Assembly (NCBI GenBank): GCA_016783885.1 | Contig: JADHVR010000001.1 | Location: 54,284 to 118,283, forward strand | Length of the DNA stretch: 64,000 nucleotides | Source of the DNA: Bacteroidales bacterium | Lineage (GTDB): Bacteria; Bacteroidota; Bacteroidia; Bacteroidales; JAADJA01 | Reading direction: 5' to 3' | The notes under the pieces: generated by a model | Seen by the model: the letters and a program-made list of their open reading frames with translations, nothing else | What the model was told of the DNA's origin: nothing | Databases searched by the model: none | Shown here: positions 1-64,000 of the stretch, in pieces | How positions within the stretch are numbered: the first letter of the stretch is position 1 | Layout: each line of letters begins with the position of its first letter | Made by a program: the position numbers and the translations under genes

Positions 1-389
1 ATAAAATATAGCAGAAACGATAGTATTATTAATTGTTTTACGGTTTTGTTTTCTGCTAAGAAATACCAAATACCTGTGATGATGAGTAACAGTAAACTTG
101 CCGAAAGGAAAATACCAAACATGTTCGAATACAAAGTTTTCAGGTCATTTTTAGTTTTGAAAGCGTTATAATATCTCCATAAACAGCTCGCAAGCCAGGA
201 ATATATAAAAATGGAGATGTACGAAAAAGTTATGGTTATGATACCGAGGTAGCCGTACTCTTCAGGTGTAAAGTACCTTGTAAAAATAGGGGTTTTTATA
301 AAGCCGACGCCCAACGGGATAAGAGCGCCAAACAGATACCACCCTATATCTTTTATAAACCTGGTGTTATTTCCTTTTAAATCCAACAT
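1..389 (-). CDS. Wzx/MOP-type polysaccharide flippase, N-terminal part (gene continues past window start)
   Basis: Absent from the ORF track because there is no stop in the window. Reverse-strand reading from the ATG at 389-387 gives MLDLKGNNTRFIKDIGWYLFGALIPLGVGFIKTPIFTRYFTPEEYGYLGIITITFSYISIFIYSWL..., a multi-TM pattern like Wzx N-termini. It overlaps the upstream GT gene stop by 23 nt. Confidence 0.5.
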   Translation of the reverse strand, partial: MLDLKGNNTRFIKDIGWYLFGALIPLGVGFIKTPIFTRYFTPEEYGYLGIITITFSYISIFIYSWLASCLWRYYNAFKTKNDLKTLYSNMFGIFLSASLLLLIITGIWYFLAENKTVKQLIILSFLLYF

Positions 390-1575
390 TTTTTGAATAA
401 ATATCAATAAGTTTCTTTTCCATAAAATCCCACCTGTATTTTTTATCAACCGCTGCTATTCCGTTATCACTATATTTCCGAAATAGTTCAGGATTGTTCA
501 GTATTTTTAAAATTGCCCCTGCTATTTCTTTTGGTTCTTCCGGGTTTACCGCAATACCAATGTTTTCATTTTTAATATAGTCGTTGATATGCCCGAAATT
601 ACTCCCGACTATAGGCAACCCGTAGTTCATATATTCAAATATTTTAATCTGAAGTATTATTCTGTGTGTTTTAATTGGTAAAAATATCCCCAAGCCGATC
701 TTGCTTTTATTATAAAATTCAGAAACGCGGGTATAAGGTACTGAGTCGTGAAGAATTACATTTTTTTCCAGATTATTTTCTTTAATGAATTCCTGCATTT
801 CAGATTTCAGGTTTTCAGGAAAGTACGAACCAAGGAATAATACTTTCAGGTTATTTTTTTCTCTTGCGGCAATTTTAGCAGCTTCAAGAATTTTAAATGC
901 CCCTCGCAACTTAGTTACGCCTCCGCAATATATGGCATCGTAAATCTTATCCTTGTAATCAGTGTTCTCTCTTGTATTCTCAAGATTTGTGTAATTATAA
1001 ATAATATCAACTTTGTCATAAGGAATCTTTTCACGGAATCTGTCTCTCAGGTTTTCTTCGGTTGTAATGATAAAATCATAATTTTTCGCACATTTTATTT
1101 CCCAGCGCCTGATATATTCAGCATAGATTTTTTTTATAAAAGTAAATATCCCTTTGGTATTTAAGTAATCGAGTATATTTTCGGGATGAGGTTCATGTAT
1201 GTCGTAAATGACGATTGGCTGGTAGGGGAGGAGTTTTAATTTTTTCCCAATTTTATTTACTCTCAGGTCGTGGATGTGATAAACGTCAGCCTTTATTCCT
1301 GCAGCCTGACTGAACATTTTTGAGTAAAGTCCTCCGGGAAAGATTTTATTAATTAAATAATTTAAAAATCTATTCCTTACATAAACTCTCCTTTTAATCT
1401 TTATAAAATTTATTCCTTCTTCAGTAATACCTTTTTCATCCTTGTTACCGGCAAGTATATAATGTACATCGTACCCGTTTTTTTTCAATGACAAAGCCTC
1501 TTTCCAATAAACCCTGTCATCAAGCAGATTATGGATATCGGCTAAAAAACACACCTTTATTGTATTACTTTTCAT
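367..1575 (-). CDS. Glycosyltransferase, GT-B fold (GT4/GT1-like)
   Basis: 402 aa. The C-terminal half (GLPIVGSNFGHINDYIKNENIGIAVNPEEPKEIAGAI) resembles the GT4 nucleotide-sugar binding region. Sits in a polysaccharide-gene context. Confidence 0.75.
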   Translation of the reverse strand: MKSNTIKVCFLADIHNLLDDRVYWKEALSLKKNGYDVHYILAGNKDEKGITEEGINFIKIKRRVYVRNRFLNYLINKIFPGGLYSKMFSQAAGIKADVYHIHDLRVNKIGKKLKLLPYQPIVIYDIHEPHPENILDYLNTKGIFTFIKKIYAEYIRRWEIKCAKNYDFIITTEENLRDRFREKIPYDKVDIIYNYTNLENTRENTDYKDKIYDAIYCGGVTKLRGAFKILEAAKIAAREKNNLKVLFLGSYFPENLKSEMQEFIKENNLEKNVILHDSVPYTRVSEFYNKSKIGLGIFLPIKTHRIILQIKIFEYMNYGLPIVGSNFGHINDYIKNENIGIAVNPEEPKEIAGAILKILNNPELFRKYSDNGIAAVDKKYRWDFMEKKLIDIYSKNVGFKRK

Positions 1576-1586
1576 TAAGTATTCGA

Positions 1587-2666
1587 TTATTTAATAAACT
1601 CCCTTAACCTGGCAAATATTTTATTGGCTTTTGATACCTTATCCTCATAAACCATAGGTTTAATTTTACCTATTTCATTCACATCCTGTTCAGTAAGATC
1701 AAGCATTTTTTTAATCAGGTCGATATTCGGAGGATTGTTTTTCAGGTTATCCCTGTCATGGATATCAAGCGCTTGTTCTCTTGTTATTTCCCCGTTTCTG
1801 ACCATAGTGCTTAATTGAACGATCCGCCGGGAGTATCCAAACCGCTGTTCGCGGATATAATTAGTAAATGGTTCTGCCAGGCAATCGAAATGCTTGGTAT
1901 ATCCCGAACCGCTATGATCTTCCCAATCCATCTCTTGTTGTATTATTTTCCCCATTTCTTCATCAGTAGGGTTATCGATAAAAAATAACGGATCAACCTT
2001 TTTACCAAATCGCCCGGTCTTTGTAAAAAAGTAATTTGAGAAATAGTTTTGTCGCTGATAAATCAAAAACCTTCGAATATCTGCTTTAGTAATTCCTTTT
2101 GCATTGGTAAGTATATGCTTTAAACGTACTGTGTCATAAATGTTTTCAGGAGTAAAGGAATCATCTTCCAAAGGAGAATGTCCAAGTAAGATCAACGGAA
2201 TTTTATACGTTTCCGACATCTTTAACATGCTATTCATAATACCAATACCACACACTCCACAAATTTCACCTGATTTAACAAGTGCTTGCCTGTAGATATT
2301 TTTCAACAACCCCAGGGAAGGATGGATAAAAATATGATCGACACTAACTTTTTCCACAGCACGTTTAATATTTTGTAAAGCCAGTTCGCTAAAAAAGCCG
2401 TTGTCATAAGTATATGTCAGTACATTGAGTTTATAAACCTTAGTGGCAAGATATAAAATGTAAGTGCTGTCTTTACCTCCGCTAAAAGGCACTAATACAT
2501 CATAAGCCCTGTTTTTCCTCTTTGTTTTTTCAAAATAAGCTATGAGATGTTTTTCTCCTATTGGCTTAAAAACTTTCCTGTTTTCACATCTGTTGCAAAC
2601 ACCTTCTTGATTAATTATTGTGCCTGGTACTTCATCGGTCAGAATACATTTTGTACACCTGGTCAT
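1587..2666 (-). CDS. N-acetyl sugar amidotransferase (PP-loop ATP pyrophosphatase, WbpG/WbuX-like)
   Basis: 359 aa. N-terminal CxxC...CxxC ribbon (CTKCILTD...CNRCEN) followed by the PP-loop SGGKDS. Adjacent to GT and flippase genes. Confidence 0.75.
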   Translation of the reverse strand: MTRCTKCILTDEVPGTIINQEGVCNRCENRKVFKPIGEKHLIAYFEKTKRKNRAYDVLVPFSGGKDSTYILYLATKVYKLNVLTYTYDNGFFSELALQNIKRAVEKVSVDHIFIHPSLGLLKNIYRQALVKSGEICGVCGIGIMNSMLKMSETYKIPLILLGHSPLEDDSFTPENIYDTVRLKHILTNAKGITKADIRRFLIYQRQNYFSNYFFTKTGRFGKKVDPLFFIDNPTDEEMGKIIQQEMDWEDHSGSGYTKHFDCLAEPFTNYIREQRFGYSRRIVQLSTMVRNGEITREQALDIHDRDNLKNNPPNIDLIKKMLDLTEQDVNEIGKIKPMVYEDKVSKANKIFARLREFIK

Positions 2667-2681
2667 AAAATTTATCTTTTT

Positions 2682-3197
2682 TTAAATTTCAAAAGAATCA
2701 ATTAGTTTAATTGCATTTTTCACTCTAACTTCTCCTGTCCCGCTAATTATTGCATAAGGCAAATTTCTCTCATTAAGTTCATTCAGATATAGCTGAAACA
2801 GTTGTTCCCTGGTTTCAGAGTCTTCCCTTTGCGGATCATATTTCCACTGAATATCAGGTTTGCAAAGTAAATAAATATCGTAAGTATGTTGTTCAATAGT
2901 TTTTAATATCCAATCGTGGCACTTTTTAAACTTTACTTCGCACCATATTTTTGTAACTATTAATTCTGTATCACAAAAAAGCAGGTTGTTGGCTTTTCTT
3001 ACAAGTTGCTCCTCACGTTTTAATTGTTCCTTTGCGATTACCAAAATATCCTCATAATCATAAGGGCGAGTGCGATTATCAATATATTCCCTTGCATATT
3101 CAGGCACCCAAACAGTGTTGTAGTGCCGGGCAAGTCTTTCAGCCAATTCCGACTTTCCCGTGCTTTCCGGTCCTGTTATAGCTATTCGTTTGATCAC
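2682..3197 (-). CDS. NadR-type small P-loop kinase (nicotinamide riboside kinase-like ATPase)
   Basis: 171 aa. Walker A ITGPESTGKSELAERLA, then VWVPEYAREY as in the NadR C-terminal RNK domain. Lies downstream of pnuC. Confidence 0.65.
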   Translation of the reverse strand: MIKRIAITGPESTGKSELAERLARHYNTVWVPEYAREYIDNRTRPYDYEDILVIAKEQLKREEQLVRKANNLLFCDTELIVTKIWCEVKFKKCHDWILKTIEQHTYDIYLLCKPDIQWKYDPQREDSETREQLFQLYLNELNERNLPYAIISGTGEVRVKNAIKLIDSFEI

Positions 3198-3242
3198 AAT
3201 TTTAATATAGAACTATGAAATAAGACAAAAGTAATAAAGTTG

Positions 3243-3411
3243 TTGAATGGTTGAATGGTTAAATTGTCATTCGGTGGTCATTAAGTAGTCATTCAATAGT
3301 CAGTTCCCGCAATTGCTGGAAACGACAACTTAATAACAGCGAAGCTAAATGACAACAAATGACAGCAAAGCAAATGACCATCAATGACAGCAAAGCGTAA
3401 TGACCAATGAC
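3243..3411. repeat. Intergenic hexamer-array element: 2x TTGAATGG, then 3x GTCATT (11-nt phase), facing 6x AATGAC
   Basis: GTCATT at 3266, 3277 and 3288, plus GTCAG at 3299. AATGAC at 3348, 3358, 3373, 3383, 3399 and 3406 (spacings 10/15/10/16/7). A related element is at 63574-63758. Confidence 0.8.
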
Positions 3412-3443
3412 TAATAATAATTGACATTAACGCACGAACACTT

Positions 3444-4076
3444 TTATACTTTTTCCCGAATCAGTTTCTTCCTCCATGAAATATATCCCATAACAGCAAG
3501 AATTAAAAAAATAATAAACTGGAAACTTGTAAACCCCAAACCCTTGTATGCATAAAGAGGAACTGAAATCACATTGCCGATAATCCATAAAATCCAGTTT
3601 TCTATTTTTTTCAATGCCATCAGCCACATGCCTACGATAAAAACGGCTGTTGTAAAAGTATCAATATATGGTACTTTGGTTGACCAGTATTCTGCGTCAT
3701 CCTGCTTAAATATTTTTAATAATATAATAATAACAATAAGCGATAAAATAAACATTCCAATTGCAATCAGCCAGTCTTTACGGGTGCAGGCAGTTATTCT
3801 AATCCTGGGCTGTGCTTTTTTCTTTGCCCATTTGTACCAGCCATATACACTCATGATAAAATAAAACAGGTTGATTCCTGCATCGGCATATAGCTTTATT
3901 CCAAAACAGATGTAAACATAAATAAGGACGCTTACTATTCCAGTAGGGTAAACCAGTATTTTCTCCTGCCTGGCAAACCAAACGCTCATCAAACCAAACA
4001 CAACTGCAATGAATTCAAGCCAGGTTGTATCAAGAATGTTATTCCTTATTGTTTCTATTATAGCTGCGGTATCCAT
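3444..4076 (-). CDS. pnuC: PnuC-family vitamin (nicotinamide riboside / possibly thiamine) transporter
   Basis: 210 aa, polytopic. N-terminus ...WLEFIAVVFGLMSVWFARQEKILVYPTGIVSV... and a W-rich C-terminal half are typical of PnuC. Confidence 0.8.
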   Translation of the reverse strand: MDTAAIIETIRNNILDTTWLEFIAVVFGLMSVWFARQEKILVYPTGIVSVLIYVYICFGIKLYADAGINLFYFIMSVYGWYKWAKKKAQPRIRITACTRKDWLIAIGMFILSLIVIIILLKIFKQDDAEYWSTKVPYIDTFTTAVFIVGMWLMALKKIENWILWIIGNVISVPLYAYKGLGFTSFQFIIFLILAVMGYISWRKKLIREKV

Positions 4077-4130
4077 AAAAGAGTGCCTAAAAAACCAAAT
4101 TTCAAAAAGCTAAAAACCAAAAATCAATAA

Positions 4131-4373
4131 CTATCTAAGGTCTGCATTAATTATTTTTAAAATAAATACCGAGTTGGGGAGTTCGAATGACTTATGTATT
4201 TCTCTAATTATGGCATCCATTACATCGAAATACTCACCAAAAACCTGCGTGCTCATTGTGTTGGTCTTGCATTTAATTTTGCTGTAAGTATTGAGTCTGC
4301 CGATAAAATCCACTATATGTGGAATATACCTTTCATTTAATGGGTAATAACTGATTTCAACAGATGTTTTCAT
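4131..4373 (-). CDS. DUF77 / MTH1187 / YkoF-like small (thiamine-binding family) protein
   Basis: About 80 aa, starting from the second Met (MKTSVEISYYPLNERYIPHIVDFIGRLN...). Size and beta-alpha pattern fit the MTH1187/YkoF family. First gene of the pnuC operon. Confidence 0.45.
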   Translation of the reverse strand: MKTSVEISYYPLNERYIPHIVDFIGRLNTYSKIKCKTNTMSTQVFGEYFDVMDAIIREIHKSFELPNSVFILKIINADLR

Positions 4374-4402
4374 ATTGAGATATTTTAAAAGCAAAATTAT
4401 AA

Positions 4403-4729
4403 TTAACGACTGTATAAATAATTTTTTTTTGAATAATTCATAATTTTTTTCTTAATACCACCAAATATCACATAAACAACATCTTCATTTGAATAAATCC
4501 CCACATTTTGCTGATTAGTTTCATCAATGCCGTTAGGCTCACCAAAGTGAAGCAGTAACCTGTTGGGATCATCCCCAATTCCCACATTTCCCGAATTATC
4601 CCTCGCCACAGCCTGGTATTTAAATACTTGTGGTGTCTAAGAATAAGAAAGGATTGCCGAAACAATAATGACCGAAAGAAATAATACAAACTTTTTCAGT
4701 ATAAAAGTTTTTATGGAATTTGATTTCAT
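4403..4729 (-). pseudogene. Decayed paralogue of the N-terminus of the neighbouring tail-fibre-like repeat protein, with an in-frame TAG
   Basis: Reading from the ATG at 4729 gives MKSNSIKTFILKKFVLFLSVIIVSAILSYS*TPQVFKYQAVARDNSGNVGIG.... It aligns to ...ISANAQSPQAFKYQAIVRDATGE of the 747-aa protein. The TAG at 4639-4637 aligns with a Gln, which could be a one-base change (CAA in the paralogue). Confidence 0.6.
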
Positions 4730-4780
4730 AAGGGTGTAAATTTATTGAAATATTGGCTGATCTGCAAATTTGCGTAGATG

Positions 4781-4812
4781 AAAAAAAACCGGCTCCAAAA
4801 TTTAAGAGCCGG
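4781..4812 (-). terminator. Rho-independent terminator of the repeat-protein gene
   Basis: Stem CCGGCTC (4789-4795) / GAGCCGG (4806-4812). On the minus strand it is followed by T8 (the A-run at 4781-4788). Confidence 0.6.
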
Positions 4813-4839
4813 CTTTGATTTGATTCTTCTAACAGGTAA

Positions 4840-7044
4840 TTAATCCAATTGCTTCCAAATCCCGTTAAGATAGCAGTAAATGTGATGGTCTGTTGAATTG
4901 ATATACAGGTCACCTTCTGATGGATCCGACGGAGCGCTGCTTCTCGGCTCAAGACGCATCACATCGCTTATGTGCAGGCTTCTTTGTGGATTTGTAGTGC
5001 CAATACCAACATTGCCATATTTAATTGTCACTGTACTATCAACTGCGCTATACAAAGTATCAGCATCAATTGTCCAGTCGTCATCTCCAGTAAAGCCAGA
5101 ATTAGAAATTACTTTAAGGGTACTGTCAGCAGGGTCCCATGTAACCAGGGAATCAGTTAGTGAGCCTAACACCATATCCTCTATTTTCAAAGCCCCTGCT
5201 ACATGGAGTTTTTCATCGGGATTTATTGTGCCGATACCAACATTGCCATATTTAATTGTCACTGTACTATCAACTGCGCTATACAAAGTATCAGCATCAA
5301 TTGTCCAGTCATCATCTCCAGTAAAGCCAGAATTAGAAATTATTTTAAGGGTACTGTCAGCAGGGTCCCATGTAACCAGGGAATCAGTTAGTGAGCCTAA
5401 CACCATATCCTCTATTTTCAAAGCCCCTGCTACATGGAGTTTTTCATCGGGATTTATTGTGCCGATACCAACATTACCTGCATTATCAATAGCGAATCGT
5501 GTTTCATTTCCTTGTCCGAATGAACGGTCGCGTATGTTAAAACTACCGGTCAGACCATCCAGGTAAAAATCCCACCAAAAATTACCTTCATCACCCTGGT
5601 TTGGCTGATTGCCCCAGATAAGCTCCACGCCCGGAGAAAATGCAGTAGCATCCGTAACCCGCCAGATACGCATTACCGCATCCGTACTGACAAGGTTTAA
5701 CGCACGATTGGCTTTTGTGCTGTTTACAGTATTTCCGAACGCACCTCTGCCGTAAACATGTAAAGGAGTGACTGGTGTTGTTGTGCCAATACCAACGTTG
5801 CCATATTTAATTGTTACTGTACTATCAGCTGCGCTATACAAAGTATCGTTATCAATCGTCCAGTCGTTATCACTGCTTAGACCGGTATAAGAAATTACTT
5901 TTAACTTACTGTCAGCCGGATCCCAGGTTACCAGCGAATCGGATGTGGAGCCTGCTACCATGTTCTCTATTTTTAATGCTCCGGCAACATGTAATTTTTC
6001 ATCCGGATTGGTTGTGCCGATACCAACATTTCCCGAAGTGTCAATGACCATGCGGGTTTCATTACCCTGTCCAAAAGAACGGTCGCGGATGTTAAAACTA
6101 CCGGTCAGTCCATCAAGGTAAAAATCCCACCAGAAATTACCTTCATCACCCTGATTTGGCTGATTGCCCCAGATAAGCTCCACGCCCGGAGAAAATGCAG
6201 TAGCATCCGTAACCCGCCAGATACGCATTACCGCATCCGTACTGACAAGGTTTAACGCACGATTGGCTTTTGTGCTGTTTATGGTATTTCCAAATGCACC
6301 TCTGCCGTTGACATGTAAAAGCGTGACCGGAGAGACAGTTCCGATCCCAACATTGCCGGGTACGGCAGCATACATATCATTTCCCGAGATGGTCCAGTCA
6401 GTATCGTTAATGGCCGAAGCGTGGATCTTTTTCAAAGTGCTGTCAGCAAAATCCCAGGTAACGAGTGAATCGGATAAGGAGCCGGTTGACAATTCTTCTA
6501 ATTTAAGATTACCGGCAACATGTAGCTTAGTATCGGGATTTATGATACCGATACCCACCTTTCCATCTTTAATTGTCACCGTACTATCAGCAGCGCTGTA
6601 TAAAGTATCAGAATCGGCTGTCCAGTCGCCGTCGTTACTGTATCCCGCATTTTCTGCATACAATGCATATGGTACGCTCAATACCTGTGTGGTTCCCATA
6701 GAGGTATAGGCACTTCCTCCATAAGGATCGAGTTCCACCTCCAGAAATTTGGAATTGTTTCCCCAATCAATATCTGCAAATATACCTGTTACCGGTGTCC
6801 CGTTACCAATTTCAAGATTTGCAATCCCGAACTGATTGGTTGTTGTGGCATGTGTCTCCTGGTAAAGGATGGTTCCGACAGCAGATCCGTCGCGTATACC
6901 GATTCGGAAACTAACGTTTTGATTCGATAAAATTTCGCCAGTTGCATCCCTTACTATCGCCTGGTATTTAAAAGCCTGTGGAGACTGGGCATTAGCGGAA
7001 ATAAATAAGAGAAATAAAACAACAAATAAAGCCAGTTTTTTCAT
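4840..7044 (-). CDS. Secreted tail-fibre-like repeat protein (NVGIGT-x-P-x-x-KLHV repeats), probable surface adhesin
   Basis: The signal peptide MKKLALFVVLFLLFISANAQ starts at the ATG at 7044. The ORF-track start at 7083 adds 13 aa. Contains multiple GNVGIGTxNPDEKLHVAG units. The C-terminus is GDLYINSTDHHIYCYLNGIWKQLD. Confidence 0.7.
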   Translation of the reverse strand: MKKLALFVVLFLLFISANAQSPQAFKYQAIVRDATGEILSNQNVSFRIGIRDGSAVGTILYQETHATTTNQFGIANLEIGNGTPVTGIFADIDWGNNSKFLEVELDPYGGSAYTSMGTTQVLSVPYALYAENAGYSNDGDWTADSDTLYSAADSTVTIKDGKVGIGIINPDTKLHVAGNLKLEELSTGSLSDSLVTWDFADSTLKKIHASAINDTDWTISGNDMYAAVPGNVGIGTVSPVTLLHVNGRGAFGNTINSTKANRALNLVSTDAVMRIWRVTDATAFSPGVELIWGNQPNQGDEGNFWWDFYLDGLTGSFNIRDRSFGQGNETRMVIDTSGNVGIGTTNPDEKLHVAGALKIENMVAGSTSDSLVTWDPADSKLKVISYTGLSSDNDWTIDNDTLYSAADSTVTIKYGNVGIGTTTPVTPLHVYGRGAFGNTVNSTKANRALNLVSTDAVMRIWRVTDATAFSPGVELIWGNQPNQGDEGNFWWDFYLDGLTGSFNIRDRSFGQGNETRFAIDNAGNVGIGTINPDEKLHVAGALKIEDMVLGSLTDSLVTWDPADSTLKIISNSGFTGDDDWTIDADTLYSAVDSTVTIKYGNVGIGTINPDEKLHVAGALKIEDMVLGSLTDSLVTWDPADSTLKVISNSGFTGDDDWTIDADTLYSAVDSTVTIKYGNVGIGTTNPQRSLHISDVMRLEPRSSAPSDPSEGDLYINSTDHHIYCYLNGIWKQLD
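5000..5461. repeat. Two tandem 231-bp (77-codon) copies inside the repeat-protein gene
   Basis: 5000-5230 versus 5231-5461 differ at only 3 positions by eye. A third, diverging copy starts at 5462. Confidence 0.9.
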
Positions 7045-7129
7045 ATTTCTTAATTTTTTAAAAATTGAATATTTACAGGGCATAAATTTACAAATTATTG
7101 TTGATATACAAAAAAGAATAGTAATATAT

Positions 7130-7160
7130 AAAAAACCGGCAGATTTAAGTTATCTGCCGG
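7130..7160 (-). terminator. Terminator-like hairpin with no obvious upstream gene on its strand
   Basis: Stem CCGGCAGAT (7136-7144), loop TTAAGTT, stem ATCTGCCGG (7152-7160). A T6 run follows on the minus strand. Confidence 0.4.
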
Positions 7161-7312
7161 GCAAATGAAATATTTTCATTTTCATAACATAAATAGAATC
7201 TAATCTTAACTAATATAATATTTCCATGAAAACTTCAATTCAGATTTGAAAATTTCATGGAATTTTTAATACCTATCGTTTTTTTTATTTACTTTGTAAA
7301 AAACTTTATATC

Positions 7313-7864
7313 ATGAAAAAATCAAAATTCAACTTATTCCTGGTTTTCTTTTTAGCATTAACAGTCAGCAGTTGCCTGACAGTAGAAAAAAAAGAATACA
7401 CTTTTGAGCTGAAGGATAATCACTCCGGCACGCTTACCATTAAGTATATCAATATTATTTCGATGAAGGATGATACAACTGATATTTCCGAAAGCGATTT
7501 TGATGATTTAATATCAACTTATCTTGAAGGTGATCAGATAGAAAATGATTATAAAGATGCTGTTGTCATAAGCAAGCGCCTTTTTGAAGAGGATGGAGTA
7601 TTATGCGGTGAAGTTGTAATTGACTTTAATGATTTAAAAAGTGCAGGTCTGTTTCAGTACGACAACAAGAGTCCATTCATGCTTAACCTTGGTTCTTTTT
7701 CAGATACTGAATCTTATTTGAATTCCAATGGTGAGTATGGCGGAGAAATCATGCCTGTTGTCTTCTGGCAGAAATCATTGAAAACATTAACACTTACGAC
7801 TTCCGTCAATAGTCCTGATGAGACTTGTGTCAGCCTGCTGGATGAGTATAATAATTGGAAGTAG
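7313..7864 (+). CDS. Hypothetical lipoprotein
   Basis: 183 aa. Signal peptide with lipobox-like LTVSSC. Confidence 0.6.
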   Translation: MKKSKFNLFLVFFLALTVSSCLTVEKKEYTFELKDNHSGTLTIKYINIISMKDDTTDISESDFDDLISTYLEGDQIENDYKDAVVISKRLFEEDGVLCGEVVIDFNDLKSAGLFQYDNKSPFMLNLGSFSDTESYLNSNGEYGGEIMPVVFWQKSLKTLTLTTSVNSPDETCVSLLDEYNNWK

Positions 7865-7988
7865 AGATAAAGTTCAAAGTAAAAAGCGACACGAAGTTAG
7901 CCCGCATGGGTAAATAGCCAATAATCAATAGTCAATTATAAAATTTATCCGGGATTTATTATCTGCCTCCCGGACCGGGACCAGGACC

Positions 7989-8456
7989 TTACCTGCCGGA
8001 TAGTCTTTTCATTAGCTCAACCTTAAACTCTCTGTCAGCTTCTATTAACATCAGTATCTTTTTAGGCGGAAGAATCTGTTTTAGCTGAGCATGAAATTCT
8101 TTTTTCAAATTCAGCATTTTTTGTTCATGTTCCAGTTGGGCATCAGCAAGTTCTTCGGCTTCTTTATCTGATATTTCCCAGATGTTTCGGGGACTGATAT
8201 CATACTTCTCACGAAATCCCTTTATCTCTTCTTCCATTTTTGCCTCTTGTTCATTGTAAACAGGCCAGAATATCTGAGCTTCTTCAGGAGAAAGATCAAG
8301 TTTCTCTGTAATAAATGCAATCCTATGCGCCTTAATTTTCTCCCTTTTTTGCTGATACTTGTATCCCGGATCACCTTGTGCCTGTATTGTCTGAGCAACT
8401 ATCATTACTGATGTAATAAGTGCCAAATTCCGTAATATTTTTGAATATCGTTTCAT
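7989..8456 (-). CDS. Periplasmic helical protein (Spy/CpxP-like), third gene of the ECF sigma operon
   Basis: 155 aa. Signal peptide, then charged helical repeats (LSPEEAQIFWPVYNEQEAKMEEE..., LKQILPPKKILMLIEADREF). Confidence 0.5.
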   Translation of the reverse strand: MKRYSKILRNLALITSVMIVAQTIQAQGDPGYKYQQKREKIKAHRIAFITEKLDLSPEEAQIFWPVYNEQEAKMEEEIKGFREKYDISPRNIWEISDKEAEELADAQLEHEQKMLNLKKEFHAQLKQILPPKKILMLIEADREFKVELMKRLSGR

Positions 8457-8467
8457 AACTATAAATT

Positions 8468-8986
8468 TTATAAATTATATATTAGTTCCGTATCAAAATT
8501 CTCATCTGATAAATAATCGATAATTTCATCATCCGAAATGCTTGTGTCAGATTTAATGTTATAATCGTAATAATCCCGGATATCTTCTCCGTTTTCAGCA
8601 AGCAAAACTTCAATAATCAAAGATTCATCAATACTATAAATCAATTCGGGATTTTCCCGTAAAATGTCTTCAATGGTTATATCCGACAGAAATTGATCTT
8701 CCTGACCATCCGGTTTCACAAAAACAAACAATGCTATAACAATTGCCATTGTTGCGACTGCCAGCGATACTGAATATTTGGGTTGTTTCAGGAGTAGGAA
8801 AAATTGCTCCCACACGGAAACCGATTTTGGCTTAATTATTTTTTCCCGGATTATGTTTGGCAGCTTGTCAAAATAACCGTCAGGAACCCGGAAAGGATTC
8901 TCCTTCTTTATTTTTGACAAACCCGGCGCCAGTTCGTCCAGGTTATCAAATTCGTCAATGTTATATTTCATTTTTTCTTTTGACAT
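8468..8986 (-). CDS. Putative anti-sigma factor (single-pass membrane protein)
   Basis: 172 aa. One central TM (YSVSLAVATMAIVIALFVFV). Immediately downstream of an ECF sigma gene. Confidence 0.5.
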   Translation of the reverse strand: MSKEKMKYNIDEFDNLDELAPGLSKIKKENPFRVPDGYFDKLPNIIREKIIKPKSVSVWEQFFLLLKQPKYSVSLAVATMAIVIALFVFVKPDGQEDQFLSDITIEDILRENPELIYSIDESLIIEVLLAENGEDIRDYYDYNIKSDTSISDDEIIDYLSDENFDTELIYNL

Positions 8987-9017
8987 CGCTTATTAGATTG
9001 TATCTGTCCAAATTGGT

Positions 9018-9566
9018 TTAATTCTCTTTTACAAAACTTTCAATTTTTTTCGCAGCAATATGAAACGAAGCTTTTAATGCACCTACAGATGTTCCCAAAA
9101 CTTCTGACATATCATCATACTTCATCTCATTAAAATATTTCATGTTAAATACAAGCCGTTGTTTTTCAGGTAATGTTAATATGGCTTTTTGCAATTTCAT
9201 TTGTATTTCGTCACCGCTGAAATAATTATCATCTTCAATGCTTTGTGATAAATGATTTTCGTAATCAACAATGGGTATAAAAAACTTTCTTTTTTTACTT
9301 TTTAAAAATGTCAATGCTTCATTTGTTGCAATACGATAAATCCATGTATATAATTTTGAATCTGATCTGAAATTTTTCAGGTTCTTCCAAACCTTTATAA
9401 AAGTATCCTGCACCAGGTCGTCGGTATCATTATGTTCAATCACCATCCTCCTTATATGCCAGTAAACCTGTTTTTGGTATTTACGAACCAGTAAGTTAAA
9501 CCCGTAATTCCCGGATTCAGGGTTACGGCACATTTCAAGTATTTTATGATCCGGGGATTCTGCCAA
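9018..9566 (-). CDS. ECF-type RNA polymerase sigma-70 family factor
   Basis: 182 aa. Region 2 (DDLVQDTFIKVWKNLKNF) and region 4 HTH (MKYDDMSEVLGTSVGALKASFHIAAKKI). Confidence 0.85.
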   Translation of the reverse strand: MAESPDHKILEMCRNPESGNYGFNLLVRKYQKQVYWHIRRMVIEHNDTDDLVQDTFIKVWKNLKNFRSDSKLYTWIYRIATNEALTFLKSKKRKFFIPIVDYENHLSQSIEDDNYFSGDEIQMKLQKAILTLPEKQRLVFNMKYFNEMKYDDMSEVLGTSVGALKASFHIAAKKIESFVKEN

Positions 9567-9601
9567 ATTCCTTAAGTATTATTGATAAAAAAATTATACA
9601 A

Positions 9602-9627
9602 TTTGAGAGATTAGATGATTTTGTTAC
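9602..9627 (-). promoter_or_regulatory. Candidate ECF-type autoregulatory promoter GTAAC-N16-TCAAA
   Basis: Minus strand reads tGTAACaaaatcatctaatctcTCAAAttg. The -10-like box lies 36 nt upstream of the sigma start codon. Confidence 0.35.
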
Positions 9628-9650
9628 AAAATGGTTTAATCAAGAGTATT

Positions 9651-10442
9651 TTAAAATTTATCATTATCATGGTGATACAATTTTACAAAAGCGACTTTCA
9701 TTTTTGATTCGGGACCAAGATAATTATATCTGCAATAACCACTTTTTGTTGATGTTTTATTATCTAACAATACCCTTTTCAGGTTGGAGGAAGCTGCACG
9801 GTACATTATTTTTACGGCAATACCGTTTATACGCCATATAACCCGGTAGGGTGTAATTTCAAATGCATATTCATAAAATTTATTACCCGGATAAAATTTC
9901 AATCCGGAAATCTTGTTCCGTCTGGTGGAACGATTACTTTTGTGAGAGTATCCGTAATGCTGAGTAATGGTTATTGAATGTTTCCATGTGCCACAATATT
10001 CCAGGTCAAACTCCGGTAAAAGATAATCTATATTTCGATAGTCCTTTTGTTGGTTATCACTTAACAGCCAAAATGCCTGCCACGAACCGGGCTTATCGTC
10101 GAATTGGATTTTGCTGATTAACATTCCATAAACAAACGACCATTTGGAATATAACATTCCTGCCTTGTTATACTCATCCTGTTTTACAGCATTAATTTCC
10201 ACTCCCGGAGTTGAAAGCTGAATACATTCAGGATAAAATACATAATTAGAATTTGGCACCAAATTATTAAAGCTATACCAGGGAGCTATAAGGTCCCAAT
10301 TATCCAAATTATCAAAATGCTCTGACATACCTTCACTATAATTATTATAATCCGTGTGTCGTTTACTAATATCAACAAAACAAGTTATTATGAAAAATTT
10401 TATTTTGAACCAGGTGTTAATGATAAATTCCACTATTCTCAT
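9651..10442 (-). CDS. Glycoside hydrolase family 16-like (concanavalin-fold glucanase)
   Basis: 263 aa. WQAFWLLS and the catalytic-type ExDxE motif (LPEFDLEY). Confidence 0.6.
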   Translation of the reverse strand: MRIVEFIINTWFKIKFFIITCFVDISKRHTDYNNYSEGMSEHFDNLDNWDLIAPWYSFNNLVPNSNYVFYPECIQLSTPGVEINAVKQDEYNKAGMLYSKWSFVYGMLISKIQFDDKPGSWQAFWLLSDNQQKDYRNIDYLLPEFDLEYCGTWKHSITITQHYGYSHKSNRSTRRNKISGLKFYPGNKFYEYAFEITPYRVIWRINGIAVKIMYRAASSNLKRVLLDNKTSTKSGYCRYNYLGPESKMKVAFVKLYHHDNDKF

Positions 10443-10529
10443 CGCTATTAATTTTTTAATTTATATAAATGACGACTGACCCGATAATTATTTATAATTT
10501 TACCATAAAATTAAATAAAATTTGGAACA

Positions 10530-11048
10530 ATGAAAATTACTATATTAAAAAATCAGATTGTTGCTTTTATTCTCTTATTCGGTTTCCAGTTTGCAAATGC
10601 ACAGGATGAAGTCATGAATTACAAAGATTTGCAAAAATACCTACCGTCATCAATCAGTGGTTATGAAGCCGGGGAACCCGACGGACAAACAATGACAATG
10701 CAAGGCATGTCATTTTCGTCTGCTTCTATCGAATTTACAAATGAAGACGATTTTGTAAGAGTAACTCTCATTGATTACTTTGCGGCTGCAAGCATGTACC
10801 AGATGGCAACAGCTATGTGGGGTATGGGAATGTCAATTGAAGATGATGAAATGTTAGCAAAAGCTGTAAAGTGGGAAGACAATATTGTAGGCTGGGAGGA
10901 ATTCCGTAAAATTGACAAAGAAGCAACCCTGGCTCTCGGTATCGGGGATAGATTCTTCATGACTGTTGAGGCTAATAACCAGTCAGGCACTGACTTTGTT
11001 AAATCAGTGGCAAAGAAAATGGACCTTACCGGACTTGCGGATAAATAA
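10530..11048 (+). CDS. Hypothetical secreted protein
   Basis: 172 aa. Signal peptide ...FGFQFANAQ. Confidence 0.5.
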   Translation: MKITILKNQIVAFILLFGFQFANAQDEVMNYKDLQKYLPSSISGYEAGEPDGQTMTMQGMSFSSASIEFTNEDDFVRVTLIDYFAAASMYQMATAMWGMGMSIEDDEMLAKAVKWEDNIVGWEEFRKIDKEATLALGIGDRFFMTVEANNQSGTDFVKSVAKKMDLTGLADK

Positions 11049-11117
11049 ACCGGAGAAAACATTTTTTAATTGAATATTTCCCCTCTGCTTTTTTATTTTT
11101 TTATATTTTTGGCGTGT

Positions 11118-11786
11118 ATGAAAAAAACACTATTTGTTATAATATTTATTATTTTCTCTTCTTTGTTGTTCGGGCAAATTTCCGAAATCGACATTAAAAA
11201 ACAGGAAAGCAAGGACACAGTTATTTATTCTACATCCGATTTTGATACTGAGGAAATTGCCGATTACATAAAAGAAAAAAAATTAAAATTAAGGGTGGAA
11301 GTCGGAACCACTTTTGGCACATCATTCGGTTCAGGCAATTATTTCGGAACTTATATCGCTCCGCACTTAAGTTATAAAATCAGTCCGAGGTTTAGCCTTA
11401 ATACAGGTGCTATTCTATCCAATAATTATGGAGGATATTATTACAATCCTTTTTATGCTGATCAGATTGTTACACCGGTCTCAGGGTTTACACGATCATT
11501 TATTTACATCGAAGGCGCTTACAGGTTAAATGAAAAAGTTACGATTACAGGAGCCGTTTATAAAGAAATTAATCTTTTTAATAATTCGCTTCCTTCAGCA
11601 CAGGGATTCAATTACGATTGTAAAGGGATGATAATGGGGGTAGATTATAAACTGGGAGAAAATGTATTTATCAGAGGACAAATTGAGGTAACTAATGGTC
11701 AAAGTCCATACAGGAGCAGGTCGTATATTAATCCAATGCGTAATTATCACTCCCCTTCTTTTTTCTCACCTGACAATCCATTTTAA
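11118..11786 (+). CDS. Hypothetical outer-membrane beta-barrel-like protein
   Basis: The ATG at 11118 (MKKTLFVIIFIIFSSLLFGQ) is preferred over the TTG at 11070. Alternating aromatic/Gly-rich strands and a C-terminal Phe. Confidence 0.5.
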   Translation: MKKTLFVIIFIIFSSLLFGQISEIDIKKQESKDTVIYSTSDFDTEEIADYIKEKKLKLRVEVGTTFGTSFGSGNYFGTYIAPHLSYKISPRFSLNTGAILSNNYGGYYYNPFYADQIVTPVSGFTRSFIYIEGAYRLNEKVTITGAVYKEINLFNNSLPSAQGFNYDCKGMIMGVDYKLGENVFIRGQIEVTNGQSPYRSRSYINPMRNYHSPSFFSPDNPF

Positions 11787-11793
11787 AACAAGT

Positions 11794-13452
11794 TTACTTA
11801 CTTACGTCAATATTTTCTTCGGAAATAAGGACGGGTTTGTAGGGCGGGTCAGGATTGCCGCTGTTACTGTCAAGGTTGTATTGATATAACAAAACGACAT
11901 CAATATCTGAACCTGTCCATTCTGCCGGATTGATAATCAAGTAGGTTCTTACCTCATGGCTGCAATCGTCCGCATTGACCCATGAACCGGAGTTTGCGTA
12001 GATACTTGTATATTGTTTTCCGGGTGGATAGACTTCCAGCATGGGTTCATGGGTATGTCCGAACGCGACAACCTTGTAAGTCGTCGGTGCCGGCGGTTGT
12101 TCCATATACTCCGTTTTTGCTGCGACAAATAGGTCGCTGTGACCATTCCATATCGCCTGTAAGCAACATTCGATTGGAACCGGGACCGCATTCTTTACCT
12201 GTGTTGCCGGCCAAAAATCTTCAATGTTAGCAGCGTACATATCTCGCGCTCCGTTAAAGGAGAAAGGATCAGAATAGCCATCGATTCCACCCATTAAGAT
12301 ATTTGTCGAATCAGGTAAAGGCAAAGTCATATCAAAATGCAATATGGTATAAAAATAAGCGATTTCCCATGCAGCCAGAAATTCGAATGATCCCTCAGAT
12401 GCCAGTGCTTCTTTATTCAAAGTCTGTGTAGCCATCCCCTCCGCATACAATCTTGAAATAAAATACCCCGGAGGCAGTATATGATCAGGATTTACAAGTG
12501 ATTGAGGACAATTGAAAAAATCATAACGATGACCATGTTCCATAATAATACCGTTGACGGGTGAATACATTCCAAGACCGGCTACATCCCCTTCCCATAT
12601 AACCCCAGGGATAATTTCCTCCAGTATCTCTTGTGTCATCAGCATGTCATGGTTGCCGGGAACATACACCAGCTCGATTTCTTCATTTAATGCTATCTCT
12701 CTTAATTTGTCGAATATCTCGCTGTTAGTCGGTGAACCTGCAATTGCCAGAAAGTATTCTTTTGTATTATGAATACCTGCCTGGGGATCAATCGGCGATA
12801 CGGTGTAAGGTACCAACCACTCGTCAAACAGGTCTCCAAGAATTACCAATTCCCTCACCTGGTCACCATTCAGAATAAAATCAAGAAAACTCTCCAACGC
12901 CTTTGCATTTTTTCCGAACCAGCAATAGTTCCCTGATACTGCTCTTGGGTCTCCCATGTGGATGTCACTTATGCAAGCGATTGAATTCCGTTGCGTGCTA
13001 CCGCTTAAAGTCAATTTTGTTGTTGTTCTCAGTTCTATTGTCTCATTCTGCCTCAGACTTTCACCGGAAGTAGATTTCAAGCCTGTTGTTATGGTTAAAA
13101 AATACTTCCATCCGTCATACAATTGAAAATCAGAATGAAACGTGATCATTACTTTTTTCCCGGAAATTATTAGGTCGTAATGTAAGCTCAGGGAACCTGA
13201 CTTGTCAGAAAAGGTAATATTACCGGCAACTGTTCCCGTATCTATCGGCTGGCTGAATTCCATTTCGATAGATCGTTCATGATGTTTCAGTTGGTAATAG
13301 AGATCGTGTTTATGTGTCAATCTGGGGAAGGTTACACTTAAATACTGTGATTCTTCAGGTAATTCATCATTCTTTTTACATGATTGCTGGATAATGAACA
13401 AGCAGCTCAAGATCAAAGCTGTTATCAGAAAAAATACTCCTTTTTTTTTCAT
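11794..13452 (-). CDS. Calcineurin-like metallophosphoesterase lipoprotein with an N-terminal Ig-like domain
   Basis: 552 aa. Lipobox LILSC, and the motifs DIHMGD, GDLFDEW, GNHD and GHTHEP. Confidence 0.8.
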   Translation of the reverse strand: MKKKGVFFLITALILSCLFIIQQSCKKNDELPEESQYLSVTFPRLTHKHDLYYQLKHHERSIEMEFSQPIDTGTVAGNITFSDKSGSLSLHYDLIISGKKVMITFHSDFQLYDGWKYFLTITTGLKSTSGESLRQNETIELRTTTKLTLSGSTQRNSIACISDIHMGDPRAVSGNYCWFGKNAKALESFLDFILNGDQVRELVILGDLFDEWLVPYTVSPIDPQAGIHNTKEYFLAIAGSPTNSEIFDKLREIALNEEIELVYVPGNHDMLMTQEILEEIIPGVIWEGDVAGLGMYSPVNGIIMEHGHRYDFFNCPQSLVNPDHILPPGYFISRLYAEGMATQTLNKEALASEGSFEFLAAWEIAYFYTILHFDMTLPLPDSTNILMGGIDGYSDPFSFNGARDMYAANIEDFWPATQVKNAVPVPIECCLQAIWNGHSDLFVAAKTEYMEQPPAPTTYKVVAFGHTHEPMLEVYPPGKQYTSIYANSGSWVNADDCSHEVRTYLIINPAEWTGSDIDVVLLYQYNLDSNSGNPDPPYKPVLISEENIDVSK

Positions 13453-13748
13453 CTGTAAATAACTTTATATATTTATTAAGAAGCAAATATATTAAATTTA
13501 AATAAATCTAAAAAGTCTTTTGGAGAATTTTTAAAATATGATTACAAATCAGGATGCTAACAATATTTGATGATGCGATGAAGGTCAAAAATGGGACAAA
13601 TTAAGCCGATTTAACAAAAGCACAGTTTTTAATAAATATTTACTGATTTTTTCAAAGTACTCTTAAATCGGCTTATATTTGTCTGATTTATAATAAAACG
13701 GAGGCTTTTTAGACAAACTGCCGTTGGTCGTAATTTAAATCAGCTCAA

Positions 13749-15307
13749 ATGACAATTAATAAGTTTATTCAAGCAATTCAAAAAAATAATTATTTCCCGA
13801 AATATTCCAAATGGATTTTCACTTTTTTATTTCTAATAATTTCTATAATATATAATTATCAAGATATTCTATTTAAATCGCCTCAAAGTTTACACCAATG
13901 GAGACAATGCGATTGCTTATCAATCACTATGAATTACTTTCAGGATAATAACCCTTTTTTCGAACCATCAGTTTATTATTTAGGTAGTGATGGCACAGGT
14001 AAAACTGTTAGTGATTTTCCTCTAATATATTTTTCAGTAGCACAATTATGGAAAATTTTTGGACATCACGAATTTATTTATCGACTTATTGTGTTGCTGT
14101 TTTTTTTCTCAAGTCTTATTGCATTGTTTAAAATATTTGAAAATACATTAAAAGATTCAGTATTAGCAATAATATTTCCCTTGTTTTTATTTACTTCACC
14201 CACTCTTGTATATTATGCTAATAATTTTTTAATGGATATTCCGGCATTTTCATTAGCAATTATCGGACTATATTTCTTTTTCAGATTTTATCAGTCATCA
14301 AAGAACAAATACCTGTATTTATTTATATTCTTTAATGCTATTGCCGGTTTATTAAAAATTTCATCTTTAATGAGTTTTATAGCTGTTTTGGGATTATTCA
14401 TGCTCGAATTTTTCAATGTGAAATTGAACCCGGACAGGAAAATATTTCAACATCCGCTAAAGCAAATCTTCCCATTAATTAGTGTCTTGATTATACAATT
14501 AATATGGTATATGTATGCAAGTTATTATAACTCAAATAATAATGCAGGAATTTTTCTAATTGGATATTTGCCAATATGGGACTTAAATATATCTCAAATC
14601 AAGATAACTCTTGATGCAATAAATGAACATATAAAATGGGATTATTTTAGAAAAGAAACTCAATTCGTTTTTATATTTATGTTTATTATAGTTCTTGTGT
14701 TTTATAAAAGGATAAATAAAATAATGCTCTTTTTTACAATTTTTCTTTCAACAGGTTTTCTTTTATTTATTCTTCTGTTTTTCAAGCCCTTAAAGACCAT
14801 GATTACTATACAATAAACTTATTTATCTTAATACCAATCGTAATATTGAGCTTTTTATTACTGTTAAGAAATAAATTCAAAGTAGTTTACACTTCTGTAT
14901 TTTTTAGAATTATTGTAATCGTATTTCTTATACATAACGTTGACTTTGCAAGAAGAAGAATTGAAGGTCGATATAGTCACAAAGGATGGCAAAACAAAAA
15001 TTACATAGATAGTATTCAGCCATTTGAGGAAATTACCCCATATCTACGATCCATTGGGATTAAAAAAAGTGATAGAGTAATTAGTTTATCGGATAATAGT
15101 ATAAATATTAGTTTATATTTAATGAATCAAAAGGGATGGACAAACTATGGAATATCAGCAGATAGTATAATAATTAAAGAAAAGATCAATCTTGGAGCAA
15201 AATATCTTTTAATATATAATAAAGAAACATATGAAGAGCGAAGTATTCAACCATTTATTGAAAATAAAATAGGTGAATTTAAGAATATTGATATCTATGC
15301 ATTATAA
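13749..15307 (+). pseudogene. Polytopic GT-C-like (PMT_2/ArnT-like) membrane protein split by a frameshift near 14790
   Basis: ORF 13749-14816 is very hydrophobic. The frame of ORF 14846-15307 is open back to 14720. Across the junction it reads ...LKDHDYYTINLFILIPIVILSFLLLLRNKF, continuing the membrane protein. One extra A in the AAA run at 14792-14794 would fuse the two frames. Confidence 0.55.
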
Positions 15308-15358
15308 AACTACGACAAATATAAAGCAAGGGATTATTCTGCGAAGCAGCATTAATTC

Positions 15359-15442
15359 CTTGCTCATCTTGATTTGTGCAGCAGGTAAGTGGGAAGGATA
15401 ATACCGATGAAAATAATTATTGGATTTATAATCTGTGCAACA
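15359..15442 (+). repeat. Copy A of an ~85-nt direct repeat bracketing the fused accA-accD gene
   Basis: cttgctcatcttgatttgtgcagcaggtaagtgggaaggataataccgatgaaaataattattggattt...tgtgcaaca. Roughly 75-80 percent identical by eye to 17803-17890. Confidence 0.7.
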
Positions 15443-15553
15443 GGCACATTATACAAACTGTTATATCCCTAACCGTACAGCTAAACCATTATAATTTCCG
15501 AAAAACGGCATAAACGACAATTTTTTCTCCTTTCCCGGTTTTACTTTGTGAAT

Positions 15554-15691
15554 TTACGGAATTAATATTCCTGAGGTTTCTCCTACTATCAGTCCGGCTA
15601 TAATGTTGGCAGGAAAATGCTTACCTGCTTTGTATCGGTATAATCCCAGAATTGCAGAATCGAAGGCTTTTGAGACAGTCTCGATTTTTAG
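15554..15691 (-). pseudogene. C-terminal remnant of a PAP2-family phosphatase
   Basis: 45-codon open frame with no start: LKIETVSKAFDSAILGLYRYKAGKHFPANIIAGLIVGETSGILIP*. R-x5-H-x3-N matches PAP2 motif 3 (SRxxxxxHxxxD) with D changed to N. It abuts the acc gene stop. Confidence 0.45.
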
Positions 15692-15699
15692 CTAAAGAT

Positions 15700-17568
15700 T
15701 TAATTCTTCCTGAAATCCCTGATCCTGCCTGTTCTTTTTCTTATGTCGGGGAATTTTATAACATAGAAAATATCCACATAATAAGACAAAATATTTTTTA
15801 AATCTTTCCTGTTAACTAAATGTTGTATTTTTTTAGTTTCATAAAGTTTATCAGTGCAAACAATATCTCTGTCAACATCAAAACCTGCCCCGGTAACTAC
15901 TCTAGGCCCGGCAAATTCAACTAAGGCACCTTTCTCTCCAATTATAACATCTCCCTGAGTAACATAGCTGGCATAAGCTCCACCTGTAGTAGGTCCTGTA
16001 ATAACAGATAAATATAATATTCCTTTTCTTTTCAAATCTAATAAAGACATATTCATTTTTGCCATCTGAGCCAAAGCCATAGGCCCTTCATTCATTCTTG
16101 CCCCGCCTGAAGAACACACTGATATTAAAGGATAATTATTCTTTACAGCAAAATCAACAGCTCTTTTAAACTTTTCGCCAAATACTGCACCAAAAGACCC
16201 GCCAATAAATTTTATATCAGATATTACCAGAACAATATTCTTTCCATTCATCTTAGCAGTACCTGTTACCAAACTTTCTTTAGAAAAGGTTTTTCCATCC
16301 ATTCTTTCTAATAATTTTTTATAACTGCCATAATTATATCTTCTGCTTCCAATTAATTGTTTAATAGTTAAATCCGATTCTGTTTCATGAAATGAATCAC
16401 TATCACAAATCTTTGTTATTTGCTCTTCAATACAAAGATATTCGCCTTTCCCACACTTAGGACATGCATAAAAATTATCTATATATTCCTTTAAAGAAAC
16501 AAAACCACAACCACCGGCAACTTTAAATATGTTTTTTTCTTTATCCCATTCTTTTTCACATTCAAATATTTCTGTTTCATCAATACCCTCTTTTTCCAAA
16601 TGTGCTTTTATTAATATCTGAGTATAAAAATCTTCCCTCTCAATATCAATAGTTTTAATATTATTATGATTATGCACATTTCTTTTTATTACTCTTTTTG
16701 CAAGGGCTCCTAAAGTGTCATAAAATTTTCCATAATTCAATACCTTTTCTCTTCTCTCTTTCAATAATTTTTTAAGAGTTCTCTTGCTCATAACTTTTTT
16801 CCCTTTTTGATAAGGGCGCACCCATTCATTTAAGGCCTTAGTTAGAGATTTTTTTATTGTATTTATTGTAAATTTATAATTATTATGTGCTCCTTCTTTT
16901 GGTTCGGGAAGAATATCATCGATCATACCGATTTTTTTTATATGTTCCGCACCCGGACGCAATACCTCTAAAGCATCTTTCACTGTATCTTCTATGTCTT
17001 CGCCAGCAGTTAGTCTATTATGAAATATGATTCTGCTGCAACTTTCAGGGGCAATTACTGAATAGAGCGCATTTTCTAACATGTAGCTTTTATCACTTAC
17101 CTGAAAACCTAAAGCGCCACCACTTCCGCCCTCACCAATAATATAGGATACTGTGGGAGTTTTTACTTCACAAAATCTGCTAATACAATCGGAAATTAAA
17201 AATGATTGCCCGCCAAGCTCCGACTCCATTGAAGTGTCTCCACCAAAAGTATCAATAAATGAAATTACAGGTATTGTATTTTTTTCTGCTTCATCTAATA
17301 TATCAAGAGCAAATCCATAGCCTTTTGAGGTCAACATTCCGGTTGCTTCGCTATTTTTTCCCTTTCTTCTTTTCTCCTGTCCGAGTATTATGCAATCTAT
17401 TTTATTAATAGTTCCTTTCGCTGCAATAAGAGAAGGATCGGGTGATTTATAATAAGATATACTTTCAAAGACACTTTTAATAACATCGGAGCTTCTTATT
17501 CTTTTGGGATGCCTGATTAAATCATACCGATCTTTCAAGTTTCTTTTTGGTGTATGTTTTTTTTTCAT
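15700..17568 (-). CDS. Fused acetyl-CoA carboxylase carboxyltransferase, alpha (AccA-like) then beta (AccD-like) in one polypeptide
   Basis: 622 aa. N-terminal half: IPVISFIDTFGGDTSMESELGGQS...YIIGEGGSGGALGFQV...YSVIAPESC (AccA). C-terminal half: ACPKCGKGEY..., FIGGSFGAVFGEKF..., CSSGGARMNEGPMALAQMAK..., TGGAYASY..., FAGPRVV (AccD). Confidence 0.85.
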   Translation of the reverse strand: MKKKHTPKRNLKDRYDLIRHPKRIRSSDVIKSVFESISYYKSPDPSLIAAKGTINKIDCIILGQEKRRKGKNSEATGMLTSKGYGFALDILDEAEKNTIPVISFIDTFGGDTSMESELGGQSFLISDCISRFCEVKTPTVSYIIGEGGSGGALGFQVSDKSYMLENALYSVIAPESCSRIIFHNRLTAGEDIEDTVKDALEVLRPGAEHIKKIGMIDDILPEPKEGAHNNYKFTINTIKKSLTKALNEWVRPYQKGKKVMSKRTLKKLLKERREKVLNYGKFYDTLGALAKRVIKRNVHNHNNIKTIDIEREDFYTQILIKAHLEKEGIDETEIFECEKEWDKEKNIFKVAGGCGFVSLKEYIDNFYACPKCGKGEYLCIEEQITKICDSDSFHETESDLTIKQLIGSRRYNYGSYKKLLERMDGKTFSKESLVTGTAKMNGKNIVLVISDIKFIGGSFGAVFGEKFKRAVDFAVKNNYPLISVCSSGGARMNEGPMALAQMAKMNMSLLDLKRKGILYLSVITGPTTGGAYASYVTQGDVIIGEKGALVEFAGPRVVTGAGFDVDRDIVCTDKLYETKKIQHLVNRKDLKNILSYYVDIFYVIKFPDIRKRTGRIRDFRKN

Positions 17569-17802
17569 TTTGATTTGTATATTATTATTTATAAAATAAT
17601 ATCAATTTGAAAAATTGAAACAAAAATAAACTTATATTTTCTTTTAATTATTCCGAAAAGTGTTTTAAAGACAGAATATAAACCTGAAAAAGGGTGCAAG
17701 GTAAAAAAAATTTGAATAATAAAAATTATTCTTTAAAATCTCAGCTTTCATATAATACTGAAATTTTACTTTCCTCCCTCGCCTGCAGGTTTAAGTTTAA
17801 AA

Positions 17803-17890
17803 CTTGCTCATCGGGATTTGTACGGCAGGTAAGGGAGAAGGGTAACCCAGATGAAAATAACTATAGGATTTGAAAAACTCCTCTGCAACA
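17803..17890 (+). repeat. Copy B of the ~85-nt direct repeat
   Basis: cttgctcatcgggatttgtacggcaggtaagggagaagggtaacccagatgaaaataactataggattt...tctgcaaca. Lies 2444 bp from copy A. Confidence 0.7.
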
Positions 17891-18039
17891 TTAATTTCAG
17901 GCTTTTCAAATATTCTAACTTTTTTACCTATTTTTGAATTTCGCATCCCGAAGCTTCGGGACTATTGCGTTGTGAGTAATTATAATAAGTGACAATTCAT
18001 ATAATAGATAGTATTAAAAATGACAAAAAAATTAAAGCT

Positions 18040-19098
18040 ATGAGAAGATTTTTATTTTTAATTATTGCATTATCCATTGTGGTTAATCTAATTGCTCAAA
18101 TGACAGTTGATTTACCAAAAGTTGTATTTGTGGATTATCAACCTGAGAATCGAGAATGGTTTGTCAGATACGGACAATTCCAGATTAATTTTGAATATGA
18201 AGAGAATCCGTCTAATGGATTAGTTTTCGTTAAAAATGCAAATAAGCAAATTGAAAGAATATCAAAATGCTTGGAAATAGCAAAGAAAAATGAAATTGAT
18301 GTTATTGTTTTTCCCGAAGTTACTATGTCTTTACCTGAAGATATATGGGTTAAAACTGTTAAAATGCTTGAAAAATACTCTAAAGAGAATGATGCAATAA
18401 TAATAGCCGGAACCTTCTATGACAGTAAAAGAACCTGTAAGAATTTAATAGTTTTGCCAACAGGTATTTACTACACTTATAAAATAAGACCTTCTATTTT
18501 TGAAGCCTCACCTGTTAGGGGAGAAGGAATGTTATTAAATGACACATTACATGTTTTCAGAACAAAATATGGAAACTTTTTGACTCTTGTCTGTGTTGAT
18601 TTAATATCTGACGATGCTAATTATATTGCAAGAAACTTAAGCAATAAAGGTTTAATAGATATGTTAATAAACATTAACTTTAATCCTAAATCCCAGGAAT
18701 TTATGAGAGAGGCCTCTTCAATGGTAGTCAGACATCCTTTATTTGTGAGCTTAACTAATGTTTCTTTGTTTAAATCAGGTTGCACTATCGATGGCAATGA
18801 ATATGGCAATACATCTGTTTTTGGTTCAATTACTTCATTTGACAATAACTCTTTCAAAAGTAAATTATTAACAAATATTCCTGATTGCTATAAGACACAA
18901 GATAAAAAACAGTTACAACCGGCATATAAATCTTTATTAGGGATAATCAGCCCTGAAATTGAGGGAGTCCTTATTTATGATTTAAACTTAAGAGTAATTA
19001 GAACACCTCAGGTAAATAATGCACCTGATCAAGGTTATCCTACTATAAAAAATATTGAAGTAATTGAAATTAGCAACAAAAAAACTGAGAATGAATAA
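18040..19098 (+). CDS. Exported/anchored carbon-nitrogen hydrolase (nitrilase superfamily) protein
   Basis: The ATG at 18040 (MRRFLFLIIALSIVVNLIAQ) is preferred over the GTG at 17989. E-K-C triad candidates: VIVFPEVTM, YTYKIRPS, LTLVCVDL. Confidence 0.6.
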   Translation: MRRFLFLIIALSIVVNLIAQMTVDLPKVVFVDYQPENREWFVRYGQFQINFEYEENPSNGLVFVKNANKQIERISKCLEIAKKNEIDVIVFPEVTMSLPEDIWVKTVKMLEKYSKENDAIIIAGTFYDSKRTCKNLIVLPTGIYYTYKIRPSIFEASPVRGEGMLLNDTLHVFRTKYGNFLTLVCVDLISDDANYIARNLSNKGLIDMLININFNPKSQEFMREASSMVVRHPLFVSLTNVSLFKSGCTIDGNEYGNTSVFGSITSFDNNSFKSKLLTNIPDCYKTQDKKQLQPAYKSLLGIISPEIEGVLIYDLNLRVIRTPQVNNAPDQGYPTIKNIEVIEISNKKTENE

Positions 19099-19137
19099 CT
19101 TATCACAAAAAAAATCAGATAGCTTCTTTTACTAAAC

Positions 19138-19166
19138 AAAAAAGGCTGCCCTTATTCAGAACAGCC
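19138..19166 (-). terminator. Weak terminator downstream of tsf
   Basis: Minus strand reads GGCTG-N13-CAGCC followed by TTTTTTG. Confidence 0.35.
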
Positions 19167-19235
19167 AATAATTTGCGTTTGTCTTTAAAATCGTATATCG
19201 TTTTCTCTACTTAGGCAAGATTAGGAGGAGTTCAA

Positions 19236-20066
19236 TTACGCTCCAAGCATCAATCTTTTAAAACCGGTAACCTTCAGCTCAGGATCGGTTTCTTTAAGGT
19301 ATTGAGCTACAGTTTTCTTAGTATCTCTGACAAAATCCTGGTTAAGCAGAGTACTTTCTTTAAAGAATTTGTTTAGTTTACCCATTGCAATTTTTTCAAG
19401 GATTTTTTCGGGTTTACCTTCCTGGCGTGCCTGTTCTTTTCCAATCTCTATTTCTTTGTCAATAACCTCCTGTGGAACATCATCTTTGTCAACTGCAACA
19501 GGATTCATAGCTGCAACCTGCATTGCCAGTTCGCGACCAACATCTTGCAAACCATTATTCTTATTCAAACCAAGAATTGTTGCCAGCCTGTTACCCTGAT
19601 GATTATAAGCAGTAACATTTGCAGCTTCAATGAACTCGTAATATGCCAGATCCATTTTTTCTCCGGTTTTACCTACCAGTTCAGTAACACCTTCAGCAAT
19701 TGACCGACCGTCTAATTCCAATGCTTTGATTTCATCAAGACTCTTTGGCTTTTGTATAAGTGCCAGGTCAATAACCTTATTAGCGAATTCAACAAATTCT
19801 TTATTTTTAGCAACAAAGTCGGTTTCGCAACTGAGCATGATCACTGCTGCAAATTTTTTATCATTGGTGGTCTTTGCCAATACAATTCCTTCATTTGTTT
19901 CTTTATCTGCCCTTTTGCTTGCAACTTTCTGTCCTTTCTTGCGAAGTATATCTATCGCCTTTTCAAAATCTCCTTCGGATTCAACCAGTGCTTTTTTACA
20001 GTCCATCATACCTGCGCCGGTCATTTTCCTGAGTTTATTTACTTCTGTTGCTGTTATATTTGCCAT
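19236..20066 (-). CDS. tsf: Elongation factor Ts
   Basis: 276 aa. MANITATEVNKLRKMTGAGMMDCKKALVESEGDFEKAIDILRKKG. Confidence 0.97.
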   Translation of the reverse strand: MANITATEVNKLRKMTGAGMMDCKKALVESEGDFEKAIDILRKKGQKVASKRADKETNEGIVLAKTTNDKKFAAVIMLSCETDFVAKNKEFVEFANKVIDLALIQKPKSLDEIKALELDGRSIAEGVTELVGKTGEKMDLAYYEFIEAANVTAYNHQGNRLATILGLNKNNGLQDVGRELAMQVAAMNPVAVDKDDVPQEVIDKEIEIGKEQARQEGKPEKILEKIAMGKLNKFFKESTLLNQDFVRDTKKTVAQYLKETDPELKVTGFKRLMLGA

Positions 20067-20113
20067 CTTGTTAAATTGTTGAATTATTGAATTAATGATT
20101 TATTGAATGATTA

Positions 20114-21043
20114 TTACTTTTCAATTTTTTTAACTGATTTTGAAATCCTTCTCCTTGGTCTTTTAGCAGGTTTTTTTTCTTTGTCTTCTTCCTTAATATC
20201 CTTTATTTTAGCTATTTTTGGCTCGTCTGATTTTTGCGATTTCTCCAACTCATTTTCCAGGTCAGCCTCAATTAATTCAATGGTTTCTGATTTTGCAACT
20301 TTTATCAGTTCTTCTTTTTCCTTTTTTTCCTCTTGAACTTTTTTATCCCTGTCAAGCTTTCTTTCTATCAGTCCTTCTTCAACTGCTTTCACCATTATTT
20401 TAACGATCAGGTCAATCGATTTGGATGCATCATCATTTGCAGGAATTGGAAAATCAACCTTTGTTGGGTCTGAATTAGTATCAACTATTGCAAAAGTCGG
20501 GATATTTAATTTTTTGGCTTCAGCCACAGCAATGTGTTCCTTGTTAATATCAACAACAAATATTGCAGATGGCAACCTGTTCAAATCGGCAATACTACCT
20601 AATTGTTTTTCAAGCTTAGCTCTTTCACGTTGTATTTGCAGGCGTTCTCTTTTCGATAAATTCTGGTAAGTATTGGTTGTCATCATTTTATCAATAGAGG
20701 CCATTTTCCGTACTGCCTTACGGATTGTGGCAAAGTTGGTGAGCATTCCACCGGGCCAGCGTTCTGTAACATAAGGCATGTTAATCCTTTTAACGTGACG
20801 GGCAACAATATCTTTTGCCTGTTTCTTAGTTGCAACAAATAAAATCTTTTTTCCTGATTTTGCTATTTGTTTTACTGCAGAAGCAGCTTCTTCGAGTTTA
20901 GCTGCTGTTTTGTAAAGGTCGATAATGTGGATACCATTACGCTCCATAAAAATGTAAGGAGCCATGTTGGGATTCCATTTTCTTTTTAAGTGTCCGAAGT
21001 GTACACCTGCTTCTAATAATTCATTGAAATTTGTTCTTGCCAT
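20114..21043 (-). CDS. rpsB: 30S ribosomal protein S2 with a long Lys/Glu-rich C-terminal tail
   Basis: 309 aa. LLEAGVHFGHLKRKWNPNMAPYIF... The last ~85 aa are KE-rich low complexity. Confidence 0.97.
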   Translation of the reverse strand: MARTNFNELLEAGVHFGHLKRKWNPNMAPYIFMERNGIHIIDLYKTAAKLEEAASAVKQIAKSGKKILFVATKKQAKDIVARHVKRINMPYVTERWPGGMLTNFATIRKAVRKMASIDKMMTTNTYQNLSKRERLQIQRERAKLEKQLGSIADLNRLPSAIFVVDINKEHIAVAEAKKLNIPTFAIVDTNSDPTKVDFPIPANDDASKSIDLIVKIMVKAVEEGLIERKLDRDKKVQEEKKEKEELIKVAKSETIELIEADLENELEKSQKSDEPKIAKIKDIKEEDKEKKPAKRPRRRISKSVKKIEK

Positions 21044-21228
21044 TTTGTTTATGTTTACATTCTGTTAATAAAAACAATTACCAAGTAGCACTTTTGATTG
21101 ACTATTGACAATTTTTATAATTTTTGATTTCTGGTTTGTGTTATTTTTAAAACAATAATCAATAGAAGATAAAATAGTCAATTTTCAGGGGTCTTGATAA
21201 TTTAGATACTAAACATTTATTATTACTA

Positions 21229-21615
21229 TTAACGTTTGCTGAATTGGAATTTTTTACGTGCTTTCTTTTGACCGTATTTTTTACGCTCTACCATTCGCGG
21301 ATCTCTTCGCAACAATCCTTTGGCTTTTAATGCCGGTCTATATTCAGGATCAACCTTAACCAATGCCCTGGAAATTGCCAGCCGTAAAGCTTCTGCCTGA
21401 CCTTTAAATCCACCGCCATCAAGATTTACTTTAATGTCGAATTTACCTACGTTTTCGGTAATTTCCATTGGTTGATTTACAACGTATTGTAATGTTGCTA
21501 AAGGGAAATATTCTTTATAATCTTTTTTGTTTACGACTATATTACCGCTTCCCTCTTTCATATATATCCGGGCGATTGCGGTTTTTCTTCTTCCAATAGT
21601 GTTGATTACGTCCAT
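21229..21615 (-). CDS. rpsI: 30S ribosomal protein S9
   Basis: 128 aa, ending ...RKKYGQKKARKKFQFSKR. Confidence 0.97.
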   Translation of the reverse strand: MDVINTIGRRKTAIARIYMKEGSGNIVVNKKDYKEYFPLATLQYVVNQPMEITENVGKFDIKVNLDGGGFKGQAEALRLAISRALVKVDPEYRPALKAKGLLRRDPRMVERKKYGQKKARKKFQFSKR

Positions 21616-21620
21616 ATTTA

Positions 21621-22076
21621 TTATTTAATTGTATTCAGTTCAATTGATTTAGGTTTCTGAGCGGTGTGGGGATGTCCGTCGCCTGTATAAACAAATAAAT
21701 TCCTGAACAAAGCACTGCCTAACCTGTTCTTAGGCAACATGCCTTTAATAGCATGTTCAACTATTGCAGCAGGCTTTTTTGCTAGCATTTCCTCTGGTGT
21801 TCTGAACCTTTGCCCGCCCGGATATCCTGTATGACGGACATATTGTTTTTCTGTCCATTTGTTACCTGTAAGCTGAATTTTTTCTGCATTAATGATAATG
21901 ACATTATCACCGCAATCAACATGGGGCGTAAAATTGGGTTTATACTTCCCTCTTAAAAATTTTGCGCTAATAGATGCAAGTCTTCCCAGTATCTGATTTT
22001 CAGCATCAATTACAACCCATTTTTTATTTACTGTTTCTTTATTTGCGCTAACTGTTTTGTAGCTTAAAGTATCCAT
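21621..22076 (-). CDS. rplM: 50S ribosomal protein L13
   Basis: 151 aa. KKWVVIDAENQILGRLAS... Confidence 0.97.
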   Translation of the reverse strand: MDTLSYKTVSANKETVNKKWVVIDAENQILGRLASISAKFLRGKYKPNFTPHVDCGDNVIIINAEKIQLTGNKWTEKQYVRHTGYPGGQRFRTPEEMLAKKPAAIVEHAIKGMLPKNRLGSALFRNLFVYTGDGHPHTAQKPKSIELNTIK

Positions 22077-22224
22077 CTGTCTCTTAATTACTTGTTTACA
22101 AGATTTTCTATTGAAAATCGGGCTGCAAAAGTAGAATTATTTTTTTATATAACAAATTTTGTCAATAAGATTTGTGGATATTTTTTGATTAGACATTAAA
22201 CAATTCATTTCTGAGGTGTGTGAT

Positions 22225-23424
22225 TTAGCTGACATTCAACAATTCCCGGTAAGTAATCCACGCCATCAGTCCCATGCCTGTTTCAAGGCTGCTTTCATCC
22301 ACATCGAATGTTGCCGTATGAAGATTGGAATTAATACCTTTTTTAATATTGCGTATGCCAAGTCGGTAAAAGCACCCCGGAATATGTTGTGTATAATATG
22401 CAAAGTCCTCTGCCGTTGTTCGCATTTCGAGATTGTGAACATTTTCGTTACCCAAAAACTCTTTTGCAGAATTCCGCGTATTTTCAGTTACTTTTTTATC
22501 ATTCACCAAATATGGGTAGCCCTGATCGATAAAGACCTCGCATTTGCCACCCATGCTTTCTGCGATTGTCTGAGCCATTTTTGTTATCCTTTTTTTCATT
22601 TCGGTACGCCACTCTTCATCGAAGGTTCGCATAATGCCTTCTATCTTTACTTCATTGGGGATAACATTTGTCCTTCCATCTCCTATGATCCTTCCGAATG
22701 TAATTACAGTAGGCATAACCGGTTTTGCATTACGGCTGACTATCTGCTGCAGGGCAACAATTATATGTGAAGCAATTAGCACAGGGTCGATGTTCCTGTC
22801 AGGAATGGCTCCATGCCCTCCCTTTCCTTTAACGGTTAAAAATATCTCGTCGGTTGAAGCCATATATTTCCCGCTTTTCATGCCCACTTGTCCGGCATCT
22901 AATTCAGGATAGACATGCTGCCCTAATATCACATCAACCTTTGGGTTTTTTAGAACACCTTCCTCAATCATCACTTTAGCGCCTCCAGGATACTTTTCTT
23001 CAGAAGGCTGAAAAATTAGCTTTACAGTTCCGTTGAATTCATTTCTGATCTCCTGCAATATTTTGGCAGTACCTAATAACGATGCAATATGTACATCATG
23101 TCCGCAGGCGTGCATTTTGCCAGGATGTTTCGATTTATATTCCACATCATTCAGCTCTTTTATCTGTAAGGCGTCCATATCGGCTCTGAGTGCAACAACT
23201 TTACCCTGTGGGTTCTTACCTTTTATAAGCCCAACAACACCTGTTTTCGCAATACCTTTCTGAAATTCAATTCCGTACTTTTCGAGAAGAGAAGCTATTA
23301 AATCCGAAGTTTGATATTCTTCAAAGGATAATTCGGGGTTAGCGTGTATTTGTCGCCTGATTGAAATGATTTCAGGTAAATATTCTTCCGAAAGCCTTTT
23401 TATTTTTTTACTAATGCTATTCAT
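22225..23424 (-). CDS. M20D-family amidohydrolase (N-acyl-amino acid amidohydrolase-like)
   Basis: The ATG at 23424 (MNSISKKIKRL) is preferred over the TTG at 23448. Motifs IRRQIHANPELSFEE, ALRADMDAL and HACGHDVH. Confidence 0.85.
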   Translation of the reverse strand: MNSISKKIKRLSEEYLPEIISIRRQIHANPELSFEEYQTSDLIASLLEKYGIEFQKGIAKTGVVGLIKGKNPQGKVVALRADMDALQIKELNDVEYKSKHPGKMHACGHDVHIASLLGTAKILQEIRNEFNGTVKLIFQPSEEKYPGGAKVMIEEGVLKNPKVDVILGQHVYPELDAGQVGMKSGKYMASTDEIFLTVKGKGGHGAIPDRNIDPVLIASHIIVALQQIVSRNAKPVMPTVITFGRIIGDGRTNVIPNEVKIEGIMRTFDEEWRTEMKKRITKMAQTIAESMGGKCEVFIDQGYPYLVNDKKVTENTRNSAKEFLGNENVHNLEMRTTAEDFAYYTQHIPGCFYRLGIRNIKKGINSNLHTATFDVDESSLETGMGLMAWITYRELLNVS

Positions 23425-23577
23425 TTGTATTGAGTATGTGGCGAACAAAGATAAATCAAATAAAGAATGTAATTCAAAACGATTTCAAATAAGTTAATTT
23501 TTAATATATAAATAATTGTTTATTGCTTGGATTTTATATTTTTGCGTATTTATTATTAATATTTGATTTTTTAATAT

Positions 23578-24927
23578 ATGTCAAAAGTGATTAGAATCAG
23601 CAAGGGACTTGACATTAAGCTGCTGGGAGAAGCAGAAAAAAAAGTAACCCAGGTCTCTTCTGATAATTTCGCATTAAAGCCCCCCGATTTTGTTGATGTT
23701 TTTCCAAAATTGTTTTTAAAAGAAGGCGATGAAGTAAAAGCCGGCACACCTGTGTTTTTTAATAAATACAGAGATAACATTATTTTAACTTCACCTGTCA
23801 GCGGGAAAGTTACTGAAATCAGGCGAGGAGCAAAAAGAAAAATGCTGGAAATCCGCATTGAATCGGATGGCAAGATGAATTATGAGGATTTTGGAAAGGC
23901 TGATCCGGCTTCATTATCAAAAGAAAAGATCATAGAGAAGCTTTTAAAAAGTGGTATCTGGGCGCAAATCAGGCAAAGACCTTATTCAGTAATTGCCGAC
24001 CCAAAGGATGAACCAAAGGCTATTTTTATTTCAGCCTTTAACTCAGCTCCTTTAGCCCCTGATTACGATTTTATTTTGGATGAGGAAAGTCAGGCTTTTC
24101 AGGCAGGTTTGAATGCGCTTGGGAAATTAACTTCCGGTAAAATTCATTTGAATATCAATAACGGAAAACCCTGCTCCAAAACCTTCCTCGAAGCTAAAGG
24201 TGTGCAGATAAACCGGTTTAAGGGACCACATCCTGCCGGAAATATCGGAGTGCAAATTTATAATATCGACCCTATAAATAAAGGCGATATAGTATGGTAT
24301 ATCAGTCCGCAGGCAGTTGTTACGGTTGGTAAATTGTTCTTTGAAGGGAAATATAACGCAAGCAGGATTATTGCATTAACAGGTTCGGAAGTTATAAAGC
24401 CTCAATACTTCAAAGTTATTGCCGGTACATTGGTAACTGATCTTTTTAAAAATAATATAAATAGTGGAAATGTAAGATACATTAGCGGAAATGTACTTAC
24501 CGGAAGTAAAATCGAAAGGGACGGCTATCTTGGATTTTACAATGACCAGATAACAGTAATTCCCGAAGGTGATTATTATGAGTTTTTAGGTTGGTCAATG
24601 CCGCGTATTAACAAATTCAGTTTTTCCAGGACATTCGTTTCATGGCTCTTTCCTAATAAGAAATATCGTTTGGATACAAACCTAAACGGAGGGCAAAGGG
24701 CGTTTGTACTAACGGGTGAATACGAAAAAGTATTTCCTATGAATATTTACCCCATGCAATTACTTAAGGCAATAATAGTGAAAGACATTGACCTGATGGA
24801 AAATTTAGGGATTTACGAGGTTGACGAAGAAGATTTTGCCTTGTGCGAATTTATTGATGCTTCTAAAACCGAGATGCAGGCAATAGTCAGAGAAGGATTG
24901 GATTATATGAGGAAAGAAATGGAGTAG
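23578..24927 (+). CDS. nqrA: Na+-translocating NADH:quinone oxidoreductase subunit A
   Basis: 449 aa. First gene of a six-gene nqr operon. MSKVIRISKGLDIKLLGEAEK... Confidence 0.95.
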   Translation: MSKVIRISKGLDIKLLGEAEKKVTQVSSDNFALKPPDFVDVFPKLFLKEGDEVKAGTPVFFNKYRDNIILTSPVSGKVTEIRRGAKRKMLEIRIESDGKMNYEDFGKADPASLSKEKIIEKLLKSGIWAQIRQRPYSVIADPKDEPKAIFISAFNSAPLAPDYDFILDEESQAFQAGLNALGKLTSGKIHLNINNGKPCSKTFLEAKGVQINRFKGPHPAGNIGVQIYNIDPINKGDIVWYISPQAVVTVGKLFFEGKYNASRIIALTGSEVIKPQYFKVIAGTLVTDLFKNNINSGNVRYISGNVLTGSKIERDGYLGFYNDQITVIPEGDYYEFLGWSMPRINKFSFSRTFVSWLFPNKKYRLDTNLNGGQRAFVLTGEYEKVFPMNIYPMQLLKAIIVKDIDLMENLGIYEVDEEDFALCEFIDASKTEMQAIVREGLDYMRKEME

Positions 24928-25020
24928 AATGTTAGACGCACGGCTGTGCGTCTGTACTTGGATTTAAGATTTATGATTTAACAAAATAAAGATACGAATT
25001 CCGAACATCAAACAAAATAA

Positions 25021-26163
25021 ATGAAGGCGTTAAGAAAATATATTGACAAGATCAAACCTCAGTTTGAGAAAGGCGGAAAGTTTGAAAAGCTGCATTCTAC
25101 TTTTGAGGCATTTGAAAGTTTTTTGTTTGTGCCTGATAAGGTAACATTCAAAGGCAGTCATATCAGGGACGCACTTGACCTGAAACGTACTATGACGGTT
25201 GTGATCATTGCCGTAATCCCTGCTTTGCTTTTCGGCATGTGGAATGTAGGATTTCAGCATTTTATATCAATGGGTGAGACCGTTGGTTTCTGGGATCAGT
25301 TCTGGTACGGATTTTTAAAAGTATTACCTATTATCATTGTATCTTATGTCGTGGGGCTTGGAACTGAATTTGTTTTTGCACAAATCCGCGGGCACGAGGT
25401 TAACGAAGGTTACCTCGTAACTGGAATGTTGATACCATTGATAGTACCACCTGATATTCCTTTGTGGATGCTTGCCATTGCAGTGGTTTTTGCAGTGATC
25501 ATCGGGAAAGAAGTTTTCGGAGGAACAGGAATGAACATCCTGAACCCGGCATTAACGGCAAGGGCATTTTTATTCTTTGCCTATCCGCAGGATATGTCGG
25601 GCGATAAAGTCTGGATATCAGATAAAATAGATGCCTATTCCGGGGCAACGCCGCTCGGAGACGCACTTGTAGGTAACTTTGATAATTTCCCTTCGGCTGC
25701 AGATATGTTTTTCGGGTTTATTCCCGGTTCGGTTGGTGAAACCTCCTTCTTAGCCATACTGATTGGAGCGGTTATCCTTTTATTTACCGGTATTGCCAGT
25801 TGGAGAATTATGTTCCCGGTTTTTGCCGGAGGTTATATAATGGGGGTTATTTTCAATTTGGTTGGAGCCAATGCTTACATGGATATTCCCGCATACTACC
25901 ATCTGATAATGGGTGGCTTTGCCTTTGGTGCTGTATTTATGGCTACGGATCCTGTAACTGCTTCTCAAACAAATAAAGGTAAGTATATATACGGCTTCCT
26001 GATAGGAATATTGGCTGTATTGATACGCGTTGTTAACCCGGCGTATCCGGAAGGAATGATGCTGGCGATCCTCTTGATGAACGTTTTTGCTCCGCTTATC
26101 GATCATTATGTGATTGAAGCAAATATAAAAAGAAGATTAAAAAGGGTAAAAATCAAGGTATAA
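25021..26163 (+). CDS. nqrB: Na+-NQR subunit B
   Basis: 380 aa, polytopic. YSGATPL FMN-attachment-type motif. Confidence 0.95.
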   Translation: MKALRKYIDKIKPQFEKGGKFEKLHSTFEAFESFLFVPDKVTFKGSHIRDALDLKRTMTVVIIAVIPALLFGMWNVGFQHFISMGETVGFWDQFWYGFLKVLPIIIVSYVVGLGTEFVFAQIRGHEVNEGYLVTGMLIPLIVPPDIPLWMLAIAVVFAVIIGKEVFGGTGMNILNPALTARAFLFFAYPQDMSGDKVWISDKIDAYSGATPLGDALVGNFDNFPSAADMFFGFIPGSVGETSFLAILIGAVILLFTGIASWRIMFPVFAGGYIMGVIFNLVGANAYMDIPAYYHLIMGGFAFGAVFMATDPVTASQTNKGKYIYGFLIGILAVLIRVVNPAYPEGMMLAILLMNVFAPLIDHYVIEANIKRRLKRVKIKV

Positions 26164-26187
26164 TAGAAATCAGAAAAATTAAATAAG

Positions 26188-26952
26188 ATGTTTTCAAACA
26201 GATATATTTTCATTTATTCCTCGGTGATGGTTATCATCGTGGCTGCCATACTTTCTTCGGCAGCAATGTTTTTAAAGCCGTACCAGGAAAGAAATATCCG
26301 TACGGAGAAAATAATGGATATTCTAAAGTCGGTGAATATTGAAACAACAAAGAAAAACGCCGAAGAATTGTATGCCAGATACATTGTTGAAGAATATGCT
26401 TTGAGTTTGGATGGAGAGATAGTTAGCATATTCAGGGATAACAACTTTGAAAAAGGCAATATCCGTGCCTTCGACATTAATCTGAAGGCTGAACTGGGGA
26501 AAGAAGATCAGTTGAAAGCAGGTAAAGGCACAGATGAACCCTGTTTCCCTTTTTATGTTTGTAATAAAGACGGAAAAAATTATTACATAATTCCTTTAAG
26601 AGGTAAAGGATTGTGGGGGCCTGTATGGGGCAACATTGCATTGGAGGAGGATTTTAAAACCGTATATGGTGTTACTTTCGGGCATAAGGGTGAAACTCCG
26701 GGTCTTGGTGCCGAGATTGCTAATACGGATTTCCAGGAACAGTTTTTCGGAAAAACGATTTTTAATGATAATTTCGATTTTACATCCGTTAAAGTTGTAA
26801 AAGGCGGCGCTGCTATGCTTCCTCCGGCTGAACAGATACATGGTGTGGATGCTATTTCGGGAGGAACCATTACAAGTAATGCCGTTTCTGATATGTTGTT
26901 TGATTGTCTAAAAAATTACGTACCATATATCGAAGATCAGGTAAAAAAATAA
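26188..26952 (+). CDS. nqrC: Na+-NQR subunit C
   Basis: 254 aa. N-terminal TM and a DAISGGTITS flavinylation-type motif. Confidence 0.93.
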   Translation: MFSNRYIFIYSSVMVIIVAAILSSAAMFLKPYQERNIRTEKIMDILKSVNIETTKKNAEELYARYIVEEYALSLDGEIVSIFRDNNFEKGNIRAFDINLKAELGKEDQLKAGKGTDEPCFPFYVCNKDGKNYYIIPLRGKGLWGPVWGNIALEEDFKTVYGVTFGHKGETPGLGAEIANTDFQEQFFGKTIFNDNFDFTSVKVVKGGAAMLPPAEQIHGVDAISGGTITSNAVSDMLFDCLKNYVPYIEDQVKK

Positions 26953-27031
26953 TGGAATAATAAATAGTAAATAAAAATTTGAAATTAAGAATATCTAAAT
27001 CACAAACATAACGACTAAAACATAAACATAC

Positions 27032-27688
27032 ATGAGCGAAGAAGTTATACAAAAGGAACCCTTGTTTTCACCGAAAAACAAAAGACTTATATTTAATCCG
27101 TTAAGCAAGGAGAACCCGATCACTGTGCAGGTATTGGGTATTTGTTCGGCGCTGGCTGTTACGGCAAAGCTTGAACCTGCCGTAGTTATGTCAATTTCGG
27201 TATTGGCTGTATTGGCTATTGCTAATGTGCTGATATCTTTGCTAAGAAATACCATACCGCCCAGGATAAGGATCATCGTGCAATTAGTTGTAATTGCTTC
27301 TTTGGTTATCCTGGTTGACCAGGTATTGAAAGCCTTTGCTTATGATGTGAGCAAGCAGCTTTCGGTATTTGTCGGGTTGATTATCACTAACTGTATCATA
27401 ATGGGGCGACTGGAAGCCTTTGCTATGGGGAATAAGCCCTGGCCGGCATTTTTAGATGGAATCGGAAATGCTCTTGGCTATGCCTGGATTTTGATTGTTG
27501 TGGCGTTTTTCAGGGAGTTATTAGGATCAGGAACCATTTGGGGATACCCGATAATGGAAACTCTCGGATTATACAAATTGGGTTATGAAAACAATGGTTT
27601 TATGATATTGCCGCCAATGGCTTTGATTGTTGTAGGAATAATTATCTGGATACAAAGAGCGAGGGATAAGGAGTTGATTGAGGATTAG
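27032..27688 (+). CDS. nqrD: Na+-NQR subunit D
   Basis: 218 aa, polytopic. [17 protein letters not shown]. Confidence 0.95.
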
Positions 27689-27812
27689 GAGCAAGATAAA
27701 AGTAAAAAGTAAAAGGTGAAGCGCAGCAAACCCGTATGGGTAAAAAGTTTAAGGTTGATGCAAAATGAAAATTGAAAGTATAAAATAATTTCATTAAATA
27801 AAATAACAAGTT

Positions 27813-28430
27813 ATGCAAGAACTTTTTAACATATTCGTAAAGTCCATCTTTATTGATAACATGGTATTTGCCTATTTTTTAGGCATGTGTTCATACCTTG
27901 CTGTTTCAAAAACAGTTAAAACCTCTTTCGGGCTTGGAATTGCAGTGATCTTTGTACTGGGTATTACCGTGCCTGTTGACTTTTTAATAAACAGGTATCT
28001 TTTAAGTCAGGGAGCTTTATCATGGCTGGGAGAGGGATTTGCCGAAGTTGATCTCAGCTTCCTGAGTTTTATTATGTTTATCGCTGTAATCGCTTCAATG
28101 GTTCAGTTAGTTGAAATGGTTGTTGAAAAGTTTGCCCCGGCATTGTATAATTCACTCGGTATCTTTCTGCCCTTAATAGCTGTGAACTGTGCAATATTAG
28201 GCGGATCACTTTTTATGCAGGAAAGAGAGTATGAATCAATTGCCGAAGCTACATCTTTCGGGCTTGGTTCAGGGGTTGGTTTTTTCCTTGCGATAATCGG
28301 AATTGCTGCTATTCGCGAAAAAATTAAATATTCAAATGTTCCTGCTCCGCTCAGAGGACTGGGAATAACATTTATAATTACCGGTTTGATGGGCATTGCG
28401 TTTATGAGTTTTATGGGAATCAAACTTTAG
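27813..28430 (+). CDS. nqrE: Na+-NQR subunit E
   Basis: 205 aa, polytopic. [12 protein letters not shown] and NCAILGG. Confidence 0.95.
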
Positions 28431-28502
28431 TTTAAGGTTTTTAAAGTTCACCCCGTACGGGGCAAAGTTTTAAAATTCAAAATCTAAAATTTAAAATAAA
28501 AA

Positions 28503-29765
28503 ATGATATTACTTAATGTAGGAATCGGAACAGTTATACTTACGAGTGTGGTCGTTTTTTTATTCGTCATTTTATTGTTAGTGATAGTTTTACTATACGC
28601 TCGTAAAAAATTAACGCCACAAGGAGATGTTACAATTACTATTAATGATGAAAAAGAATTAGTAACAAATCCGGGATCAACATTGTTGTCCACGCTTTCC
28701 ACTCAGAAAATTTTTCTGCCATCTGCCTGTGGTGGTGGCGGAACCTGCGGAGTGTGTAAAGTTCGTGTTTTGGAAGGCGCCGGAAGCATTCTCCCGACAG
28801 AAACCGGATTCTTCACTCGCAAAGAACAGATGAATAACTGGCGGCTCGGTTGCCAGGTGAAGGTTAGGGAAGATATGAAAATTGAAATTCCGAAAGAGAT
28901 ATTCGGAATTAAGAAATGGGAGTGCGAGGTTGTTTCCAATAGAAATGTGGCTACATTTATTAAAGAGTTTGTGGTTAAATTGCCCGAAGGAGAGCGTCTT
29001 GATTTCAGGTCGGGTGGTTATATACAGATTGATGTACCGGTATGTGAAGTTGATTATGCAAATGATATTGAAGTGGACGAAGAATACCGTGGCGACTGGG
29101 ATAAATTCAAAATGTGGGATCTGAAAATGAAAAACCCGGAGCCGATTTATCGTGCATACTCCATGGCAAACCATCCTGAAGAAGGTAATATTGTTATGCT
29201 GAATATCCGTATTGCCACTCCGCCCTGGGACCACTCAAAGAACGCTTTTATGAATGTAAATCCGGGTATTTGTTCTTCTTATGTGTTCTCCAGGAAGCCC
29301 GGTGATAAAGTTACAATCTCAGGGCCTTATGGTGAATTTTTTATCAAAGATACCGACCATGAGATAATGTTTATAGGAGGTGGCGCAGGTATGGCACCTA
29401 TGCGTTCGCATATCTTCCATCTTTTCCAAACCGAAAAAACTAACCGAAAAACAACCTTCTGGTATGGCGGAAGGTCATTGAGGGAATTGTTCTATATTGA
29501 CCAGTTTGAGGCAATAGACAAAGATTTTCCGAATTTTGATTTTCATATCGGGCTTTCAGAACCCATGCCGGAAGATGACTGGAAAGGATATGTGGGTTTT
29601 ATCCACCAGGTAATCTATGATAATTACCTGAAGAATCATCCCGAACCTGAAGATATCGAGTACTATCTCTGTGGGCCCCCTTTGATGAATGATGCCGTTC
29701 AGAAAATGTTAGACGACCTTGGTGTTCCTGAAGAAATGATAGCTTTTGATGATTTTGGAGAATAG
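28503..29765 (+). CDS. nqrF: Na+-NQR subunit F (2Fe-2S ferredoxin plus FAD/NADH domains)
   Basis: 420 aa. [12 protein letters not shown] cluster motif, [16 protein letters not shown]. Confidence 0.96.
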
Positions 29766-29844
29766 AATAAATTGGCAAATTGATATTTCAAGCGTGGACG
29801 ATTGAAACAGATAAAGCTTGAAATTCTGAAAAAAATAGAGTATA

Positions 29845-30381
29845 ATGAAAAAAAATATCCTTTTATTGCTTTTTTACTTTATACCGTTTTTGTCTGCAAT
29901 ATCACAGTATGCTGAAGCAGATACTTTAACTGAAAATTCAAGAAAAAAGACCCAATTCTATATTACCCCTTCCGCCGGAATAATAAATGGAATAGGTAAA
30001 TCTAATCCTGCGATAGGTGTTAAAATCGGGGTGAGTATTGAAAGGTTTGGACGTATTGGCCCACAGCTTATTGCATCCCTTCCTGATGCTTACAGTTTGG
30101 CTTTATCAGTTATTGATTATGAATACCCTATCAAGATTGTGAAAAGGTTTAATATTATTCCAAATATTGGAATTGGTTATACACATAATACTTCAAGAAA
30201 ACATTCTTATTATTTCTCTCAAGCATATATCCCCATCTCTTCAATTGGTATTAATGCAGGTATTTCCGTAGAATTCATGTTTGTTAAATGGTTGGGCATC
30301 AAAACAGAATTCAACTATATGCTTGGGAAAAAGGATGCTTGTACTTCATTTTTAACAGGATCATTGGTTTTCATTTTATAA
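29845..30381 (+). CDS. Hypothetical small outer-membrane beta-barrel-like protein
   Basis: 178 aa. Signal peptide and alternating Gly/aromatic strands. Inserted between nqrF and apbE. Confidence 0.45.
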   Translation: MKKNILLLLFYFIPFLSAISQYAEADTLTENSRKKTQFYITPSAGIINGIGKSNPAIGVKIGVSIERFGRIGPQLIASLPDAYSLALSVIDYEYPIKIVKRFNIIPNIGIGYTHNTSRKHSYYFSQAYIPISSIGINAGISVEFMFVKWLGIKTEFNYMLGKKDACTSFLTGSLVFIL

Positions 30382-30506
30382 TGTTTGTAAAAGATATTAT
30401 ACTTATCAGAGAATGATTAATAGAAAAGGTGCAATAGAAAAATTTGATTAGGAATTCCTAATTGCAAAAGTATGGGATACAGGTTTTAAATCAAATAATT
30501 TTTCTG

Positions 30507-31511
30507 ATGAAAAAGTTACCGGTTGTTGTTTTGATTGATTTCTTCTTATTAATTTCTTGTATCAACGAAAATATCATCCCGGTAATAAAATTCACCGGCG
30601 AAGCCCAGGGAACTTATTATGCCGTTACATATTTCGATACAAATGGAAGAAATTTTCAGAGTGAAATCGATTCACTTTTAAATGCGTTCGATCAATCGGT
30701 TTCGGTATGGGTTCCGAATTCTGTGATCTCAAAAGTAAATAGAAATGATACTTTGGTTGAACTTGATTTTTATTTTACCGATATTTTTAACCTTTCAAAA
30801 GAAATTCATTCCAATACCACCGGCGCTTTTGACCCAACAGTTGGTCCATTGGTCAATGCATGGGGCTTTGGATTTACCGACAGGATGAAAGTCGATCAAA
30901 ATGTTGTGGATAGCCTTCTTCCTCTCGTAAATTTTCATAAAGTTAAAATAGCTGAAAACAAAGTAATAAAAGAGGATTCAAGGATTCAATTCGATTTTAA
31001 TGCCATTGCTCAGGGGTACTCCGTCGATCTGGTTGGAAAGTTACTTGAATCAAAAGGAATAGAGAATTATTTGATTGATATAGGAGGGGAAGTGCTTGCT
31101 AAAGGAAAAAAACCGAATGGTGATTTGTGGGAAGTAGGAATCGAAAAACCTAAAGACAATGCCTCTTACGGAGAAGGATTACAAGCAATAGTTAAACTTG
31201 AAAACAAAGCCCTGGCAACTTCAGGTAACTACCGTAAATTTTACGAAGTCAACGGAATAAGATATTCTCATACCATTGATCCGAAAACCGGATACCCGGT
31301 TCAGCATTCATTGTTAAGCGTTTCAGTATTGGCAGATGAATGTGCCACTGCAGATGCGTATGCAACCGCACTTATGGTGTTGGGATTGGAAAAGTCAAAA
31401 ACTTTACTAAATGAATTTAAACATCCGGATGCTTATTTTATTTATTCGGATGAACATGGAAACCTGAAAACCTTTTTTACAAGAGAATTTACAGATATTT
31501 TGGTGGAGTAA
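30507..31511 (+). CDS. apbE: FAD:protein FMN transferase (ApbE), lipoprotein
   Basis: The ATG at 30507 (MKKLPVVVLIDFFLLISC) is preferred over the TTG at 30462. Motifs FDPTVGPLVNAWGFG, AIAQGYSVD, TSGNYRKF and HTIDPKTGYP. Confidence 0.9.
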   Translation: MKKLPVVVLIDFFLLISCINENIIPVIKFTGEAQGTYYAVTYFDTNGRNFQSEIDSLLNAFDQSVSVWVPNSVISKVNRNDTLVELDFYFTDIFNLSKEIHSNTTGAFDPTVGPLVNAWGFGFTDRMKVDQNVVDSLLPLVNFHKVKIAENKVIKEDSRIQFDFNAIAQGYSVDLVGKLLESKGIENYLIDIGGEVLAKGKKPNGDLWEVGIEKPKDNASYGEGLQAIVKLENKALATSGNYRKFYEVNGIRYSHTIDPKTGYPVQHSLLSVSVLADECATADAYATALMVLGLEKSKTLLNEFKHPDAYFIYSDEHGNLKTFFTREFTDILVE

Positions 31512-31708
31512 ATTGAGGAAACTTAACCTGACAGGTGCTTATCCGACATGTTAGATTTGTATTCCGATAAGCTGACTTTTGTTATAAGAATAAAAAACCA
31601 CAAATAAATACTTAAGGTTCAGAATTTAAGGTTCTCGCCGATACCGATATTTATCGATATCGGGGCAAGGCTTAAAATTCATAAACAATAAACAATAGAC
31701 AATAAACC

Positions 31709-32020
31709 TTACGCCTGTGCTGTTGGCCCACCCAAATTCAGTGGCAAATTTTCAATTTCAGGTACTTTTATTTCTCCATGCATTGCCTCAAATTTGGTAA
31801 TGTTATCCTTTAGTGCCTTGAACAGCCTTTTAGCATGTTGCGGTGTAAGGATTATTCTTGATTTAACCTTTGCCTTTGGAATACCAGGCATCATTTTAAT
31901 GAAGTCAACAATAAACTCCGAATGAGAATGTGTGATAATGGCGAGATTCGAATAAATACCTTCTGCCATTTCATCACTCAATTCGATATTGATTTGTTTT
32001 TTTTGATTCTGTTCAGTCAT
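31709..32020 (-). CDS. DUF3467-family protein
   Basis: 103 aa. YSNLAIITHSHSEFIVDF... Sits downstream of rpoC, as is common in Bacteroidota. Confidence 0.75.
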   Translation of the reverse strand: MTEQNQKKQINIELSDEMAEGIYSNLAIITHSHSEFIVDFIKMMPGIPKAKVKSRIILTPQHAKRLFKALKDNITKFEAMHGEIKVPEIENLPLNLGGPTAQA

Positions 32021-32122
32021 TGCTATTTATTTTGTAGAAAAAATATTTTGCTCACGAATTATTTTACGAATAAAATACTCTCACCTATATACCTTATACC
32101 CTTACCCCAATTACCCTATTTA

Positions 32123-35100
32123 TTATTCAACCTCTTTAGATGCCATCAGGGCTTCATATTCTTCTTTTGAACCTACGATCAGGTTTTCATATTCTTTCAA
32201 GCCTGTTCCGGCAGGGATCAAATGACCTACAATCACATTTTCTTTTAATCCTACAAGATTATCAATCTTAGCATTTATTGAAGCCTGTGTGAGTACTTTT
32301 GTGGTTTCCTGGAATGAGGCAGCAGAAATAAAACTATAAGTTTGCAGAGATGCTTTTGTAATTCCCTGCAATACCTGCCGAGCAGTAGCAGGCTTTGCCT
32401 CCCTTGATTCAATAAGAGTTTTATCCTTTCTTTTTAACTGCGAATTTTCTTCTCTTAATTTCCTGGCACTTACTATCATTCCTGATTTATAGATTTGGGA
32501 ATCACCGGAATCAACAACTACTTTATTACCGAATATTTCATCGTTTTCATCACGAAAGTCAATTTTATTAACCAGTTCGCCTTCGAGAAATTTGGTATCG
32601 CCCGGGTCTTCAACTTCAACCTTACGCATCATCTGTCTGACAATTGTTTCAAAGTGCTTATCATTTATTTTTACACCCTGTAGCCTGTACACTTCCTGTA
32701 TTTCATTTACAATATACTCCTGAACTTTCATAGGTCCTTTAATGGCAAGGATGTCAGCAGGAGTCATCGCACCTTCTGATAAAGGAGTACCGGCTTTAAC
32801 ATAGTCATTTTCCTGTGCGAGGATTTGTTTTGATGTTGAAATTAAATACCTTTTTTCTTCACCGGTTTTTGAGGTGATTATTACTTCGCGATTGCCTCGC
32901 TTCAGTTTTTTGCCGAAGGATACTACGCCGTCGATTTCAGCCACCTTAGCCGGATCGAATGGGTTTCTTGCCTCGAATAATTCAGTTACTCTTGGCAAAC
33001 CTCCGGTGATATCCCCTGATTTACCAATTGCTCTTGGGATTTTAACCAGGATGTTGCCTGCCTTGATTTTAGCACCTTCATCAACAATAATATGTGAACC
33101 CACAGGAATATCATAAGACCTGATTTCCTGGTTGCCTGAATCCATTATTTTTATAGATGGATTTTTTGCTTTTTGACGAGTTTCAATGATCACCTTATCA
33201 TGATAGCCTGTTTGCTCATCCGATTCAACTCTGTAAGTAATACCTTCGATAATATTCTCAAATTTAATTTTACCACCGAATTCAGAGAGAATAACTGCAT
33301 TGTAAGGATCCCATTCTGTAATTGTATCTCCCTTGTTTACTTTATCACCTGCCTTAAAAAACAGTCTGGCTCCATAGGGTATATTACTTGACATTAAAAT
33401 AATACCGGTGTTTTCATCAATAATCCTCATTTCAGCAGAACGACCAATAACGATGTCATATTTTTTTCCTTCAGAATCCTTGTATTTAACAAAACGCAAT
33501 TCGTCAATTTCAAGAATTCCATCATACTTGGCTTCAATTTTAGAAGATATGGTAATATTTGAAGCAGTACCACCAACGTGGAAGGTTCTCAGGGTCAACT
33601 GTGTTCCCGGCTCACCGATGGATTGGGCAGCAATCACACCAACGGCTTCTCCATTCTGAACCATTCGTCCGGTAGCGAGGTTACGTCCATAACATTTGGT
33701 GCAAACCCCTCGTTTTGCTTCACATGTAAGTACCGATCTTATTTCAACTTCCTCAATAGGCGATTCTTCTAACAGCTTACAAATATCTTCGGTAAGTTCT
33801 TCCCCTGCTGTTGAAAGCAATTCACCTGAATGAGGATGATAGATGTTATGAAGTGTTGTTCTTCCCAATATCCTGTCATAAAGCGTTTCAACAATTTCTT
33901 CATTTTTCTTTAATGCGGTTATACGAAGTCCTCTAAGTGTACCGCAATCTGTTTCTTTTATAACCACATCCTGGGCTACATCAACTAAACGACGTGTCAG
34001 GTAACCTGCGTCTGCTGTTTTAAGAGCAGTATCAGCCAAACCTTTACGAGCGCCGTGTGTTGAAATAAAGTATTCGAGAACCGATAACCCTTCTTTAAAA
34101 TTGGACAGAATCGGGTTTTCAATAATTTCTCCTCCGGTTGCCCTTGATTTTTGTGGTTTTGCCATCAAACCTCTCATCCCTGACAACTGACGTATTTGCT
34201 CTTTCGAACCCCGTGCACCTGAATCAAGCATCATATATATAGCATTGAACCCCTGCCGGTCTTTCGATAGCTTTTGCATAAGGGTTTGAGTCAGCTTTGA
34301 ATTGGTATGAGTCCAGATGTCAATGATTTGGTTATATCTTTCGTTGTTGGTAATGAATCCCATATTATAGTTATTCATCACATCTTCAACCTCTTCGTTG
34401 GCTTGAGAAATTAGCTCTTCCTTAATTCCAGGAACAAGAATATCACCTAAGTTAAATGATAATCCACCTTCGAAAGCCATTTTAAAGCCAAGGTTTTTAA
34501 TATCATCAAGGAATTTGGCTGTTTTTGCCGTTCCGGTTTTTTTAAGAACATCCCCGATAATATCTCTAAGCGTTTTTTTCGTCAGAAGCTGATTAATATA
34601 ACCGATTTCTTCGGGAACTACCTGATTGAAAAGAATTCTTCCAACTGTTGTCTCAACAAGCTTTTCAACCGGTTCACCGTTTTCGTAATCCTTTATTTTA
34701 CAGTTGATGATAGAATGCAGATCAACCTTCATTTCATTAAAGGCAATTATTACTTCTTCTTTTCCGTAAAAAGTATAACCTTCGCCTTTAACGGGATTTT
34801 CGGGAGTACTTTTTTTTGCTTTAGTCATATAATAAAGCCCTAACACCATATCCTGCGAAGGAACAGTAATCGGTGCTCCGTTTGCCGGATTCAGAATGTT
34901 ATGAGATGCCAGCATAAGGATTTGTGCTTCGATGATTGCTGCATTTCCCAAAGGAACATGTACAGCCATTTGGTCGCCGTCGAAGTCGGCATTAAATGCT
35001 GTACAAACCAACGGGTGAAGCTGGATAGCTTTACCTTCAACTAATTTGGGCTGGAAAGCCTGGATACCGAGACGATGCAAAGTAGGAGCTCTGTTGAGCA

Positions 35101-36406
35101 TTACGGGATGTCCTTTCAGAATATTTTCAAGAATATCCCAAACAACCGGATCTTTCCTGTCAACGATTTTTTTTGCCGATTTAACGGTTTTAACAATGCC
35201 TCTTTCAAGCATTTTACGGATTATAAACGGTTTGAACAATTCCGAAGTCATTTCTTTCGGCAATCCGCATTCGTTAAGATTGAGTTCAGGCCCTACAACG
35301 ATAACCGACCTGCCTGAGTAATCGACCCTTTTACCGAGAAGGTTTTGACGAAATCTTCCCTGCTTACCCTTCAGGCTATCGCTTAACGATTTTAAAGCCC
35401 GGTTTGATTCTGTTTTAACAGCGTTGGATTTTCTTGAATTATCAAACAGTGAATCAACAGCTTCCTGAAGCATACGTTTTTCGTTACGCATAATTATATC
35501 AGGAGCCTTTATCTCGATTAGTCGCTTTAGCCTGTTATTTCTAATAATAACCCTTCTATAAAGGTCGTTCAGGTCGGAGGTTGCAAACCTACCACCATCC
35601 AGCGGAACTAATGGCCGTAGTTCTGGTGGAATAACCGGAACTACTTTAACGATCATCCACTCAGGGTTATTCTCAATCCTGTTCTGACCATCACGGAATG
35701 CTTCAACTACCTGAAGTCGCTTAAGGGCATCCTTTTTTCTTTGCTGAGAAGTTTCTGTATTAGCCTTGTGGCGTAACTCATAAGATAACTTGTTAAGATC
35801 CAATCTTGCAAGAAGGTCATGTATCGCTTCAGCTCCCATTTTTGCAATAAATTTATTTGGATCACTGTCATCTAAATACTGATTATCAGCCGGAAGAGCA
35901 TCAATGATATCGAAGTATTCTTCTTCTGTTAGAAAATCGAGATATTCTATTCCGTCATCTTTTTTAATACCAGGATTAACAACCACATACCTTTCGTAAT
36001 AAATAATAGAATCCAGCTTTTTTGTTTGTAATCCAAGCAAAGCTCCTATTTTGTTTGGCAATGACCTGAAGAACCAAATATGAGCAACAGGAACGACTAA
36101 TTGGATATGCCCCATTCGTTCCCTCCTGACTTTTTTTTCGGTTACTTCAACGCCGCACCTGTCGCAAACGATCCCCTTATAGCGTATTCTTTTATATTTT
36201 CCGCAATGACATTCCCAATCTTTAACGGGACCAAAGATTCTTTCACAGAACAATCCGTCTCTTTCGGGTTTATATGTTCTGTAATTAATAGTTTCAGGCT
36301 TAGTAACTTCTCCATACGAACGCTCAAGGATTATTTCGGGAGAAGCTATACTGATTGTAATTTTTGAAAAATCACCAGAGATTTTTTCTTCTTTTCTGAA
36401 TGCCAT
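32123..36406 (-). CDS. rpoC: DNA-directed RNA polymerase subunit beta prime
   Basis: 1427 aa. [12 protein letters not shown] active site. Confidence 0.99.
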
Positions 36407-36463
36407 ATTTTATTTTCTTATTATCGGTTAAATAGACAAAACAAGGTTAGTATAAACCGTAAA

Positions 36464-39400
36464 TTACTTATCGAAAGTTATATTCAAGCCCAGACCTCTT
36501 AATTCATGTACTAAAACATTGAATGATTCCGGAATATTAGGTTTAGGCATATTTTCACCTTTTACAATAGCTTCATAAGCTTTAGCTCTGCCAATAACAT
36601 CGTCTGATTTAACAGTAAGTACTTCCTGGAGGACATTAGCAGCGCCGAATGCTTCGAGAGCCCATACTTCCATTTCACCAAACCTCTGCCCACCAAATTG
36701 AGCTTTACCACCAAGAGGCTGTTGGGTTATTAAGGAGTATGGCCCAATTGACCGGGCATGCATCTTATCGGCGGCCATGTGATGCAGTTTTAAAATATAA
36801 ATATATCCAACGGTAGCAGGCTGGTCGAACCGTTTACCGGTACAACCATCGTAAAGGTAAACCATTCCGTTTTTTGGAAGATCAGCCTTTTCCATATATT
36901 CATTTATCTGATCGGAGGTTGCTCCGTCAAAAATCGGAGAAGCAAAATTTAATCCTAATTTTTTGCCTGCCCAACCAAGGATAGTTTCGTAAATCTGACC
37001 AAGGTTCATTCGCGAAGGAACACCTAACGGGTTAAGTACTATATCCACAGGAGTTCCATCTTCAAGGAACGGCATATCTTCTTCACGAACGATTTTAGCA
37101 ACAATACCTTTATTACCATGACGACCTGCCATTTTATCACCAACAGTCAGCTTACGTTTTTTGGCAATGAATACTTTAGCCATCTGTACAATTCCGTTTG
37201 GTAAATCATCTCCAACACTTGCAACGAATTTCTTACGATTATAAACACCGAGAATTTCTTTATACTTAATCGTATAATTATTAATCAATTGTTTTATAAG
37301 TTCGTTTTTTGCCTTATCGGTAGTCCATTTATTCGGATTGACATTAAGATAATCTATACTCTGAAGAAGTTTTTGTGTGAATTTTATTTTTTTAGGAATA
37401 ATAACTTCTTTGAATTTATTATTAACTCCTTGTGAAGTTTTTCCACTAACCATTATAGTTAACTTATCAACCAGCTTATTTTTTAGTTCTTCGGCATTTT
37501 TTAAGTATTCATCATCAAGTTGCTGGATAATTTCCTTTTCTTTATTTTTTTCTTTTCTGTCTTTAATGGTACGCGAGAAGAGTTTTTTATCGATAACTAT
37601 TCCATTCATTGATGGGGGCGCTTTTAAAGAAGCATCTTTCACATCACCGGCTTTATCACCGAAGATTGCTCTTAATAATTTTTCTTCAGGTGTAGGATCA
37701 GATTCTCCTTTAGGTGTAATTTTACCAATTAGGATGTCTCCTTCTTTTACTTCAGCGCCAATTCTGATGATACCATTGTCATCAAGATCTTTTGTAGCTT
37801 CGGCGCTAATGTTTGGTATATCGGCAGTTAATTCCTCAACACCTCTTTTAGTATCTCTAACTTCAAGCGTAAATTCCTCAATATGAACAGATGTAAAAAT
37901 ATCCTCTTTAACAACTCGCTCAGAAATAACGATAGCATCCTCAAAGTTGTATCCTTTCCATGGCATGAACGCTACCATAAGGTTTCTTCCCAAAGCCAGT
38001 TCCCCGTTTTTAGTTGCATATCCTTCGCAAAGCACCTGTCCCTTTTGTACCTTGTCACCTTTTTTGACAATCGGTCTTAGGTTTATTGATGTATTTTGGT
38101 TTGTCCGTTTGAATTTTGTGAGCTTATAAGTTTTAAGATCATCATCAAAACTAACAAGTTTTTCTTCTTCTCGCCTTGTGTGTCTGATTCTTATTTCATT
38201 AGCGTCAACAAACTCAACAATTCCATCATCTTCAGCATTAATTAGAACACGAGAATCTCTGGCTACATGCTTTTCGATACCGGTTCCGACAATCGGATTT
38301 TCAGAATTCAATAAAGGTACAGCCTGTCGCATCATGTTTGAACCCATTAAGGCCCTGTTCGCATCATCATTTTCAAGGAATGGAATCATAGAAGCTGCAA
38401 TTGAAGCAATTTGGTTTGGAGCAATATCGATTAAATCGACTTCAGTCTTGTTAATAATCGGGTAATCGGCAAGATACCTGACTTTGACCCTGTCATTTAC
38501 AAATGATCCATCATCATTCAGTAATGTATTTGCTTGTGCAATAATTTTATCTTCTTCTTCTTCAGCAGTTAGATAAATTGGGGGTTCTTCCAAAGTTACA
38601 ATTCCTTCCACAACTTTTTTATATGGGGTTTCGATGAATCCAAGTTTATTGATTTTGGCGTAAACACAAAGTGATGATATCAAACCGATGTTCGGACCTT
38701 CCGGAGTTTCGATTGTACAGAGCCTGCCATAGTGAGTATAATGCACATCACGTACTTCAAAGCCTGCCCTTTCTCTTGATAAACCTCCCGGTCCTAAGGC
38801 AGATATTCTCCTTTTATGAGTGAGTTCAGACAATGGATTTGTCTGATCCATAAACTGAGATAACTGGTTTGTGCCGAAAAATGAATTAATAACCGAAGAT
38901 AATGTTTTGGCATTGATCAGGTCGGTAGGAGTAAAGACCTCATTATCCCTAACATTCATTCTTTCCCTGATTGTTCTTGACATACGTGCAAGCCCAACTC
39001 CAAACTGGGAATATAATTGTTCGCCTACTGTTCTTACTCTTCTATTGCTTAAATGGTCGATATCATCCACAATGGTTTTTGAATTTACCAGTTCAATGAG
39101 ATATTTAATGATGTCGATAATATCTTCTTTTGTAAGAACTTTTATGTCAGAATTAACATCAATTCCTAATTTTTTATTAATCCTAAACCTGCCAACGTCT
39201 CCAAGATCGTAACGCTTATCAGAGAAAAACAATTTATCTATAATTCCCCTTGCTGTTTCTTCATCAGGAGGTTCGGCATTACGCAACTGGCGGTAAATAA
39301 ATTCAACTGCTTCTTTTTCAGAGTTTGCAGTGTCTTTTTGCAGTGTGTTAAAAATAATTGAATAATCGGTAGCGGTTGATTCATCTCTATGCAGCAAAAT

Positions 39401-40315
39401 TGTTTTAATTCCTGCCTCAACTATCTCATCAATATGGCTGCTTTCAAGAATTGTTTCCCTGTCAATTATAACTTCAGTTCTTTCAATTGATACAACTTCA
39501 CCTGTATCTTCATCAACAAAATCTTCTATCCATGACCGGACAACCCTGGCAGCCAACCTTCTGCCGAGAACTTTTTTAAGCCCACTTTTGCTTACTTTTA
39601 TTTCTTCGGCAAGATTGAATATTTCAAGAATATCTTTATCACTTTCGTATCCAATTGCCCTTAGTAATGTAGTGATAGGCAACTTTTTTTTCCTGTCGAT
39701 ATAAGCATACATTACGTTATTTATATCGGTGGTAAATTCCATCCATGATCCCTTGAACGGAATTATCCTCGCAGAATACAAAGTTGTACCGTTTGCATGT
39801 TTGTGCTGTCCGAAAAAAACTCCGGGTGATCTGTGTAGTTGAGAAACAACGACCCTTTCAGCCCCATTAATAATGAATGTACCTTTTGGTGTCATATAAG
39901 GCATCATTCCAAGATAAACATCCTGGATGATCGTTTCAAAATCCTCATGGTCTGCATCGGTACAATATAGTTTTAATTTTGCTTTTAAAGGGACACTGTA
40001 TGTTAATCCCCTTTCGATGCATTCATTAATTGAGTACCTGGGAGGATCAATAAAATAATCCAGGAATTCAAGTACAAAATTGTTTCTGGCATCGGTTATT
40101 GGGAAGTTTTCGCTGAATACTTTATATAGCCCCTCGTTAGCCCGATTTTCCGGATTTGTTTCCAATTGAAAAAAATCACGGAAAGATTTAATCTGAATAT
40201 CCAGGAAATCCGGGTATTTGAATTTAATTTTGGTTGAACCGAAATCAATTCTGTTAAAATTGGTTGTAGCCAAGGTTATAAGATTTATAGAGTTAGAAAT
40301 AATTTTATTAAACAA
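36464..40315 (-). CDS. rpoB: DNA-directed RNA polymerase subunit beta
   Basis: 1283 aa as tracked. The first codon at 40315 is TTG and there is no ATG near the N-terminus. An alternative TTG at 40273 would give [13 protein letters not shown]. The start is uncertain. Confidence 0.98.
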
Positions 40316-40329
40316 AAATATAATAAGAA

Positions 40330-40389
40330 ATTAGACTACTACATATTCTAAAATGCAACAGCAGTCTAATTCCTGCAGTTCAGTCTAAT
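40330..40389 (-). promoter_or_regulatory. rplL-rpoB intercistronic hairpin (possible attenuator or processing site)
   Basis: ATTAGACT(ac)T at 40330-40340 pairs with A(gc)AGTCTAAT at 40360-40370. An extra AGTCTAAT copy lies at 40382-40389. Confidence 0.35.
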
Positions 40390-40395
40390 AAATCC

Positions 40396-40773
40396 TTATT
40401 TAACTTCAACCTCTGCTCCGGCTTCTTCCAGTTGACTCTTTAATGCTTCTGCTTCGTCCTTAGTAATACCTTCTTTAATAGCCTTCGGAGCTGCATCAAC
40501 TAATTCCTTAGATTCTTTAAGACCTAAACTGGTTAATTCCTTAACTAATTTAACTACTGCCAACTTCGACTGACCAGCAGCCTTAATGATAACATCGAAT
40601 GAAGTTTGTTCTTCTACTGCACCGCTTTCATCTGCACCTGCTGCAGGACCTGCAACTGCTACAGCAGCAGCAGGTTCTATTCCGTATTCGTCTTTTAATA
40701 TTTGCGCTAATTCGTTTACTTCTTTAACAGTTAAGTTTACTAATTGTTCTGCAAATTCTTTTAAGTCTGCCAT
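40396..40773 (-). CDS. rplL: 50S ribosomal protein L7/L12
   Basis: 125 aa. Ala-rich hinge, ending ...[11 protein letters not shown]. Confidence 0.98.
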
Positions 40774-40820
40774 TTTATACTATTTTTTTATGTTTTTAAA
40801 TATTCAATTTTTTTATAAAT

Positions 40821-41342
40821 CTAATCGGCTTTTTCCGATAATGTTTTAAGAATTCCTGTAAGATTCTGACCGCTTGATTGTAATGCTGATATAACATTTT
40901 TTGCAGGTGATTGCAACAATAGTATAATATCGGCAATCAATTCATTCTTAGATTTAATATTAATCAGTATTTCAAGCTGGTCATCACCAAGGTAAGTAAC
41001 TTCCTCAACATAAGCACCCTTTAAAACAGGTCTGTTAGAAATTTTCCTAAACTCCTTAATGAGCTTTGCCGGCGTATTTCCGGCTTCAGCAAACATTAAT
41101 GAAGTAGGACCTTTAAGTGCATCATAAAGTTCTTCGAGGTTTTTCTCCGATTTTTCCATTGCTCTTTTGAGCAACGTATTTTTAACAACTGTCAACTTTA
41201 TGTTTCTTTTAAAGCAAAGCCTTCTTAAATTACTGGTAACTTCTGCATTCAAATCAGAAATATCAGCAATATAAATATTACTGTTTTCGTTTAATTGGTC
41301 TGCCAATGAGCCAATAAGTTGATTTTTTTCCTCTTTTCTCAT
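40821..41342 (-). CDS. rplJ: 50S ribosomal protein L10
   Basis: 173 aa, positioned between rplA and rplL. Confidence 0.95.
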   Translation of the reverse strand: MRKEEKNQLIGSLADQLNENSNIYIADISDLNAEVTSNLRRLCFKRNIKLTVVKNTLLKRAMEKSEKNLEELYDALKGPTSLMFAEAGNTPAKLIKEFRKISNRPVLKGAYVEEVTYLGDDQLEILINIKSKNELIADIILLLQSPAKNVISALQSSGQNLTGILKTLSEKAD

Positions 41343-41367
41343 TGTAAAATTTTTACCTTATAATCTG

Positions 41368-42069
41368 TTATTGTAATAAAGAAACTGATTTAGGTTCAAC
41401 CTGAACACCCATGCTCATCGTACTTGATATATAGATACTTTTGATATAAGTACCCTTTGAAGCTGCCGGTTTCAGTTTGACAATTGTCTGGACTAATTCC
41501 TTTGCATTGTCAATAATTTTTTCGATATCGAAAGAAATTTTTGCAACAGATGCATGAATTATTCCTGTCTTGTCAACTTTGAAGTCAATTTTACCGGCTT
41601 TTACATCCTGAACTGCCTTTCCAATTTCCATGGTAACCGTACCACTTTTTGGGTTAGGCATTAACCCTCTGGGACCTAAGATTCTGCCAAGTGCACCAAC
41701 TTTAGGCATAACGCTTGGCATAGTAATCACTACATCAATATCTGTCCAACCTCCCTTTATCTTCTGGATGTATTCGTCAAGTCCAACGTAATCAGCTCCT
41801 GCAGTTTTAGCCTCATCCTCTTTTTCAGGCGTACACAATACCAAAACTTTAACCGTTTTACCAGTGCCGTGAGGCAAAGTAACGGTACCGCGCACCATTT
41901 GATTTGCTTTTCTTGGGTCAACCCCAAGACGTATATCCAAATCAACCGATGCATCGAACTTGGTATATGTAATATCTTTAATGATATTTACCGCTTCTGA
42001 AATGGGATATGTTATGTCCTTATCGAACTTGCCTAAAACTTCTTTCCTTTTTTTAGTTATTTTGGTCAT
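41368..42069 (-). CDS. rplA: 50S ribosomal protein L1
   Basis: 233 aa. [12 protein letters not shown] and [11 protein letters not shown]. Confidence 0.98.
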
Positions 42070-42110
42070 TTTACCTTATTTAATAAATAACTCTACACTT
42101 AAACTCCATA

Positions 42111-42557
42111 TTAATTTTTTCCGAATGGGGGAGCGCCTTTAACCCTTATTCCCATGCTTCTTGCTGTTCCTGCAACCATTTTCATTGCTGATTCAATAGT
42201 GAACGCATTTAGATCAACCATTTTGCTTTCGGCAATGGTTTTAACCTGATTCCAGGAAACAGAAGCAACTTTAGCCCTGTTAGGCTCAGCAGACCCCTTC
42301 TTGATTTTGGTAGCCTCAAGTAATTGTACAGCTACCGGTGGAGTTTTAATAATGAAATTAAAGGATTTGTCCCTGAAAACAGTAATAATAACCGGAAGAA
42401 CTTGTCCGGCTTTATCCTGTGTACGGGCATTAAATTGCTTGCAAAATTCCATAATATTTACACCTTTGGCACCTAATGCAGGCCCAACCGGTGGCGATGG
42501 ATTTGCAGCGCCTCCTCTAATTTGTAACTTGATTAAACCACTTACTTCTTTAGCCAT
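42111..42557 (-). CDS. rplK: 50S ribosomal protein L11
   Basis: 148 aa. [22 protein letters not shown]. Confidence 0.98.
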
Positions 42558-42637
42558 TTTTAATTTAAACTTTAAATAATTGTATTGCTATGCGTAACAG
42601 CTCTATTCTATATAAACGTAACAGCTCAATATATAGA

Positions 42638-43180
42638 TTATTCTTTTTCAACTTGCATAAAACTTAATTCCAGTGGAGTTTTTCTTCCAAATATTTTTAC
42701 CATTACCTTTAATTTTTTCTTTTCTTCATTAATTTCTTCAATAACTCCACTGAAACTATTAAATGGTCCGTCAACAACGGATATAGTTTCACCAACTATA
42801 TATGGAACATTAATTTCTTCACCTTGTTCTGCTAATTCATCAACTTTTCCAAGTATTCTATTAACTTCAGATGTGCGTAAAGGATTGGGTTCACCCTTGG
42901 TTCCCAGAAAGCCTAAAACACCGGTAATATTTTTTATAAGATGCGGTATTTCACCAATTAAGGCAGCTTCAATGAGTATATAACCCGGGTAAAGATTCCG
43001 TTCTTTACTTATTTTTTTGCCATTTCTTATCTGGTAAACTTTTTCAATTGGTATAAGCACTTTCGAGATATAATCCTGAAGGTTCAACCGATTGATTTCA
43101 TTTTCAAGATATTGCTTTACCTTTTTTTCCTTCCCACTGATAGTTCTGACAACATACCATTTTTTTATTTGTTCACTCAT
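42638..43180 (-). CDS. nusG: Transcription termination/antitermination factor NusG
   Basis: 180 aa. KWYVVRTISGKEKKV and a C-terminal KOW domain. Confidence 0.96.
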   Translation of the reverse strand: MSEQIKKWYVVRTISGKEKKVKQYLENEINRLNLQDYISKVLIPIEKVYQIRNGKKISKERNLYPGYILIEAALIGEIPHLIKNITGVLGFLGTKGEPNPLRTSEVNRILGKVDELAEQGEEINVPYIVGETISVVDGPFNSFSGVIEEINEEKKKLKVMVKIFGRKTPLELSFMQVEKE

Positions 43181-43237
43181 CCTCTAATATGTAATAATAA
43201 TGTTTTTGTTTGTTTAAAAGAATAGATAATGAGCCAC

Positions 43238-43435
43238 CTAAAAATTTTCATAAAATAATTGTAAAAGATTCTGGAATGAAAAATCCATTAAATAAACAAT
43301 AAATGCGATGATGAGGGAAGCAACTGACACAACGATCGCACTGTTTTGTAATTCGTTCCATGTTGGCCAGGAAACCTTATGTACTAATTCATCATAGCTT
43401 TCCTTAACGTAACTTTGTATCTTAAATTTTGCCAT
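43238..43435 (-). CDS. secE: Preprotein translocase subunit SecE
   Basis: Starts at the internal ATG at 43435 (MAKFKIQSYVKESYDELVHKVSWPTWNELQ...) and has a single C-terminal TM. The tracked N-terminal extension is a translation of tRNA-Trp. Confidence 0.85.
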   Translation of the reverse strand: MAKFKIQSYVKESYDELVHKVSWPTWNELQNSAIVVSVASLIIAFIVYLMDFSFQNLLQLFYENF

Positions 43436-43452
43436 TGAATTTCTATATTTAG

Positions 43453-43525
43453 CACGGGTGGTAGGATTCGAACCCACGACTCCTGGTTTTGGAGACCAGA
43501 GCTCTACCAACTGAGCTACACCCGT
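43453..43525 (-). tRNA. tRNA-Trp(CCA): tRNA-Trp (anticodon CCA)
   Basis: Minus strand reads ACGGGTGTAGCTCAGTTGGTAGAGCTCTGGTCTCCAAAACCAG...GGTTCGAATCCTACCACCCGTG. Acceptor ACGGGTG/CACCCGT, anticodon loop CTCCAAA. Confidence 0.9.
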
Positions 43526-43619
43526 ATTTTGTATTTGAAAGAACGATTTGATATTTGCACATAAAGGTATCCCGATTTGTAACGGGATACCTTTAATAAT
43601 TTATAATTATGAAATTTTA

Positions 43620-44807
43620 TTATTCAATAATCTCAGTTACCTGACCGGCACCAACTGTTCTGCCTCCCTCACGGATAGCGAACCTCAGATTTTTGCTCAT
43701 TGCAACTTCTGCAATCAGCTTAACTTCTATGGTCAGGTTATCTCCAGGCATTATCATTTCAACACCTTCCGGTAATATGATTTCACCGGTTACGTCAGTT
43801 GTTCTGAAGTAGAATTGCGGACGGTAATTGTTATGGAAAGGTGTATGTCTTCCACCTTCTTCTTTTTTCAAAATATAAACCTCGGCTTTGAAGTGAGTAT
43901 GTGGTTTTATTGAGCCAGGTGTAGCTATAACCATACCTCTGCAAATTTCTTTTTTATCAATACCTCTTAGCAACAGTCCGGCATTATCACCGGCTTCACC
44001 TCTGTCGAGAATTTTACGGAACATCTCAACACCTGTACATACTGATTTAAGTTTTTCTGCTCCAAGACCGATGATATCGATGGGATCGCCAATTTTAATA
44101 ACTCCCTGTTCAATTCTACCTGTAGCCACAGTTCCCCTGCCCGTAATTGAGAATACGTCCTCAACAGGCATGAGGAAAGGTTTGTCAACGTCACGTTGTG
44201 GTAATGGAATCCATGTGTCGCAAGCATCCATTAATTCCCATACTTTTTCAATCCACTTAGGTTCTTTGTTTAAAGCGCCAAGAGCTGATCCCTGGATAAC
44301 AGGTGTGTTATCACCGTCGAACTCATAGAAATCGAGCAATTCTCTGATTTCCATTTCAACAAGCTCTAAAAGTTCCTCGTCATCCACCATATCAACTTTA
44401 CTCATAAAAACAACAATCTTAGGAACTCCAACCTGTCTTGCCAAGAGAATATGCTCGCGAGTTTGTGGCATAGGACCGTCGGTAGCTGCAACCACTAATA
44501 TCGCACCATCCATCTGAGCAGCACCTGTAACCATGTTTTTAACATAGTCGGCGTGGCCCGGACAGTCAACGTGAGCATAGTGCCTGTTTTCGGTTTGATA
44601 CTCAACGTGAGCAGTATTAATTGTTATACCTCTTTCTTTTTCTTCAGGTGCATTGTCGATTTCATCAAATGATTTGAAAGATGCTAAACCTTTATCCTGA
44701 AGATTAAGAGTAATAGCAGCGGTTAATGTGGTTTTCCCATGGTCAACGTGACCAATTGTGCCAATATTAACGTGCGGTTTCGAACGATCAAATTTTTCTT
44801 TTGCCAT
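43620..44807 (-). CDS. tuf: Elongation factor Tu
   Basis: 395 aa. [22 protein letters not shown]-type (SKVD). Confidence 0.99.
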
Positions 44808-44864
44808 GATAATTATTGTTTAAAAGTATATACAAAATTGTTTTAATGCCAGTTAATTACATTG

Positions 44865-44936
44865 AGCCATTGACGAGAATTGAACTCGTGACCCCTTCCT
44901 TACCAAGGAAGCGCTCTACCGCTGAGCTACAATGGC
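44865..44936 (-). tRNA. tRNA-Thr(GGT): tRNA-Thr (anticodon GGT)
   Basis: Minus strand reads GCCATTGTAGCTCAGCGGTAGAGCGCTTCCTTGGTAAGGAAG...GTTCAATTCTCGTCAATGGCT. Confidence 0.9.
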
Positions 44937-44942
44937 TTTTTG

Positions 44943-45015
44943 AGCGGGAGACCGGGCTCGAACCGGCCACCTACAGCTTGGAAGGCTGTCGCTCTACCAA
45001 ATGAGCTACTCCCGC
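44943..45015 (-). tRNA. tRNA-Gly(TCC): tRNA-Gly (anticodon TCC)
   Basis: Minus strand reads GCGGGAGTAGCTCATTTGGTAGAGCGACAGCCTTCCAAGCTGT...GGTTCGAGCCCGGTCTCCCGCT. Confidence 0.9.
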
Positions 45016-45086
45016 GATAAGCGGTTTTAAGTTTCCTGTTTAGAGTTAACTTCAAATTTCAAACTCGAAACATCAAACTTTTTTTG

Positions 45087-45168
45087 TGGGGAGAGGAGGA
45101 TTCGAACCTCCGAAGGCTTCGCCAACAGATTTACAGTCTGCCCCATTTGACCGCTCTGGAATCTCCCC
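45087..45168 (-). tRNA. tRNA-Tyr(GTA): tRNA-Tyr (anticodon GTA), long variable arm
   Basis: Minus strand reads GGGGAGATTCCAGAGCGGTCAAATGGGGCAGACTGTAAATCTGTTGGCGAAGCCTTCGGAGGTTCGAATCCTCCTCTCCCCA. Confidence 0.9.
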
Positions 45169-45197
45169 AGCTTTAATTTCAATACTTAAAAGAACAG

Positions 45198-45271
45198 AGC
45201 CAATGGAGGGATTCGAACCCCCGGCCGGCTGATTACAAATCAGCTGCTCTGACCAACTGAGCTACATTGGC
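45198..45271 (-). tRNA. tRNA-Thr(TGT): tRNA-Thr (anticodon TGT)
   Basis: Minus strand reads GCCAATGTAGCTCAGTTGGTCAGAGCAGCTGATTTGTAATCAGC...GGTTCGAATCCCTCCATTGGCT. Confidence 0.9.
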
Positions 45272-45289
45272 ATATACTATATTATATAT

Positions 45290-45316
45290 AAAAAAACAGT
45301 CCTCGAAAAAGGACTG
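45290..45316 (-). terminator. Rho-independent terminator after hpf
   Basis: Minus strand reads CAGTCC-tttttcga-GGACTG followed by T7. Confidence 0.6.
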
Positions 45317-45368
45317 CAAAAGTATAAAACATATTTTTTATTACAAAGAAAAATTATAAATAAAAATT

Positions 45369-45668
45369 TTATCTGTTTTTTATTTTACTTTTATGCTTTG
45401 AAAGTTGCTTCCTTAAAGCATCTACAGCAGTATCAGTTGCTTCTTCAAAAGTCTTGCATTGCTTTTTTGCATAAAGATCATTACCTCTTAATTTAAGTCG
45501 GATTTCTGCGATCTTGTTCTTAGGTGTATCACTATTATCAACCTTTAATACTACATCGCTTCCAATTACACGGTCGTAAAGGTGAGATAACTTACCTATT
45601 TTCTCATTAATAAAAGCTGTTAGTTTACTGTCAGCTTTAAAATGTACAGAATTGATGTTTACTTTCAT
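45369..45668 (-). CDS. hpf: Ribosome hibernation promoting factor (short HPF/RaiA)
   Basis: 99 aa. MKVNINSVHFKADSKLTAFINEKIGKL... Confidence 0.9.
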   Translation of the reverse strand: MKVNINSVHFKADSKLTAFINEKIGKLSHLYDRVIGSDVVLKVDNSDTPKNKIAEIRLKLRGNDLYAKKQCKTFEEATDTAVDALRKQLSKHKSKIKNR

Positions 45669-45685
45669 ATTATTTTCCTTTCGTT

Positions 45686-46573
45686 TTATGCCCTTGGATG
45701 GGCTTGTTTATATATTGTTTTAAGCTTTTCGATGGTATTATGTGTGTAAATTTGTGTTGCTGCTAAATTTGCATGACCCAAAATTTCTTTAATAGCATTG
45801 AGGTCGGCTCCATTATTAAGCATATGTGTTGCAAATGTGTGTCGTAACACGTGAGGACTCTTTTTTTGTAATGTAGAAACTTTACTAAGATATGAATTTA
45901 CGATACGATATACAAGTTTTTTATAGATTTTTTTCCCTTTTTCTGTTACGATAAAATAGTCAACAGGTTCTGTTATTTCTATTTCTTTGTTTCTTACTTC
46001 TTTATATTGAATAATTAAATCTCTCAGTTCATTGCAAAACGGTATTATTCTTTCTTTATTTCTTTTCCCGAGCACTTTTACTTTCAGGTTTTTAATATCC
46101 ACATCAGTATCTGTCAGGTTTGTCATCTCAGATAATCGTATACCGGTAAAGTAAAATATTTCAATAATTAATTTATCCCTTATACCCCTGAAATTATCTC
46201 CAAATTCAACCTGGTCAAATAATAAGTCCATTTTCTCCCGGTTAACGAATTCAGGTAATCTTTTTTTTGTTTTAGGCGGGAGAATTTTAGTTAACGGATT
46301 TTGTTTAATCAGGTTTTCTTTTAATAAAAATTTGTAAAAGGTTTTAAGTGTTGATAGTTTCCTGTTTATCGACCTGGATGATATGGAATCATTTGCTAAA
46401 TGAACAATCCATGAACGAATAATTGAATGGTTAATGTCATGGATGTTTTTAATATTATATTCACTTGCGATATAATCGAAAAACTGGTAAAGGTCTTTTT
46501 GGTAAGCTATAATTGTATTAGGTGAGTATCTTTTTTCAAATGTAATATATTGAATAAACCTTTCTGAATACAT
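45686..46573 (-). CDS. Tyrosine recombinase, XerC/XerD family
   Basis: 295 aa. HVLRHTFATHML and LGHANLAATQIYTH. Lies in the conserved rpsU-xer-hpf neighbourhood. Confidence 0.9.
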   Translation of the reverse strand: MYSERFIQYITFEKRYSPNTIIAYQKDLYQFFDYIASEYNIKNIHDINHSIIRSWIVHLANDSISSRSINRKLSTLKTFYKFLLKENLIKQNPLTKILPPKTKKRLPEFVNREKMDLLFDQVEFGDNFRGIRDKLIIEIFYFTGIRLSEMTNLTDTDVDIKNLKVKVLGKRNKERIIPFCNELRDLIIQYKEVRNKEIEITEPVDYFIVTEKGKKIYKKLVYRIVNSYLSKVSTLQKKSPHVLRHTFATHMLNNGADLNAIKEILGHANLAATQIYTHNTIEKLKTIYKQAHPRA

Positions 46574-46669
46574 AAAACAACAGGAAGAAATATTTGTTTC
46601 AAAGGTAATAAAATTTTTTTAATAAAACAATTTTTTTCCTTAAAAAAACTGTTATATTTGAATAAGCTA

Positions 46670-46864
46670 TTATCCTTCCTCTTGTTGTTTGATTTGCTGG
46701 ATATAAATAGCTTTTAATTTTTCTTCTCTTTTTAAAACGGAAGGCTTTGTGAACTTTTGTCTTTCACGTAATTCTTTTACAACACCGGTTTTTTCAAATT
46801 TTCTTTTGTATTTTTTTAAAGCTCTGTCGATGCTTTCGCCTTCTTTAACAGGTATTATGATCAT
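46670..46864 (-). CDS. rpsU: 30S ribosomal protein S21
   Basis: 64 aa. IDRALKKYKRKFEKTGVVKELRERQKFTKPS. Confidence 0.95.
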   Translation of the reverse strand: MIIIPVKEGESIDRALKKYKRKFEKTGVVKELRERQKFTKPSVLKREEKLKAIYIQQIKQQEEG

Positions 46865-46976
46865 ATTGTTCCTTTTGTTTAAATATTAATAATTCAAAAA
46901 TTGGGGTGCAAAATTATAAATCTTATTTTTATGGAACAAATTATTATTCAATTTTTTTAATTGGGGATATCAAAAT

Positions 46977-49178
46977 TTATTCTTTTTCTACATTCAAAAG
47001 ATTTTCTAAAATAAAATCAGTTAACCGGGTATAAAGGTGCATTGTTGTATTCCTTCCTGTATAAATTCCATGGTTGCTGTTCGGGTAAAACTGCATTTCG
47101 AACTGTTTATCAGCATCAACTAATGCAGTTACCAATTCAATAGAGTTTTGAACGTGAACATTGTCGTCGGCAGTGCCATGCATTATTAAAAAATTACCTT
47201 TCAGTTTTTCCACATGGTTGATAGGGGAATTATCATCGTATCCGTCAGGATTTTCCTGTGGTGTTCTCATAAATCTTTCCGTATAAATGTTGTCGTAATA
47301 TCTCCAGTTGGTAACAGGCGCTACTGCTATCCCTGTACTGAAATAGTCAGCACCTTTGGTCATACATAATGCAGACATATATCCTCCATAACTCCATCCC
47401 CAAATTCCTATTCTTTCAGGATCAACATAACCGAGACTTATTAAATATTTTGCTGCTTCAATCTGGTCAATAGTCTCATATTTTCCAAGTTGTAAGTAGG
47501 TCATCTTTTTAAATTCCTCACCCCGTGACCCTGTTCCTCTGTTATCAACCGAAGCGATTATAATACCTTTTGAAGCAAGCATCTGGTACCATAAGTTACC
47601 TCCTCCCCAACTATTTCTAACCGTTTGAGAACCCGGACCACCATAAACATACATCAGAACCGGATATTTTTTTGCCAGGTTAAAATCGGAAGGTTTTATC
47701 ATCCATCCGTTTAACTCCACTCCTTCGGAAGTAGTGAAAGTAAAAAATTCCTTTGGGCTGAATTTATACTCTTCGATGGTTTCTTTTAACTTTAGGTTGT
47801 CTTTCAAAACCCTAAGCTCATCTCCTTTTGCTGAATTTACTGTAATATTGGCGTACGTGTTTGCATTTGTGTAAGTATTGATAAAGTATTTGAATTGTTT
47901 ACTAAACCGAACCCTGTTATTTCCATCTTTTTCCGAAAGTTTCTTTTTTCCGGAACCATTGAGCTTAACTACGTATAGCTCCCTGTTTAACGGAGTAGTT
48001 TCTGCCGAAATAAAATATACAAGCCCTTTCTTTTCATCAACCCCGATAAATTCGGTTACATCCCATTCCCCTTTCGTCAATTGTTTAATTAGATTACCTT
48101 CCATATCATAAAGATAAATATGATTATACCCGTCTTGTTCGCTTGTTATTATAAAATGTTCATTATTTTCAAGGAAAGTGAGGTTATCGGTAATATCAAT
48201 ATAATACTTGTTTGTTTCATGATAAATAATCTTAGTTTTTCCGGTAGTTACGTCTGCCAACAATATCTTAAGTTCATTCTGGAGTCTGTTCATCCATTGT
48301 ATAGATAATTTTTTAGAGTTTTTTGTCCATTTAATCCTTGGTATATAAATATCGGTATCTTCGCCAATATCCATTTTAGTAGTTTGTTTGGTTGCTAAAT
48401 CATAGACCAGGATTTTGATGATAGAGTTATCTTCCCCGGCTTTCGGGTATTTATATTTATAATGTTCGGGATATAAATCTCCCCACATCGTCATCTGGTA
48501 TTCTTTCACATTACTTTCATCGAATCGGTAAAACGCTATTTTTGAACCATCGTGCGACCAGAAAAAGCCTTTAGTAAAGCTGAATTCTTCTTCGTAAACC
48601 CAGTCGGTAGTACCATATATAATATTATTGTATAAACCGTCGGTAGTAATTTGTTGTTCATTACCGTTTTTCAAATTTTTAATTAACATATTATTATCTC
48701 TTACAAAAGCTACTTTTGATCCATCCGGTGAAAAAGTTGCCAGTCTTTGTTTGCCACCTTGCGACAGTTGGGTTAATTTACCCGATTCAATATCATAGAT
48801 GTAGTATTTTGATTTTCTGGAATACCGATAAATACTTTCGGTTTCAGTGGCAAAAAGGATTTTCTTTTCATCATTACTTAATTGGTATCTCCTCATCCGT
48901 ATCGGTATTGTGTCACCTTCAGGTATTAATTGTGATGAAGTAACAATAGTACCGGTTTTTTCTCCCTTTTTGTAATTATAAACATTCAAACTGTCCTTTT
49001 CCAAAATACAATAGTGTTCTCCGTCGTTTAACGACCGGATACCGGAAATATATTCAGGATAGAACTTTCTTGAACGAAAAATATCATTCAGTGTAATTTG
49101 TTTTGTTTCGCTTTGAGCATATAACTCTGAAAACTGAAAAACTACGATAAGTAGTAAACTAAAAATTATTTTTTTCAT
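46977..49178 (-). CDS. Dipeptidyl peptidase IV (S9B prolyl oligopeptidase family)
   Basis: 733 aa. Signal peptide, beta-propeller N-terminal half, and catalytic GWSYGGY ... GTADDNVH. Confidence 0.9.
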   Translation of the reverse strand: MKKIIFSLLLIVVFQFSELYAQSETKQITLNDIFRSRKFYPEYISGIRSLNDGEHYCILEKDSLNVYNYKKGEKTGTIVTSSQLIPEGDTIPIRMRRYQLSNDEKKILFATETESIYRYSRKSKYYIYDIESGKLTQLSQGGKQRLATFSPDGSKVAFVRDNNMLIKNLKNGNEQQITTDGLYNNIIYGTTDWVYEEEFSFTKGFFWSHDGSKIAFYRFDESNVKEYQMTMWGDLYPEHYKYKYPKAGEDNSIIKILVYDLATKQTTKMDIGEDTDIYIPRIKWTKNSKKLSIQWMNRLQNELKILLADVTTGKTKIIYHETNKYYIDITDNLTFLENNEHFIITSEQDGYNHIYLYDMEGNLIKQLTKGEWDVTEFIGVDEKKGLVYFISAETTPLNRELYVVKLNGSGKKKLSEKDGNNRVRFSKQFKYFINTYTNANTYANITVNSAKGDELRVLKDNLKLKETIEEYKFSPKEFFTFTTSEGVELNGWMIKPSDFNLAKKYPVLMYVYGGPGSQTVRNSWGGGNLWYQMLASKGIIIASVDNRGTGSRGEEFKKMTYLQLGKYETIDQIEAAKYLISLGYVDPERIGIWGWSYGGYMSALCMTKGADYFSTGIAVAPVTNWRYYDNIYTERFMRTPQENPDGYDDNSPINHVEKLKGNFLIMHGTADDNVHVQNSIELVTALVDADKQFEMQFYPNSNHGIYTGRNTTMHLYTRLTDFILENLLNVEKE

Positions 49179-49371
49179 AATATACTAAAATTTGAAATGT
49201 CTGTTATTGTATAGAGCTGCCAAAATTATAAAAACATCTGAATAATTAAACCCGCAGAAATCGGATTTGTGAAAAATGCTGATTATCCCAATCCCGAAAT
49301 TTCGGGGCGGGAATGATTATCTGAATAAAATATGTTGTTCTTTCTTAGCAAATATTTTTTCAACGGGTTTA

Positions 49372-49402
49372 ATTGTAAAGTTAGAATGATTTTATAATTT
49401 TG
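49372..49402 (+). promoter_or_regulatory. Bacteroidota-type promoter for tRNA-Val (aTTG-N19-TAATTTTG)
   Basis: TAATTTTG at 49395-49402 matches the TAnnTTTG -7 box. ATTG at 49372-49375 lies 19 nt upstream. The tRNA starts at 49419. Confidence 0.35.
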
Positions 49403-49418
49403 CAATTATAAATCAAGA

Positions 49419-49493
49419 GGGATATTAGCTCAGTTGGTTCAGAGCATCGCCTTGACAGGGCGGGGGTCAGTGGTTCGAATCCACTATATCCCA
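49419..49493 (+). tRNA. tRNA-Val(GAC): tRNA-Val (anticodon GAC)
   Basis: GGGATATTAGCTCAGTTGGTTCAGAGCATCGCCTTGACAGGGCGGGGGTCAGTGGTTCGAATCCACTATATCCCA. Confidence 0.9.
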
Positions 49494-49502
49494 CAAAAGA
49501 AA

Positions 49503-49535
49503 AAAGCCACCTCAAAAAATGAAGATGGCTTTTAA
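49503..49535. terminator. Bidirectional terminator-like hairpin between tRNA-Val and the histidine kinase gene
   Basis: AAAGCCACCT-N10-AGATGGCTTT, a 10-bp stem with one mismatch. T-runs lie on both strands. Confidence 0.5.
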
Positions 49536-49554
49536 TCTTTAAGCCTGTATTTAT

Positions 49555-50349
49555 TCATACAGGCTTTTCAACTAATAGAGGTATTGTAAAATAGAATGAG
49601 GATCCTTTTCCTAAAGTAGATTTAACTATCAATTTTCCTCCTAATAACTGTATCAGTCTATCCGATATTGTTAAACCAATACCCAAGCCGCTATCTCGGC
49701 GTGTATCATCATCTTCTAATTGGGTGAATTTTTTAAATATCTTGTTTATATCCGTTCCATTTATTCCTATTCCGGTATCTTTAATAAAGAATTCTATATT
49801 ATTTTCATCATTAATCTCATATCCAAATTCAACTAAACCATTGATAGTAAATTTAATGGCATTTTCAATTAAATTAAATAAAGCATGTTTAAGTTTTAAA
49901 GGATCAGTAAATACTTTATTATCCTGATTATTTGATTTTTTAATTAAATTTATTTTTACATTTCTTTTTTTGTGGTTATTGATATTTATCTGAAAATAAT
50001 TATAAAGTTCATCCATGATATTTTGAATATCACAGAATGTCATGTTTAACTTAATATTACCTGTTTCAGCTTTTGCCGTTAGTATAATATTGTCAATTAA
50101 CCTAAGCAGTTCTTTGCTGTTTTTATTTATTTCATCAACGAAAAAATTCTTTTGATCTTGGCTATATCTTGAGTCTGATAACAAATTAGAAAAACCCATT
50201 ATTACATTCATGGGTGTCCTGATTTCATGCGAGATATTAGAAAGAAAAGAAGATTTGAGCCGGTTAACTTCTTCAATCTTAAAAGTTAATTCTTCTTTAA
50301 TTTCACTAACTTTATCCTCTAACTCACTGTATGAAAGCTTTTTGTGCAT
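49555..50349 (-). CDS. Orphan cytoplasmic histidine kinase (coiled coil, HisKA, HATPase_c; no sensor, TM or receiver)
   Basis: 264 aa. H-box LSNISHEIRTPMN, N-box NLIENAIKFT, G1 DTGIGI, G2 GLGIGLTIS. Confidence 0.85.
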   Translation of the reverse strand: MHKKLSYSELEDKVSEIKEELTFKIEEVNRLKSSFLSNISHEIRTPMNVIMGFSNLLSDSRYSQDQKNFFVDEINKNSKELLRLIDNIILTAKAETGNIKLNMTFCDIQNIMDELYNYFQININNHKKRNVKINLIKKSNNQDNKVFTDPLKLKHALFNLIENAIKFTINGLVEFGYEINDENNIEFFIKDTGIGINGTDINKIFKKFTQLEDDDTRRDSGLGIGLTISDRLIQLLGGKLIVKSTLGKGSSFYFTIPLLVEKPV

Positions 50350-50391
50350 TTTTTACTTTTATTCAGAAAGAAAATAAAACAACCTTTCTAT

Positions 50392-50427
50392 GGAGTTAAT
50401 TCTATTTTTTACAAAAAGGTTACCCTC
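50392..50427 (-). promoter_or_regulatory. Motif copy 1: GAGGGTAACC-N14-AGAATTAACTCC (upstream of the histidine kinase)
   Basis: Minus strand reads GAGGGTAACCTTTTTGTAAAAAATAGAATTAACTCC, ending 42 nt before the HK start codon. Confidence 0.6.
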
Positions 50428-50509
50428 AAAATCCAACTTTTTTTCAACAAAAAATTAAATGAGCTGATATACAAGGTGTTATAAGGGCGTTTTTTTTTTA
50501 AAAAAATCG

Positions 50510-50545
50510 GAGGGTAACCTTTTTGTCTTTTTTAGAATTAACTCC
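50510..50545 (+). promoter_or_regulatory. Motif copy 2 (upstream of the T9SS cargo gene)
   Basis: GAGGGTAACCTTTTTGTCTTTTTTAGAATTAACTCC, ending 102 nt before the ATG at 50648. Confidence 0.6.
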
Positions 50546-50647
50546 TAAGATTATTTTAGTTTTCAATAATAAATTAAGAAAAAATGTATTTAAATTTCCA
50601 ATTAAAAAAATTATTTTATTTTAGCAACTTTATTAAAATTTAGAATT

Positions 50648-51886
50648 ATGAAGAAGAGAAGCTTTTTTGCCATTTTCATGGCAACGTTAGTATGTATTGC
50701 CCCTTCTGAATTGTTTTCTCAAAATGAGATTTCGGGTATCGTAACTTACCACAATGAAGAAGCTACTCCACTTACAGGTGTTGATGTAAATCTTCTGGAT
50801 TTAAATGGTAATTTGTTAGAAACAGTATCTTCCGATGAAAATGGGAAGTATATGTTTACCGGTATAGAAGAAGGAGAATATTTGCTTAAAGCAAGTTATG
50901 ATCAGCCAGCGTTTAATGCAATTAGTTTGGATGATATCATATTGTTGTTACAATATTTGAATGGATATACCACTCTTGAACCTATTCAAAAGCTTGCGGC
51001 TGATGTAGATGGAAATGGAATGGTAAACTATGATGACTTTTTTATGATTATTGAATATTGGTACTTGTATGGGGCACCTTTTCCTGTCGGAGATTGGGTA
51101 TTTGAGGAAAAGTTAGTTATGGCAGGTGGCAAAGGAGATGATGGAATAGGAGGAGGCGCAACAGGAGATGTACAGGGAGGATTCGATCCTGGTAAAGGTG
51201 GAAACAACTATTTGAATTTCTACAAAACAAATAATTATTTAGAGGTGCTTCCCAATCATATCAATAAATTACCAATTTCTGTTGATAATAATACTGATAT
51301 TGGAAGTTTTTGTATTGAATTATATTATGATAATCAAATTGTAGATGTAAAAAGTATAGAATCGGAACTTAATAATTATCGGTATATAATAACTGATAAT
51401 AAAATTAGAATAATATGGGCTGATACTGATCTTGAGGGAATCTCAATTAACAGTACAAGTAATCTTTTTTCAATTGATTTTGACTTGAAAGACAAAAATG
51501 CTGACTTAAATAAAGAAATATTTTTTCTTGGCTCAGAAAGTAAAATAACTGACGTTAAAGGCAATACTTATTATAATGTTGGAATAACTTATCCTTCGTT
51601 AAAATATAATCAGATATTTAGCTGGGAAGTTAATAATTATCCAAATCCGTTTAGAGAATATACATATATTGATTATTCTCTTCCTGAAACAGGTAATGTT
51701 CAATTATATATCACAGATATTAACGGGAAGTTGATTAAGTCGTTAGTAAATGAAATAAAGCCTGAAGGAAACTATAAAACAAAGCTTGATGGGAGTGCCT
51801 TAAATCCCGGAATTTATTTTTATCAGTTAATTTTTACAGGAAGTGAAAGAAATACAGTAAAGAATAAATTAATGAAAATTGAATAA
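50648..51886 (+). CDS. T9SS-sorted secreted protein (CarboxypepD_reg-like, dockerin-like, cohesin-like, Por_Secre_tail)
   Basis: 412 aa. Signal peptide, ISGIVTY...DENGKYMFTGIEEGEYLL, the Ca-binding dockerin-like ADVDGNGMVNYDDF, and C-terminal NNYPNPFREYTYIDYSLPETGNVQLYITDINGKLI...GIYFYQL. Confidence 0.8.
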   Translation: MKKRSFFAIFMATLVCIAPSELFSQNEISGIVTYHNEEATPLTGVDVNLLDLNGNLLETVSSDENGKYMFTGIEEGEYLLKASYDQPAFNAISLDDIILLLQYLNGYTTLEPIQKLAADVDGNGMVNYDDFFMIIEYWYLYGAPFPVGDWVFEEKLVMAGGKGDDGIGGGATGDVQGGFDPGKGGNNYLNFYKTNNYLEVLPNHINKLPISVDNNTDIGSFCIELYYDNQIVDVKSIESELNNYRYIITDNKIRIIWADTDLEGISINSTSNLFSIDFDLKDKNADLNKEIFFLGSESKITDVKGNTYYNVGITYPSLKYNQIFSWEVNNYPNPFREYTYIDYSLPETGNVQLYITDINGKLIKSLVNEIKPEGNYKTKLDGSALNPGIYFYQLIFTGSERNTVKNKLMKIE

Positions 51887-51911
51887 TTTATCCTACAAAA
51901 AATGAATAAAG

Positions 51912-51940
51912 GAGAGCTATTAAAAGCTCTCTTTTTTTTT
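51912..51940 (+). terminator. Strong rho-independent terminator after the T9SS cargo gene
   Basis: GAGAGCT-attaaa-AGCTCTC followed by T9. Confidence 0.75.
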
Positions 51941-52015
51941 GTCCTTTATTATAACTTTATTAATGGATTTGTTTCATATTAAAAGTATTTTTGTATTTTT
52001 ATTTATTAAATCCGA

Positions 52016-55000
52016 ATGAGGTTTATTAAATCCGAACATATTAAATCGCTTTTTTTTATAAATTTTTGCGCTTTTATTACCTTTTTGATTTTAAGTAATA
52101 ATTACGCCCTGGGTAATAATTTCTCAATTGAAAAAGACTTATCAGATGCTGAAAAATATTACATGACTGCACAAAAATACTTTTCAAACACAGAAGAATA
52201 TGATAGTGCAGTTGTAAATTATACACACGCAGCATCTTTGTTTCTTAAGCTTGAAGACTGGAAAGGTTTAATTATGTGTAATCTGAAATTAACAGAGTGC
52301 TTTAATATTAAAGGAGAATTTCAATTAGCTTTAGATAATGCCAACCGGGCGATGCAGATTGCCGATTTACATCTTTCACAAGATGAATTACTCTTTTCGG
52401 ATATTTATTATTTATTGGGAAAAACTGAATACGAATTGGGAAATTATAATGAATCCATCTCACGTTTAAAAAAGGGATTACAATATATTGATCATAGTAA
52501 AACCGAATATGACAGTATAAAAGTGCTTGTTTTTAAAACATTAGGAAATAATTATCTCAGGCTGGGGAAATTAAATATAGCATTAAAATCGTATAATGAC
52601 GCATTATACATTGAATTTGATAGAAATGGCGATTCTACTTTATCTGTTGCTGTTTTATATGCCAACATCGGAATTGTTTATTCAGCCAAAGGCTATTATT
52701 TTGAGGCTGAAAAATATATAAGAAACTCTATAAGAATTACGGAACAGTTGCTGCCTGTAACAGATCCAGAATTGGCAAGGGGTTATGTGAATTTAGGAAG
52801 GCTTCTGGTAATAATAGGGAATACTAATGATGCCCTGAACTATTTTAATAAGGCAGAAGAAATTTATATTGAAAAGTTTGGACCGGATTATTATAAACTG
52901 GCTTTAGTTTATTTTAATAAAGGAGGTATATTTATTCTGAAAAATGATTTTCAAAAAGCTTTAACTTATCACGAAAAAGCCTTAGAAATTTATTCGAAAT
53001 ATTTAAAGCCTTCAAATGCTGTATTTGGAAAATTATATGGCAACTTCGGGTTGATATATAAAAATTTAGGTGATTATAATAAAGCCATTGAATTTTATAA
53101 AATAGCTATTGATAAAATTTCGAATACAGAATCTGAAATTATCGGATTAAGAAATTTAGCCACTTGTTATCAGGCTATAAATGACTATGATAAAGCCGGG
53201 TTTTATTATAGGCTTTCAATTGAGAAAGCCATTGAACTCTTTGGGAATAATCACACTCAACTTGCAGATTGTTATTTATATTTTGGTGAATTTTATAATG
53301 AGATAAATGATTTTGATAAAGCAGGAGAATTATTCAATAAAGCATATTTTATATATAAAAATAATTTTGGAGAGAAAAACAGGGATGTAGCAAACGTATT
53401 AACTTATATTGGCGATCTTTTTTTAACACTTCAGGATTATAATAATGCTTTGAATTATTATCAATCGTCATTATTATCCATTGTTAATAACTTTAACGAT
53501 AGCATTATTTATAATAATCCGGTTTTATCGCAACTCACCCAGGATGTAAATACAATTGATTGCCTTGATAAAAAGGCAAAAACATTTTATTTTTTATATT
53601 TAAAAAAAACTAATAATATAAATGATCTGATCGCCTGTCTTGAATCGGGCGAACTTGCCATTCAGTTATTTGAGATTATTAGAGTTTCATATACCGGTGA
53701 GAGTATTAAATTACTGGCAACTCAAAAAATAAACAATCTTTACAAGATATTAATATTAGCATCAGTTGAATTATATAAAAGAACCGGAGATACTCAGTAT
53801 TTGAAATCAGCATTTGAATACTCTGAGAAAAACAAAGCGGCTGTTCTCCTGTCATCAATAAAAGAATTAGAGGCAATGGATTTTAGTAATGTTCCTGTTG
53901 ATATTATGGATTTTGAACGATCCCTGAAAAATGATCTTGCAAATTACAGGAATTTAATTTTTGAGGAAGAACTAAAAAAAGAACCTGATGAAGATAAACT
54001 TATTAAATGGAAAAATGATTATTTTGAAATAACAAAAAAATATGATAGCCTGATATCGAATATAGAAAATAACTATCCTGAATATTATCAATTAAAGTAT
54101 GATAATAGTGTAATGGATATTGATAAAATCCAGGCGGGTTTAAGTGATGAGGATGTGTTTATCGAGTATGCACTTGTTGATTCTGTTTTAGTAATTTTTT
54201 GTATCTCATCCGACACATTAATTTATAACCTTGTGAACCTGAAGAATAATTTTAAAGAAAATGTGCTTAGTTATATCGAAATAACACATAATTTACCCGA
54301 AATAGAAAATAGTAAAGAAGGATTTATTAAATTTACAAATCTTGCCCATGAATTATTTCAATTTTTACTTGAACCAATTAGTGATTGCATATCAGAAAAA
54401 AAATTATTGATTATTCCTGATGATATTCTTGGTTACATCTCTTTTGAAAGTTTAATTAATAGAATGCCTGATACCGGTAAAGTCAATTATAAAAACCTTT
54501 CCTATATAATCAAGAACCATTCGGTTTCATATAGTTATTCAGCTACACTTTTATTTAAAGAATTAACAAAAAGAAAAAATACCGGGAAATTATTAGCTAT
54601 GGCTCCCCTTTATAATAATATAAATGATACATATAATATTGGTTATATAAACAGAATGGAGTACGAACAGCTTATAACCCCATTGGATTATAATGTTGAT
54701 GAGGTAACACAAATTCATGAAATAATGGGGGGTAAAAGCCTTACCGGCAAAGAAGCTTCTGAGAAATATTTCAAACTAAATGCTCAAAAATATAATATTC
54801 TTCATTTGGCAATGCATGCATTTATAAATGATGATGAGCCATTAGCCTCAAAATTAGTTTTTACATTTGATACTGATTCAATTGAAGATGGTTTTTTAAA
54901 CACGTATGAGATTTATAATCTGGACTTGAATGCACAATTGGCTGTATTAAGTGCTTGTAAAACCGGAGCGGGTAAATTAAGCAAGGGTGAGGGTATTATG

Positions 55001-55351
55001 AGTCTGGCTCGTGGATTTTTTTATGCTGGCGTACCCGGTATAGTTATGACTTTATGGGAGATTGAAGACGTTTCGAGCGCTGAAATTATGACAGAATTTT
55101 ATAAAAGCCTTAAAAGAGGTTTGACGAAAGATGAAGCCCTGAGAATTGCTAAATTGTCCTATCTCGAGTCAGCGAACCAGTTAAATGCTCATCCTTATTT
55201 CTGGGCTGCTTATGTACAAATTGGTGACAATTCACCAATTGCCACCAATTTTTTTATTAAGCATTATTATTTTTTTATTATTATATTCCTTGCTTGTATA
55301 GGAAGTGTTTACCTTGTAAAAGTTATTAGTGCCAGGAAAAAATCAAAATAA
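52016..55351 (+). CDS. Membrane-anchored TPR-repeat plus CHAT-domain (caspase-fold) protease
   Basis: 1111 aa. N-terminal hydrophobic signal/anchor. About 500 aa of TPR-like repeats (YYxLGxxYxxLGxYxxAIxxY pattern). C-terminal CHAT with His in ILHLAMHAF and Cys in AVLSACKTGAG. Terminal TM YFFIIIFLACIGSVYLV. Confidence 0.8.
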   Translation: MRFIKSEHIKSLFFINFCAFITFLILSNNYALGNNFSIEKDLSDAEKYYMTAQKYFSNTEEYDSAVVNYTHAASLFLKLEDWKGLIMCNLKLTECFNIKGEFQLALDNANRAMQIADLHLSQDELLFSDIYYLLGKTEYELGNYNESISRLKKGLQYIDHSKTEYDSIKVLVFKTLGNNYLRLGKLNIALKSYNDALYIEFDRNGDSTLSVAVLYANIGIVYSAKGYYFEAEKYIRNSIRITEQLLPVTDPELARGYVNLGRLLVIIGNTNDALNYFNKAEEIYIEKFGPDYYKLALVYFNKGGIFILKNDFQKALTYHEKALEIYSKYLKPSNAVFGKLYGNFGLIYKNLGDYNKAIEFYKIAIDKISNTESEIIGLRNLATCYQAINDYDKAGFYYRLSIEKAIELFGNNHTQLADCYLYFGEFYNEINDFDKAGELFNKAYFIYKNNFGEKNRDVANVLTYIGDLFLTLQDYNNALNYYQSSLLSIVNNFNDSIIYNNPVLSQLTQDVNTIDCLDKKAKTFYFLYLKKTNNINDLIACLESGELAIQLFEIIRVSYTGESIKLLATQKINNLYKILILASVELYKRTGDTQYLKSAFEYSEKNKAAVLLSSIKELEAMDFSNVPVDIMDFERSLKNDLANYRNLIFEEELKKEPDEDKLIKWKNDYFEITKKYDSLISNIENNYPEYYQLKYDNSVMDIDKIQAGLSDEDVFIEYALVDSVLVIFCISSDTLIYNLVNLKNNFKENVLSYIEITHNLPEIENSKEGFIKFTNLAHELFQFLLEPISDCISEKKLLIIPDDILGYISFESLINRMPDTGKVNYKNLSYIIKNHSVSYSYSATLLFKELTKRKNTGKLLAMAPLYNNINDTYNIGYINRMEYEQLITPLDYNVDEVTQIHEIMGGKSLTGKEASEKYFKLNAQKYNILHLAMHAFINDDEPLASKLVFTFDTDSIEDGFLNTYEIYNLDLNAQLAVLSACKTGAGKLSKGEGIMSLARGFFYAGVPGIVMTLWEIEDVSSAEIMTEFYKSLKRGLTKDEALRIAKLSYLESANQLNAHPYFWAAYVQIGDNSPIATNFFIKHYYFFIIIFLACIGSVYLVKVISARKKSK

Positions 55352-55360
55352 CTGATATTT

Positions 55361-56101
55361 TTATTGCAGGTATTCTAAAATATCTTCGGCTTGGCTTGCA
55401 TAGTAACTTTCACTTTTTGAAATCTTATTAAATTGTTCAATTGCTTTGTCTTTTTGTTTGTTCATCAGGTAAATTAAACCTAAGTACCAGTCAGCTTGCT
55501 CAACAAAGAGATTATTATTGTCATTGATGACGAATTCAAAAGACCCGATGGCATTATCATATTGTTCTAACTCAATATAACATATACCAGAATAAAATTT
55601 GGCAGTAATTTGACTCTTTAAAGCAGAAAAGTACAATAAAGCTGTTTCATAATCCTTTTGCTTATAATAATTAAAAGCATTTTGCAATGCTTCATCTGAA
55701 GACATTTTAACTGACCTGACTTGCTTTATTGGATGAGCAGGTTTATAATATTTGATAGCAAGTTTTTCGGTAGAGTATGTTCTGCTTGAGAGCATATACC
55801 ATAAGCCACCGGTAACTAAAATTAAAGCAAATGAAGCTGCTGCAAGATGCCAGGTTTTAATCAAATCTCTGTGAATATTCAGGAATGGATAATTGAGGGA
55901 ATAATGCTTTTTTTGTTTTTCCAGTTTTTTTCGCAGTTCCATTAATCCTTTATCCATAATTGCATGATTGATCTCGTAACGCAAATTGAATTCATTTGCA
56001 AGTTCTTGGTTGTTTTCTTTTTCCTTGATAAATTGCTGAACTTCTTTTTCTTTCAGGTTGCCATCAAGGTAATCTTCGATAATATTAAATTGTTCGGTCA
56101 T
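55361..56101 (-). CDS. Putative anti-sigma factor: N-terminal sigma-binding-type helix region, one TM, C-terminal TPR domain
   Basis: 246 aa. IEDYLDGNLKEKEVQQFIKEKENNQELANEF, TM WHLAAASFALILVTGGLWYML, and TPR-like YYKQKDYETALLYF...IELEQYDNAIGSF. Lies directly downstream of the sigma gene. Confidence 0.6.
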   Translation of the reverse strand: MTEQFNIIEDYLDGNLKEKEVQQFIKEKENNQELANEFNLRYEINHAIMDKGLMELRKKLEKQKKHYSLNYPFLNIHRDLIKTWHLAAASFALILVTGGLWYMLSSRTYSTEKLAIKYYKPAHPIKQVRSVKMSSDEALQNAFNYYKQKDYETALLYFSALKSQITAKFYSGICYIELEQYDNAIGSFEFVINDNNNLFVEQADWYLGLIYLMNKQKDKAIEQFNKISKSESYYASQAEDILEYLQ

Positions 56102-56120
56102 GGTATTCTATTTTTAAGAT

Positions 56121-56696
56121 TTATTTCATTTTAATTATTTCCTTATATCTTGGATCTTTTTTAATACTTGCTACTAAATTTTCTTTACAGTAATGTTTGC
56201 GCTTTTTTATATAAGCTCCGCTTTTATACCTTAATATTCTTGCTATTTCTTTCACGGGAATACCAGCTAAAAATAATTCAAGAATTTTTTGACAGTTAAA
56301 ACTTAACTTTTTAAAATGATCCTGATAAATTTTATATCTATCATTTGCCTCAATAACTGTTGTTATATTTTCATCCAATTCTACAAACCTTCCGGATTCT
56401 TCTAAGTATAATTTTTTTAATTTTCGTTGTTCAAGTTGTTTGAGCCATAACAGCCTGCAAATCGAATAAAAATAAGTATCAAAAGAACAATTTAGTGTGG
56501 TTTCTTCCTTCTGTAATTTTTGATATATAACTAAAATAGCATCCTGATAAATATCCTTTGCATCCTCCCTCGTTCCAAAATTCTGATCTATAAAAGCTCT
56601 AATTTGATAAAAACAGTTTCCATAAATATAATTCAGAACATCTGCATTCATATTTTGAATGCCATTTAATACTTCTTCTGGTGAATATTCCCGCAC
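56121..56696 (-). CDS. ECF-type sigma-70 family factor
   Basis: 191 aa from the GTG at 56696. The ATG at 56651 (MNADVLNYIY) is the more likely start, because the GTG lies only 6 nt from the conserved upstream motif. Region 2 is EDAKDIYQDAILVIYQKL and region 4 is IPVKEIARILRYKSGAYIKKRKHYC. Confidence 0.8.
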   Translation of the reverse strand: MREYSPEEVLNGIQNMNADVLNYIYGNCFYQIRAFIDQNFGTREDAKDIYQDAILVIYQKLQKEETTLNCSFDTYFYSICRLLWLKQLEQRKLKKLYLEESGRFVELDENITTVIEANDRYKIYQDHFKKLSFNCQKILELFLAGIPVKEIARILRYKSGAYIKKRKHYCKENLVASIKKDPRYKEIIKMK

Positions 56697-56702
56697 TAAT
56701 CA

Positions 56703-56738
56703 GTAGTTAATTCTAAAATTCGACAAAAGGTTACCCTC
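56703..56738 (-). promoter_or_regulatory. Motif copy 3 (upstream of the ECF sigma gene)
   Basis: Minus strand reads GAGGGTAACCTTTTGTCGAATTTTAGAATTAACTAC, with the same 36-nt architecture as copies 1 and 2. Confidence 0.6.
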
Positions 56739-56880
56739 TTTTTTATACTTTTTTTCAACAAAAAAGTTAACTGATTGAATATCAGATAAAAAAAATCATA
56801 TTATTTTAGAGGATAAAAAGTTATTTACAGTACAATTTTAGAAAAAAAAAAGGTACGTTAAACAAAAAACGTACCTTTAA

Positions 56881-58047
56881 TTAATCCCATATTCCATTAA
56901 TGATTGTTTTACAAAATTTACACTTACCGTTTTCAATATTGTTTTCGAGTAGTCTATAACCTTTTCTTTTAATAATTATTTTATTACAATTAGGACAAAA
57001 AGTGTTTTCAGCATCAGATCCGGGTACATTTCCGATGTAAATATAATTAATACCTGCTTTAATAGCAACATACCTCGCCTTTTCTAATGTTGAGACAGGA
57101 GTTGCCGGTAAATTTGTTAGTTGATACTGAGGATGAAACCTGCTGAAATGAAGCGGTGAATCTTTAAAACCATTCTCAGCCAGCCATTCACACATTTCTT
57201 TTATCACATCCAAATCATCAGTCCAGCTTGGTACAATTAAATTGGTTATTTCGAGCCAGACTCCTTCTTCTTTCAGGATTTTTAAGGTGTTTAACACCGG
57301 CTCTAATGTTCCGGCATTGAGCATTTCATAAGTTTCATTGCTGAAAGATTTCAGGTCGATATTTGCTGCATCAATATATTTGCACCATTCTCTTAATGGT
57401 TTTTCATGAATATATCCCGCAGAGACAATAATATTTTTTACTCCTTTTTCTCTTGCAATTTTTGCAGTATCCAATGTGTACTCGTAAAAAGCAATCGGCT
57501 CTGAATATGTGTATGCAATCGATTTACAGTCGTATTCAAGGCATTGTTCCACCACTTTTTCAGGCATTAAATCATAGTTTCTTGTCTTTTGGGGGCTTGT
57601 TTGCGAAATTTCCCAATTCTGACAATTCAGACATGCCAGGTTGCATCCTGCTGTTGCAATTGAGAATGCATTGCTGGTTGGGTAAAAATGATAAAGCGGT
57701 TTTTTTTCAATCGGGTCAACATGCACTGCACATGGATTTCCATAAGCGGTGCTGTAGAGTTTTCCGTCAACATTTATCTTTGTCCGGCAATCGCCTTCCT
57801 CGTCCGGTTTAATATTGCATTTATTGGGGCATAACTGGCACTTTAATCCTTTGGGTGTATTTACATAATATTTTGCTTCAATGCTCCATTTGTCTAAGTC
57901 GCCTGAAAATGAGGGCAATCCTGTGGCATGTTCCATTGCTATTGCTTTTGACAGGAAATTTAAGTTGCAGAAACCATAAGATAAAGCCCCGATACTTAGA
58001 GCGCTTTTTTTTAAAAATTCTCTTTTTGATATTTTGTTGTGAGCCAT
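56881..58047 (-). CDS. AmmeMemoRadiSam-system radical SAM enzyme with a Tat-like N-terminal signal
   Basis: 388 aa. CNLACLNCQNW (CX3CX2C). The N-terminus MAHNKISKREFLKKSALSIGALS resembles a twin-arginine signal with KR in place of RR. C-terminal CPNC...CKFC. Confidence 0.8.
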   Translation of the reverse strand: MAHNKISKREFLKKSALSIGALSYGFCNLNFLSKAIAMEHATGLPSFSGDLDKWSIEAKYYVNTPKGLKCQLCPNKCNIKPDEEGDCRTKINVDGKLYSTAYGNPCAVHVDPIEKKPLYHFYPTSNAFSIATAGCNLACLNCQNWEISQTSPQKTRNYDLMPEKVVEQCLEYDCKSIAYTYSEPIAFYEYTLDTAKIAREKGVKNIIVSAGYIHEKPLREWCKYIDAANIDLKSFSNETYEMLNAGTLEPVLNTLKILKEEGVWLEITNLIVPSWTDDLDVIKEMCEWLAENGFKDSPLHFSRFHPQYQLTNLPATPVSTLEKARYVAIKAGINYIYIGNVPGSDAENTFCPNCNKIIIKRKGYRLLENNIENGKCKFCKTIINGIWD

Positions 58048-58195
58048 AGTGAAAACGTGTACAGGGTGTTATAAGTTTATCATTATTGATAAAATTAAAT
58101 ATTCCGTAAAATCTTATTAATCTCAGATAAGGACAACCCTGTTAATTAATATGCAAAGGTATGGGATTTTAATCATATATTGATTTTACCCGAAA

Positions 58196-60331
58196 TTACT
58201 TTTTTGTTTTAAGCATTATTAATATACCTGTAATAATGTTAAGTAAACCTATAATCAAACTTACTTTTATTATTCCAAAGTATGGAACTAATAATGCTGA
58301 AACTAACAGCGCACCAACTGCCGAGCCTAACAGGTCGGAACCATAGGCTGTTGCAGCGATTACAGAAATGTTTATTGTCCTTAGTTTGGATGCCAGTGCA
58401 AACTGTATTCCCGTTAAAATGCCAATTGTAAATATCAAAATCATGAAGATTAAGTGAACACTGAAGTTATTCTTTAAAAAGGAATTTAATATCAGCAGGA
58501 TAACAGGAAGAACAAATGAGTATAAACCAATCAGATATTGCATTTGATAATATCTTTTTAAGTTAATCCTGACTTTTTTATAAAGATAAATTGAACCAAG
58601 CGCCAAGCCTATCATAAACACTGTGATAATTATCCCTATCATTAAATAAACATAGCCATAAATTACCTGAAAGGCAATAAGTAAAAGCACCTCGATAGAA
58701 GATGCCGAAAAGCCTGTTGTAAAAAGTCCGAGATTTACGATGTTGAGCCTGAGAATTATATAAAAAAGAGGTATAAGTAGAATTAATCCGATTATCAGCA
58801 AATTTTGTTTAAAATAGCTGAGCCAATATTTTAATTGTAAAAAATATGCAAGTGGCTTAAAATCTTCATTAATATCAACATCTGTCGTTAATGCATCTTC
58901 TATTAACTTACTGCGGTCAGATACCAGGGCATCGTCTAAATAATACAGGTTTACATATTCATTTTCTATGTTCTTCAATTCGATTAGCTGCGTAATTTTG
59001 TATGATAATTTGCCATCAGAAGCAATAAAATAATTTCTTCCTCCCGGAATTATTATCACATTTTTAAAAACCTTTTTTAATGTAGTAAAAAGTACCGAAT
59101 GAATTTGTGCGGCTTCTTCGCTCATGTAGTGTGATGTGGACATCAGACTAATAGAAATAACCGCATCTTTGTTTAAAACTCTTTTTAACTCTTTAAAGAA
59201 CTCAATTGTATAATACCTGTTTATCTGGGCATTTGCAGGATTAGGCAGATTTATCAAAACAACATCATATTTTATTTTTGATTTTCTGATGAACAGCCTC
59301 GCATCTTGGTTTATAATGTTTACTTTTTTATCTATAATGATATTGTCAGTCAGTTTTTTCCCGATTTCAATCAGCCGGGGATTAATTTCAACATAATCGA
59401 GCGATTTTATATTGTATTTTAAAATCTCATTTACTGTTCCTGAAATACCGCCCGAAATGAGTAATACATTTTCAGGATTTGGATGCTGAACCATTGCGTA
59501 ATGCACATTTTCTTCATTTGATACTGTATTTTCGGTTGAAAATAATGAAACTCCGTTTTCGAAAAAATTCAATTGGTCAGCAGTTTTTGTAACTGTAAGG
59601 TAACCATAAGGTGTATCCTTTTGATAAACAATTTCCTGGTTCTTATATAAATAACCGGCAGAAATACTATCAATATCATTGATAAACAATACTACGGAAA
59701 TAATTATGGTAATCAATGTCAGAACAGATGCCGTAATTATTTTTTTGTTAGAAAGTAATAATATGATTACTACAGCAAAATTGATTATTAGTATGATTTC
59801 AAGGCTAACAAAGGTTTTTAACAGGAAAAGAAATACAAAATTAAACAGCAATCCCCCCGCAATGCTTCCGAATGCTTCTATACCATAAACTTTATTGATT
59901 ACATTAGATTTATAAATCGAAAACAGATATGAACTGAATATGGTGAAAAGCAGCCCGGAAATAAGGCAAAAAGGCGCAATCAAAATCAGCGAGCCAAAAA
60001 AAATCTCAATCAGGCTGATCATTTTACCCGGCGGGAACACAATATTTCTTAGGTAATTTAAAAGGAATACAGTTATTAGGGGCAGGATTCCAATGAGTAG
60101 CTGAGCAGGGATTATTAATTTTATTTTGTTCTTAATTTTATCGGCAAACTTACCAAGGTATGCTCCTATTCCTGTCAGGAGCATCCAGTTGGCAAAGATG
60201 ATACCTATTACCAGTTCGTTACCATTGAAAACCGAAAGAAATTCTCTTAATAAAATAATTTGTGTTATCAGGCAGGTAAATCCGAGAATAAAAATTGAAA
60301 TTTTTATACTATGTTCGTTTTTGATAAACAT
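58196..60331 (-). CDS. Polytopic membrane protein with a central spermidine synthase-like (aminopropyl/methyltransferase fold) domain
   Basis: 711 aa. About 7 N-terminal and about 6 C-terminal TM helices flank VLLISGGISGTVNEILKY...YVEINPRLIEIGKK...DVVLINLPNPANAQINRYYTIEFF. Confidence 0.7.
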   Translation of the reverse strand: MFIKNEHSIKISIFILGFTCLITQIILLREFLSVFNGNELVIGIIFANWMLLTGIGAYLGKFADKIKNKIKLIIPAQLLIGILPLITVFLLNYLRNIVFPPGKMISLIEIFFGSLILIAPFCLISGLLFTIFSSYLFSIYKSNVINKVYGIEAFGSIAGGLLFNFVFLFLLKTFVSLEIILIINFAVVIILLLSNKKIITASVLTLITIIISVVLFINDIDSISAGYLYKNQEIVYQKDTPYGYLTVTKTADQLNFFENGVSLFSTENTVSNEENVHYAMVQHPNPENVLLISGGISGTVNEILKYNIKSLDYVEINPRLIEIGKKLTDNIIIDKKVNIINQDARLFIRKSKIKYDVVLINLPNPANAQINRYYTIEFFKELKRVLNKDAVISISLMSTSHYMSEEAAQIHSVLFTTLKKVFKNVIIIPGGRNYFIASDGKLSYKITQLIELKNIENEYVNLYYLDDALVSDRSKLIEDALTTDVDINEDFKPLAYFLQLKYWLSYFKQNLLIIGLILLIPLFYIILRLNIVNLGLFTTGFSASSIEVLLLIAFQVIYGYVYLMIGIIITVFMIGLALGSIYLYKKVRINLKRYYQMQYLIGLYSFVLPVILLILNSFLKNNFSVHLIFMILIFTIGILTGIQFALASKLRTINISVIAATAYGSDLLGSAVGALLVSALLVPYFGIIKVSLIIGLLNIITGILIMLKTKK

Positions 60332-60376
60332 TTTGTAAATTTGTTATTTTAAAACGAATACGAAATTAATCAAATT

Positions 60377-61915
60377 ATGAGCATGAAAAAATGTATCCTT
60401 TCCGTGATTGTTTTCCTGGCTTTATTATGTACAGATTGTTCGGCACAGGAGAGCAAAGAAAAAAGCCAGTCAAACCAGCAGATCTATAACCGCCAGCCTG
60501 CCGTTGCCGGACAGTTTTATCCTGCTGATAAGAATGAATTGGAAAAAATGCTGGGCAATCTGTTTTCGCAAGCTGAAACAAAAAAGAAAGAAAATGTGCT
60601 TGCCGTTATTTCGCCTCATGCAGGCTATGTGTTTTCGGGTGAGGTTGCTGCTTCAGGTTTAAACCAGATTGACCCGGAAAAATCTTATGAAAATATTTTT
60701 GTGATTGCTTCGAGCCACAGAGCATATTACGAAGGAGCTTCGATTTATTACCTCGGAAATTATATTACTCCGCTTGGAGAGGTTAAAGTTAATATTGACC
60801 TTGCAAAACAACTTGCCGAAAAAAATAAGGTTTTTTCTTATGTGCCCAAAGCCCATATATCTGAACACAGCATCGAAGTTCAACTTCCGATGTTACAATA
60901 CAAAATGAAAAAGGATTTTCAGATTGTGCCAATCGTTATAGGAACGCAATCGCAGAAGGTTTGCAGGGAAATGGCTGAAATACTGAAACCTTATTTTAAA
61001 AAGAATAACCTTTTTGTGATAAGTTCTGATTTTTCGCATTATCCGCCTTATGAAGATGCCAATAAACTGGATATAGAAACTGCCGAAGCAATTATATTAA
61101 ATAATCCTGACGAGTTTATTAAAGTTATAAATGATAAGAAAAATGCCAGGGTTCCGGATTTATCAACACGTGCCTGCGGCTGGACCTCCGTGCTTACATT
61201 ATTATATATAACCGAAAACAATCTGGATGTTGAATATGCCTTTATTCAATACATGAATTCGGGTGATATGGATTTTGGTGATAAAAGCAGGGTAGTAGGT
61301 TATAATTCAATTGTAGTTAGTGAAAAGAAAGGTTCCGTTGAAAATACTGAATTCCGGCTTACTGATAAAGACAAAAAAGATTTGCTCGAAATTGCACGGA
61401 CAACTATTGTTGAATACATTTCAAACAATGAAGTTCCGAAACTAAATTCCGGCGATTACTCCGATAACCTTAAAGTGCATTGCGGCGCTTTTGTAACTTT
61501 GAATAAAAACCACAGCTTGCGCGGGTGTATCGGAAGGTTTATAGCCGATGAGCCTTTGTATAAAGTTATTCAGCAGATGGCTGTTGCATCTTCTACACAA
61601 GATACACGTTTCCTGCCGGTAAAGAAAGAGGAAATTAACGACATTGAAATTGAGATTTCTGTTCTGACCCCCATGATAAAAATCGAATCGATTAACGAAA
61701 TTGAGTTGGGTAAACATGGGATTTATATTAAAAAAGGATACAGGTCAGGGACTTTCCTTCCACAGGTTGCCACTGAAACGGGGTGGAATTTAGAAGAGTT
61801 CTTAGGGCATTGTGCAAGAGATAAAGCCGGAATTGGATGGGAAGGATGGAAGGATGCCGATGTCTATATTTATGAAGCTAATGTGTTTATAGAGGAAGAT
61901 TTTAAGGAAAAATGA
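60377..61915 (+). CDS. Fused AmmeMemoRadiSam protein B (MEMO1-like) and protein A (AMMECR1) with an N-terminal signal peptide
   Basis: 512 aa. Signal MSMKKCILSVIVFLALLCTDCSAQ. MEMO part VAGQFYPADKNELEKML...VISPHAGYVFSG. AMMECR1 part GAFVTLNKNHSLRGCIGRF...GTFLPQV. Confidence 0.85.
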   Translation: MSMKKCILSVIVFLALLCTDCSAQESKEKSQSNQQIYNRQPAVAGQFYPADKNELEKMLGNLFSQAETKKKENVLAVISPHAGYVFSGEVAASGLNQIDPEKSYENIFVIASSHRAYYEGASIYYLGNYITPLGEVKVNIDLAKQLAEKNKVFSYVPKAHISEHSIEVQLPMLQYKMKKDFQIVPIVIGTQSQKVCREMAEILKPYFKKNNLFVISSDFSHYPPYEDANKLDIETAEAIILNNPDEFIKVINDKKNARVPDLSTRACGWTSVLTLLYITENNLDVEYAFIQYMNSGDMDFGDKSRVVGYNSIVVSEKKGSVENTEFRLTDKDKKDLLEIARTTIVEYISNNEVPKLNSGDYSDNLKVHCGAFVTLNKNHSLRGCIGRFIADEPLYKVIQQMAVASSTQDTRFLPVKKEEINDIEIEISVLTPMIKIESINEIELGKHGIYIKKGYRSGTFLPQVATETGWNLEEFLGHCARDKAGIGWEGWKDADVYIYEANVFIEEDFKEK

Positions 61916-62130
61916 AATTCCGTAGAAATACAATAAAAATATTGATGTTATTGTTCTATCCATACGGACTTCCTTCGGTCGTTGTTCTATTGTTTCATTC
62001 GAATAGTGTCTGTCTATTATATTAATGTATAATGATAGCAACTTGTAAAATCAAAAAAATAAATACCATAACTCCCACTTTTCAAAAAAATTGGTTTTTG
62101 TGCCGAATATTTCGGTACGGTTTATCCGGG

Positions 62131-62301
62131 TTATGTTTGACTATCAATTCTATTATTTAATTCTTTCTCTTTATTTTTCAGAATTATTAGTTCTTTTTCT
62201 TCATTTTTCGACAACTTGCTTCGCTCTTGTTTTGTCTCCAGTTCTATTATCTTCATCGAAATATCATAACGTTGTTTTTTAAGCTTATCAATTTTTTTCA
62301 T
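62131..62301 (-). CDS. Possible small coiled-coil protein (56 aa), below the ORF-track size cutoff
   Basis: MKKIDKLKKQRYDISMKIIELETKQERSKLSKNEEKELIILKNKEKELNNRIDSQT*. ATG start. The hairpin GTGCCGAA-tat-TTCGGTAC at 62100-62118 lies just downstream. Confidence 0.3.
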   Translation of the reverse strand: MKKIDKLKKQRYDISMKIIELETKQERSKLSKNEEKELIILKNKEKELNNRIDSQT

Positions 62302-62436
62302 GGGTCAAAAAGGTATTTAAAACATAAAAATCTGTTATACAGCGTAAAATTAATTTATTTTTTGTCTTTATATTAATTTATTTTTGTACATTTACAGTTT
62401 TTTAAATCAAACTTCTAATACCGAAAACTAAATATT

Positions 62437-62664
62437 ATGATAATAGCAATTATCTTAATTGTATTATTATTCTACGCAGGCTTTATTATTGTAAATATTT
62501 TAAGAACCGAAAATAAAAGAAAAAATTTGAGAGTGGGTGAAGTTTGTAAAGTATATCTTGGTGAAAATAAACTAACTGGTTTTATAATGAAAGTTAATTC
62601 GGAAGTGGATGTTTTGGTAATAAACAAAGTTTTCAGATTCTCCAGGGACCAGATATACGCATGA
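62437..62664 (+). CDS. Hypothetical small membrane protein
   Basis: 75 aa. N-terminal TM MIIAIILIVLLFYAGFIIVNIL. No recognisable domain. Confidence 0.3.
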   Translation: MIIAIILIVLLFYAGFIIVNILRTENKRKNLRVGEVCKVYLGENKLTGFIMKVNSEVDVLVINKVFRFSRDQIYA

Positions 62665-63016
62665 GAAAGACTTAAACTCAACTTTCGCAGTTTATTATAT
62701 AAGCATTTCGTATTATACATCCAATATCCTGAATAAGCATTATTAATGGCAGTCTGTGCAAAAACCACTATTGTTTTTTAATAGGGATTTTAAACCGACA
62801 CTGAACAAATACACATACGATAATCGGGTATTCGCCAATCGAATTTTCATCAATTATTTGTTCCCTTTTCATATTTAACCATATTCATCGAATAACATCT
62901 AATTCTCTGGTGAATATACTCTTACCTTTAATTCTCCTCTCGCTATAATTTGTTAATAAAATTTAATCCCTGAATCGTATAACAAATCTGTAAAAAAGGA
63001 GTTATTTCAATACTAT

Positions 63017-63061
63017 GTGGGAAAAAGTGGAAAAAGTTGTTAACAGGTGGTAAAATGTGGG
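63017..63061 (+). promoter_or_regulatory. MraZ operator-like array: GTGG boxes phased at 10 bp
   Basis: GTGGG at 63017, GTGGA at 63027, a degenerate slot at 63037 (TTGTT), GTGGT at 63047 and GTGGG at 63057. The last box lies 40 nt upstream of the mraZ ATG. Confidence 0.6.
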
Positions 63062-63100
63062 AATTTTTTTATAGTTTTACACCTTGAAATTTTTTTTCGT

Positions 63101-63571
63101 ATGACTAACCTGACTTATACTTATGAATGTAAAGCCGATTCAAAAGGCAGAGTGATGCTTCCGGCAGGATTAAAAAAGGAACTACTGCCTGTTTTGAATG
63201 ATGGGTTTGTTATTAAAAAAAGTGTTTTTTACCGTTGCCTTGAACTGTATCCGAATGCTGAATGGGTAGAGGAAATGGCAGGTATTGATAAACTGAACAG
63301 GTTTGTAAAGAAAAATATTGATTTCATCAGGAGATTCATGGCAGGAGTAAAACCGGTTGTTCTTGACGGCAATGGAAGACTGCTTATCCCGAAAGACTTG
63401 ATGGGATATGCTAAAATTGAAAAAAATATCGTGCTGACATCACAAATAAACAAAATAGAAATTTGGGACAAAGACAGCTATGAAAAAGTTATTGGTGATA
63501 AAGAAATAGATTTCGGAACCCTTGCTGAAGATGTTATGGGAGGGAAAGATAATGCAGAACATAGCCATTAA
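63101..63571 (+). CDS. mraZ: Transcriptional regulator MraZ
   Basis: The ATG at 63101 (MTNLTYTYECKADSKGRVMLPAGLKKEL) is preferred, since the tracked GTG at 63047 lies inside the operator boxes. Two SpoVT-AbrB-like halves (DSKGRVMLP and DGNGRLLIP). Confidence 0.9.
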   Translation: MTNLTYTYECKADSKGRVMLPAGLKKELLPVLNDGFVIKKSVFYRCLELYPNAEWVEEMAGIDKLNRFVKKNIDFIRRFMAGVKPVVLDGNGRLLIPKDLMGYAKIEKNIVLTSQINKIEIWDKDSYEKVIGDKEIDFGTLAEDVMGGKDNAEHSH

Positions 63572-63573
63572 TA

Positions 63574-63758
63574 GTCATTCAGTAGTCATTCGATGGTCAT
63601 TGGTTCAATGGTTGTTTTTAAATTGTTTGTAGTTATTGATCAAATAAAGTGCAAATCGCTAACTAAGATTGACACGAATTAAATAAAAGCAGACCATGAA
63701 TGACAGCGAAGCAAATGACAACAAATGACGCGAAGCAAATGACAACGAAGCAAATGAC
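63574..63758. repeat. Second GTCATT/AATGAC hexamer-array element, in the mraZ-rsmH spacer
   Basis: GTCATT at 63574, 63585 and 63596 (11-nt phase), then TCAATGGTTG. AATGAC at 63699, 63714, 63724, 63738 and 63753 (spacings 15/10/14/15). Confidence 0.8.
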
Positions 63759-63765
63759 TTAAAAA

Positions 63766-64000
63766 ATGTACCACGAGCCGGTTTTATTAACAGAAAGCAT
63801 TGAAGGATTAAATATAAAAGAAGGCGGTATATATGTAGATGCAACTTATGGCGGAGGTGGACATTCACTTGAAATCTTAAAAAACATCGGAAAAGGTTCT
63901 TTGATAGCATTCGACCAGGATGATGATGCCCTGAAAAACAAAGCAGACGATGACAGGCTGATTCTAATCAATCAGAATTTCAGGTATATGCGGAATTTCC
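63766..64000 (+). CDS. rsmH: 16S rRNA (cytosine1402-N4)-methyltransferase RsmH, N-terminal part (runs off the window end)
   Basis: Absent from the ORF track because there is no stop. Reads [56 protein letters not shown]... and follows mraZ. Confidence 0.85.

Follow-up and report, generated by a model that had tools for sequence, protein, structure and literature searches.

Hexamer-array elements in two Bacteroidales operon spacers and their probable relation to a four-helix-bundle gene cassette

Two intergenic spacers in a 64-kb stretch of Bacteroidales DNA (the window) carry facing arrays of the hexamers GTCATT (G arm) and AATGAC (A arm). It is proposed, with a probability of about 0.65, that both are gene-less members of a multi-phylum cassette family with a mechanism resembling that of rRNA IVSs and REPtrons. 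The full-length form of this family consists of an array (GTCATT-N4-5)n, a gene encoding a four-helix-bundle protein of about 120 amino acids (PF05635/TIGR02436) and an array (AATGAC-spacer)n, and it lies in sense orientation between co-directional host genes. Because loci selected by the protein mostly have GTCATT on the 5' side of the gene and AATGAC on its 3' side, the window copies are interpreted as miniature cassettes that lack the gene. An uncharacterised protein family is thereby linked to a class of intergenic repeats.

Anatomy of the window elements

The initial annotation had described phased hexamer arrays in the pnuC-kinase and mraZ-rsmH spacers (Table 1), and every statement that it made about the sequence is confirmed, well above chance. 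GTCATT-N5-GTCATT with at most one mismatch occurs five times in the window against an expectation of 0.42, and GCRAAGCAAATGAC with at most two mismatches also occurs five times against 0.91; five matches were reached in none of 100 shuffles in either case. Elements 1 and 2 are the only places in a scan of the 64 kb with at least five near-anchors per 60 nt, a threshold below which the possible third array falls. GTTAAATTGT occurs both in this decayed candidate and at the left edge of element 1; the candidate is located between two minus-strand genes. As had also been noted, both elements lie between co-directional and presumably co-transcribed genes; they share the same plus-strand orientation, although one host operon is on the minus strand and the other on the plus strand.

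Table 1. Features of the two elements, their host genes and a third candidate array in the window
Feature	Position	Strand	Description
Kinase, AAA_28 (NadR-like)	2682..3197	-	GTG start; downstream gene of element 1 host operon
Element 1	3243-3411		G arm facing A arm, within pnuC-kinase spacer
Element 1 outer left edge	3243..3258	.	TTGAATGG x2
Element 1 G arm	3266..3304		GTCATT at 3266, 3277, 3288 (exact 11-nt phase); degenerate GTCAGT at 3299
Element 1 centre	3303..3323		21-nt palindrome GTTCCCGCAATTGCTGGAAAC; tip of predicted hairpin
Element 1 A arm	3321..3411		Degenerate AACGAC (3321) and AATAAC (3332), then AATGAC x6
pnuC (PF04973)	3444..4076	-	Upstream gene of element 1 host operon
Possible third array	20067..20113	.	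Weak; strongly decayed (TTGAATTATTGAAT...ATTGAATGA)
mraZ	63101..63571	+	Start shared with homologues at 63101; listed ORF start 63047
Element 2	63561-63758		G arm facing A arm, at mraZ-rsmH junction
Element 2 G arm	63564..63601		GCCATT at 63564; GTCATT at 63574, 63585, 63596 (11-nt phase)
Element 2 core	63602..63698		97 nt; units decayed, as judged by eye (GTTGTT, GTTATT, ATTGAC)
Element 2 A arm	63699..63758		AATGAC x5 at 63699, 63714, 63724, 63738, 63753
rsmH, 5' part	63766..64000	+	Extends beyond the window

The six intact AATGAC anchors of element 1 start at 3348, 3358, 3373, 3383, 3399 and 3406, which gives spacings of 10, 15, 10, 16 and 7 nt, and the spacers between anchors are either short (AACA, CATC, C) or of a mini-hairpin type (AGCAAAGCA, AGCAAAGCGT). 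The unique core of about 45 nt that had been reported for this element stands only in part, since it is partly made up of decayed A-arm units and the true centre is the palindrome. In blastn-short comparisons the G arm resembles the G arms of many other loci, including arrays located 5' of four-helix-bundle genes. The element has the same sequence in three independent assemblies of one organism and is therefore not an assembly artefact. A scan of the spacer for terminators and sigma-70 promoters, which does not extend to Bacteroidota promoters, returned nothing exceeding shuffles. The ends of four contigs from independent assemblies lie inside the element.

The G arm of element 2 begins inside the last codons of mraZ, whose TAA stop occupies 63569-63571, and 7 nt separate the end of its A arm from the rsmH ATG; the A-arm spacers are AGCGAAGCA, AACA, GCGAAGCA and AACGAAGCA. 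TTCAATGGTTG, a relative of the TTGAATGG unit, is found inside this element at 63604-63614. The core has no match among the other loci compared; in the related genome L160 a core of 8 nt takes its place. No four-helix-bundle gene or recognisable gene remnant is present across the window, the cores of both elements included.

Several familiar readings do not apply to these sequences. A small ORF or coding repeat is rejected because the unit lengths (7, 10, 11, 15 and 16 nt) are not divisible by three; the ORFs running through the arrays are artefacts. CRISPR, attC and iteron or origin readings are ruled out by anatomy and copy distribution; CRISPRs consist of direct repeats of 24-48 nt with unique spacers about as long as the repeats, whereas the window arrays have 6-nt anchors, repeated spacers of 1-12 nt and inverted arms. 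Rfam searches returned tRNA genes only for the whole window at the gathering threshold, and noise without a family match for element 1 at an E-value threshold.

A dispersed repeat family and its full-length form

The 21-mer AATGACARCRAAGCAAATGAC matches more than 118 loci in 596 Gb, where approximately one would be expected by chance according to our estimate, and among the 118 matches listed 104 have at least one array of three or more anchors (185 arrays in total). The suggestion of a repeat family with its own grammar is thus upheld, and the window elements are clearly not the only two copies. Clear arrays occur in Bacteroidota, Ignavibacteria, Calditrichaceae, Nitrospinia, Rhodothermales/Balneolales and one delta-proteobacterial MAG. 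Two matches to the 21-mer, one in a Methanomicrobiales MAG (L085) and one in a Lachnospiraceae MAG (L168), consist of two isolated anchors without an array and are not counted as members. Among the genome, metagenome and assembly loci compared, the arms of elements 1 and 2 match 104 and 133 loci, respectively, with E < 1e-3. The pattern (GTCATT-N5)x3 gave 56 mostly single and unrelated matches in viral contigs and was not used for the genome scan because it is too unspecific. The family also appears to belong to no catalogued class, as had been suspected: it has no Rfam match and is absent from the REP tables of the one RAYT/REP survey searched, and no description was found in the literature on the hexamers, PF05635/TIGR02436/S23p, STRRs or Bacteroidetes REP/RAYT systems.

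The pattern used to pick the genome loci demands a hairpin unit, and the genes are crude ORF calls. None of about 100 arrays examined lies within an ORF; all are intergenic, and the spacers that contain them separate 63 co-directional, 12 convergent and 6 divergent gene pairs. With respect to arm composition 44 arrays are A-only, 26 are G-only and 33 are paired, and in the single-arm arrays AAUGAC is in the sense transcript in 34 cases versus 11, often immediately 5' of a start codon. Each unit is composed of AATGAC followed either by a spacer of 1-5 nt or by a GNA hairpin of 7-13 nt. Anchor spacings across the family are 7-8, 10-11, 14-16 and 18 nt, and arrays of up to 27 units occur. The long spacers are mini-hairpins with GAA, GCA, AAA or GTA loops, covarying stems and C-GNA-G closure. 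GNA triloops of the d(GCGAAGC) type form unusually stable DNA hairpins. The hairpin is absent from many units, including those with 4-5-nt spacers and whole G arms. Across the family, arms pair better with their cognate than with non-cognate partners (mean -47.6 versus -40.6 kcal/mol, p = 3e-5), reaching -127 kcal/mol. As proposed initially, the reverse-complementary arms in the window are able to pair as well, with duplex energies of -30.6 and -25.6 kcal/mol (z = -3.5 and -2.1).

The link to the four-helix-bundle gene is independent of the array sequence in 80 metagenome loci which were chosen by protein similarity as the sole criterion, as the best 80 of 541 relatives. At least three GTCATT copies are found within 200 nt upstream of the gene in 51 of 77 of these loci and at least three AATGAC copies within 250 nt downstream in 60 of 73, while anchor density is 21 per kb near the gene versus 0.35 per kb further off. 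The gene has the same direction as both of its neighbours in 44 of 51 loci, and these neighbours are ordinary operon genes at a median distance of 129 nt upstream and 115.5 nt downstream. Purifying selection acts on the protein, with dN/dS at 0.125 and 78 of the 80 copies intact; 2299 of 3003 pairs show saturation at synonymous sites, yet the flanking anchors are unchanged. Remnants of the gene are retained inside two array pairs (L075 5648-6093 and L120 2491-2753).

Insertion, mechanism and rival explanations

Both window copies entered tight operon junctions as insertions in a recent ancestor, and the loci have since changed fast through gain, loss and decay of units. In relatives whose flanking proteins are approximately 80% identical the elements are absent: the pnuC-kinase spacer of L181-L183 measures 41-52 nt and is array-free, and mraZ and rsmH have a TAATG overlap in L266 and L267, overlap in L280 as well, and are separated by 5 nt in L281 and L282. 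Judged by these sequences, the TAATG stop/start overlap of mraZ and rsmH is destroyed by element 2. Closer relatives have remodelled versions of the elements, namely L180, where PnuC is 93% identical, and L160, at approximately 91% nucleotide identity. Both a pnuC/nadR riboswitch or leader and an MraZ operator are rejected because the orthologous junctions do not contain the element. A test for target-site duplication gave a longest shared flank word of 3.69 nt on average compared with 3.58 +/- 0.08 in permutations (99 elements), for element ends that are fuzzy because the units decay.

According to the proposed mechanism, the cassette would be a selfish, IVS- or REPtron-like element that relies on read-through transcription from its host operon. 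Its inverted arms would pair in the transcript to form an IVS-like stem that could be cut out by RNase III. Coxiella-type IVSs are regarded as selfish and are excised from the transcript by RNase III, which has been experimentally shown only for Coxiella, where the IVS carries a PF05635 ORF (PMC4990558). Most arrays are single-armed and the stem and RNase III step therefore does not apply to those. The hexamer anchors, which are strictly conserved, would be recognised in single-stranded form by a trans-acting factor, which by analogy with REPs and their RAYT gene is most likely the oligomeric four-helix-bundle protein. PF05635 is similar to Avd and is pentameric in PDB 2GSC (PMC10053308). The window copies, whose cores are free of recognisable gene remnants, may have arisen by in-situ decay of a full cassette or may represent a transposed gene-less form. 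They are probably near-neutral passengers; their predicted side effects in the window are the loss of translational coupling between mraZ and rsmH and the addition of an imperfect stem to each operon transcript.

The initial annotation had favoured a role in the processing, stability or translational coupling of these particular transcripts, and a locally selected cis-acting RNA whose alternative hairpins set the fate of the pnuC-kinase and mraZ-rsmH messages would agree with the location of both copies between co-directional genes, with arm pairing that is better than in shuffles, and with the avoidance of divergent spacers and the sense bias of AAUGAC in single-arm arrays. A device evolved for these operons is nevertheless not supported, given the empty junctions of the relatives at about 80% protein identity, in which the genes are tightly coupled, and the extensive remodelling at approximately 91-93% identity. 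The same units are moreover found in over 100 functionally unrelated operons of several phyla, and folding each window copy as a whole gives RNA structures with only a slight advantage over shuffles (z = -2.2 and -0.7). There is no Rfam match, the scan of the element 1 spacer gave no terminator-like site, and this explanation is considered unlikely. The additional idea that the arrays are phased half-sites on duplex DNA, bound by a host regulator or nucleoid protein, draws on the exact 11-nt period of the window G arms, which is close to one helical turn. The family-wide anchor distances are not multiples of the helical repeat, however, and would therefore turn the anchors towards different sides of the helix; divergent spacers, where promoters are located, are avoided, and there is no conservation of the sites at orthologous loci, which makes such a binding array highly improbable.

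Two further explanations account for the repeats without a role for the four-helix-bundle protein. In a REP/BIME-type family a RAYT (Y1/HUH) would act in trans on single-stranded DNA, recognising mini-hairpins with an AATGAC tag, and the four-helix-bundle gene would be a passenger. The units are REP-like in that a short GC hairpin lies beside a conserved tag, GNA triloops of the d(GCGAAGC) type also cap Pseudomonas REPs (PMC6006769), the genomic habit (extragenic, in transcribed spacers, clustered) is that of REPs, and RAYT subclass 2.6, which has 'atypical' REPs, is present in Bacteroidetes. This explanation is nonetheless judged quite improbable, since the GT[AG]G or CGTC tag is absent, the catalogued REPs of subclass 2.6 differ (their table has neither AATGAC nor GTCATT), and many units are free of hairpins. 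The recurrent neighbours of the arrays, in stretches of up to 8 kb, include no Y1 or other transposase, reverse transcriptase or nuclease, and PF05635 is situated between inverted arrays in approximately 70-80% of protein-selected loci. A passive mini- or microsatellite, changing by slippage and recombination without a dedicated factor and shared between taxa by descent or gene-linked transfer, would be in keeping with the fast change of unit number and order between close relatives, with arrays that reach 27 units, and with the failure to detect a target-site duplication or mobilising enzyme. Against this, the hexamer anchor and the GCGAAGC unit are constant across phyla while the adjacent gene is saturated at its synonymous positions, compensatory changes keep the hairpin spacers paired, and the repeat unit is specific to each four-helix-bundle subfamily; new insertions at formerly tight junctions are beyond the reach of slippage alone, and a passive origin is regarded as very unlikely.

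Relation to known systems and wider reading

The gene-bearing cassette is reminiscent in architecture of the 23S rRNA IVSs of Coxiella and Leptospira, in which the same protein family (PF05635, 'S23p') is found between inverted flanks in a transcribed region. The window copies have the inverted, stem-forming flanks and lack the PF05635 ORF, which is present in their full-length relatives. Unlike rRNA IVSs, which are located in helix 25 or 45 of 23S rRNA, the window copies occupy spacers of mRNA operons; the arms of the family are modular arrays with a fixed hexamer and variable spacers, copies that carry the gene are far fewer than gene-less and single-arm ones, and the protein is under purifying selection where the Coxiella IVS ORF is decaying. 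REP/BIME elements and REPIN-RAYT 'REPtrons' are likewise short structured extragenic repeats in variable modular clusters within co-directional or convergent transcribed spacers, and in REPtrons as in the cassette inverted copies of genome-scattered repeats stand on either side of the cognate gene and GNA-capped hairpins are present. A REP is an imperfect palindrome of 20-40 nt with a GT[AG]G/CGTC tag, however, while the cassette unit is tagless and consists of a 6-nt anchor with an optional hairpin of 7-13 nt; RAYT is a Y1/HUH transposase, whereas the cassette gene encodes a four-helix bundle without known catalytic motif; and REP families are usually lineage-specific, in contrast to the AATGAC unit that is common to several phyla.

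As non-coding derivatives of approximately 170-200 bp that are bounded by inverted repeats, intergenic and variably present among relatives, the window copies are MITE-like, with the G and A arms corresponding to terminal inverted repeats at the level of units. They differ from MITEs in that the parent encodes a four-helix-bundle protein rather than a transposase (L075 and L120 being deletion derivatives), and in that copies are modular and heterogeneous instead of near-identical. The Avd protein of DGRs is a homologous small four-helix-bundle protein (PF05635; PMC10053308) that works by nucleic-acid binding with a partner enzyme. Unlike in DGRs, no reverse transcriptase or TR/VR pair is seen beside the four-helix-bundle genes in the neighbour clusters examined.

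Other PF05635 subfamilies are also accompanied by repeats, and all 13 loci examined have short tandem or unit-repeat arrays of other kinds on their flanks. One of these, L275 on an Azospirillum plasmid, lies inside a 23S rRNA gene and is a true rRNA IVS whose flanks consist of short repeats and the inverse of these, an architecture like that of the cassette. Heptamers of AACCAGC and GGTGCTC are located beside other Bacteroidota subfamilies and heptamers of the GGGTGTA, AGGGAAC and AAAAGCT type beside cyanobacterial ones, and on cyanobacterial plasmids heptamer arrays, often inverted, flank the four-helix-bundle gene in all 10 loci examined. Cyanobacterial STRRs are, like the AATGAC arrays, intergenic tandem arrays with 6-7-nt units. 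They are plain heptamer tandems of heterocystous cyanobacteria with other sequences and without variable or hairpin spacers, and the likeness is one of habit only; STRRs and PF05635 may be linked, which is our own observation on a small sample. It is tentatively suggested that PF05635/TIGR02436 proteins are dedicated partners of repeat arrays, each subfamily co-evolving with its own 6-7-nt unit and binding single strands, although this broader claim is more doubtful than not. The pairing so proposed would resemble that of RAYT and REP without a recognisable nuclease.

The TIGR02436 'four helix bundle protein', a family of unknown function, hereby gains a testable partner, and this subfamily alone comprises at least 4977 clusters at 90% identity. 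Cultured hosts for experiments are available in Mucilaginibacter species and Roseimarinus sediminis. The arrays break metagenome assemblies and, since they split tight junctions such as mraZ/rsmH and differ among close relatives, they are a source of expression variation as well as a typing marker. Three puzzles are joined in this way: rRNA IVSs, the dispersed arrays of Bacteroidota and neighbouring phyla, and possibly the cyanobacterial STRRs. If the pairing of PF05635 proteins with repeat arrays is true, the STRRs, the rRNA IVSs and the window arrays would all derive, as products or as relics, from a single kind of cassette that rides on operons.

Anatomy of the two spacer elements

The 246-nt spacer between pnuC and an AAA_28/NadR-like kinase gene holds phased arrays of two mutually reverse-complementary hexamers, GTCATT and AATGAC (hereafter anchors), and their grammar recurs in the mraZ-rsmH spacer (63564-63758). 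Both observations, made in the initial annotation, are confirmed by the coordinates (see table), by the excess over shuffles and by the identity of element 1 across three independent assemblies. The phased pair pattern occurs five times in the window against 0.42 expected, a count reached by no shuffle, the hairpin unit GCRAAGCAAATGAC occurs five times against 0.91 expected, and under a relaxed anchor scan elements 1 and 2 are the only places in the window that stand out. The two elements are oriented alike on the plus strand, a point that the initial annotation had missed, even though one host operon lies on the plus strand and the other on the minus strand.

Features of the window elements and of arrays at comparison loci (window coordinates, except the last row)
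Feature	Position	Strand	Remark
pnuC	3444-4076	minus	flanks element 1 spacer
AAA_28/NadR-like kinase	2682-3197	minus	flanks element 1 spacer
Element 1, TTGAATGG x2	3243-3258	read on plus	
Element 1, GTCATT	3266, 3277, 3288	read on plus	plus GTCAGT at 3299
Element 1, 21-nt palindrome	3303-3323		
Element 1, two decayed anchors	3321, 3332		AACGAC, AATAAC
Element 1, AATGAC	3348, 3358, 3373, 3383, 3399, 3406	read on plus	
Element 2, GCCATT and three GTCATT	63564-63601		11-nt phase
Element 2, core between GTCATT and AATGAC arms			97 nt
Element 2, AATGAC x5	63699-63758		3' end 7 nt short of rsmH ATG
Flanks with other short arrays	L268 5380-6000; L172 6900-7110; L269-L274, L276-L279		beside four-helix-bundle genes

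Elsewhere in the window, the spacer between two minus-strand genes (20067-20113) consists of TTGAAT(T/G)A-type units and includes GTTAAATTGT, which is also present at the left end of element 1. This may be a third array, heavily decayed, that scores under the cut-off of the relaxed scan. The kinase start is GTG (3195-3197), and ATG in the relative L181, and the mechanical mraZ ORF (63047-63571) is over-extended, the Met start of its homologues lying at 63101. A 231-nt unit present in 2.1 copies of 98% identity (4988-5475), inside the long minus-strand ORF 4840-7083, is a recent in-frame (77-codon) duplication.

In elements that have both types of arm, either strand reads GTCATT array, short core, AATGAC array. 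Consecutive anchors are separated by spacers of four classes (1-2, 4-5, 8-10 and 12 nt), of which the 4-5-nt spacers (AACA, TATTG, CATTG and others) produce the 10-11-nt units of the window and the long ones are mini-hairpins. The loops of the 209 long spacers that are not dictated by the search pattern include GAA (79), GCA (37), AAA (23) and GTA (18), their stems vary yet stay complementary (GC, GCC, GCCC, GGC, AGCC, GCGC, GTGC, ACCTGC), and pairing is far lower when the spacers are shuffled; the hairpins thus covary. The C-GNA-G triloop is characteristic of d(GCGAAGC), a DNA hairpin of unusual stability. Such triloops also cap Pseudomonas REPs in a published supplement (PMC6006769). At locus L108 an array on the minus strand combines the variant anchor AATTAC with the usual GCGAAGC and AACA spacers, which implies that not all lineages use the same anchor.

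The arms are complementary as well. Across 45 full elements, arms of the same element pair with a mean of -47.6 kcal/mol and arms of different elements with -40.6 kcal/mol (Mann-Whitney p = 3e-5), the strongest pair reaching -127 kcal/mol. The suggestion that the window arrays can fold holds for their arms (-30.6 kcal/mol, z = -3.5, and -25.6 kcal/mol, z = -2.1), whereas the whole elements fold only slightly better than shuffled sequences (z = -2.2 and -0.7). With spacings of 7-8 and 14-16 nt, the anchors do not keep to whole turns of the helix, which argues against a protein-binding array on one face of duplex DNA.

A dispersed family inserted at tight junctions

A pattern scan for AATGACARCRAAGCAAATGAC in one genome per species (185,579 species, 596 Gb), in which about one chance match is estimated, found matches in more than 118 stretches, so the elements belong to a dispersed family and are not the only two copies. 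Arrays of at least three anchors are present in 104 of the 118 listed loci, which together hold 185 of them. These loci were chosen by a pattern containing a hairpin unit; throughout the data set, many sources are MAGs and genes were called simply as ORFs. The window arms matched 104 and 133 genome, metagenome and assembly loci at E < 1e-3. Among the matches listed, clear arrays occur in Bacteroidales, Mucilaginibacter isolates, Saprospiraceae, Lentimicrobiaceae, Prolixibacteraceae, Rikenellaceae, Ignavibacteria, Calditrichaceae, Nitrospinia, Rhodothermales, Balneolales and one 'Deltaproteobacteria' MAG. One archaeal MAG and one Lachnospiraceae MAG gave isolated anchor pairs instead of arrays and were not counted. 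In some Lentimicrobiaceae and Saprospiraceae MAGs, CAGTTGGCAGTCTTCAGTTCA-type and GGTCAGAAAGTC-type tandem arrays adjoin AATGAC arrays (L116 ~640-780, L119 ~770-840, L129, L083); the CAGTTGGCAGTCTTCAGTTCA-type array resembles the Belliella RAYT subclass 2.6 REP of the PMC6006769 supplement.

None of about 100 arrays examined lies inside a long ORF; 63 are set between co-directional, 12 between convergent and 6 between divergent genes, and many span the entire gap from stop to start codon. Single-arm arrays place AAUGAC in the sense transcript in 34 cases against 11. This genomic habit is like that of REP/BIME elements. Assemblers break contigs at repeats, and contigs of four independent assemblies end inside element 1 (L003 3820, L004 1695, L005 1090, L180 2739), 106-187 nt past the pnuC stop; the arrays fragment short-read metagenome assemblies.

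Relatives with 80% identical PnuC have an array-free pnuC-kinase spacer of 52 nt (L181) or 41 nt (L182, L183). In L184 (78%) the spacer carries an unrelated palindrome, gccccatccctaaaggg...ccctttagggttagggc (2640-2780), which indicates that the junction was invaded independently by a different repeat, and a 93% relative (L180) has the element with a different unit series. At the mraZ-rsmH junction, L266 and L267 (80-83% identical; overlap TAATG) and L280 have overlapping genes, L281 and L282 have a gap of 5 nt, and L265 has 73 array-free nt. The element at this site is shared with L160 (about 91% identical over 1.1 kb), where six GTCATT and eight 15-nt hairpin units flank a core of 8 nt; the window copy has three GTCATT, a 97-nt core and five mixed units. 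These tight or array-free junctions and remodelled close copies show that both window elements inserted in a recent ancestor, breaking tight and probably translationally coupled junctions, and that they are rebuilt over the time in which species diverge. Family anatomy, insertion at tight junctions and rapid unit turnover are shown. A device selected for these operons, as envisaged in the initial annotation, is hard to reconcile with such recent insertion and fast remodelling, and the window copies are with a probability of about 0.9 inserted members of the dispersed family, not locus-specific features.

The four-helix-bundle cassette

Between the arrays of pattern-selected loci lies a recurrent ORF of about 120 aa with the C-terminus ...KLNNYIKSIG, which belongs to PF05635 (23S_rRNA_IVP, E = 1e-26) and TIGR02436 ('four helix bundle protein'); the nearest solved structure is XCC0516 (PDB 2GSC). 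In 80 metagenome loci picked by protein alignment only, the closest 80 of 541 relatives, at least three GTCATT lie within 200 nt upstream of the gene in 51/77 loci and at least three AATGAC within 250 nt downstream in 60/73, in invariable orientation relative to the gene. Beside the gene there are about 21 anchors per kb, against about 0.35 per kb farther away. The cassette is sense-oriented in operons: in 44 of 51 loci the gene points the same way as its two neighbours (median gaps 129 and 115.5 nt). This protein gene, with which the family is associated, is intact in 78/80 loci and under purifying selection (dN/dS 0.125). In 2299 of 3003 pairs synonymous sites have reached saturation while the flanking anchors keep their hexamer, so these non-coding anchors are more constrained than the gene's silent sites. 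At 90% identity the subfamily forms at least 4977 clusters.

The 64-kb window contains no such gene, and no remnant is recognised in the cores of elements 1 and 2; remnants do lie within two other array pairs (L075 5648-6093, L120 2491-2753). The window copies are probably a gene-less form of the cassette.

Known systems, mechanism and other subfamilies

The elements work most like the REP/BIME-RAYT 'REPtron' and the rRNA intervening sequence (IVS). The former is defined by a GTAG tag and a Y1 transposase, both absent from these arrays, and the catalogued Bacteroidetes RAYT 2.6 REPs differ in sequence; the latter resides in rRNA and carries an ORF, whereas the window copies lie outside rRNA and have none. 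Recurrent neighbours of array loci include neither a transposase nor a reverse transcriptase, and no target-site duplication was found at the fuzzy element ends. A MITE is a poor fit, the parent element of the window copies lacking a transposase. A CRISPR array is ruled out for the window elements, and none of the DGR features looked for is present. The window elements are a variant of dispersed structured intergenic repeats and IVS-like selfish cassettes.

In a tentative mechanism, transcription reading through from the host operon might express the cassette, and its paired arms might form an IVS-like stem that RNase III could cut. Such cutting is demonstrated only for the Coxiella IVS, which has an ORF of the same kind (PMC4990558). 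A trans factor, for which the four-helix-bundle protein is the best candidate, might read the anchors single-stranded, with the hairpin spacers serving as compact linkers between them. Four-helix-bundle relatives form pentamers and Avd works on nucleic acid (PMC10053308).

Other PF05635 subfamilies have units of their own. In a Roseimarinus sediminis isolate, one gene in a polysaccharide operon has GTCATT and AATGAC arrays on either side and a second, divergent copy has about 20 AACCAGC heptamers on one side and more on the other; a Rikenellaceae copy is preceded by six GGTGCTC/GGTACTC units and irregular TCAGC-type units take the place of AATGAC beside a more divergent Calditrichaceae copy (L079). 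A tblastn search of plasmids with a divergent protein returned 26 records, nearly all Nostocales, and short-unit tandem arrays, mostly heptamers, flank the gene in 10/10 cyanobacterial plasmid loci examined, usually with co-directional neighbours. The arrays are often inverted (GGGTGTR/CCTACAC, AAAAGGG/CCCTTTT, AGGGAAC/GTTCCCT), and others consist of AAAAGCT x16 or about 40 GGTGACA/GGGAACA units. The background is 9 arrays of at least four copies in 60 kb around two of these genes. Gene and heptamer arrays lie twice between cas6 and cas4, in plasmids of Pseudanabaena galeata (L274) and Anabaena sp. 90 (L276), these cas genes belonging to a CRISPR-cas operon. The flanking heptamers resemble classical cyanobacterial STRRs, and no publication describing an STRR-PF05635 link was found. 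On Azospirillum lipoferum 4B plasmid AZO_p2 (L275, 13692-15445), a 23S rRNA gene is interrupted by a four-helix-bundle ORF that has no annotation and is bordered by CAGAGGA/CGGAGGA-type units and their reverse complement. This ORF is therefore a true intervening sequence, whose architecture matches that of the operon-spacer cassettes. These observations on other subfamilies cover 13 loci; a more far-reaching and less probable reading is that PF05635 might in general be a partner of short repeats.

Follow-up and report, generated by a model that had tools for sequence, protein, structure and literature searches.

Two probable members of a dispersed intergenic repeat family with a putative promoter bracket a fused AccA-AccD gene in an uncultured Bacteroidales lineage

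Within the window (the whole 64-kb stretch of DNA analysed here), a gene for a fused AccA-AccD carboxyltransferase, hereafter acc, lies between two same-orientation copies of a short repeat, copy A and copy B (Table 1). The PMT_2-family gene on the far side of copy A is split here into ORFs of 355 aa and 153 aa, a T-run near position 14778 having lost 1 nt; it is a single ORF in the related locus L019, which has the same arrangement as the window. For the hydrolase-like gene beyond copy B, the listed ORF starts at a GTG (17989), and the likely start is an ATG that precedes a signal-peptide-like MRRFLFLIIALSIVV. The acc gene carries its own -7-box-like motif at 17628-17621, and 335 homologues with 40-100% identity were found in MAGs of Bacteroidota.

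Table 1. Features at the acc locus, in window coordinates.
Feature	Position	Strand	Basis and remarks
PMT_2-family glycosyltransferase gene, upstream of copy A	13749..15307	+	Pfam PMT_2; ends 51 nt before copy A
Copy A, truncated element	15359..15445	+	5' module only; covariance model 85.5 bits
PAP2-like pseudogene remnant	15464..15691	-	45 codons (15691-15554), in-frame TAA, 30 more codons (15553-15464)
Fused AccA-AccD carboxyltransferase gene, 622 aa	15700..17568	-	Pfam ACCA (residues 12-264) and Carboxyl_trans (412-559)
Copy B, full element without inner hairpin 2	17803..17978	+	nhmmer 17802-17978, E 2.9e-51; alignments
Secreted carbon-nitrogen-hydrolase-like gene, 369 aa, downstream of copy B	18042..19098	+	Homologues named predicted amidohydrolase, some with PF00795

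The initial annotation had described two same-orientation repeats of about 85 nt that lie 2444 bp apart and enclose an accA-accD fusion gene, and this description held. A repeat search aligned 15359-15427 with 17803-17871 (69 nt, 83% identical, 2444 nt start to start), and past a 4-nt indel an extra box (TGTGCAACA in copy A, CTCTGCAACA in copy B) carries the similarity to ~15445 and ~17890, with the 622-aa ORF and its two carboxyltransferase domains in between. For this similarity blastn gives E = 4e-15. With filtering disabled, searches by profile HMM and by covariance model each recovered just this pair from the 64 kb (85.5 and 80.4 bits, the next match scoring 14 bits).

Copies were also found at unrelated loci in related Bacteroidales contigs, with at least 10 further occurrences in MAG and metagenome contigs. 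Scans of the sequence collections by exact match returned 5 loci, with one copy in L014 and two in L015 from the genomes and copies in L016-L018 from the metagenomes. Profile searches placed three modules in L014 and made five placements in L018, one of which is a tandem module pair, together with a lone 3' part in L018; the covariance model confirms the copies at 44-91 bits. At least 12 modules over the window, L014, L015, L017, L018, L019 and L020 are short, non-coding and located at unrelated loci. A further covariance-model match at L011 3572-3651 was marginal and unconvincing on inspection, and neither half of the element matched viral contigs.

Four parts make up the full unit of ~175-250 nt: a 5' module, a GGATT...AATCC helix, a 3' part and a short leader. 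Read on the window's plus strand, it starts with CTTGCTC, followed by a hairpin whose stem of 10 bp has the consensus CATCGGGATT / AATCCCGATG and whose conserved purine-rich loop of 25 nt (GUGCGGCAGGUAAGCGGGAAGGAU) lies within the 75-nt 5' module. After the hairpin come an A-rich linker, the helix, a CTCTGCAACATTAATTTCAG box, AACTTTTTTACCTATTTTTGAATTTCG and the leader. The helix is conserved and may enclose a second, inner hairpin; its insert varies. Usually a same-strand gene, unrelated between loci, begins 20-110 nt beyond the leader, as seen in the window (369 aa), L015 (143 aa and 310 aa), L017, L018 (408 aa) and L014; the lone 3' part of L018 precedes a 517-aa gene. Several of the genes behind modules appear to encode secreted or membrane proteins.

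Within the 3' part, AACTTTTTTACCTATTTTTGAATTTCG includes an exact Bacteroidetes sigma-A -7 box (TAnnTTTG), and TATTTTTG is conserved in all full copies. The TAnnTTTG motif is present 5-150 nt upstream of 13 of the 47 window genes versus ~10% expected. Judged by this motif, the 3' part of the unit may supply a promoter and leader to the downstream gene.

Copy B has hairpin arms at 17809-17818 / 17844-17853 with 2 mismatches or bulges, and carries a CTCTGCAACATTAATTTCAGG box, the -7-box-like TATTTTTG (17929-17936) and, in the leader, the hairpin TCCCGAAGCTTCGGGA (17946-17961); it would serve as promoter region for the 369-aa hydrolase-like gene. Copy A, between two convergent gene ends, is a truncated, decaying relic. 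Its hairpin arms (15365-15374 / 15400-15409) enclose a loop at 15375-15399 and contain 3 mismatches, and a GGATT-TAT-AATC stretch at 15422-15433 and the TGTGCAACA box follow without the promoter-bearing 3' part. An alignment to the promoter part that would extend copy A to ~15555 was rejected: 15464-15553 belongs to the PAP2-like frame as its conserved tail, open in L019, and copy A thus ends near 15445. The L019 ortholog of copy A is 92.8% identical versus 99.3% for the adjacent CDS.

We consider it probable that the two window repeats are members of a dispersed, modular, promoter-bearing family of non-coding intergenic repeats and were not made by the arrival of acc; a new MITE/BIME-like family of an uncultured Bacteroidales lineage is the best reading. 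Units occur truncated, in tandem and inverted, with truncated and inverted modules inside single intergenic clusters (L014, L018). The segments L014 1449-1783 and L018 10375-10708, at unrelated loci, share one truncated-plus-full module pair and are 86% identical over 336 nt, showing that composite module arrangements have been copied as whole units. The canonical copies have no terminal inverted repeats, their 5' end (CTTGCTCATCGGG...) and 3' end (...GAATTTCG..ACTATTRYGTT) not being inverted copies of each other, and an inverted module at a terminus was found only in the L014 composite. Inspection by eye of the flanks of 8 copies revealed no consistent target-site duplication, and no partner transposase was found in ~250 kb of related sequence. 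Mobility of the unit is for these reasons something that we infer: the units would be spread or shuffled by some copying or recombination process that probably recognises the hairpin, and the 3' part would furnish a promoter and leader for whichever gene follows. Two candidates for mobile-element parts were discarded, as Pfam and NCBIfam gave no backing to an ORF remnant upstream of acc in L005, L009 and L010 as a transposase or to CCCCCTGCTCGTACGGATTT as an IS end; the module match beside this remnant in L005/L009 is marginal (covariance model, 21.5 bits, E 0.012).

The initial annotation had offered functional RNA or regulatory elements as its alternative, which comes closer to the evidence. 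A covariance check of the repeat revealed compensatory changes in the stem. Over 11 modules, 90% of cells are paired, and 4 of the 10 pairs changed on both sides (14 cells), a covariation that was not significant in an initial count with truncated copies and became so only once complete variant modules were added. None of 500 shuffles reached the observed score, and slid controls paired at 25-53%. Such strong covariation, with one G-U pair on the plus strand, would suit a transcribed RNA equally well. The 5' module or the whole unit would then be a structured non-coding RNA, acting either as a multi-copy small RNA or in cis, as a leader whose transcription is driven by a -7-like box immediately before CTTGCTC, and the hairpin with competing GGATT/AATCC pairings would regulate the downstream gene. 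Consistent with this are the sole wobble pair (U-G in L014c), a standard pair on the plus strand only, the constant orientation relative to the downstream gene, the TA(A/G)GTTTA or AATCTTTG-like boxes that precede several copies by 3-7 nt, and the second helix, kept while its insert varies. However, Rfam 15 gave no gathering-score matches except tRNAs, and permissive searches returned nothing meaningful over 15250-18100 (E up to 10) and no hit at all in L014 and L015 (E up to 1). Folded singly, neither window copy did better than shuffled sequence on either strand (z -1.4 to +0.3), and the stems of both are broken. Orthologous modules diverge faster than their flanks (85.5% versus 97% identity), the clusters in L014 and L018 mix truncated and inverted modules, and with the best -7 box located after the module, the module would fall outside the mRNA. 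Taken together, we regard an RNA function of this kind as unlikely.

A related proposal, distinctly unlikely in our judgement, is that the 75-nt 5' module, with its stem, conserved loop and alternative GGAUU/AAUCC pairings, is an undescribed structured nucleic acid: a multi-copy regulatory RNA, or the recognition hairpin or guide-like RNA of an undescribed Bacteroidota mobilisation system. By eye, the loop resembled the RNase P P11/P12 region or SRP domain IV, a likeness unsupported by Rfam, and a hammerhead-like CGATGAG lacks the core U.

The initial annotation had favoured the arrival of acc by an insertion or duplication that disrupted older genes. On such a reading the repeats would be junction duplications (for example att-like sites or a duplicated gene end) from acc inserting into or next to a PAP2 gene. 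Direct repeats do bracket a single gene plus a truncated one, acc neighbours differ in every relative examined, and homology to relatives of 93-95% identity stops within tens of bases of acc on both sides (conserved block from 15677/15694 to 17712/17758). Yet the element is not confined to the two junctions, being present at unrelated loci and in other genomes, and copy B is retained at the orthologous position where acc is not a neighbour: the colinearity of L020-L022 with the window runs from 17787 past the 369-aa gene, tsf and rpsB, and upstream of copy B they have other sequence. The copies differ in extent (a 176-nt full unit versus a truncated one of ~87 nt). No integrase, transposase or recombinase lies between them, where only acc and the PAP2 remnant were found, and the immediate neighbours are the PMT_2 and hydrolase-like genes; GC content over acc shows no anomaly. 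In L005, acc has 130 nt of the 552-aa gene of the window next to it, so the two genes were already linked in the common ancestor. An empty, acc-less site with one copy and joined flanks was not seen among these loci, as L019 matches the window and L020-L022 carry unrelated sequence upstream of copy B. This reading is thus largely refuted and, in our view, very improbable. As members of a dispersed family, the copies bracket acc because it sits between two intergenic regions that each hold one. Synteny between close relatives breaks at the edges of the element, an indication that the repeats act as rearrangement hot spots.

The PAP2 remnant had been described as a start-less stretch of 45 codons with the motif R-x5-H-x3-N. 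Frame and motif are present, and the match to Pfam PAP2 (PF01569) is weak (E 0.005; 17 bits, below the 27.2 cut-off; profile positions 90-125 of 130). The C3 motif R-x5-H-x3-D reads RYKAGKHFPAD in L019 and ...PAN in the window, and aligns with the same motif of the best solved structure, the PAP2 phosphatase LpxE (6ebu, E 0.48, aligned over C3). The C1 (KxxxxxxRP) and C2 (PSGH) motifs are absent from the remnant frame, and the N-terminal two-thirds are missing because a stop overlapping the acc 3' end closes the frame 45 codons upstream. In L019 the 30-codon tail is open, with GAA there versus TAA in the window. A search for an intact homologue found only the same remnant in L019. The PAP2 identity is therefore plausible but weak. 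Homology of the acc flank to relatives ends at 15694 or 15677; since L011 shares sequence to 15677, the first ~5 remnant codons (15691-15677) are, by this comparison, probably ancestral acc 3' flank. As the acc stop codon abuts what is left of a decayed PAP2-type gene, its last ~70 codons, an old rearrangement must have joined these sequences. Of the proposed disruption of older genes, the rearrangement junction at the acc stop is thus real, and the repeats as its by-products are not upheld.

That the repeats are coding remnants, a minus-strand C-terminal membrane helix or a plus-strand leader with first codons (MKI..), has a negligible chance of being correct: both frames exist in the window as first described, open over the repeat, and in the minus frame the final TGA is common to both copies and the two codons before it (Ser, Arg) differ only synonymously, but this frame is 27 codons long with no ATG, GTG or TTG in L015, L016 and L017 (which also disposes of a small membrane protein or type I toxin), the plus-strand ATG is the end of the hairpin 3' arm and is replaced by AAAG, AAAA or GGCG in variant modules, the 4-nt indel breaks the plus frame between the two window copies, and substitutions pair across the stem and do not follow codon positions.

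Several known systems resemble the family in part. Correia repeat-enclosed elements (CREE/NEMIS) of Neisseria are dispersed intergenic repeats of ~100-150 bp, often located upstream of genes, that contribute promoters and are tied to rearrangements, all of which recalls the short repeats described here. Neither the 26-bp terminal inverted repeats nor the TA target duplication of Correia elements was found in the window family. The REP/BIME elements of Enterobacteria and Pseudomonas share a stem-loop unit with pairing preserved between copies, and units that are single or clustered, in both orientations and mixed with other short modules (as in L014 and L018). REPs, which RAYT transposases mobilise, are tight palindromes of 20-40 bp headed by GTAG or CGTC; the window family differs in its 10-bp stem and 25-nt loop, and its module begins with CTTGCTC and has no GTAG/CGTC head. 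Integron attC sites and the attL-attR sites of integrative elements likewise flank single genes as direct repeats able to form hairpins, much like the two copies in L015, 804 nt apart around one 143-aa ORF. In the window family no RYYYAAC / GTTRRRY core sites were seen, and the hairpin arms, unlike those of attC, keep their sequence from copy to copy; every gene so bracketed carries a promoter-like box of its own (in L015 a terminator too), and no integrase was seen beside any copy.

A further parallel lies within Bacteroidota itself. BrickBuilt and other MITE-like elements of Porphyromonas gingivalis are described as multi-copy and strictly intergenic, with modular 'leader/tail' subunits and a narrow host range, and BrickBuilt segments carry promoter elements able to drive neighbouring genes (PMC4596501). 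The window family is also multi-copy, intergenic, modular, narrow in host range and promoter-bearing, its promoter activity being predicted from the motif. It shares no sequence with BrickBuilt as described there, has no 23-nt minisatellite core, and its canonical copies lack the small inverted-repeat ends of BrickBuilt (PMC4596501).

These results remove a false lead, in that the acc fusion gene is here not the cargo of a mobile element and the repeats around it are ordinary dispersed repeats. They also bring to light a previously uncatalogued repeat family, with no match in Rfam, in an uncultured sediment lineage of Bacteroidales. Contigs break near these repeats, so the family matters for MAG assembly. 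It appears to bring a ready-made promoter and leader and sits at synteny breakpoints, and so bears on how promoters may spread and genomes may be shuffled in Bacteroidota.

The initial annotation had described ~85-nt same-orientation repeats on either side of acc, the fused AccA-AccD carboxyltransferase gene, and these were confirmed by a repeat search, MAFFT alignment and blastn. The repeat search of the window paired 15359-15427 with 17803-17871: 69 nt, direct orientation, two copies in all, 83% identical and 2444 nt apart. In the MAFFT alignment an indel of 4 nt interrupts the similarity, which picks up again with a TGCAACA box, giving ~85 nt in total, and blastn aligned copy A with copy B at E = 4e-15. 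R1, a covariance model of the repeat, was run without filters on the 64-kb window and found copies A and B only (85.5 and 80.4 bits; next match, 14 bits).

Features of the window and its homology to related contigs
Feature	Position	Strand	Remarks
acc	15700-17568	-	622-aa ORF between the copies; Pfam ACCA (12-264), then Carboxyl_trans (412-559)
Copy A	15359 to about 15445	+	Ends past the TGCAACA box
Copy B	17803-17978	+	Full unit lacking only the inner hairpin
Homology to L005/L009/L010	17758-15694		94% nt identity
Homology to L011	17712-15677		94% nt identity
Homology to L006	17726-15700		84% nt identity
552-aa metallophosphoesterase/Big_5 gene	11800-13200		GC 41-47% vs 35% in the whole window and 25-27% in the adjacent PMT_2 gene
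Tandem-like repeats	4882-6627		Period 231 nt, units 198-300 nt, 61-86% identical; probably a repeated protein domain
Inverted repeat	50387-50550		41 nt, 80% complementary, 82 nt apart; contains GAGGGTAACCTTTTTG
Third copy related to the inverted repeat	56702-56770		6.2 kb off
Second repeat family	62745-62783		39-nt partial match only

The repeats do not mark the acc locus alone, since pattern scans found the same element in related Bacteroidales contigs. A conserved-core pattern matched two MAG contigs in the genome collection (L014 and L015), and scanning metagenomes with it brought in L017, L018 and L016, the last a twin of L015. In L014, a profile HMM made from the copies recovered by both scans located three modules, of which one is truncated and another inverted. 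It made five placements in L018, where a full unit (10547-10800) contains a tandem module pair, and the contig also has a stand-alone 3' part and three further modules, including an inverted one. Every module found in related contigs by the scans or the profile received 44-91 bits from R1. Two copies in L015, 804 nt apart, enclose a 143-aa ORF, and a different contig of the L014 MAG bears a 95%-identical acc gene.

Read along the plus strand of the window, a canonical unit runs from CTTGCTC through a 5' arm (CATCGGGATT), a 25-nt loop (TGTGCGGCAGGTAAGCGGGAAGGAT), a 3' arm (AATCCCGATG), an A-rich linker, GGATT, an optional hairpin (CCTGCC...GGCAGG), AATCC, CTCTGCAACATTAATTTCAG and AACTTTTTTACCTATTTTTGAATTTCG to a short, variable leader. 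A same-strand start codon follows 20-110 nt 3' of the unit, and the genes so placed are mutually unrelated: 369 aa in the window, an M17 aminopeptidase in L014, 143 aa and 310 aa in L015, a secreted protein in L017, and 408 aa and, after the stand-alone 3' part, 517 aa in L018. Bacteroides promoters carry the Bacteroidetes -7 consensus TAnnTTTG, which TATTTTTG in the unit matches exactly. Of the 47 window genes, 13 are preceded by this consensus at a distance of 5-150 nt, against about 10% expected, and acc has its own box of this type at 17628-17621.

Covariance analysis bore out a conserved structure. Across 11 complete modules, the 10-bp stem was paired in 90% of cells, with two-sided changes at four positions (example arm pairs: CATCGGGATT/AATCCCGATG, CTTTCGGATT/AATCCGAAAG, TTTTCGGATT/AATCCGAAAA and CGTCCGGATT/AATCCGGGCG); none of 500 shuffles reached the observed covariation, and slid registers paired at 25-53% only. 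The hairpin is thus under selection across the family. A transcribed structured RNA would share this covariation, and one G-U pair on the plus strand, -7-like boxes immediately 5' of several copies and a consistent orientation also speak for it; we nevertheless regard it as unlikely: some copies are inverted or truncated, orthologues diverge fast, and Rfam gives no match. Both coding readings of the repeat fell away: because the minus-strand "TM tail" frame (27 codons) has no start codon of any kind in L015, L016 and L017, and the ATG of the plus-strand MKI.. frame, formed by the final three bases of the 3' arm, is missing from variant modules, the element is non-coding.

In the window the stem is damaged, with three mismatches in copy A and two in copy B. 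The copy B module is 85.5% identical to its orthologue in the related contig L020 (leader and CDS, 97%), and copy A is 92.8% identical to that in L019, a 96% relative (adjacent CDS, 99.3%); the promoter part and leader are kept at 93-97% between orthologues. Since the modules diverge faster than their surroundings, the 5' module is subject to little constraint at both loci, with the promoter part and leader conserved.

Relatives also argue against acc as cargo that arrived between the repeats by insertion or duplication, a proposal that is not supported. L019 has a window-like order of acc, PAP2 remnant, copy A and PMT_2 glycosyltransferase gene. In L005, a ~130-nt piece of the 552-aa gene (window 13433-13308) lies about 50 nt past acc, indicating that the two genes were linked already, and L005 would most simply be a deletion derivative; the piece (L005 4633-4761) is 5' coding region with in-frame stops and belongs to the L005/L009/L010 lineage. 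L020-L022 derive from the samples that also gave L011. Their sequence is colinear with that of the window starting at 17787 (copy B, the hydrolase-like 369-aa gene, tsf, rpsB, rpsI, rplM, nqr genes). Upstream of copy B they carry, instead of acc, a terminator-like hairpin and an ORF of 68 aa, so copy B goes with the 369-aa gene, not with acc. Synteny with the L011 lineage breaks ≤16 nt from the 5' edge of copy B, which would fit repeats acting as rearrangement hot spots. The three independent assemblies L020, L021 and L022 stop at one point (position 1), ~765 nt short of the start of the 369-aa gene; this shared end falls at a GGGGATTTACTTTTGC direct duplication, where a further repeat seems to have interrupted assembly.

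The fused carboxyltransferase is common across Bacteroidota MAGs: 335 metagenomic proteins match it at 40-100% identity, and these keep its order, alpha (AccA) first and beta (AccD, zinc-ribbon CxxC) second. Its neighbours differed in each relative examined. Between window 15677-17758 and L005, L006, L007 and L011, only acc, ~150-190 nt upstream and ≤23 nt downstream are conserved; toxin-antitoxin genes adjoin acc in two close lineages (ParE-like in L005, MazF/PemK in L011).

The PAP2 C-terminal remnant reported against the acc stop codon was confirmed in frame and position, its PAP2 identity being probable. The minus frame 15691-15554 reads LKIETVSKAFDSAILGLYRYKAGKHFPANIIAGLIVGETSGILIP followed by a stop; its match to the PAP2 family of Pfam is weak (E 0.005, 17 bits vs a cut-off of 27.2), and it lacks the C1 and C2 motifs. 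Its sole database relative, a 62-aa ORF in L019, has GAA at the window TAA, runs on to ...FFGNYNGLALRLGI and a stop, and carries the canonical R-x5-H-x3-D in a stretch whose alignment to the C3 motif of LpxE (6ebu) is statistically weak. A PAP2 phosphatase adjoining a PMT_2/ArnT-like glycosyltransferase is a biologically coherent pairing. The remnant is probably a PAP2 pseudogene tail, its upstream part apparently lost at a junction that abuts the acc stop codon and falls within 15677-15694. Divergence from L019 over 14469-17343 is mosaic (identity 99.3% at 14469-15307, 99-100% at 15428-15553, 92% at 15554-15691 and 94.8% in the acc CDS), pointing to recombination between strains with a breakpoint in the remnant, near 15554. 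In the PMT_2-family gene (13749-15307), a T-run near 14778 has lost 1 nt (T5 vs T6 in L019), leaving ORFs of 355 aa and 153 aa in place of the single ORF of L019; as the gene calls of L001 and L002, other contigs of the window genome, have the same split, a true frameshift or pseudogene is probable.

L014 1449-1783 and L018 10375-10708, unrelated loci, are 86% identical over 336 nt, and composite module arrangements were copied as units. Modules also join other short repeats, such as a second family common to L011 792-966 and L018 12635-12803, and by profile HMM their clusters hold both orientations. Copied composites, mixed modules and both orientations are how MITE/BIME-like mosaic repeats behave. 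The second intergenic family is about 175 nt long, with 86% identity between its copies at two unrelated loci, and in L011 it directly precedes the acc promoter block. Terminal inverted repeats are absent from the canonical copies of our family, target duplication was not seen in the copies compared, REPs differ in size and head, and attC core sites were not seen. Strict membership of the MITEs, REPs or attC sites therefore fails, and we file the repeats as a family that is new but of a generally familiar kind. Within the phylum, the nearest described counterpart is BrickBuilt of P. gingivalis, a modular intergenic element that bears promoters (PMC4596501). The repeats first observed thus stand and the insertion reading is not supported; the alternative of a functional or regulatory repeat comes closer to the truth.

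Follow-up and report, generated by a model that had tools for sequence, protein, structure and literature searches.

The stretch of DNA analysed here, a 64-kb window from a member of the Bacteroidales, contains a gene whose 622-residue product, judged by its domain content, is a fusion of the AccA and AccD subunits of the acetyl-CoA carboxylase (ACC) carboxyltransferase (CT) in one conserved protein. The arrangement is uncommon and so far unstudied: our literature search found no described stand-alone AccA-AccD fusion and yielded as precedents only the Shewanella protein AccS and some general remarks on ACCs that are 'partially fused'. We consider it fairly probable that this protein acts as the housekeeping CT for type II fatty-acid synthesis in an uncultured Bacteroidota lineage, together with AccB and AccC encoded elsewhere.

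Domain architecture of the fusion protein

The preliminary description of this DNA had proposed a carboxyltransferase with AccA followed by AccD in one polypeptide. This is borne out by the uninterrupted ORF and by the domain order recovered in Pfam, NCBIfam and PDB comparisons, in which the alpha-like half is N-terminal and the beta-like half C-terminal (Table 1). Pfam detects only the ACCA and Carboxyl_trans domains in the chain, with no BC or BCCP domains, and the best matches of the protein in the PDB are the AccD and AccA chains of S. aureus (AccD, 2f9i_B, E=5e-38). Neither half reaches the NCBIfam equivalog cut-offs (158-185 bits vs 317-357); among the curated accA/accD models, NF004344 scores 178.2 bits against an equivalog cut-off of 357.

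Table 1. Features of the fusion gene and its product, with positions in the window
Feature	Residues	Positions	Strand	Basis
AccA->AccD single-chain CT gene, complete ORF	622 aa + stop	15700..17568	(-)	ORF call, domains, homologues
AccA-like half, short-AccA type, complete to the AccA C-terminal helix	12-283	16720..17535	(-)	Pfam, NCBIfam, TM 0.72-0.89 vs AccA chains
GEGGSGGA, alpha glycine-rich oxyanion-hole motif	145-152	17113..17136	(-)	alignment
Linker without AccA or AccD homology	284-336	16561..16719	(-)	NCBIfam limits, AF2 model
Remodelled zinc-ribbon region (putative)	337-376	16441..16560	(-)	alignment, AF2, dN/dS
AccD-like catalytic core	377-600	15769..16440	(-)	NCBIfam, Pfam, PDB, TM 0.84-0.86
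SSGGARM, beta glycine-rich oxyanion-hole motif	486-492	16093..16113	(-)	alignment
Basic C-terminal tail, past the end of the AccD model	601-622	15703..15768	(-)	alignment, AF2

The alpha half matches Pfam PF03255 (ACCA) over residues 12-264 (profile 54-303/310; 186.8 bits vs a cut-off of 23), the accA model TIGR00513 over residues 13-282 (model 59-316/321; 158.1 bits vs an equivalog cut-off of 319.3) and the AccA_sub model NF041504 over residues 13-263 (model 2-249/257; 186.5 bits vs an equivalog cut-off of 300). As had been noticed earlier, it is devoid of the helical segment that long AccAs carry N-terminally: the match to the accA model starts at position 59, and the stop-to-stop frame around the gene comprises only 633 codons, so that the absent segment of ~55 residues cannot hide upstream. 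AccAs without this segment are a known natural variation, with many proteins of 255-290 residues in our reference set, and the best structural match of the alpha half is the short AccA of Chloroflexus (PDB 9m70_B, 273 aa; TM 0.89). Within the motif GEGGSGGA, which we take to be catalytic from established knowledge of the E. coli and S. aureus CT structures, residues G145, G147, G148, S149, G150, G151 and A152 are invariant across the 68 aligned family sequences.

In the beta half, Pfam PF01039 (Carboxyl_trans) is recovered on residues 412-559 (104.6 bits vs a cut-off of 22.3), and the accD model TIGR00515 on residues 351-599 (model 29-277/285; 184.9 bits vs an equivalog cut-off of 317.45). Residues S487, G488, G489, A490, R491 and M492 of the SSGGARM motif are invariant in the same 68 sequences, and the motifs PTTGG (526-530) and FAGPRV (552-557) are invariant or almost so. 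The C-terminal tail carries a motif, P..R...GRI.DFRK, which the Bacteroidota family conserves and a clade of ~42-45% identity lacks; the pLDDT of the AF2 model drops to 57-74 in this tail.

For the chain as a whole, AF2 (pLDDT 89, pTM 0.90) predicts a confident two-lobed fold. Both lobes superpose on solved AccA and AccD structures (TM 0.72-0.89), and the top whole-chain Foldseek match is the Shewanella AccADCB holoenzyme (9kkm_A, E 3.7e-23, TMq 0.60).

The linker and a putative, remodelled zinc-ribbon region

The linker had been estimated at ~90 aa; since AccA homology reaches ~283 and an invariant cysteine is found at 337, the non-homologous part is shortened to about 50-65 aa (284-336/347). 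In the AF2 model it is partly disordered (pLDDT 56-68 for residues 281-310) with one helix at 314-326, and its dN/dS values are the highest of the gene (0.23 and 0.46 in two orthologue comparisons).

The following segment displays the cysteine pattern C337-x16-C354-x14-C369-x2-C372, with a hairpin insert of 16 residues in place of the first CxxC knuckle. All four cysteines are invariant in the 68 aligned family members, and the AF2 model gives the segment around them a beta-rich fold with good confidence (strands 333-337 and 355-358, pLDDT 85-92). The dN/dS of the region is the lowest of the gene (0.10-0.15). The preliminary description had credited the Zn ribbon with its second CxxC only. This holds insofar as the position of the E. 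coli AccD Zn ligand C27 is occupied by Ala351 and a Pfam search gives no match to Zn_ribbon_ACC (PF17848) in the fusion protein; it fails insofar as C354, which aligns to E. coli C30, is kept along with C369 and C372, and C337, a first putative Zn ligand displaced ~17 residues upstream, is invariant. C337 probably takes the place of the missing first CxxC ligand, and the Zn domain appears to be kept in a remodelled form. A relocated first cysteine is common in alpha-then-beta (A>D) fusions from several phyla, the pattern being seen in 22/35 of them and in 0/111 of the fusions with the opposite, D>A, order; in the latter the canonical CxxC...CxxC ribbon is present in 69/111 and otherwise missing.

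Family, selection and the fusion lineage

Searches recovered 335 homologues at E<=1e-10, of which the best 112 are 49-100% identical to the protein and mostly ~620 aa in length; those of the best 112 that bear names are labelled Bacteroidota or Bacteroidales. More than 100 protein clusters of ~620 aa (57-95% identical) come from Bacteroidota metagenome genomes. One cluster member is labelled Woesearchaeota, for which mis-binning is probable. The same protein (P0001, 100% identical) is encoded on 10-13 independent contigs, and uninterrupted ORFs of 620-660 codons are present at ~40 independent loci. Purifying selection acts on both halves: dN/dS is 0.14 in comparison with a 95% orthologue and 0.21 with an 82% one. 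Among the matches listed, which for the adjacent core gene tsf extend down to ~72% identity, the two genes have similar divergence profiles, each with a group at >93% identity and the next relatives at ~80-82%.

A scan of GTDB genomes, keyed on the universal motifs GEGGSGGAL and EG[PT][MV][SA]L[AM]QM, supplied a reference set of canonical accA/accD and D>A loci; close Bacteroidota relatives are absent among the matches listed. Both halves score highest against A>D fusions from other phyla (199-240 bits), ahead of canonical AccA and AccD (<=165 bits). The protein thus belongs to an old fusion lineage, and we reject the idea that accA and accD of Bacteroidota were joined locally and recently. 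In a survey of fusion order among the best 150 representatives, D>A outnumbers A>D by 111 to 30.

Genomic context and composition

The fusion gene is monocistronic and situated among housekeeping genes in 41/41 family loci (554 kb), where the core neighbours include tsf/rpsB, mreBC/purH, clpB/gyrA, argS and parE. That it is solitary, without nearby accB or accC, was rightly remarked upon before: no accB, accC or other CT gene was found in the window, in ~10 kb past each of its edges (~84 kb in total) or within +-10 kb of the 41 loci. In E. coli, too, accA and accD are unlinked from accBC (PMC11602165). Likewise, decarboxylase beta-subunit, biotin-carrier and biosynthetic-cluster genes adjoin it in none of the 41 loci, a plasmid search recovered only distant canonical accD/accA pairs, all of <35% identity, and Rfam, promoter and terminator scans of the flanks gave nothing above background.

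The surroundings, previously described as a region of gene remnants, instead consist of intact ORFs that are identical in other assemblies. The sole candidate remnant is a PMT_2 gene, broken into pieces of 355 and 153 aa. As to the suggestion that the gene is more AT-rich than its neighbours, its GC (0.327 vs a gene mean of 0.354 +- 0.044) and GC3 (0.226 vs 0.308 +- 0.061) are indeed marginally lower, but its composition and codon usage (distance 0.060) are typical of the window; we accordingly reject a horizontally acquired AT-rich island.

Proposed function and alternative explanations

The conservation, purifying selection, invariant motifs, core-gene loci, absence from plasmids and ordinary composition together point to a housekeeping enzyme. 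Based on homology, the two crotonase-fold halves would pack together, and two chains would probably dimerise to give the equivalent of the canonical alpha2-beta2 assembly. The carboxybiotin would be carried on a BCCP (AccB) from another gene, with the biotin carboxylase AccC charging it, and its CO2 would be transferred to acetyl-CoA at the alpha/beta interface to yield malonyl-CoA; GEGGSGGA and SGGARM presumably stabilise the oxyanions of the enolate and the ureido group. Joining the halves in one chain fixes their stoichiometry at 1:1, and the covalent link may stand in for the absent AccA N-terminal helices. More tentatively, an old A>D lineage, evolving on its own and marked by a remodelled zinc ribbon (C-x6-16-C...CxxC), might have displaced the ancestral accA/accD gene pair in a large clade of uncultured Bacteroidota and serve there as the sole CT, a scenario that we regard as quite possible.

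The preliminary description had offered an auxiliary CT, a decarboxylase-type enzyme or a resistance variant, none of which gains support from the conservation, selection, 41 core-gene loci, absence from plasmids or composition. The first of these would have the protein act as a second CT beside canonical AccA/AccD or a PCC-type carboxylase, sharing BC and BCCP and serving another condition or acyl-CoA substrate. Lombard and Moreira, with 2011 sampling, scored Bacteroidetes as having a two-subunit CT (PMC3199775); given that the halves are nearest to fusions of other phyla, the gene could hence supplement the two-subunit CT instead of replacing it, and the gap between 199-240 bits for the nearest fusions and <=165 bits for canonical proteins would fit horizontal acquisition atop an ancestral CT of two subunits, as would scores of both halves below the equivalog cut-offs fit an auxiliary role. 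Against this stand the uniform length and motifs over >100 clusters, the strong purifying selection, the core-gene surroundings in every locus, the invariant motifs without sign of substrate-pocket remodelling, and the lack of a second CT in 554 kb of flanks, which would miss unlinked genes. We therefore hold an auxiliary role to be unlikely, though deserving of serious consideration.

That the protein is the CT of a biotin-dependent enzyme other than a carboxylase, either a transcarboxylase or a decarboxylase such as a Na+ pump or one acting on malonate or malonyl-CoA, appears improbable. The organism looks anaerobic (hyp genes, radical-SAM enzymes), and there are weak matches to malonate decarboxylase beta/gamma and MmdA; yet these (MdcD/MdcE models TIGR03133, 60.6 vs 278.15 bits, and TIGR03134, 43.6 vs 237.15 bits; MmdA-type TIGR01117, 72.1 vs 998.8 bits; GcdA 1pix_A, E=0.0083) are much weaker than the AccA/AccD matches. 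Moreover, the Na+-pump CTs of the MmdA/GcdA type are ~500-aa proteins of beta-then-alpha order, opposite to that of the fusion. Biotin-dependent decarboxylase systems are normally operonic, and membrane beta-subunit, biotin-carrier, mdc or mad genes adjoin the gene in 0/41 loci. Self-resistance, with the protein replacing the target of andrimid/moiramide-class natural products, is more improbable still: we found nothing in its favour other than the divergence from canonical CTs, and it is opposed by the absence of a biosynthetic gene cluster in or beside any of the 41 loci and of close plasmid relatives (all <35% identity), and by the apparent vertical conservation with a core-like divergence profile among the matches listed. 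Further, the position of E. coli AccD Met203, which we take to be the site of the AdmT resistance change, corresponds to Thr528 of the fusion, an invariant residue that S. aureus AccD shares ('hpttgg'). The S. aureus CT is the one crystallised with moiramide B (PDB 5kdr). Finally, it is barely credible that the gene has lost its function or that it arose through faulty assembly or annotation, for instance by chimeric joining of adjacent accA and accD: one JGI contig (L121) does have the beta half broken over two frames, but the identical ORF on 10-13 independent contigs, the ~40 independent intact loci and dN/dS of 0.14-0.21 dismiss this reading.

Comparison with known carboxyltransferases

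The canonical AccA and AccD proteins (E. coli 2f9y/8uz2, S. aureus 2f9i/5kdr, Chloroflexus aurantiacus 9m70) contain the same two crotonase-fold modules, share the glycine motifs GEGGSGGA, SGGARM and PTxGG with the fusion, and have their Zn domain N-terminal to the beta core, where the fusion has a putative, remodelled one; the short alpha half is similar to the AccAs of Chloroflexus and Firmicutes. They differ in being two polypeptides, whereas the fusion is one chain with a ~50-aa linker, C337 as putative first Zn ligand in place of the CxxC and a basic C-terminal tail, and the identity between them is only ~30-34%.

The Shewanella oneidensis AccS, or AccADCB (PDB 9kkm, 9w4a; PMC11602165), also has CT-alpha before CT-beta, but adds BC and BCCP, both lacking in the fusion, in a chain of 1517 aa. 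Its sequence similarity to the fusion (62 bits) is well below that of canonical AccD, suggesting that AccS is probably an independent fusion. AccS (CTalpha-CTbeta-BC-BCCP) is the Shewanella ACCase: growth suffered when its expression was lowered, and the acc genes of E. coli restored it (PMC11602165). AccS thus shows that a bacterium can rely for its ACC on a single-chain CT of alpha-then-beta order. The beta-then-alpha CTs (AccDA proteins such as that of locus L030, PCC/ACC beta subunits and the eukaryotic ACC CT domain) hold both modules in one chain in the opposite order; in L030 the AccDA is encoded in a fab cluster (accB-fabZ-accC-accDA) as a housekeeping CT. The closest parallels are the other A>D fusions, including a Desulfatiglans MAG protein (L007, 611 aa) and P0114-P0120 (one labelled Deltaproteobacteria), in ~30 clusters at 50% identity. 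These have the same order, a similar length, the relocated first cysteine and a solitary gene; they are 37-45% identical, have a shorter insert of 6-11 residues between the first two cysteines, and lack the C-terminal tail and a Bacteroidota-specific insert at 186-193.

Implications

The chemistry and fold are wholly conventional, making this a refinement of a well-known system, not a new one, and the fusion most likely serves ordinary fatty-acid synthesis and is not an exotic accessory. That zinc-ribbon remodelling goes along with domain order offers a handle on the role of the AccD zinc domain, for which an mRNA-binding autoregulatory function has been proposed in E. coli (PMC2831308) and disputed (challenge noted in PMC11602165). 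Problems of subunit balance and toxicity are reported in malonyl-CoA engineering (PMC9130761), and a natural single-chain CT of fixed 1:1 stoichiometry, if such it is, could ease them and could help structural work. If the protein is the sole CT of its hosts, an essential two-subunit enzyme would have been replaced in them by a single chain in which the order of the domains is reversed and the zinc site rebuilt, a case of fusion and xenologous displacement of a core component of fatty-acid synthesis.

Domain architecture and structure

The carboxyltransferase (CT) under study is a single chain whose coordinates and length had been given exactly in the preliminary description; it begins at an ATG and, since the frame between the surrounding stops has just 633 codons, there is no room for an upstream extension. 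Pfam searches recovered ACCA (PF03255) at residues 12-264 (186.8 bits, profile positions 54-303 of 310) and Carboxyl_trans (PF01039) at residues 412-559. In NCBIfam, residues 13-282 align with accA models (positions 59-316 of 321 in TIGR00513) and residues 351-599 with the accD model TIGR00515, every accA/accD score being far under the equivalog cut-off. The closest relatives of solved structure are S. aureus AccD (5e-38) and AccA (6e-31). Together, these matches bear out the proposed architecture of an AccA-like (alpha) half followed by an AccD-like (beta) half, without the N-terminal helical segment of long AccAs. Loss of this segment is a known natural variation; many AccAs among the reference loci are 255-290 aa in length, and the top structural match of the alpha half is a short one, the 273-aa AccA of Chloroflexus (9m70_B, TM 0.89). 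The linker, previously put at about 90 aa, spans some 50-65 aa, because AccA homology extends to around residue 283, with a conserved cysteine at 337. An AlphaFold2 model built with a 68-sequence alignment (mean pLDDT 89, pTM 0.90) points to a defined mutual arrangement of the two lobes, only linker residues 281-310 and both termini being poorly defined. The lobes match solved chains with TM 0.84-0.86 (AccD) and 0.72-0.89 (AccA).

A putative remodelled zinc site

The beta half had been thought to keep only the second CxxC of the zinc ribbon. This is right insofar as the first ligand position of E. coli AccD, C27, aligns with Ala351 (C30 aligns with C354), and Pfam Zn_ribbon_ACC has no match in the protein; yet four cysteines, C337, C354, C369 and C372, are invariant in both family alignments (17 and 68 sequences), which take in a clade at 42-45% identity. 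Members of the fused-CT family differ in the gap between the first two, which is roughly 6 to 16 residues long. In the AlphaFold model strands 333-337 and 355-358 border a small hairpin (pLDDT 85-92), and the ribbon region has the lowest dN/dS of the gene (0.10-0.15). We infer that a putative Cys4 site is kept, with C337 as first ligand and the first knuckle enlarged by an insert.

Across phyla, the form of the ribbon tracks the order of the fusion. In a set of representative proteins, the relocated-cysteine pattern occurs in 22 of 35 alpha-then-beta fusions and a canonical ribbon in 1 of 35; the corresponding counts for beta-then-alpha fusions are 0 and 69 of 111. A Desulfatiglans fusion with only 37% identity to the window protein has the same cysteine arrangement. 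Within the protein set P0121-P0268, alpha-then-beta fusions mostly display C-x5-24-C...CxxC, and beta-then-alpha ones CxxC...CxxC or no ribbon. Three "D-only" proteins (P0146, P0187 and P0214) combine the variant site with an N-terminal extension resembling the linker; they may descend from fusions that were split, or be pieces of fusions.

Distribution and origin of the fusion

An identical (100%) protein occurs in a Bacteroidetes MAG, on 10 contigs, labelled merely "hypothetical protein", and over 100 further clusters, with proteins of about 620 aa, are 57-95% identical to the window protein. The named fused-CT clusters come from Bacteroidota or Bacteroidales MAGs, some on contigs of 1.4-4.1 Mb, and the entire Bacteroidota family forms one 50%-identity cluster. 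A member of this family at 59% identity to the window protein (P0277, in the cluster of P0107; MBT3691259.1), deposited as "Candidatus Woesearchaeota archaeon", is most likely from a mis-binned bacterial contig. When 1.84 billion representatives were searched exhaustively with HMMER, 7369 matched; among the best 150 of these, 30 clusters are alpha-then-beta and 111 beta-then-alpha, making the former architecture recurrent yet in the minority.

We then compared the two halves separately, excising each from fused as well as canonical proteins. The window alpha half scores 199-212 bits against alpha halves of alpha-then-beta fusions from other phyla, 148 against the best canonical AccA and 130 against the best beta-then-alpha fusion; for the beta half the values are 228-240 versus 165 and 155, respectively. 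In rough neighbor-joining trees one clade of at least 90% purity takes 41 of the 42 beta halves of alpha-then-beta fusions, and for 37 of 43 alpha halves of such fusions the nearest neighbor is another one. The matches listed in the exhaustive search include no canonical single-domain AccA or AccD scoring higher than about 165 bits; the affinity is therefore independent of the small reference set. Judged from these sequence comparisons, the window protein belongs to an old fusion lineage. A recent joining of the Bacteroidota accA and accD genes is rejected, both halves being closer to alpha-then-beta fusions of other phyla. As Lombard and Moreira scored Bacteroidetes as holders of a two-subunit CT (PMC3199775), the fused gene would in this clade have either displaced the canonical pair or joined it. 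Identity groups of the fused CT (93-100% and 79-83%) resemble those of EF-Ts, an adjacent core protein (95-100%, then about 80-82%), which fits, if weakly, with vertical inheritance between close relatives.

Selection and genomic context

Pairwise comparison with orthologues at 95% and 82% identity gave dN/dS values of 0.14 and 0.21, respectively, for the gene, with constraint on both halves and the loosest constraint in the linker (0.23-0.46). The gene had been described as more AT-rich than the flanking core genes and set among gene remnants. Its composition is not foreign (GC 0.327, gene mean 0.354 ± 0.044; GC3 0.226, gene mean 0.308 ± 0.061; codon-usage distance ordinary for the window), and its neighbors are intact, with identical copies in other assemblies. 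Nothing notable was found in its flanks, and a plasmid search returned no close relative. The rest of the window includes tsf, rpsB, rpsI, rplM, nqr genes, rpoBC and the tuf cluster.

The gene is solitary, as first noted: neither the window nor 10 kb past each edge contains acc, biotin or fab genes, and a survey of 41 family loci (554 kb) revealed no gene for another CT, a biotin carboxylase, BCCP or FabZ less than 10 kb away. In these loci it is a lone uninterrupted ORF, save on one frameshifted short contig, with varying, mostly housekeeping neighbors. The sole interrupted copy among about 40 loci, L121 (LGVC01044060.1, 3-1023), carries the beta half as two ORFs in different frames (3-398 and 352-1023); this is due either to misassembly or to rare pseudogenization.

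Features of the window
Feature	Position	Strand	GC
747-aa ORF, no Pfam family	4840-7083	-	0.436 (window 0.347)
PMT_2-family membrane glycosyltransferase, 355 aa	13749-14816	+	0.257
153-aa ORF, no Pfam match, 30 bp after PMT_2 gene, other frame	14846-15307	+	0.257
Fused CT, 622 aa, ATG start	15700..17568	-	0.327
Tyrosine recombinase/phage-integrase family gene, adjoining tRNAs 44865-45271	45686-46573	-	
Cohesin/dockerin protein with T9SS sorting tail, in low-GC stretch	50648-51886		
TPR-repeat protein, 1111 aa, C-terminal CHAT (caspase-like protease) domain	52016-55351	+	
Radical-SAM enzyme, about 2 kb from Memo-AMMECR1 gene	56881-58047	-	
Memo-like domain fused to AMMECR1, 512 aa	60377-61915	+	

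Several other features merit mention. The PMT_2 gene and the 153-aa ORF, the only candidate for the supposed remnant, together approximate a full-length ArnT/PMT-like protein in size and are split likewise in two other assemblies (L002, L003); this could reflect a single gene that was frameshifted or split, or two genuine genes side by side. The unusually GC-rich 747-aa ORF has a counterpart in another assembly (L093) that is annotated at 824 aa and matches DUF5440 no more than faintly. The recombinase gene, directly beside a four-tRNA cluster upstream of tuf, could encode a Xer-type housekeeping recombinase or mark the edge of an integrated element. The TPR-CHAT gene lies in a low-GC stretch (49-57 kb, GC 0.28-0.29) that also codes for a small histidine kinase and an ECF-like sigma factor; the stretch could be a variable or accessory region. 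Memo, AMMECR1 and a radical-SAM enzyme are the three components of the "AmmeMemoRadiSam" system, two of them fused here.

Functional implications

The most economical reading is that the protein is the single-chain CT component of acetyl-CoA carboxylase, with its enzymatic activity being a prediction, and we lean towards its being the housekeeping CT. It would pair with AccB and AccC encoded elsewhere, and probably dimerizes in imitation of the alpha2-beta2 enzyme. Its isolation is not unusual, because E. coli accA and accD are likewise unlinked from accBC (PMC11602165). In other bacteria, moreover, the housekeeping CT is in some cases a fused one. A clean example within a fatty-acid-synthesis cluster is the 573-aa beta-then-alpha accDA of a Firmicutes-style accB-fabZ-accC-accDA cluster (L030; CAVAKZ010000012.1, 7608-11575), from a bin labelled Parabacteroides distasonis, perhaps wrongly. 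The other is AccS of Shewanella oneidensis, a single chain ordered CTalpha-CTbeta-BC-BCCP (PMC11602165; PDB 9kkm), which is the nearest precedent for the window protein and its top whole-chain structural match, but is distant in sequence (62 bits).

The preliminary description had raised an accessory, a decarboxylase and a resistance role, and none of these suggestions gained positive support. An auxiliary second CT is a rather unlikely option; it, the decarboxylase and the resistance readings all lack operon partners in the loci surveyed. For a decarboxylase-type enzyme, matches to the malonate-decarboxylase and MmdA models fall far under their cut-offs. With respect to resistance against CT-targeting compounds, the position of E. 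coli AccD Met203, presumably the site of the AdmT andrimid-resistance change, is occupied by an invariant Thr528 in the fused family, and S. aureus AccD also has threonine there. The latter enzyme has been crystallized with moiramide B bound (PDB 5kdr).

No description of a stand-alone alpha-then-beta CT fusion was found in the literature searched, and database annotation is generic only. The fused CT is a real and conserved form, hitherto undescribed, of an enzyme that is itself very well known. It has ordinary chemistry, and the mild interest lies in its architecture, namely the reversed fusion order, the remodelled zinc ribbon and an old cross-phylum lineage.

What the first reader, a model, noticed from the sequence alone, without database searches (positions are those of the whole stretch)
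50392..50545. 36-nt motif GAGGGTAACC-N14-AGAATTAACTNC present three times upstream of the HK, T9SS cargo and ECF sigma genes
Copies are at 50392-50427 (minus, 42 nt before the HK start), 50510-50545 (plus, 102 nt before the T9SS gene) and 56703-56738 (minus, upstream of the sigma gene). All share identical spacing. Copies 1 and 2 have identical outer blocks, and copy 3 differs in one base of the right block. Read as GTAAC-N16-GAATT, the motif fits a bipartite ECF-type promoter.

Copies 1 and 3 share a longer (~85 nt) similarity. It includes the palindrome CTTTTTTT-CAAC-AAAAAAG (50448-50466 and 56749-56767) and TTAA..CTGAT. Copy 2 instead has a T10/A8 palindrome just upstream.

Copies 1 and 2 form an inverted pair in the divergent HK/T9SS intergenic region. 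For the sigma gene, the motif ends only 6 nt from the tracked GTG start. This argues that the real start is the ATG at 56651, which would give a leader length similar to that of the HK.
Basis: seen in the sequence. Interest (0 to 1): 0.65.

Follow-up and report, generated by a model that had tools for sequence, protein, structure and literature searches.

The report
Alternative sigma factor promoter, three copies
The 36-nt motif is very probably the promoter read by the alternative (ECF-type) sigma factor encoded next to it, switching on that factor's own operon, a small histidine kinase and a secreted protein; this is an ordinary kind of bacterial switch, found here in an unstudied family of uncultured Bacteroidales.

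Summary
GAGGGTAACC-N14-AGAATTAACT occurs three times in the window, against 0.01 expected by chance. All three copies are intergenic and point at the sigma, histidine kinase (HK) and T9SS-cargo genes.

Comparison with about 110 related loci shows a two-box signal, A-G-GGT(T/A)ACCTTT-N12-GAAT(T/A)A, with invariant spacing and a free spacer sequence. It lies upstream of most sigma orthologues, down to 42% identity. It also precedes all neighbouring HK and cargo orthologues, short double-glycine-leader peptide genes, and remote genes elsewhere in related genomes. 110 of 111 strong sites are intergenic.

A conserved pyrimidine-purine step 8-9 nt after GAAT marks the likely transcription start. The geometry (GTwAC-N16-GAAT) is that of ECF sigma promoters. 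The best explanation is an autoregulated ECF-type promoter and regulon signal (confidence about 0.8).

The 15 N-terminal residues are conserved and show coding-type third-position variation. The GTG/ATG start sits 38-42 nt (usually 39) from GGT in 60 of 62 loci. This implies a leader of about 5 nt.

Novelty: a new member of a known kind. The surrounding sigma / TPR anti-sigma / TPR-CHAT module is uncharacterised and resembles a split Myxococcus DdvS-DdvA system.

The parts
56703..56738 (-). Motif copy 3, the promoter of the sigma / anti-sigma operon. The -35 box GGGTAACCTTT is at 56736-56726 and the -10 box GAATTA at 56713-56708. The predicted start of transcription is G 56701 (+/-2), 5 nt before the GTG at 56696.
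   Evidence: 35.8 bits. The orthologous position is conserved in 62 loci. The T/R step at index 33/34 is.
50392..50427 (-). Motif copy 1, the promoter of the histidine kinase gene. The -35 box is at 50425-50415 and GAATTA at 50402-50397. The predicted start of transcription is about 50389-50390, giving a leader of about 40 nt.
   Evidence: 37.4 bits. HK orthologues in L001, L004, L008, L013/14, L063, L071 and L100 carry the same site 70-76 nt before their ATG.
50510..50545 (+). Motif copy 2, the promoter of the T9SS-cargo gene. The -35 box is at 50512-50522 and GAATTA at 50535-50540. The predicted start of transcription is A 50547, giving a leader of about 100 nt.
   Evidence: 34.4 bits. All 5 cargo orthologues (L001, L033, L037, L063, L071) have a site upstream.
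56749..56765 (.). A/T-rich T7-CAAC-A6 element just upstream of the -35 box of copy 3, about -48 to -64 from the predicted start. It is a possible UP-like or DNA-bending element.
   Evidence: It is conserved in the 91% relative. Family-wide, positions -16 to -30 from GGT are almost free of G/C.
50438..50454 (.). The same A/T-rich element upstream of copy 1. It lies between copies 1 and 2.
56121..56696 (-). Divergent ECF-type sigma factor (191 aa, GTG start). It is the presumed reader of the motif.
   Evidence: Sigma70_r2 23.6 bits and TIGR02937 41.8 bits, both just under their cut-offs. The family profile matches SigW over sigma2+sigma4, E 3.9e-5. N-terminus is conserved.
55361..56101 (-). Putative single-pass anti-sigma factor with a periplasmic TPR domain (246 aa). 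It starts 19 nt after the sigma stop and is presumably co-transcribed.
   Evidence: TPR hits and a weak anti-sigma hit. A homologue follows sigma in 28 of 29 loci with enough sequence.
49555..50349 (-). Soluble histidine kinase (264 aa: coiled coil, HisKA, HATPase_c, no sensor or membrane domain). It is a target gene and is followed by a terminator-like hairpin at 49533-49502.
50648..51886 (+). Secreted protein with a T9SS C-terminal sorting domain (412 aa; CarboxypepD_reg, dockerin- and cohesin-like parts). It is a target gene.
51908..51935 (+). Intrinsic-terminator-like hairpin plus T-run after the cargo gene. It implies that the cargo transcript does not run into the CHAT gene.
52016..55351 (+). 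Membrane-anchored periplasmic TPR-CHAT (caspase-like) protein (1111 aa). It is a conserved member of the module but probably not driven by the motif in this window. A TAttTTTG box, like the Bacteroidetes housekeeping -7 element, lies about 20 nt before its ATG.
   Evidence: CHAT E 8e-54. It is convergent with anti-sigma in 24 of 29 loci.

Best explanation
The motif is the promoter recognised by RNA polymerase carrying the divergent ECF-type sigma factor encoded at 56121-56696.

**Proposed contacts and start sites**
- Sigma domain 4 would contact the -35 box (A)GGGT(A/T)ACCTTT.
- Sigma domain 2 would contact the -10 box GAAT(T/A)A, placed exactly 16 nt after GT(A/T)AC.
- Transcription would start at a conserved pyrimidine-purine step 8-9 nt after GAAT, at about 56701, 50389/90 and 50547.

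**Proposed circuit**
- The sigma factor is normally held by the co-transcribed membrane anti-sigma factor, which has a TPR domain.
- When released, it transcribes its own operon (positive feedback) through a leader of about 5 nt.
- It also transcribes a sensor-less histidine kinase, relaying to a phosphorelay, and a T9SS-secreted protein.
- In related genomes the same signal drives further T9SS cargo proteins, a stand-alone receiver and double-glycine-leader peptides.

**Shown here:** the motif, its conservation, geometry, placement and gene associations.

**Inferred:** that this sigma, and not another factor, reads it; the start sites; the anti-sigma control; and any role of the neighbouring TPR-CHAT protease.
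For: 1. The motif is non-random and confined to three intergenic, gene-facing positions in the window.
2. In 62 of about 80 sigma-orthologous loci (42-96% protein identity) the same two boxes lie upstream of sigma. Positions 6-9 (CTTT), G22, A24, T25 and A27 are invariant or nearly so. Spacer positions 11-20 are uninformative and the spacing never changes.
3. A matrix scan of 0.93 Mb of related loci gives 111 sites of 20 bits or more, of which 110 are intergenic. Shuffled sequence gives 1 site of 14 bits or more in five shuffles.
4. Downstream genes recur: sigma; HK (all module-linked orthologues); cargo (5 of 5); and double-glycine-leader peptides, two of which pass the TIGR01847 cut-off.
5. 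An exact-pattern scan of 185,579 species genomes found 27 stretches, all in Bacteroidota MAGs. Ten are in sigma/CHAT clusters and 17 elsewhere. My estimate of chance matches is about 2. The MAG with a 91%-identical sigma has 6 sites, including two more T9SS cargo genes.
6. Positions 33/34, which lie outside the scanning matrix, are pyrimidine in 54/61 and purine in 56/61 non-sigma sites whose start codons lie at varied distances. This is as expected of a -1/+1 step.
7. The geometry GTwAC-N16-GAAT equals that of known ECF promoters: SigW TGAAAC-N16-CGTA (own knowledge) and DdvS GTAA-n16-CGT (PMC6061681). ECF sigmas need near-consensus promoters and about half autoregulate (PMC7776599).
8. The sigma's region-4.2 helix (S159, Y162, KKRK164-167, C170, K171, E172) is invariant or nearly so across the family. 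This matches the invariance of the -35 box.
9. Sequence just after GAAT is more alike between sites of one locus than between loci (0.58 vs 0.49; 3 of 5000 resamples). This fits one clade-specific reader.
Against: - There is no transcript or binding data. All relatives are uncultured MAGs.
- The -10 box is GAAT, not the usual ECF CGT-type.
- The sigma scores just below the curated ECF/Sigma70_r2 cut-offs.
- GGT(A/T)ACC is itself a palindrome, which a dimeric DNA-binding protein could also read.
- A subset of sigma orthologues (L025-L028, L030-L032, L038, L040, L041, L049, L067, L081, L083) lacks the -35 box upstream of sigma, although the motif is present elsewhere in many of those loci.
- A GTG start only about 5 nt from the 5' end is unusual by E. 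coli standards.
Confidence: 0.8

Rival explanations
1. The motif is an operator or activator site for a conventional transcription factor, for example a response regulator partnered with the motif-driven histidine kinase. The factor would bind the GGT(A/T)ACC palindrome, and the promoter proper would lie elsewhere.
For: GGTAACC/GGTTACC is a perfect 7-bp palindrome whose central base is the only one that varies. Copies 1 and 2 form an inverted pair. A stand-alone receiver is one target in a related genome (L104).
Against: - The signal is strongly directional: TTT follows the palindrome and GAAT lies exactly 15 nt after it. It always faces the downstream gene.
- It ends 6-8 nt from the conserved sigma start codon, leaving no room for a separate promoter.
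- No DNA-binding response regulator is encoded in the module.
- There is a conserved Y/R step at the distance expected for +1.
Confidence: 0.07
2. It is a genuine alternative-sigma promoter, but it is read by a different sigma factor encoded elsewhere in the genome. The adjacent sigma gene would then be one of its targets and not its reader.
For: Bacteroidota carry many ECF sigmas, on average 22.5 per genome (PMC7826278). Some sigma orthologues lack the -35 box upstream of themselves.
Against: - The motif tracks this sigma family across 42-96% identity.
- It clusters within a few kb of it: 10 of the 27 genome stretches, and nearly all metagenome loci.
- The sigma DNA-contact helix is invariant, like the -35 box.
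- Autoregulation is the common ECF pattern (PMC7776599).
Confidence: 0.08
3. It is a dispersed repeat, the end of a mobile element, or a recombination site. Alternatively, the inverted pair 50392-50545 acts as a hairpin or cruciform with no promoter role.
For: Copies 1 and 2 form a long imperfect palindrome. It even draws sub-threshold plant-miRNA hairpin hits in Rfam. Copies 1 and 3 share extra flanking similarity.
Against: - Single, unpaired copies are conserved at orthologous positions in dozens of genomes.
- The spacers have diverged to background identity (about 0.40-0.46) while the boxes stay at 0.9 or higher.
- There are only 3 copies in 64 kb and about 6 in a related MAG. All are intergenic and gene-facing.
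- No transposase or target duplication is present.
Confidence: 0.02

Closest known systems
Autoregulated ECF (group 4) sigma promoters, e.g. Bacillus subtilis SigW (TGAAAC-N16-CGTA; own knowledge), as mined genome-wide by Todor et al. 2020 (PMC7776599)
   Same: - Two short boxes with a fixed 16-nt gap after the ..AC of the -35 box.
- Near-consensus copies.
- One copy upstream of the sigma's own operon and a small local regulon.
- The sigma family's best solved relative is SigW, over both domains.
   Different: - The -10 box is GAAT(T/A)A, not CGT-type.
- The -35 box is extended to 11-12 conserved bases (AGGGTwACCTTT).
- The sigma transcript would have a leader of only about 5 nt before a GTG/ATG start.
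- The sigma scores just under the curated ECF thresholds.
[quoted passage not shown]
   Same: - An ECF sigma linked to a single-pass anti-sigma and to a periplasmic TPR-CHAT caspase-like module.
- An autoregulated promoter with GTAA-type -35 box and the same spacing.
- Several sigma-dependent promoters clustered around the sigma gene.
   Different: - Here the TPR-CHAT is a separate, convergently transcribed 1111-aa membrane protein. The anti-sigma is small (246 aa), with only a short TPR domain.
- The anti-sigma N-terminus has no Cys, so it cannot be the CHCC zinc type.
- The targets are an HK, T9SS cargo and double-glycine peptides, not CBASS/CRISPR.
- No sequence-level match of the CHAT or anti-sigma proteins to any solved CHAT chain was found.
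- The DdvA authors found DdvA-like fusions only in Myxococcota and one Comamonas.
Porphyromonas gingivalis PorXY-SigP control of the type IX secretion system (PMC7712824)
   Same: It is in Bacteroidota. An ECF sigma is functionally tied to a two-component system and to type IX secretion.
   Different: - SigP controls T9SS machinery genes and is activated through the PorX response regulator.
- Here the sigma drives an HK gene and cargo genes.
- No homology or motif similarity to SigP promoters was tested or is claimed.
Bacteroidetes housekeeping (sigma-A) promoters, -33 TTTG / -7 TAnnTTTG (own knowledge)
   Same: It is found in the same intergenic regions. The CHAT gene in the window has a TAttTTTG box of this type.
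   Different: The motif has no conserved TAnnTTTG. The G after the T-run (index 11) is not conserved family-wide (10/55).

Membership tests
ECF-sigma-dependent promoter | Bipartite -35 / -10 signal with a fixed spacing of about 16-17 nt and a non-conserved spacer sequence | tested here: met
   GTwAC-N16-GAAT in every one of 55 unique sigma-upstream sites. Spacer information is about 0 bits.
ECF-sigma-dependent promoter | -35 box containing the ..AAC core and -10 box of the CGT type | tested here: inconclusive
   The -35 is GTAAC in the window but GTTAC in 42/55 family sites. The -10 is [ACG]GAAT: the G is invariant but A replaces the usual T. It is a variant, not a violation of the geometry.
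ECF-sigma-dependent promoter | A copy upstream of the sigma factor's own operon (autoregulation) | tested here: met
   Present in 62 loci at 38-45 nt (mostly 39) from the start codon. Absent from a minority clade.
ECF-sigma-dependent promoter | Intergenic, co-oriented with the downstream gene, at promoter distance | tested here: met
   110/111 sites are intergenic. Downstream starts lie 30-135 nt from GGT in most cases.
ECF-sigma-dependent promoter | Transcription start 6-9 nt after the -10 box, and dependence on the sigma factor | not testable with these tools
   Only indirect evidence: a conserved Y/R step at index 33/34 in sigma and non-sigma sites.
ECF (group 4) sigma factor (the protein at 56121-56696) | Sigma2 and sigma4 domains only, about 190 aa, matching curated ECF models | tested here: inconclusive
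   Sigma70_r2 scores 23.6 bits vs cut-off 24. TIGR02937 scores 41.8 vs 42.9. The family profile matches SigW residues 6-182, E 3.9e-5. This gives superfamily membership that is clear in shape but sub-threshold in score.
DdvS-DdvA type (anti-sigma fused to TPR-CHAT) | One polypeptide with a cytoplasmic zinc-binding anti-sigma domain, a TM helix and a periplasmic TPR-CHAT | tested here: not met
   The anti-sigma (246 aa, no Cys in its N-terminal 80 residues) and the TPR-CHAT (1111 aa) are separate genes. The pairing is conserved in 24/29 loci.
DdvS-DdvA type (anti-sigma fused to TPR-CHAT) | CHAT His-Cys catalytic dyad present | tested here: met
   HLAMHA and LSACKTG motifs are present in the window protein and in L004 and L026 homologues. 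Reading these as the dyad rests on my own knowledge of CHAT/caspase motifs. The Pfam CHAT match is full-length.
Bacteroidetes sigma-A promoter | -7 TAnnTTTG with -33 TTTG | tested here: not met
   No such conserved box appears in the logo.
Dispersed repeat / MITE | Many copies, random orientation, uniform conservation across the unit, also inside genes | tested here: not met
   There are 3 copies in 64 kb. Only the boxes are conserved. 110/111 sites are intergenic.
Known RNA family in these intergenic regions | Rfam covariance-model match | tested here: not met
   Only sub-threshold miRNA-hairpin hits, caused by the inverted pair.

The most novel reading that the evidence does not exclude
The motif may be the output signal of an undescribed Bacteroidota signalling module: an ECF sigma, a small TPR anti-sigma and a separate periplasmic TPR-CHAT caspase-like protease. 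In this reading the module is a 'split' counterpart of Myxococcus DdvS-DdvA, and the CHAT protein acts as the site-1 protease that frees the sigma.

The regulon would consist of exported products (double-glycine-leader peptides in many clades, T9SS cargo in this one) plus a sensor-less kinase. That would make it a self-amplifying peptide or secreted-protein signalling or antagonism circuit. The near-leaderless, GTG-initiated sigma message would be a fixed part of the design.
Probability: 0.25. Interest if true: 0.7.

Novelty: new member of a known kind. Interest (0 to 1): 0.45.

Why it matters
The result gives a precise, testable promoter and regulon for a large, unstudied family of Bacteroidota sigma factors. 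The family has 628 clusters at 50% identity with E <= 1e-30. All relatives with the exact window-type pattern are uncultured MAGs.

- It fixes the true start of the sigma gene, where database gene calls disagree (191 vs 176 aa).
- It predicts transcription starts to within +/-2 nt.
- It links the sigma to a conserved TPR anti-sigma / TPR-CHAT pair.

The only characterised analogue of that pair, DdvA, was reported as confined to Myxococcota and one Comamonas. If the CHAT protein controls the anti-sigma, this would extend caspase-like control of sigma factors to a major phylum. It would also tie that control to secreted peptides and type IX cargo.

Tried and rejected
- **Sigma-70 scan.** A sigma-70 consensus scan of the region found 17 promoter-like sites against 17.3 expected, so it is uninformative.
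- **Housekeeping promoter.** The Bacteroidetes pattern TTTG/TAnnTTTG is not conserved in the motif.
- **Rfam.** A search of the HK/cargo intergenic region and of a related divergent site gave only sub-threshold chance or hairpin hits.
- **CHAT gene as a target.** I rejected co-transcription with the cargo gene for this window. A terminator-like hairpin follows the cargo gene, and in L026 the motif points away from CHAT.
- **Upstream palindrome as a general operator.** It is confined to the closest clade. Other clades carry different A/T-rich palindromes (e.g. AGAATAATTCT) at the same place, and the only general property is A/T richness.
- **Solved structures.** PDB sequence searches with the CHAT and anti-sigma proteins returned only generic TPR proteins, so homology to DdvA is unproven.
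- **Literature.** Full-text searches found no paper on a Bacteroidota sigma/TPR/CHAT module or on this motif. The supplements of the ECF re-classification paper are not held, so assignment to an ECF group could not be checked. The dCas12f-sigmaE papers proved irrelevant.
- **Not attempted.**
  - Structure prediction of the CHAT protein. It would not bear on the motif and needs another large homology search.
  - Residue-nucleotide covariation analysis.

Full report
**1. The observation**

The 36-nt motif is present exactly as described, at 50392-50427 (-), 50510-50545 (+) and 56703-56738 (-).
- GAGGGTAACC-N14-AGAATTAACT gives three perfect matches and no further match at up to three mismatches. 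The chance expectation is 0.01, and 0 of 100 shuffles reached three.
- A looser pattern adds only one chance-level hit inside a gene at 26032.
- The distances to the start codons (42, 102 and 6 nt) are correct.
- The extra similarity between copies 1 and 3 is real: TTAAnTTTTTTGTTGAAAAAAAGT lies directly 5' of the motif.
- The shared T7-CAAC-A6 element lies at 50438-50454 and 56749-56765.

**2. The genes**

| Coordinates | Strand | Product | Evidence |
|---|---|---|---|
| 56121-56696 | - | 191-aa divergent ECF-type sigma | Sigma70_r2 23.6 bits vs cut-off 24; TIGR02937 41.8 vs 42.9; family profile aligns to B. subtilis SigW over both domains, E 3.9e-5 |
| 55361-56101 | - | 246-aa protein: short N-terminal domain, one hydrophobic helix, C-terminal TPR domain (typical single-pass anti-sigma layout) | Starts 19 nt after the sigma stop |
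| 52016-55351 | + | 1111-aa TPR-CHAT protein with hydrophobic N- and C-terminal segments | CHAT E 8e-54 |
| 50648-51886 | + | 412-aa protein with a signal peptide and a T9SS sorting domain | |
| 49555-50349 | - | 264-aa kinase with HisKA and HATPase_c only | |

A terminator-like hairpin follows the cargo gene (51908-51935) and another follows the kinase gene. Each therefore looks monocistronic. The CHAT gene appears to have its own housekeeping-type TAttTTTG box.

**3. Comparative evidence for the motif**

I collected homologues of the sigma and fetched their loci, about 85 loci at 42-96% protein identity.
- In 62 loci a GGT(T/A)AC box lies upstream of sigma. The first G is 38-42 nt (usually 39) from the start codon in 60 of them.
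- A logo from 55 unique sites reads A-G-G-G-T-(T/A)-A-C-C-T-T-T-(T), then 11 uninformative positions, then [A/C/G]-G-A-A-T-(T/A)-A.
- C6, T7-T9, G22, A24, T25 and A27 are invariant or nearly so, and they were not used to anchor the alignment.
- The spacing never varies.

This is the signature of a two-box promoter, not of a repeat. Between loci the boxes stay at least 93% identical, while the spacer is at background identity of 0.40.

**4. A regulon signal**

*Matrix scan of the related loci*
- A weight matrix covering the two boxes found 118 sites of 14 bits or more in 0.93 Mb of related loci. Five shuffles of the same DNA gave one such site, with a maximum of 15.1 bits.
- Of 111 sites of 20 bits or more, 110 are intergenic, and all face a downstream gene or short ORF.
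- The window itself has only the three sites.

*Recurrent targets*
- The sigma gene.
- The kinase: every module-linked orthologue, directly or behind a small peptide gene.
- The cargo protein (5 of 5 orthologues).
- In many clades, 30-60-aa peptides with a double-glycine leader (..LTKEELNEVKGG..). Two of five tested pass the TIGR01847 bacteriocin-leader cut-off.

*Exact-pattern scan of species genomes*
- An exact scan for GGGTWACCTTT-N11-AGAATTAAC over one genome per species returned 27 stretches. All are in Bacteroidota MAGs: Bacteroidales, Prolixibacteraceae and one Flavihumibacter. I estimate about 2 chance matches for 596 Gb.
- Ten stretches lie in sigma/CHAT clusters and 17 elsewhere.
- The MAG whose sigma is 91% identical (GCA_021107975.1) has six sites. 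These are the three seen in the window, two in front of further T9SS-cargo genes, and one at a contig end.
- Another genome has a site in front of a stand-alone receiver domain (L104).

**5. Where transcription should start**

Positions 33 and 34, counted from the first G of GGT, lie outside the scanning matrix. They are T (pyrimidine in 54/61) and purine (56/61) in the non-sigma sites, whose start codons lie at varied distances. The sigma sites show the same pattern.

A Y/R step 8-9 nt after the -10 box is what a transcription start looks like. In the window this predicts:
- +1 at G 56701, giving the leader GAUUA before GUG;
- about 50389/50390, giving a leader of about 40 nt for the kinase;
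- A 50547, giving a leader of about 100 nt for the cargo gene.

On this numbering, GAAT occupies -12 to -9 and GGTwAC occupies -34 to -29. This is the usual ECF arrangement. These starts are inferred, not shown.

**6. The start codon**

The evidence goes the other way.
- Residues 1-15 (M-[RQ]-E-[YF]-x-x-E-E-[IV]-L-x-G-[IL]) are conserved down to 42% identity. I9 and G12 are conserved in at least 90% of sequences.
- All 15 unique sequences of the nearer clade begin with GTG.
- In codons 2-16 the third position is markedly more variable than positions 1 and 2 (entropy 0.82 vs 0.47 and 0.49).
- The promoter-to-start distance is fixed.
- Database gene calls disagree: P0002 has 191 aa, while P0003 and P0004 have 176 aa. 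The long form is the supported one.

The very short leader is thus a conserved trait. That it is translated efficiently is an inference from the general Shine-Dalgarno independence of Bacteroidota (own knowledge).

**7. Mechanism and rivals**

The best explanation is a promoter read by the adjacent sigma, with positive autoregulation and a small regulon.
- Established background supports this. ECF sigmas need near-consensus bipartite promoters, and about half autoregulate (PMC7776599).
- Known examples have the same geometry: DdvS GTAA-n16-CGT (PMC6061681) and SigW TGAAAC-N16-CGTA (own knowledge).
- The sigma's predicted -35-contacting helix is invariant, like the box it would read.
- The sequence after GAAT co-varies within loci.

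The rivals are less likely.
- A dimeric regulator binding the GGTNACC palindrome fits poorly. The signal is directional, leaves no room for another promoter before the sigma start, and the module encodes no DNA-binding regulator.
- A different sigma reading the motif cannot be excluded without experiments.
- A repeat or cruciform is excluded by the pattern of conservation. The sub-threshold miRNA hits in Rfam merely reflect the inverted pair.

The A/T-rich tract upstream of the -35 box is nearly free of G/C at -16 to -30 from GGT. It sits where an UP element would be. The T7-CAAC-A6 form is specific to the closest clade.

**8. Context and comparison with known systems**

Sigma, anti-sigma and a convergent TPR-CHAT gene form a conserved triad: 28/29 and 24/29 loci with enough sequence.

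The only characterised ECF system with a TPR-CHAT is M. xanthus DdvS-DdvA. There the CHAT module is fused to the anti-sigma and is proposed to self-cleave as the first step of sigma release. Its authors found such fusions only in Myxococcota and one Comamonas (PMC11506125).

The present module is not a member of that family.
- The two proteins are separate.
- The anti-sigma lacks cysteines for a zinc site.
- The targets differ.
- No sequence-level match was found.

It may nevertheless work alike. No paper describing the Bacteroidota module or this motif was found in the searchable library. Its ECF group could not be checked.

**9. Verdict**

- The promoter interpretation is well supported at the level comparative genomics allows.
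- The start-codon reassignment is rejected.

This is a new member of a known kind, an autoregulated ECF promoter and regulon, with a variant -10 box and a conserved near-leaderless sigma message. The sigma family is sizeable: 628 clusters at 50% identity with E <= 1e-30. The more novel question is whether the separate TPR-CHAT protease gates this sigma, and whether the secreted peptides or cargo close a signalling loop. That question is raised here but not answered.

Noticed in passing
L025, L026 (15828+), L032, L036, L039, L040, L046, L051/L056, L055, L069, L079, L101, L111: In many related loci the motif drives 30-60-aa peptides with a double-glycine leader (..EELNEVKGG....NEMLQVRGG..) followed by an acidic or proline-rich tail. 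These genes lie beside the TPR-CHAT gene, where the window has the T9SS-cargo gene. Two of five tested pass the TIGR01847 bacteriocin-leader cut-off.
   Followed up: partly
L109 4299-4711 and L110 6240-6731 (same MAG, CAYWXI01): A strong motif site is followed about 150 nt later by a tandem array of 41-nt units (5.6 and 8.7 copies) and then a 322-aa ORF. This may be a structured or repeated RNA under the same promoter.
   Followed up: no
L042 1813-, L044 9595-, L051 9746-, L053 5951-, L060 3575-, L076 1707-: A second motif copy lies divergent from the sigma promoter. At the predicted +1 it is followed by a conserved GAAGGTGCTTTT(T)CCTTCAACCAT hairpin and a poorly conserved 47-63-aa ORF. There is no Rfam match.
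   Followed up: partly
L026 10755-10850; also L023, L027, L028, L032, L038: In a clade whose sigma lacks the -35 box, a full motif copy lies after the sigma gene. At the usual +38 it is followed by a 17-23-codon ORF (MKMIKYTNEEF..) that resembles a sigma N-terminus. This looks like a displaced or duplicated promoter plus 5' end, now upstream of a longer (511-aa) anti-sigma.
   Followed up: partly
L108 5700-6086; window 49419-49494: In one relative the motif is kept but the kinase gene is gone. The order there is motif, about 200 nt, terminator, tRNA, then the DPP-IV gene. The window has the same tRNA-Val and DPP-IV neighbours with the kinase intact.
   Followed up: no
L004 15020-15202 (-): A 60-aa ORF has an N-terminus like the window's cargo signal peptide and no motif upstream. 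It appears to be a decayed remnant of the cargo gene.
   Followed up: no
window 56881-58047, 58196-60331 and 60377-61915: The neighbours upstream of the sigma are a radical SAM protein with a twin-arginine-like N-terminus, a large ORF at 58196-60331 matching the position of the spermine-synthase-domain protein in the relatives, and a third large ORF at 60377-61915. Only the radical SAM protein (56881-58047) was scanned in the window itself. In the nearer relatives the syntenic genes carry Memo/AMMECR1, spermine-synthase and radical SAM domains. They have no motif.
   Followed up: no
window 50410-50527: Rfam gives sub-threshold plant miRNA-precursor hits on both strands. They are an artefact of the inverted pair of motif copies 1 and 2.
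   Followed up: yes
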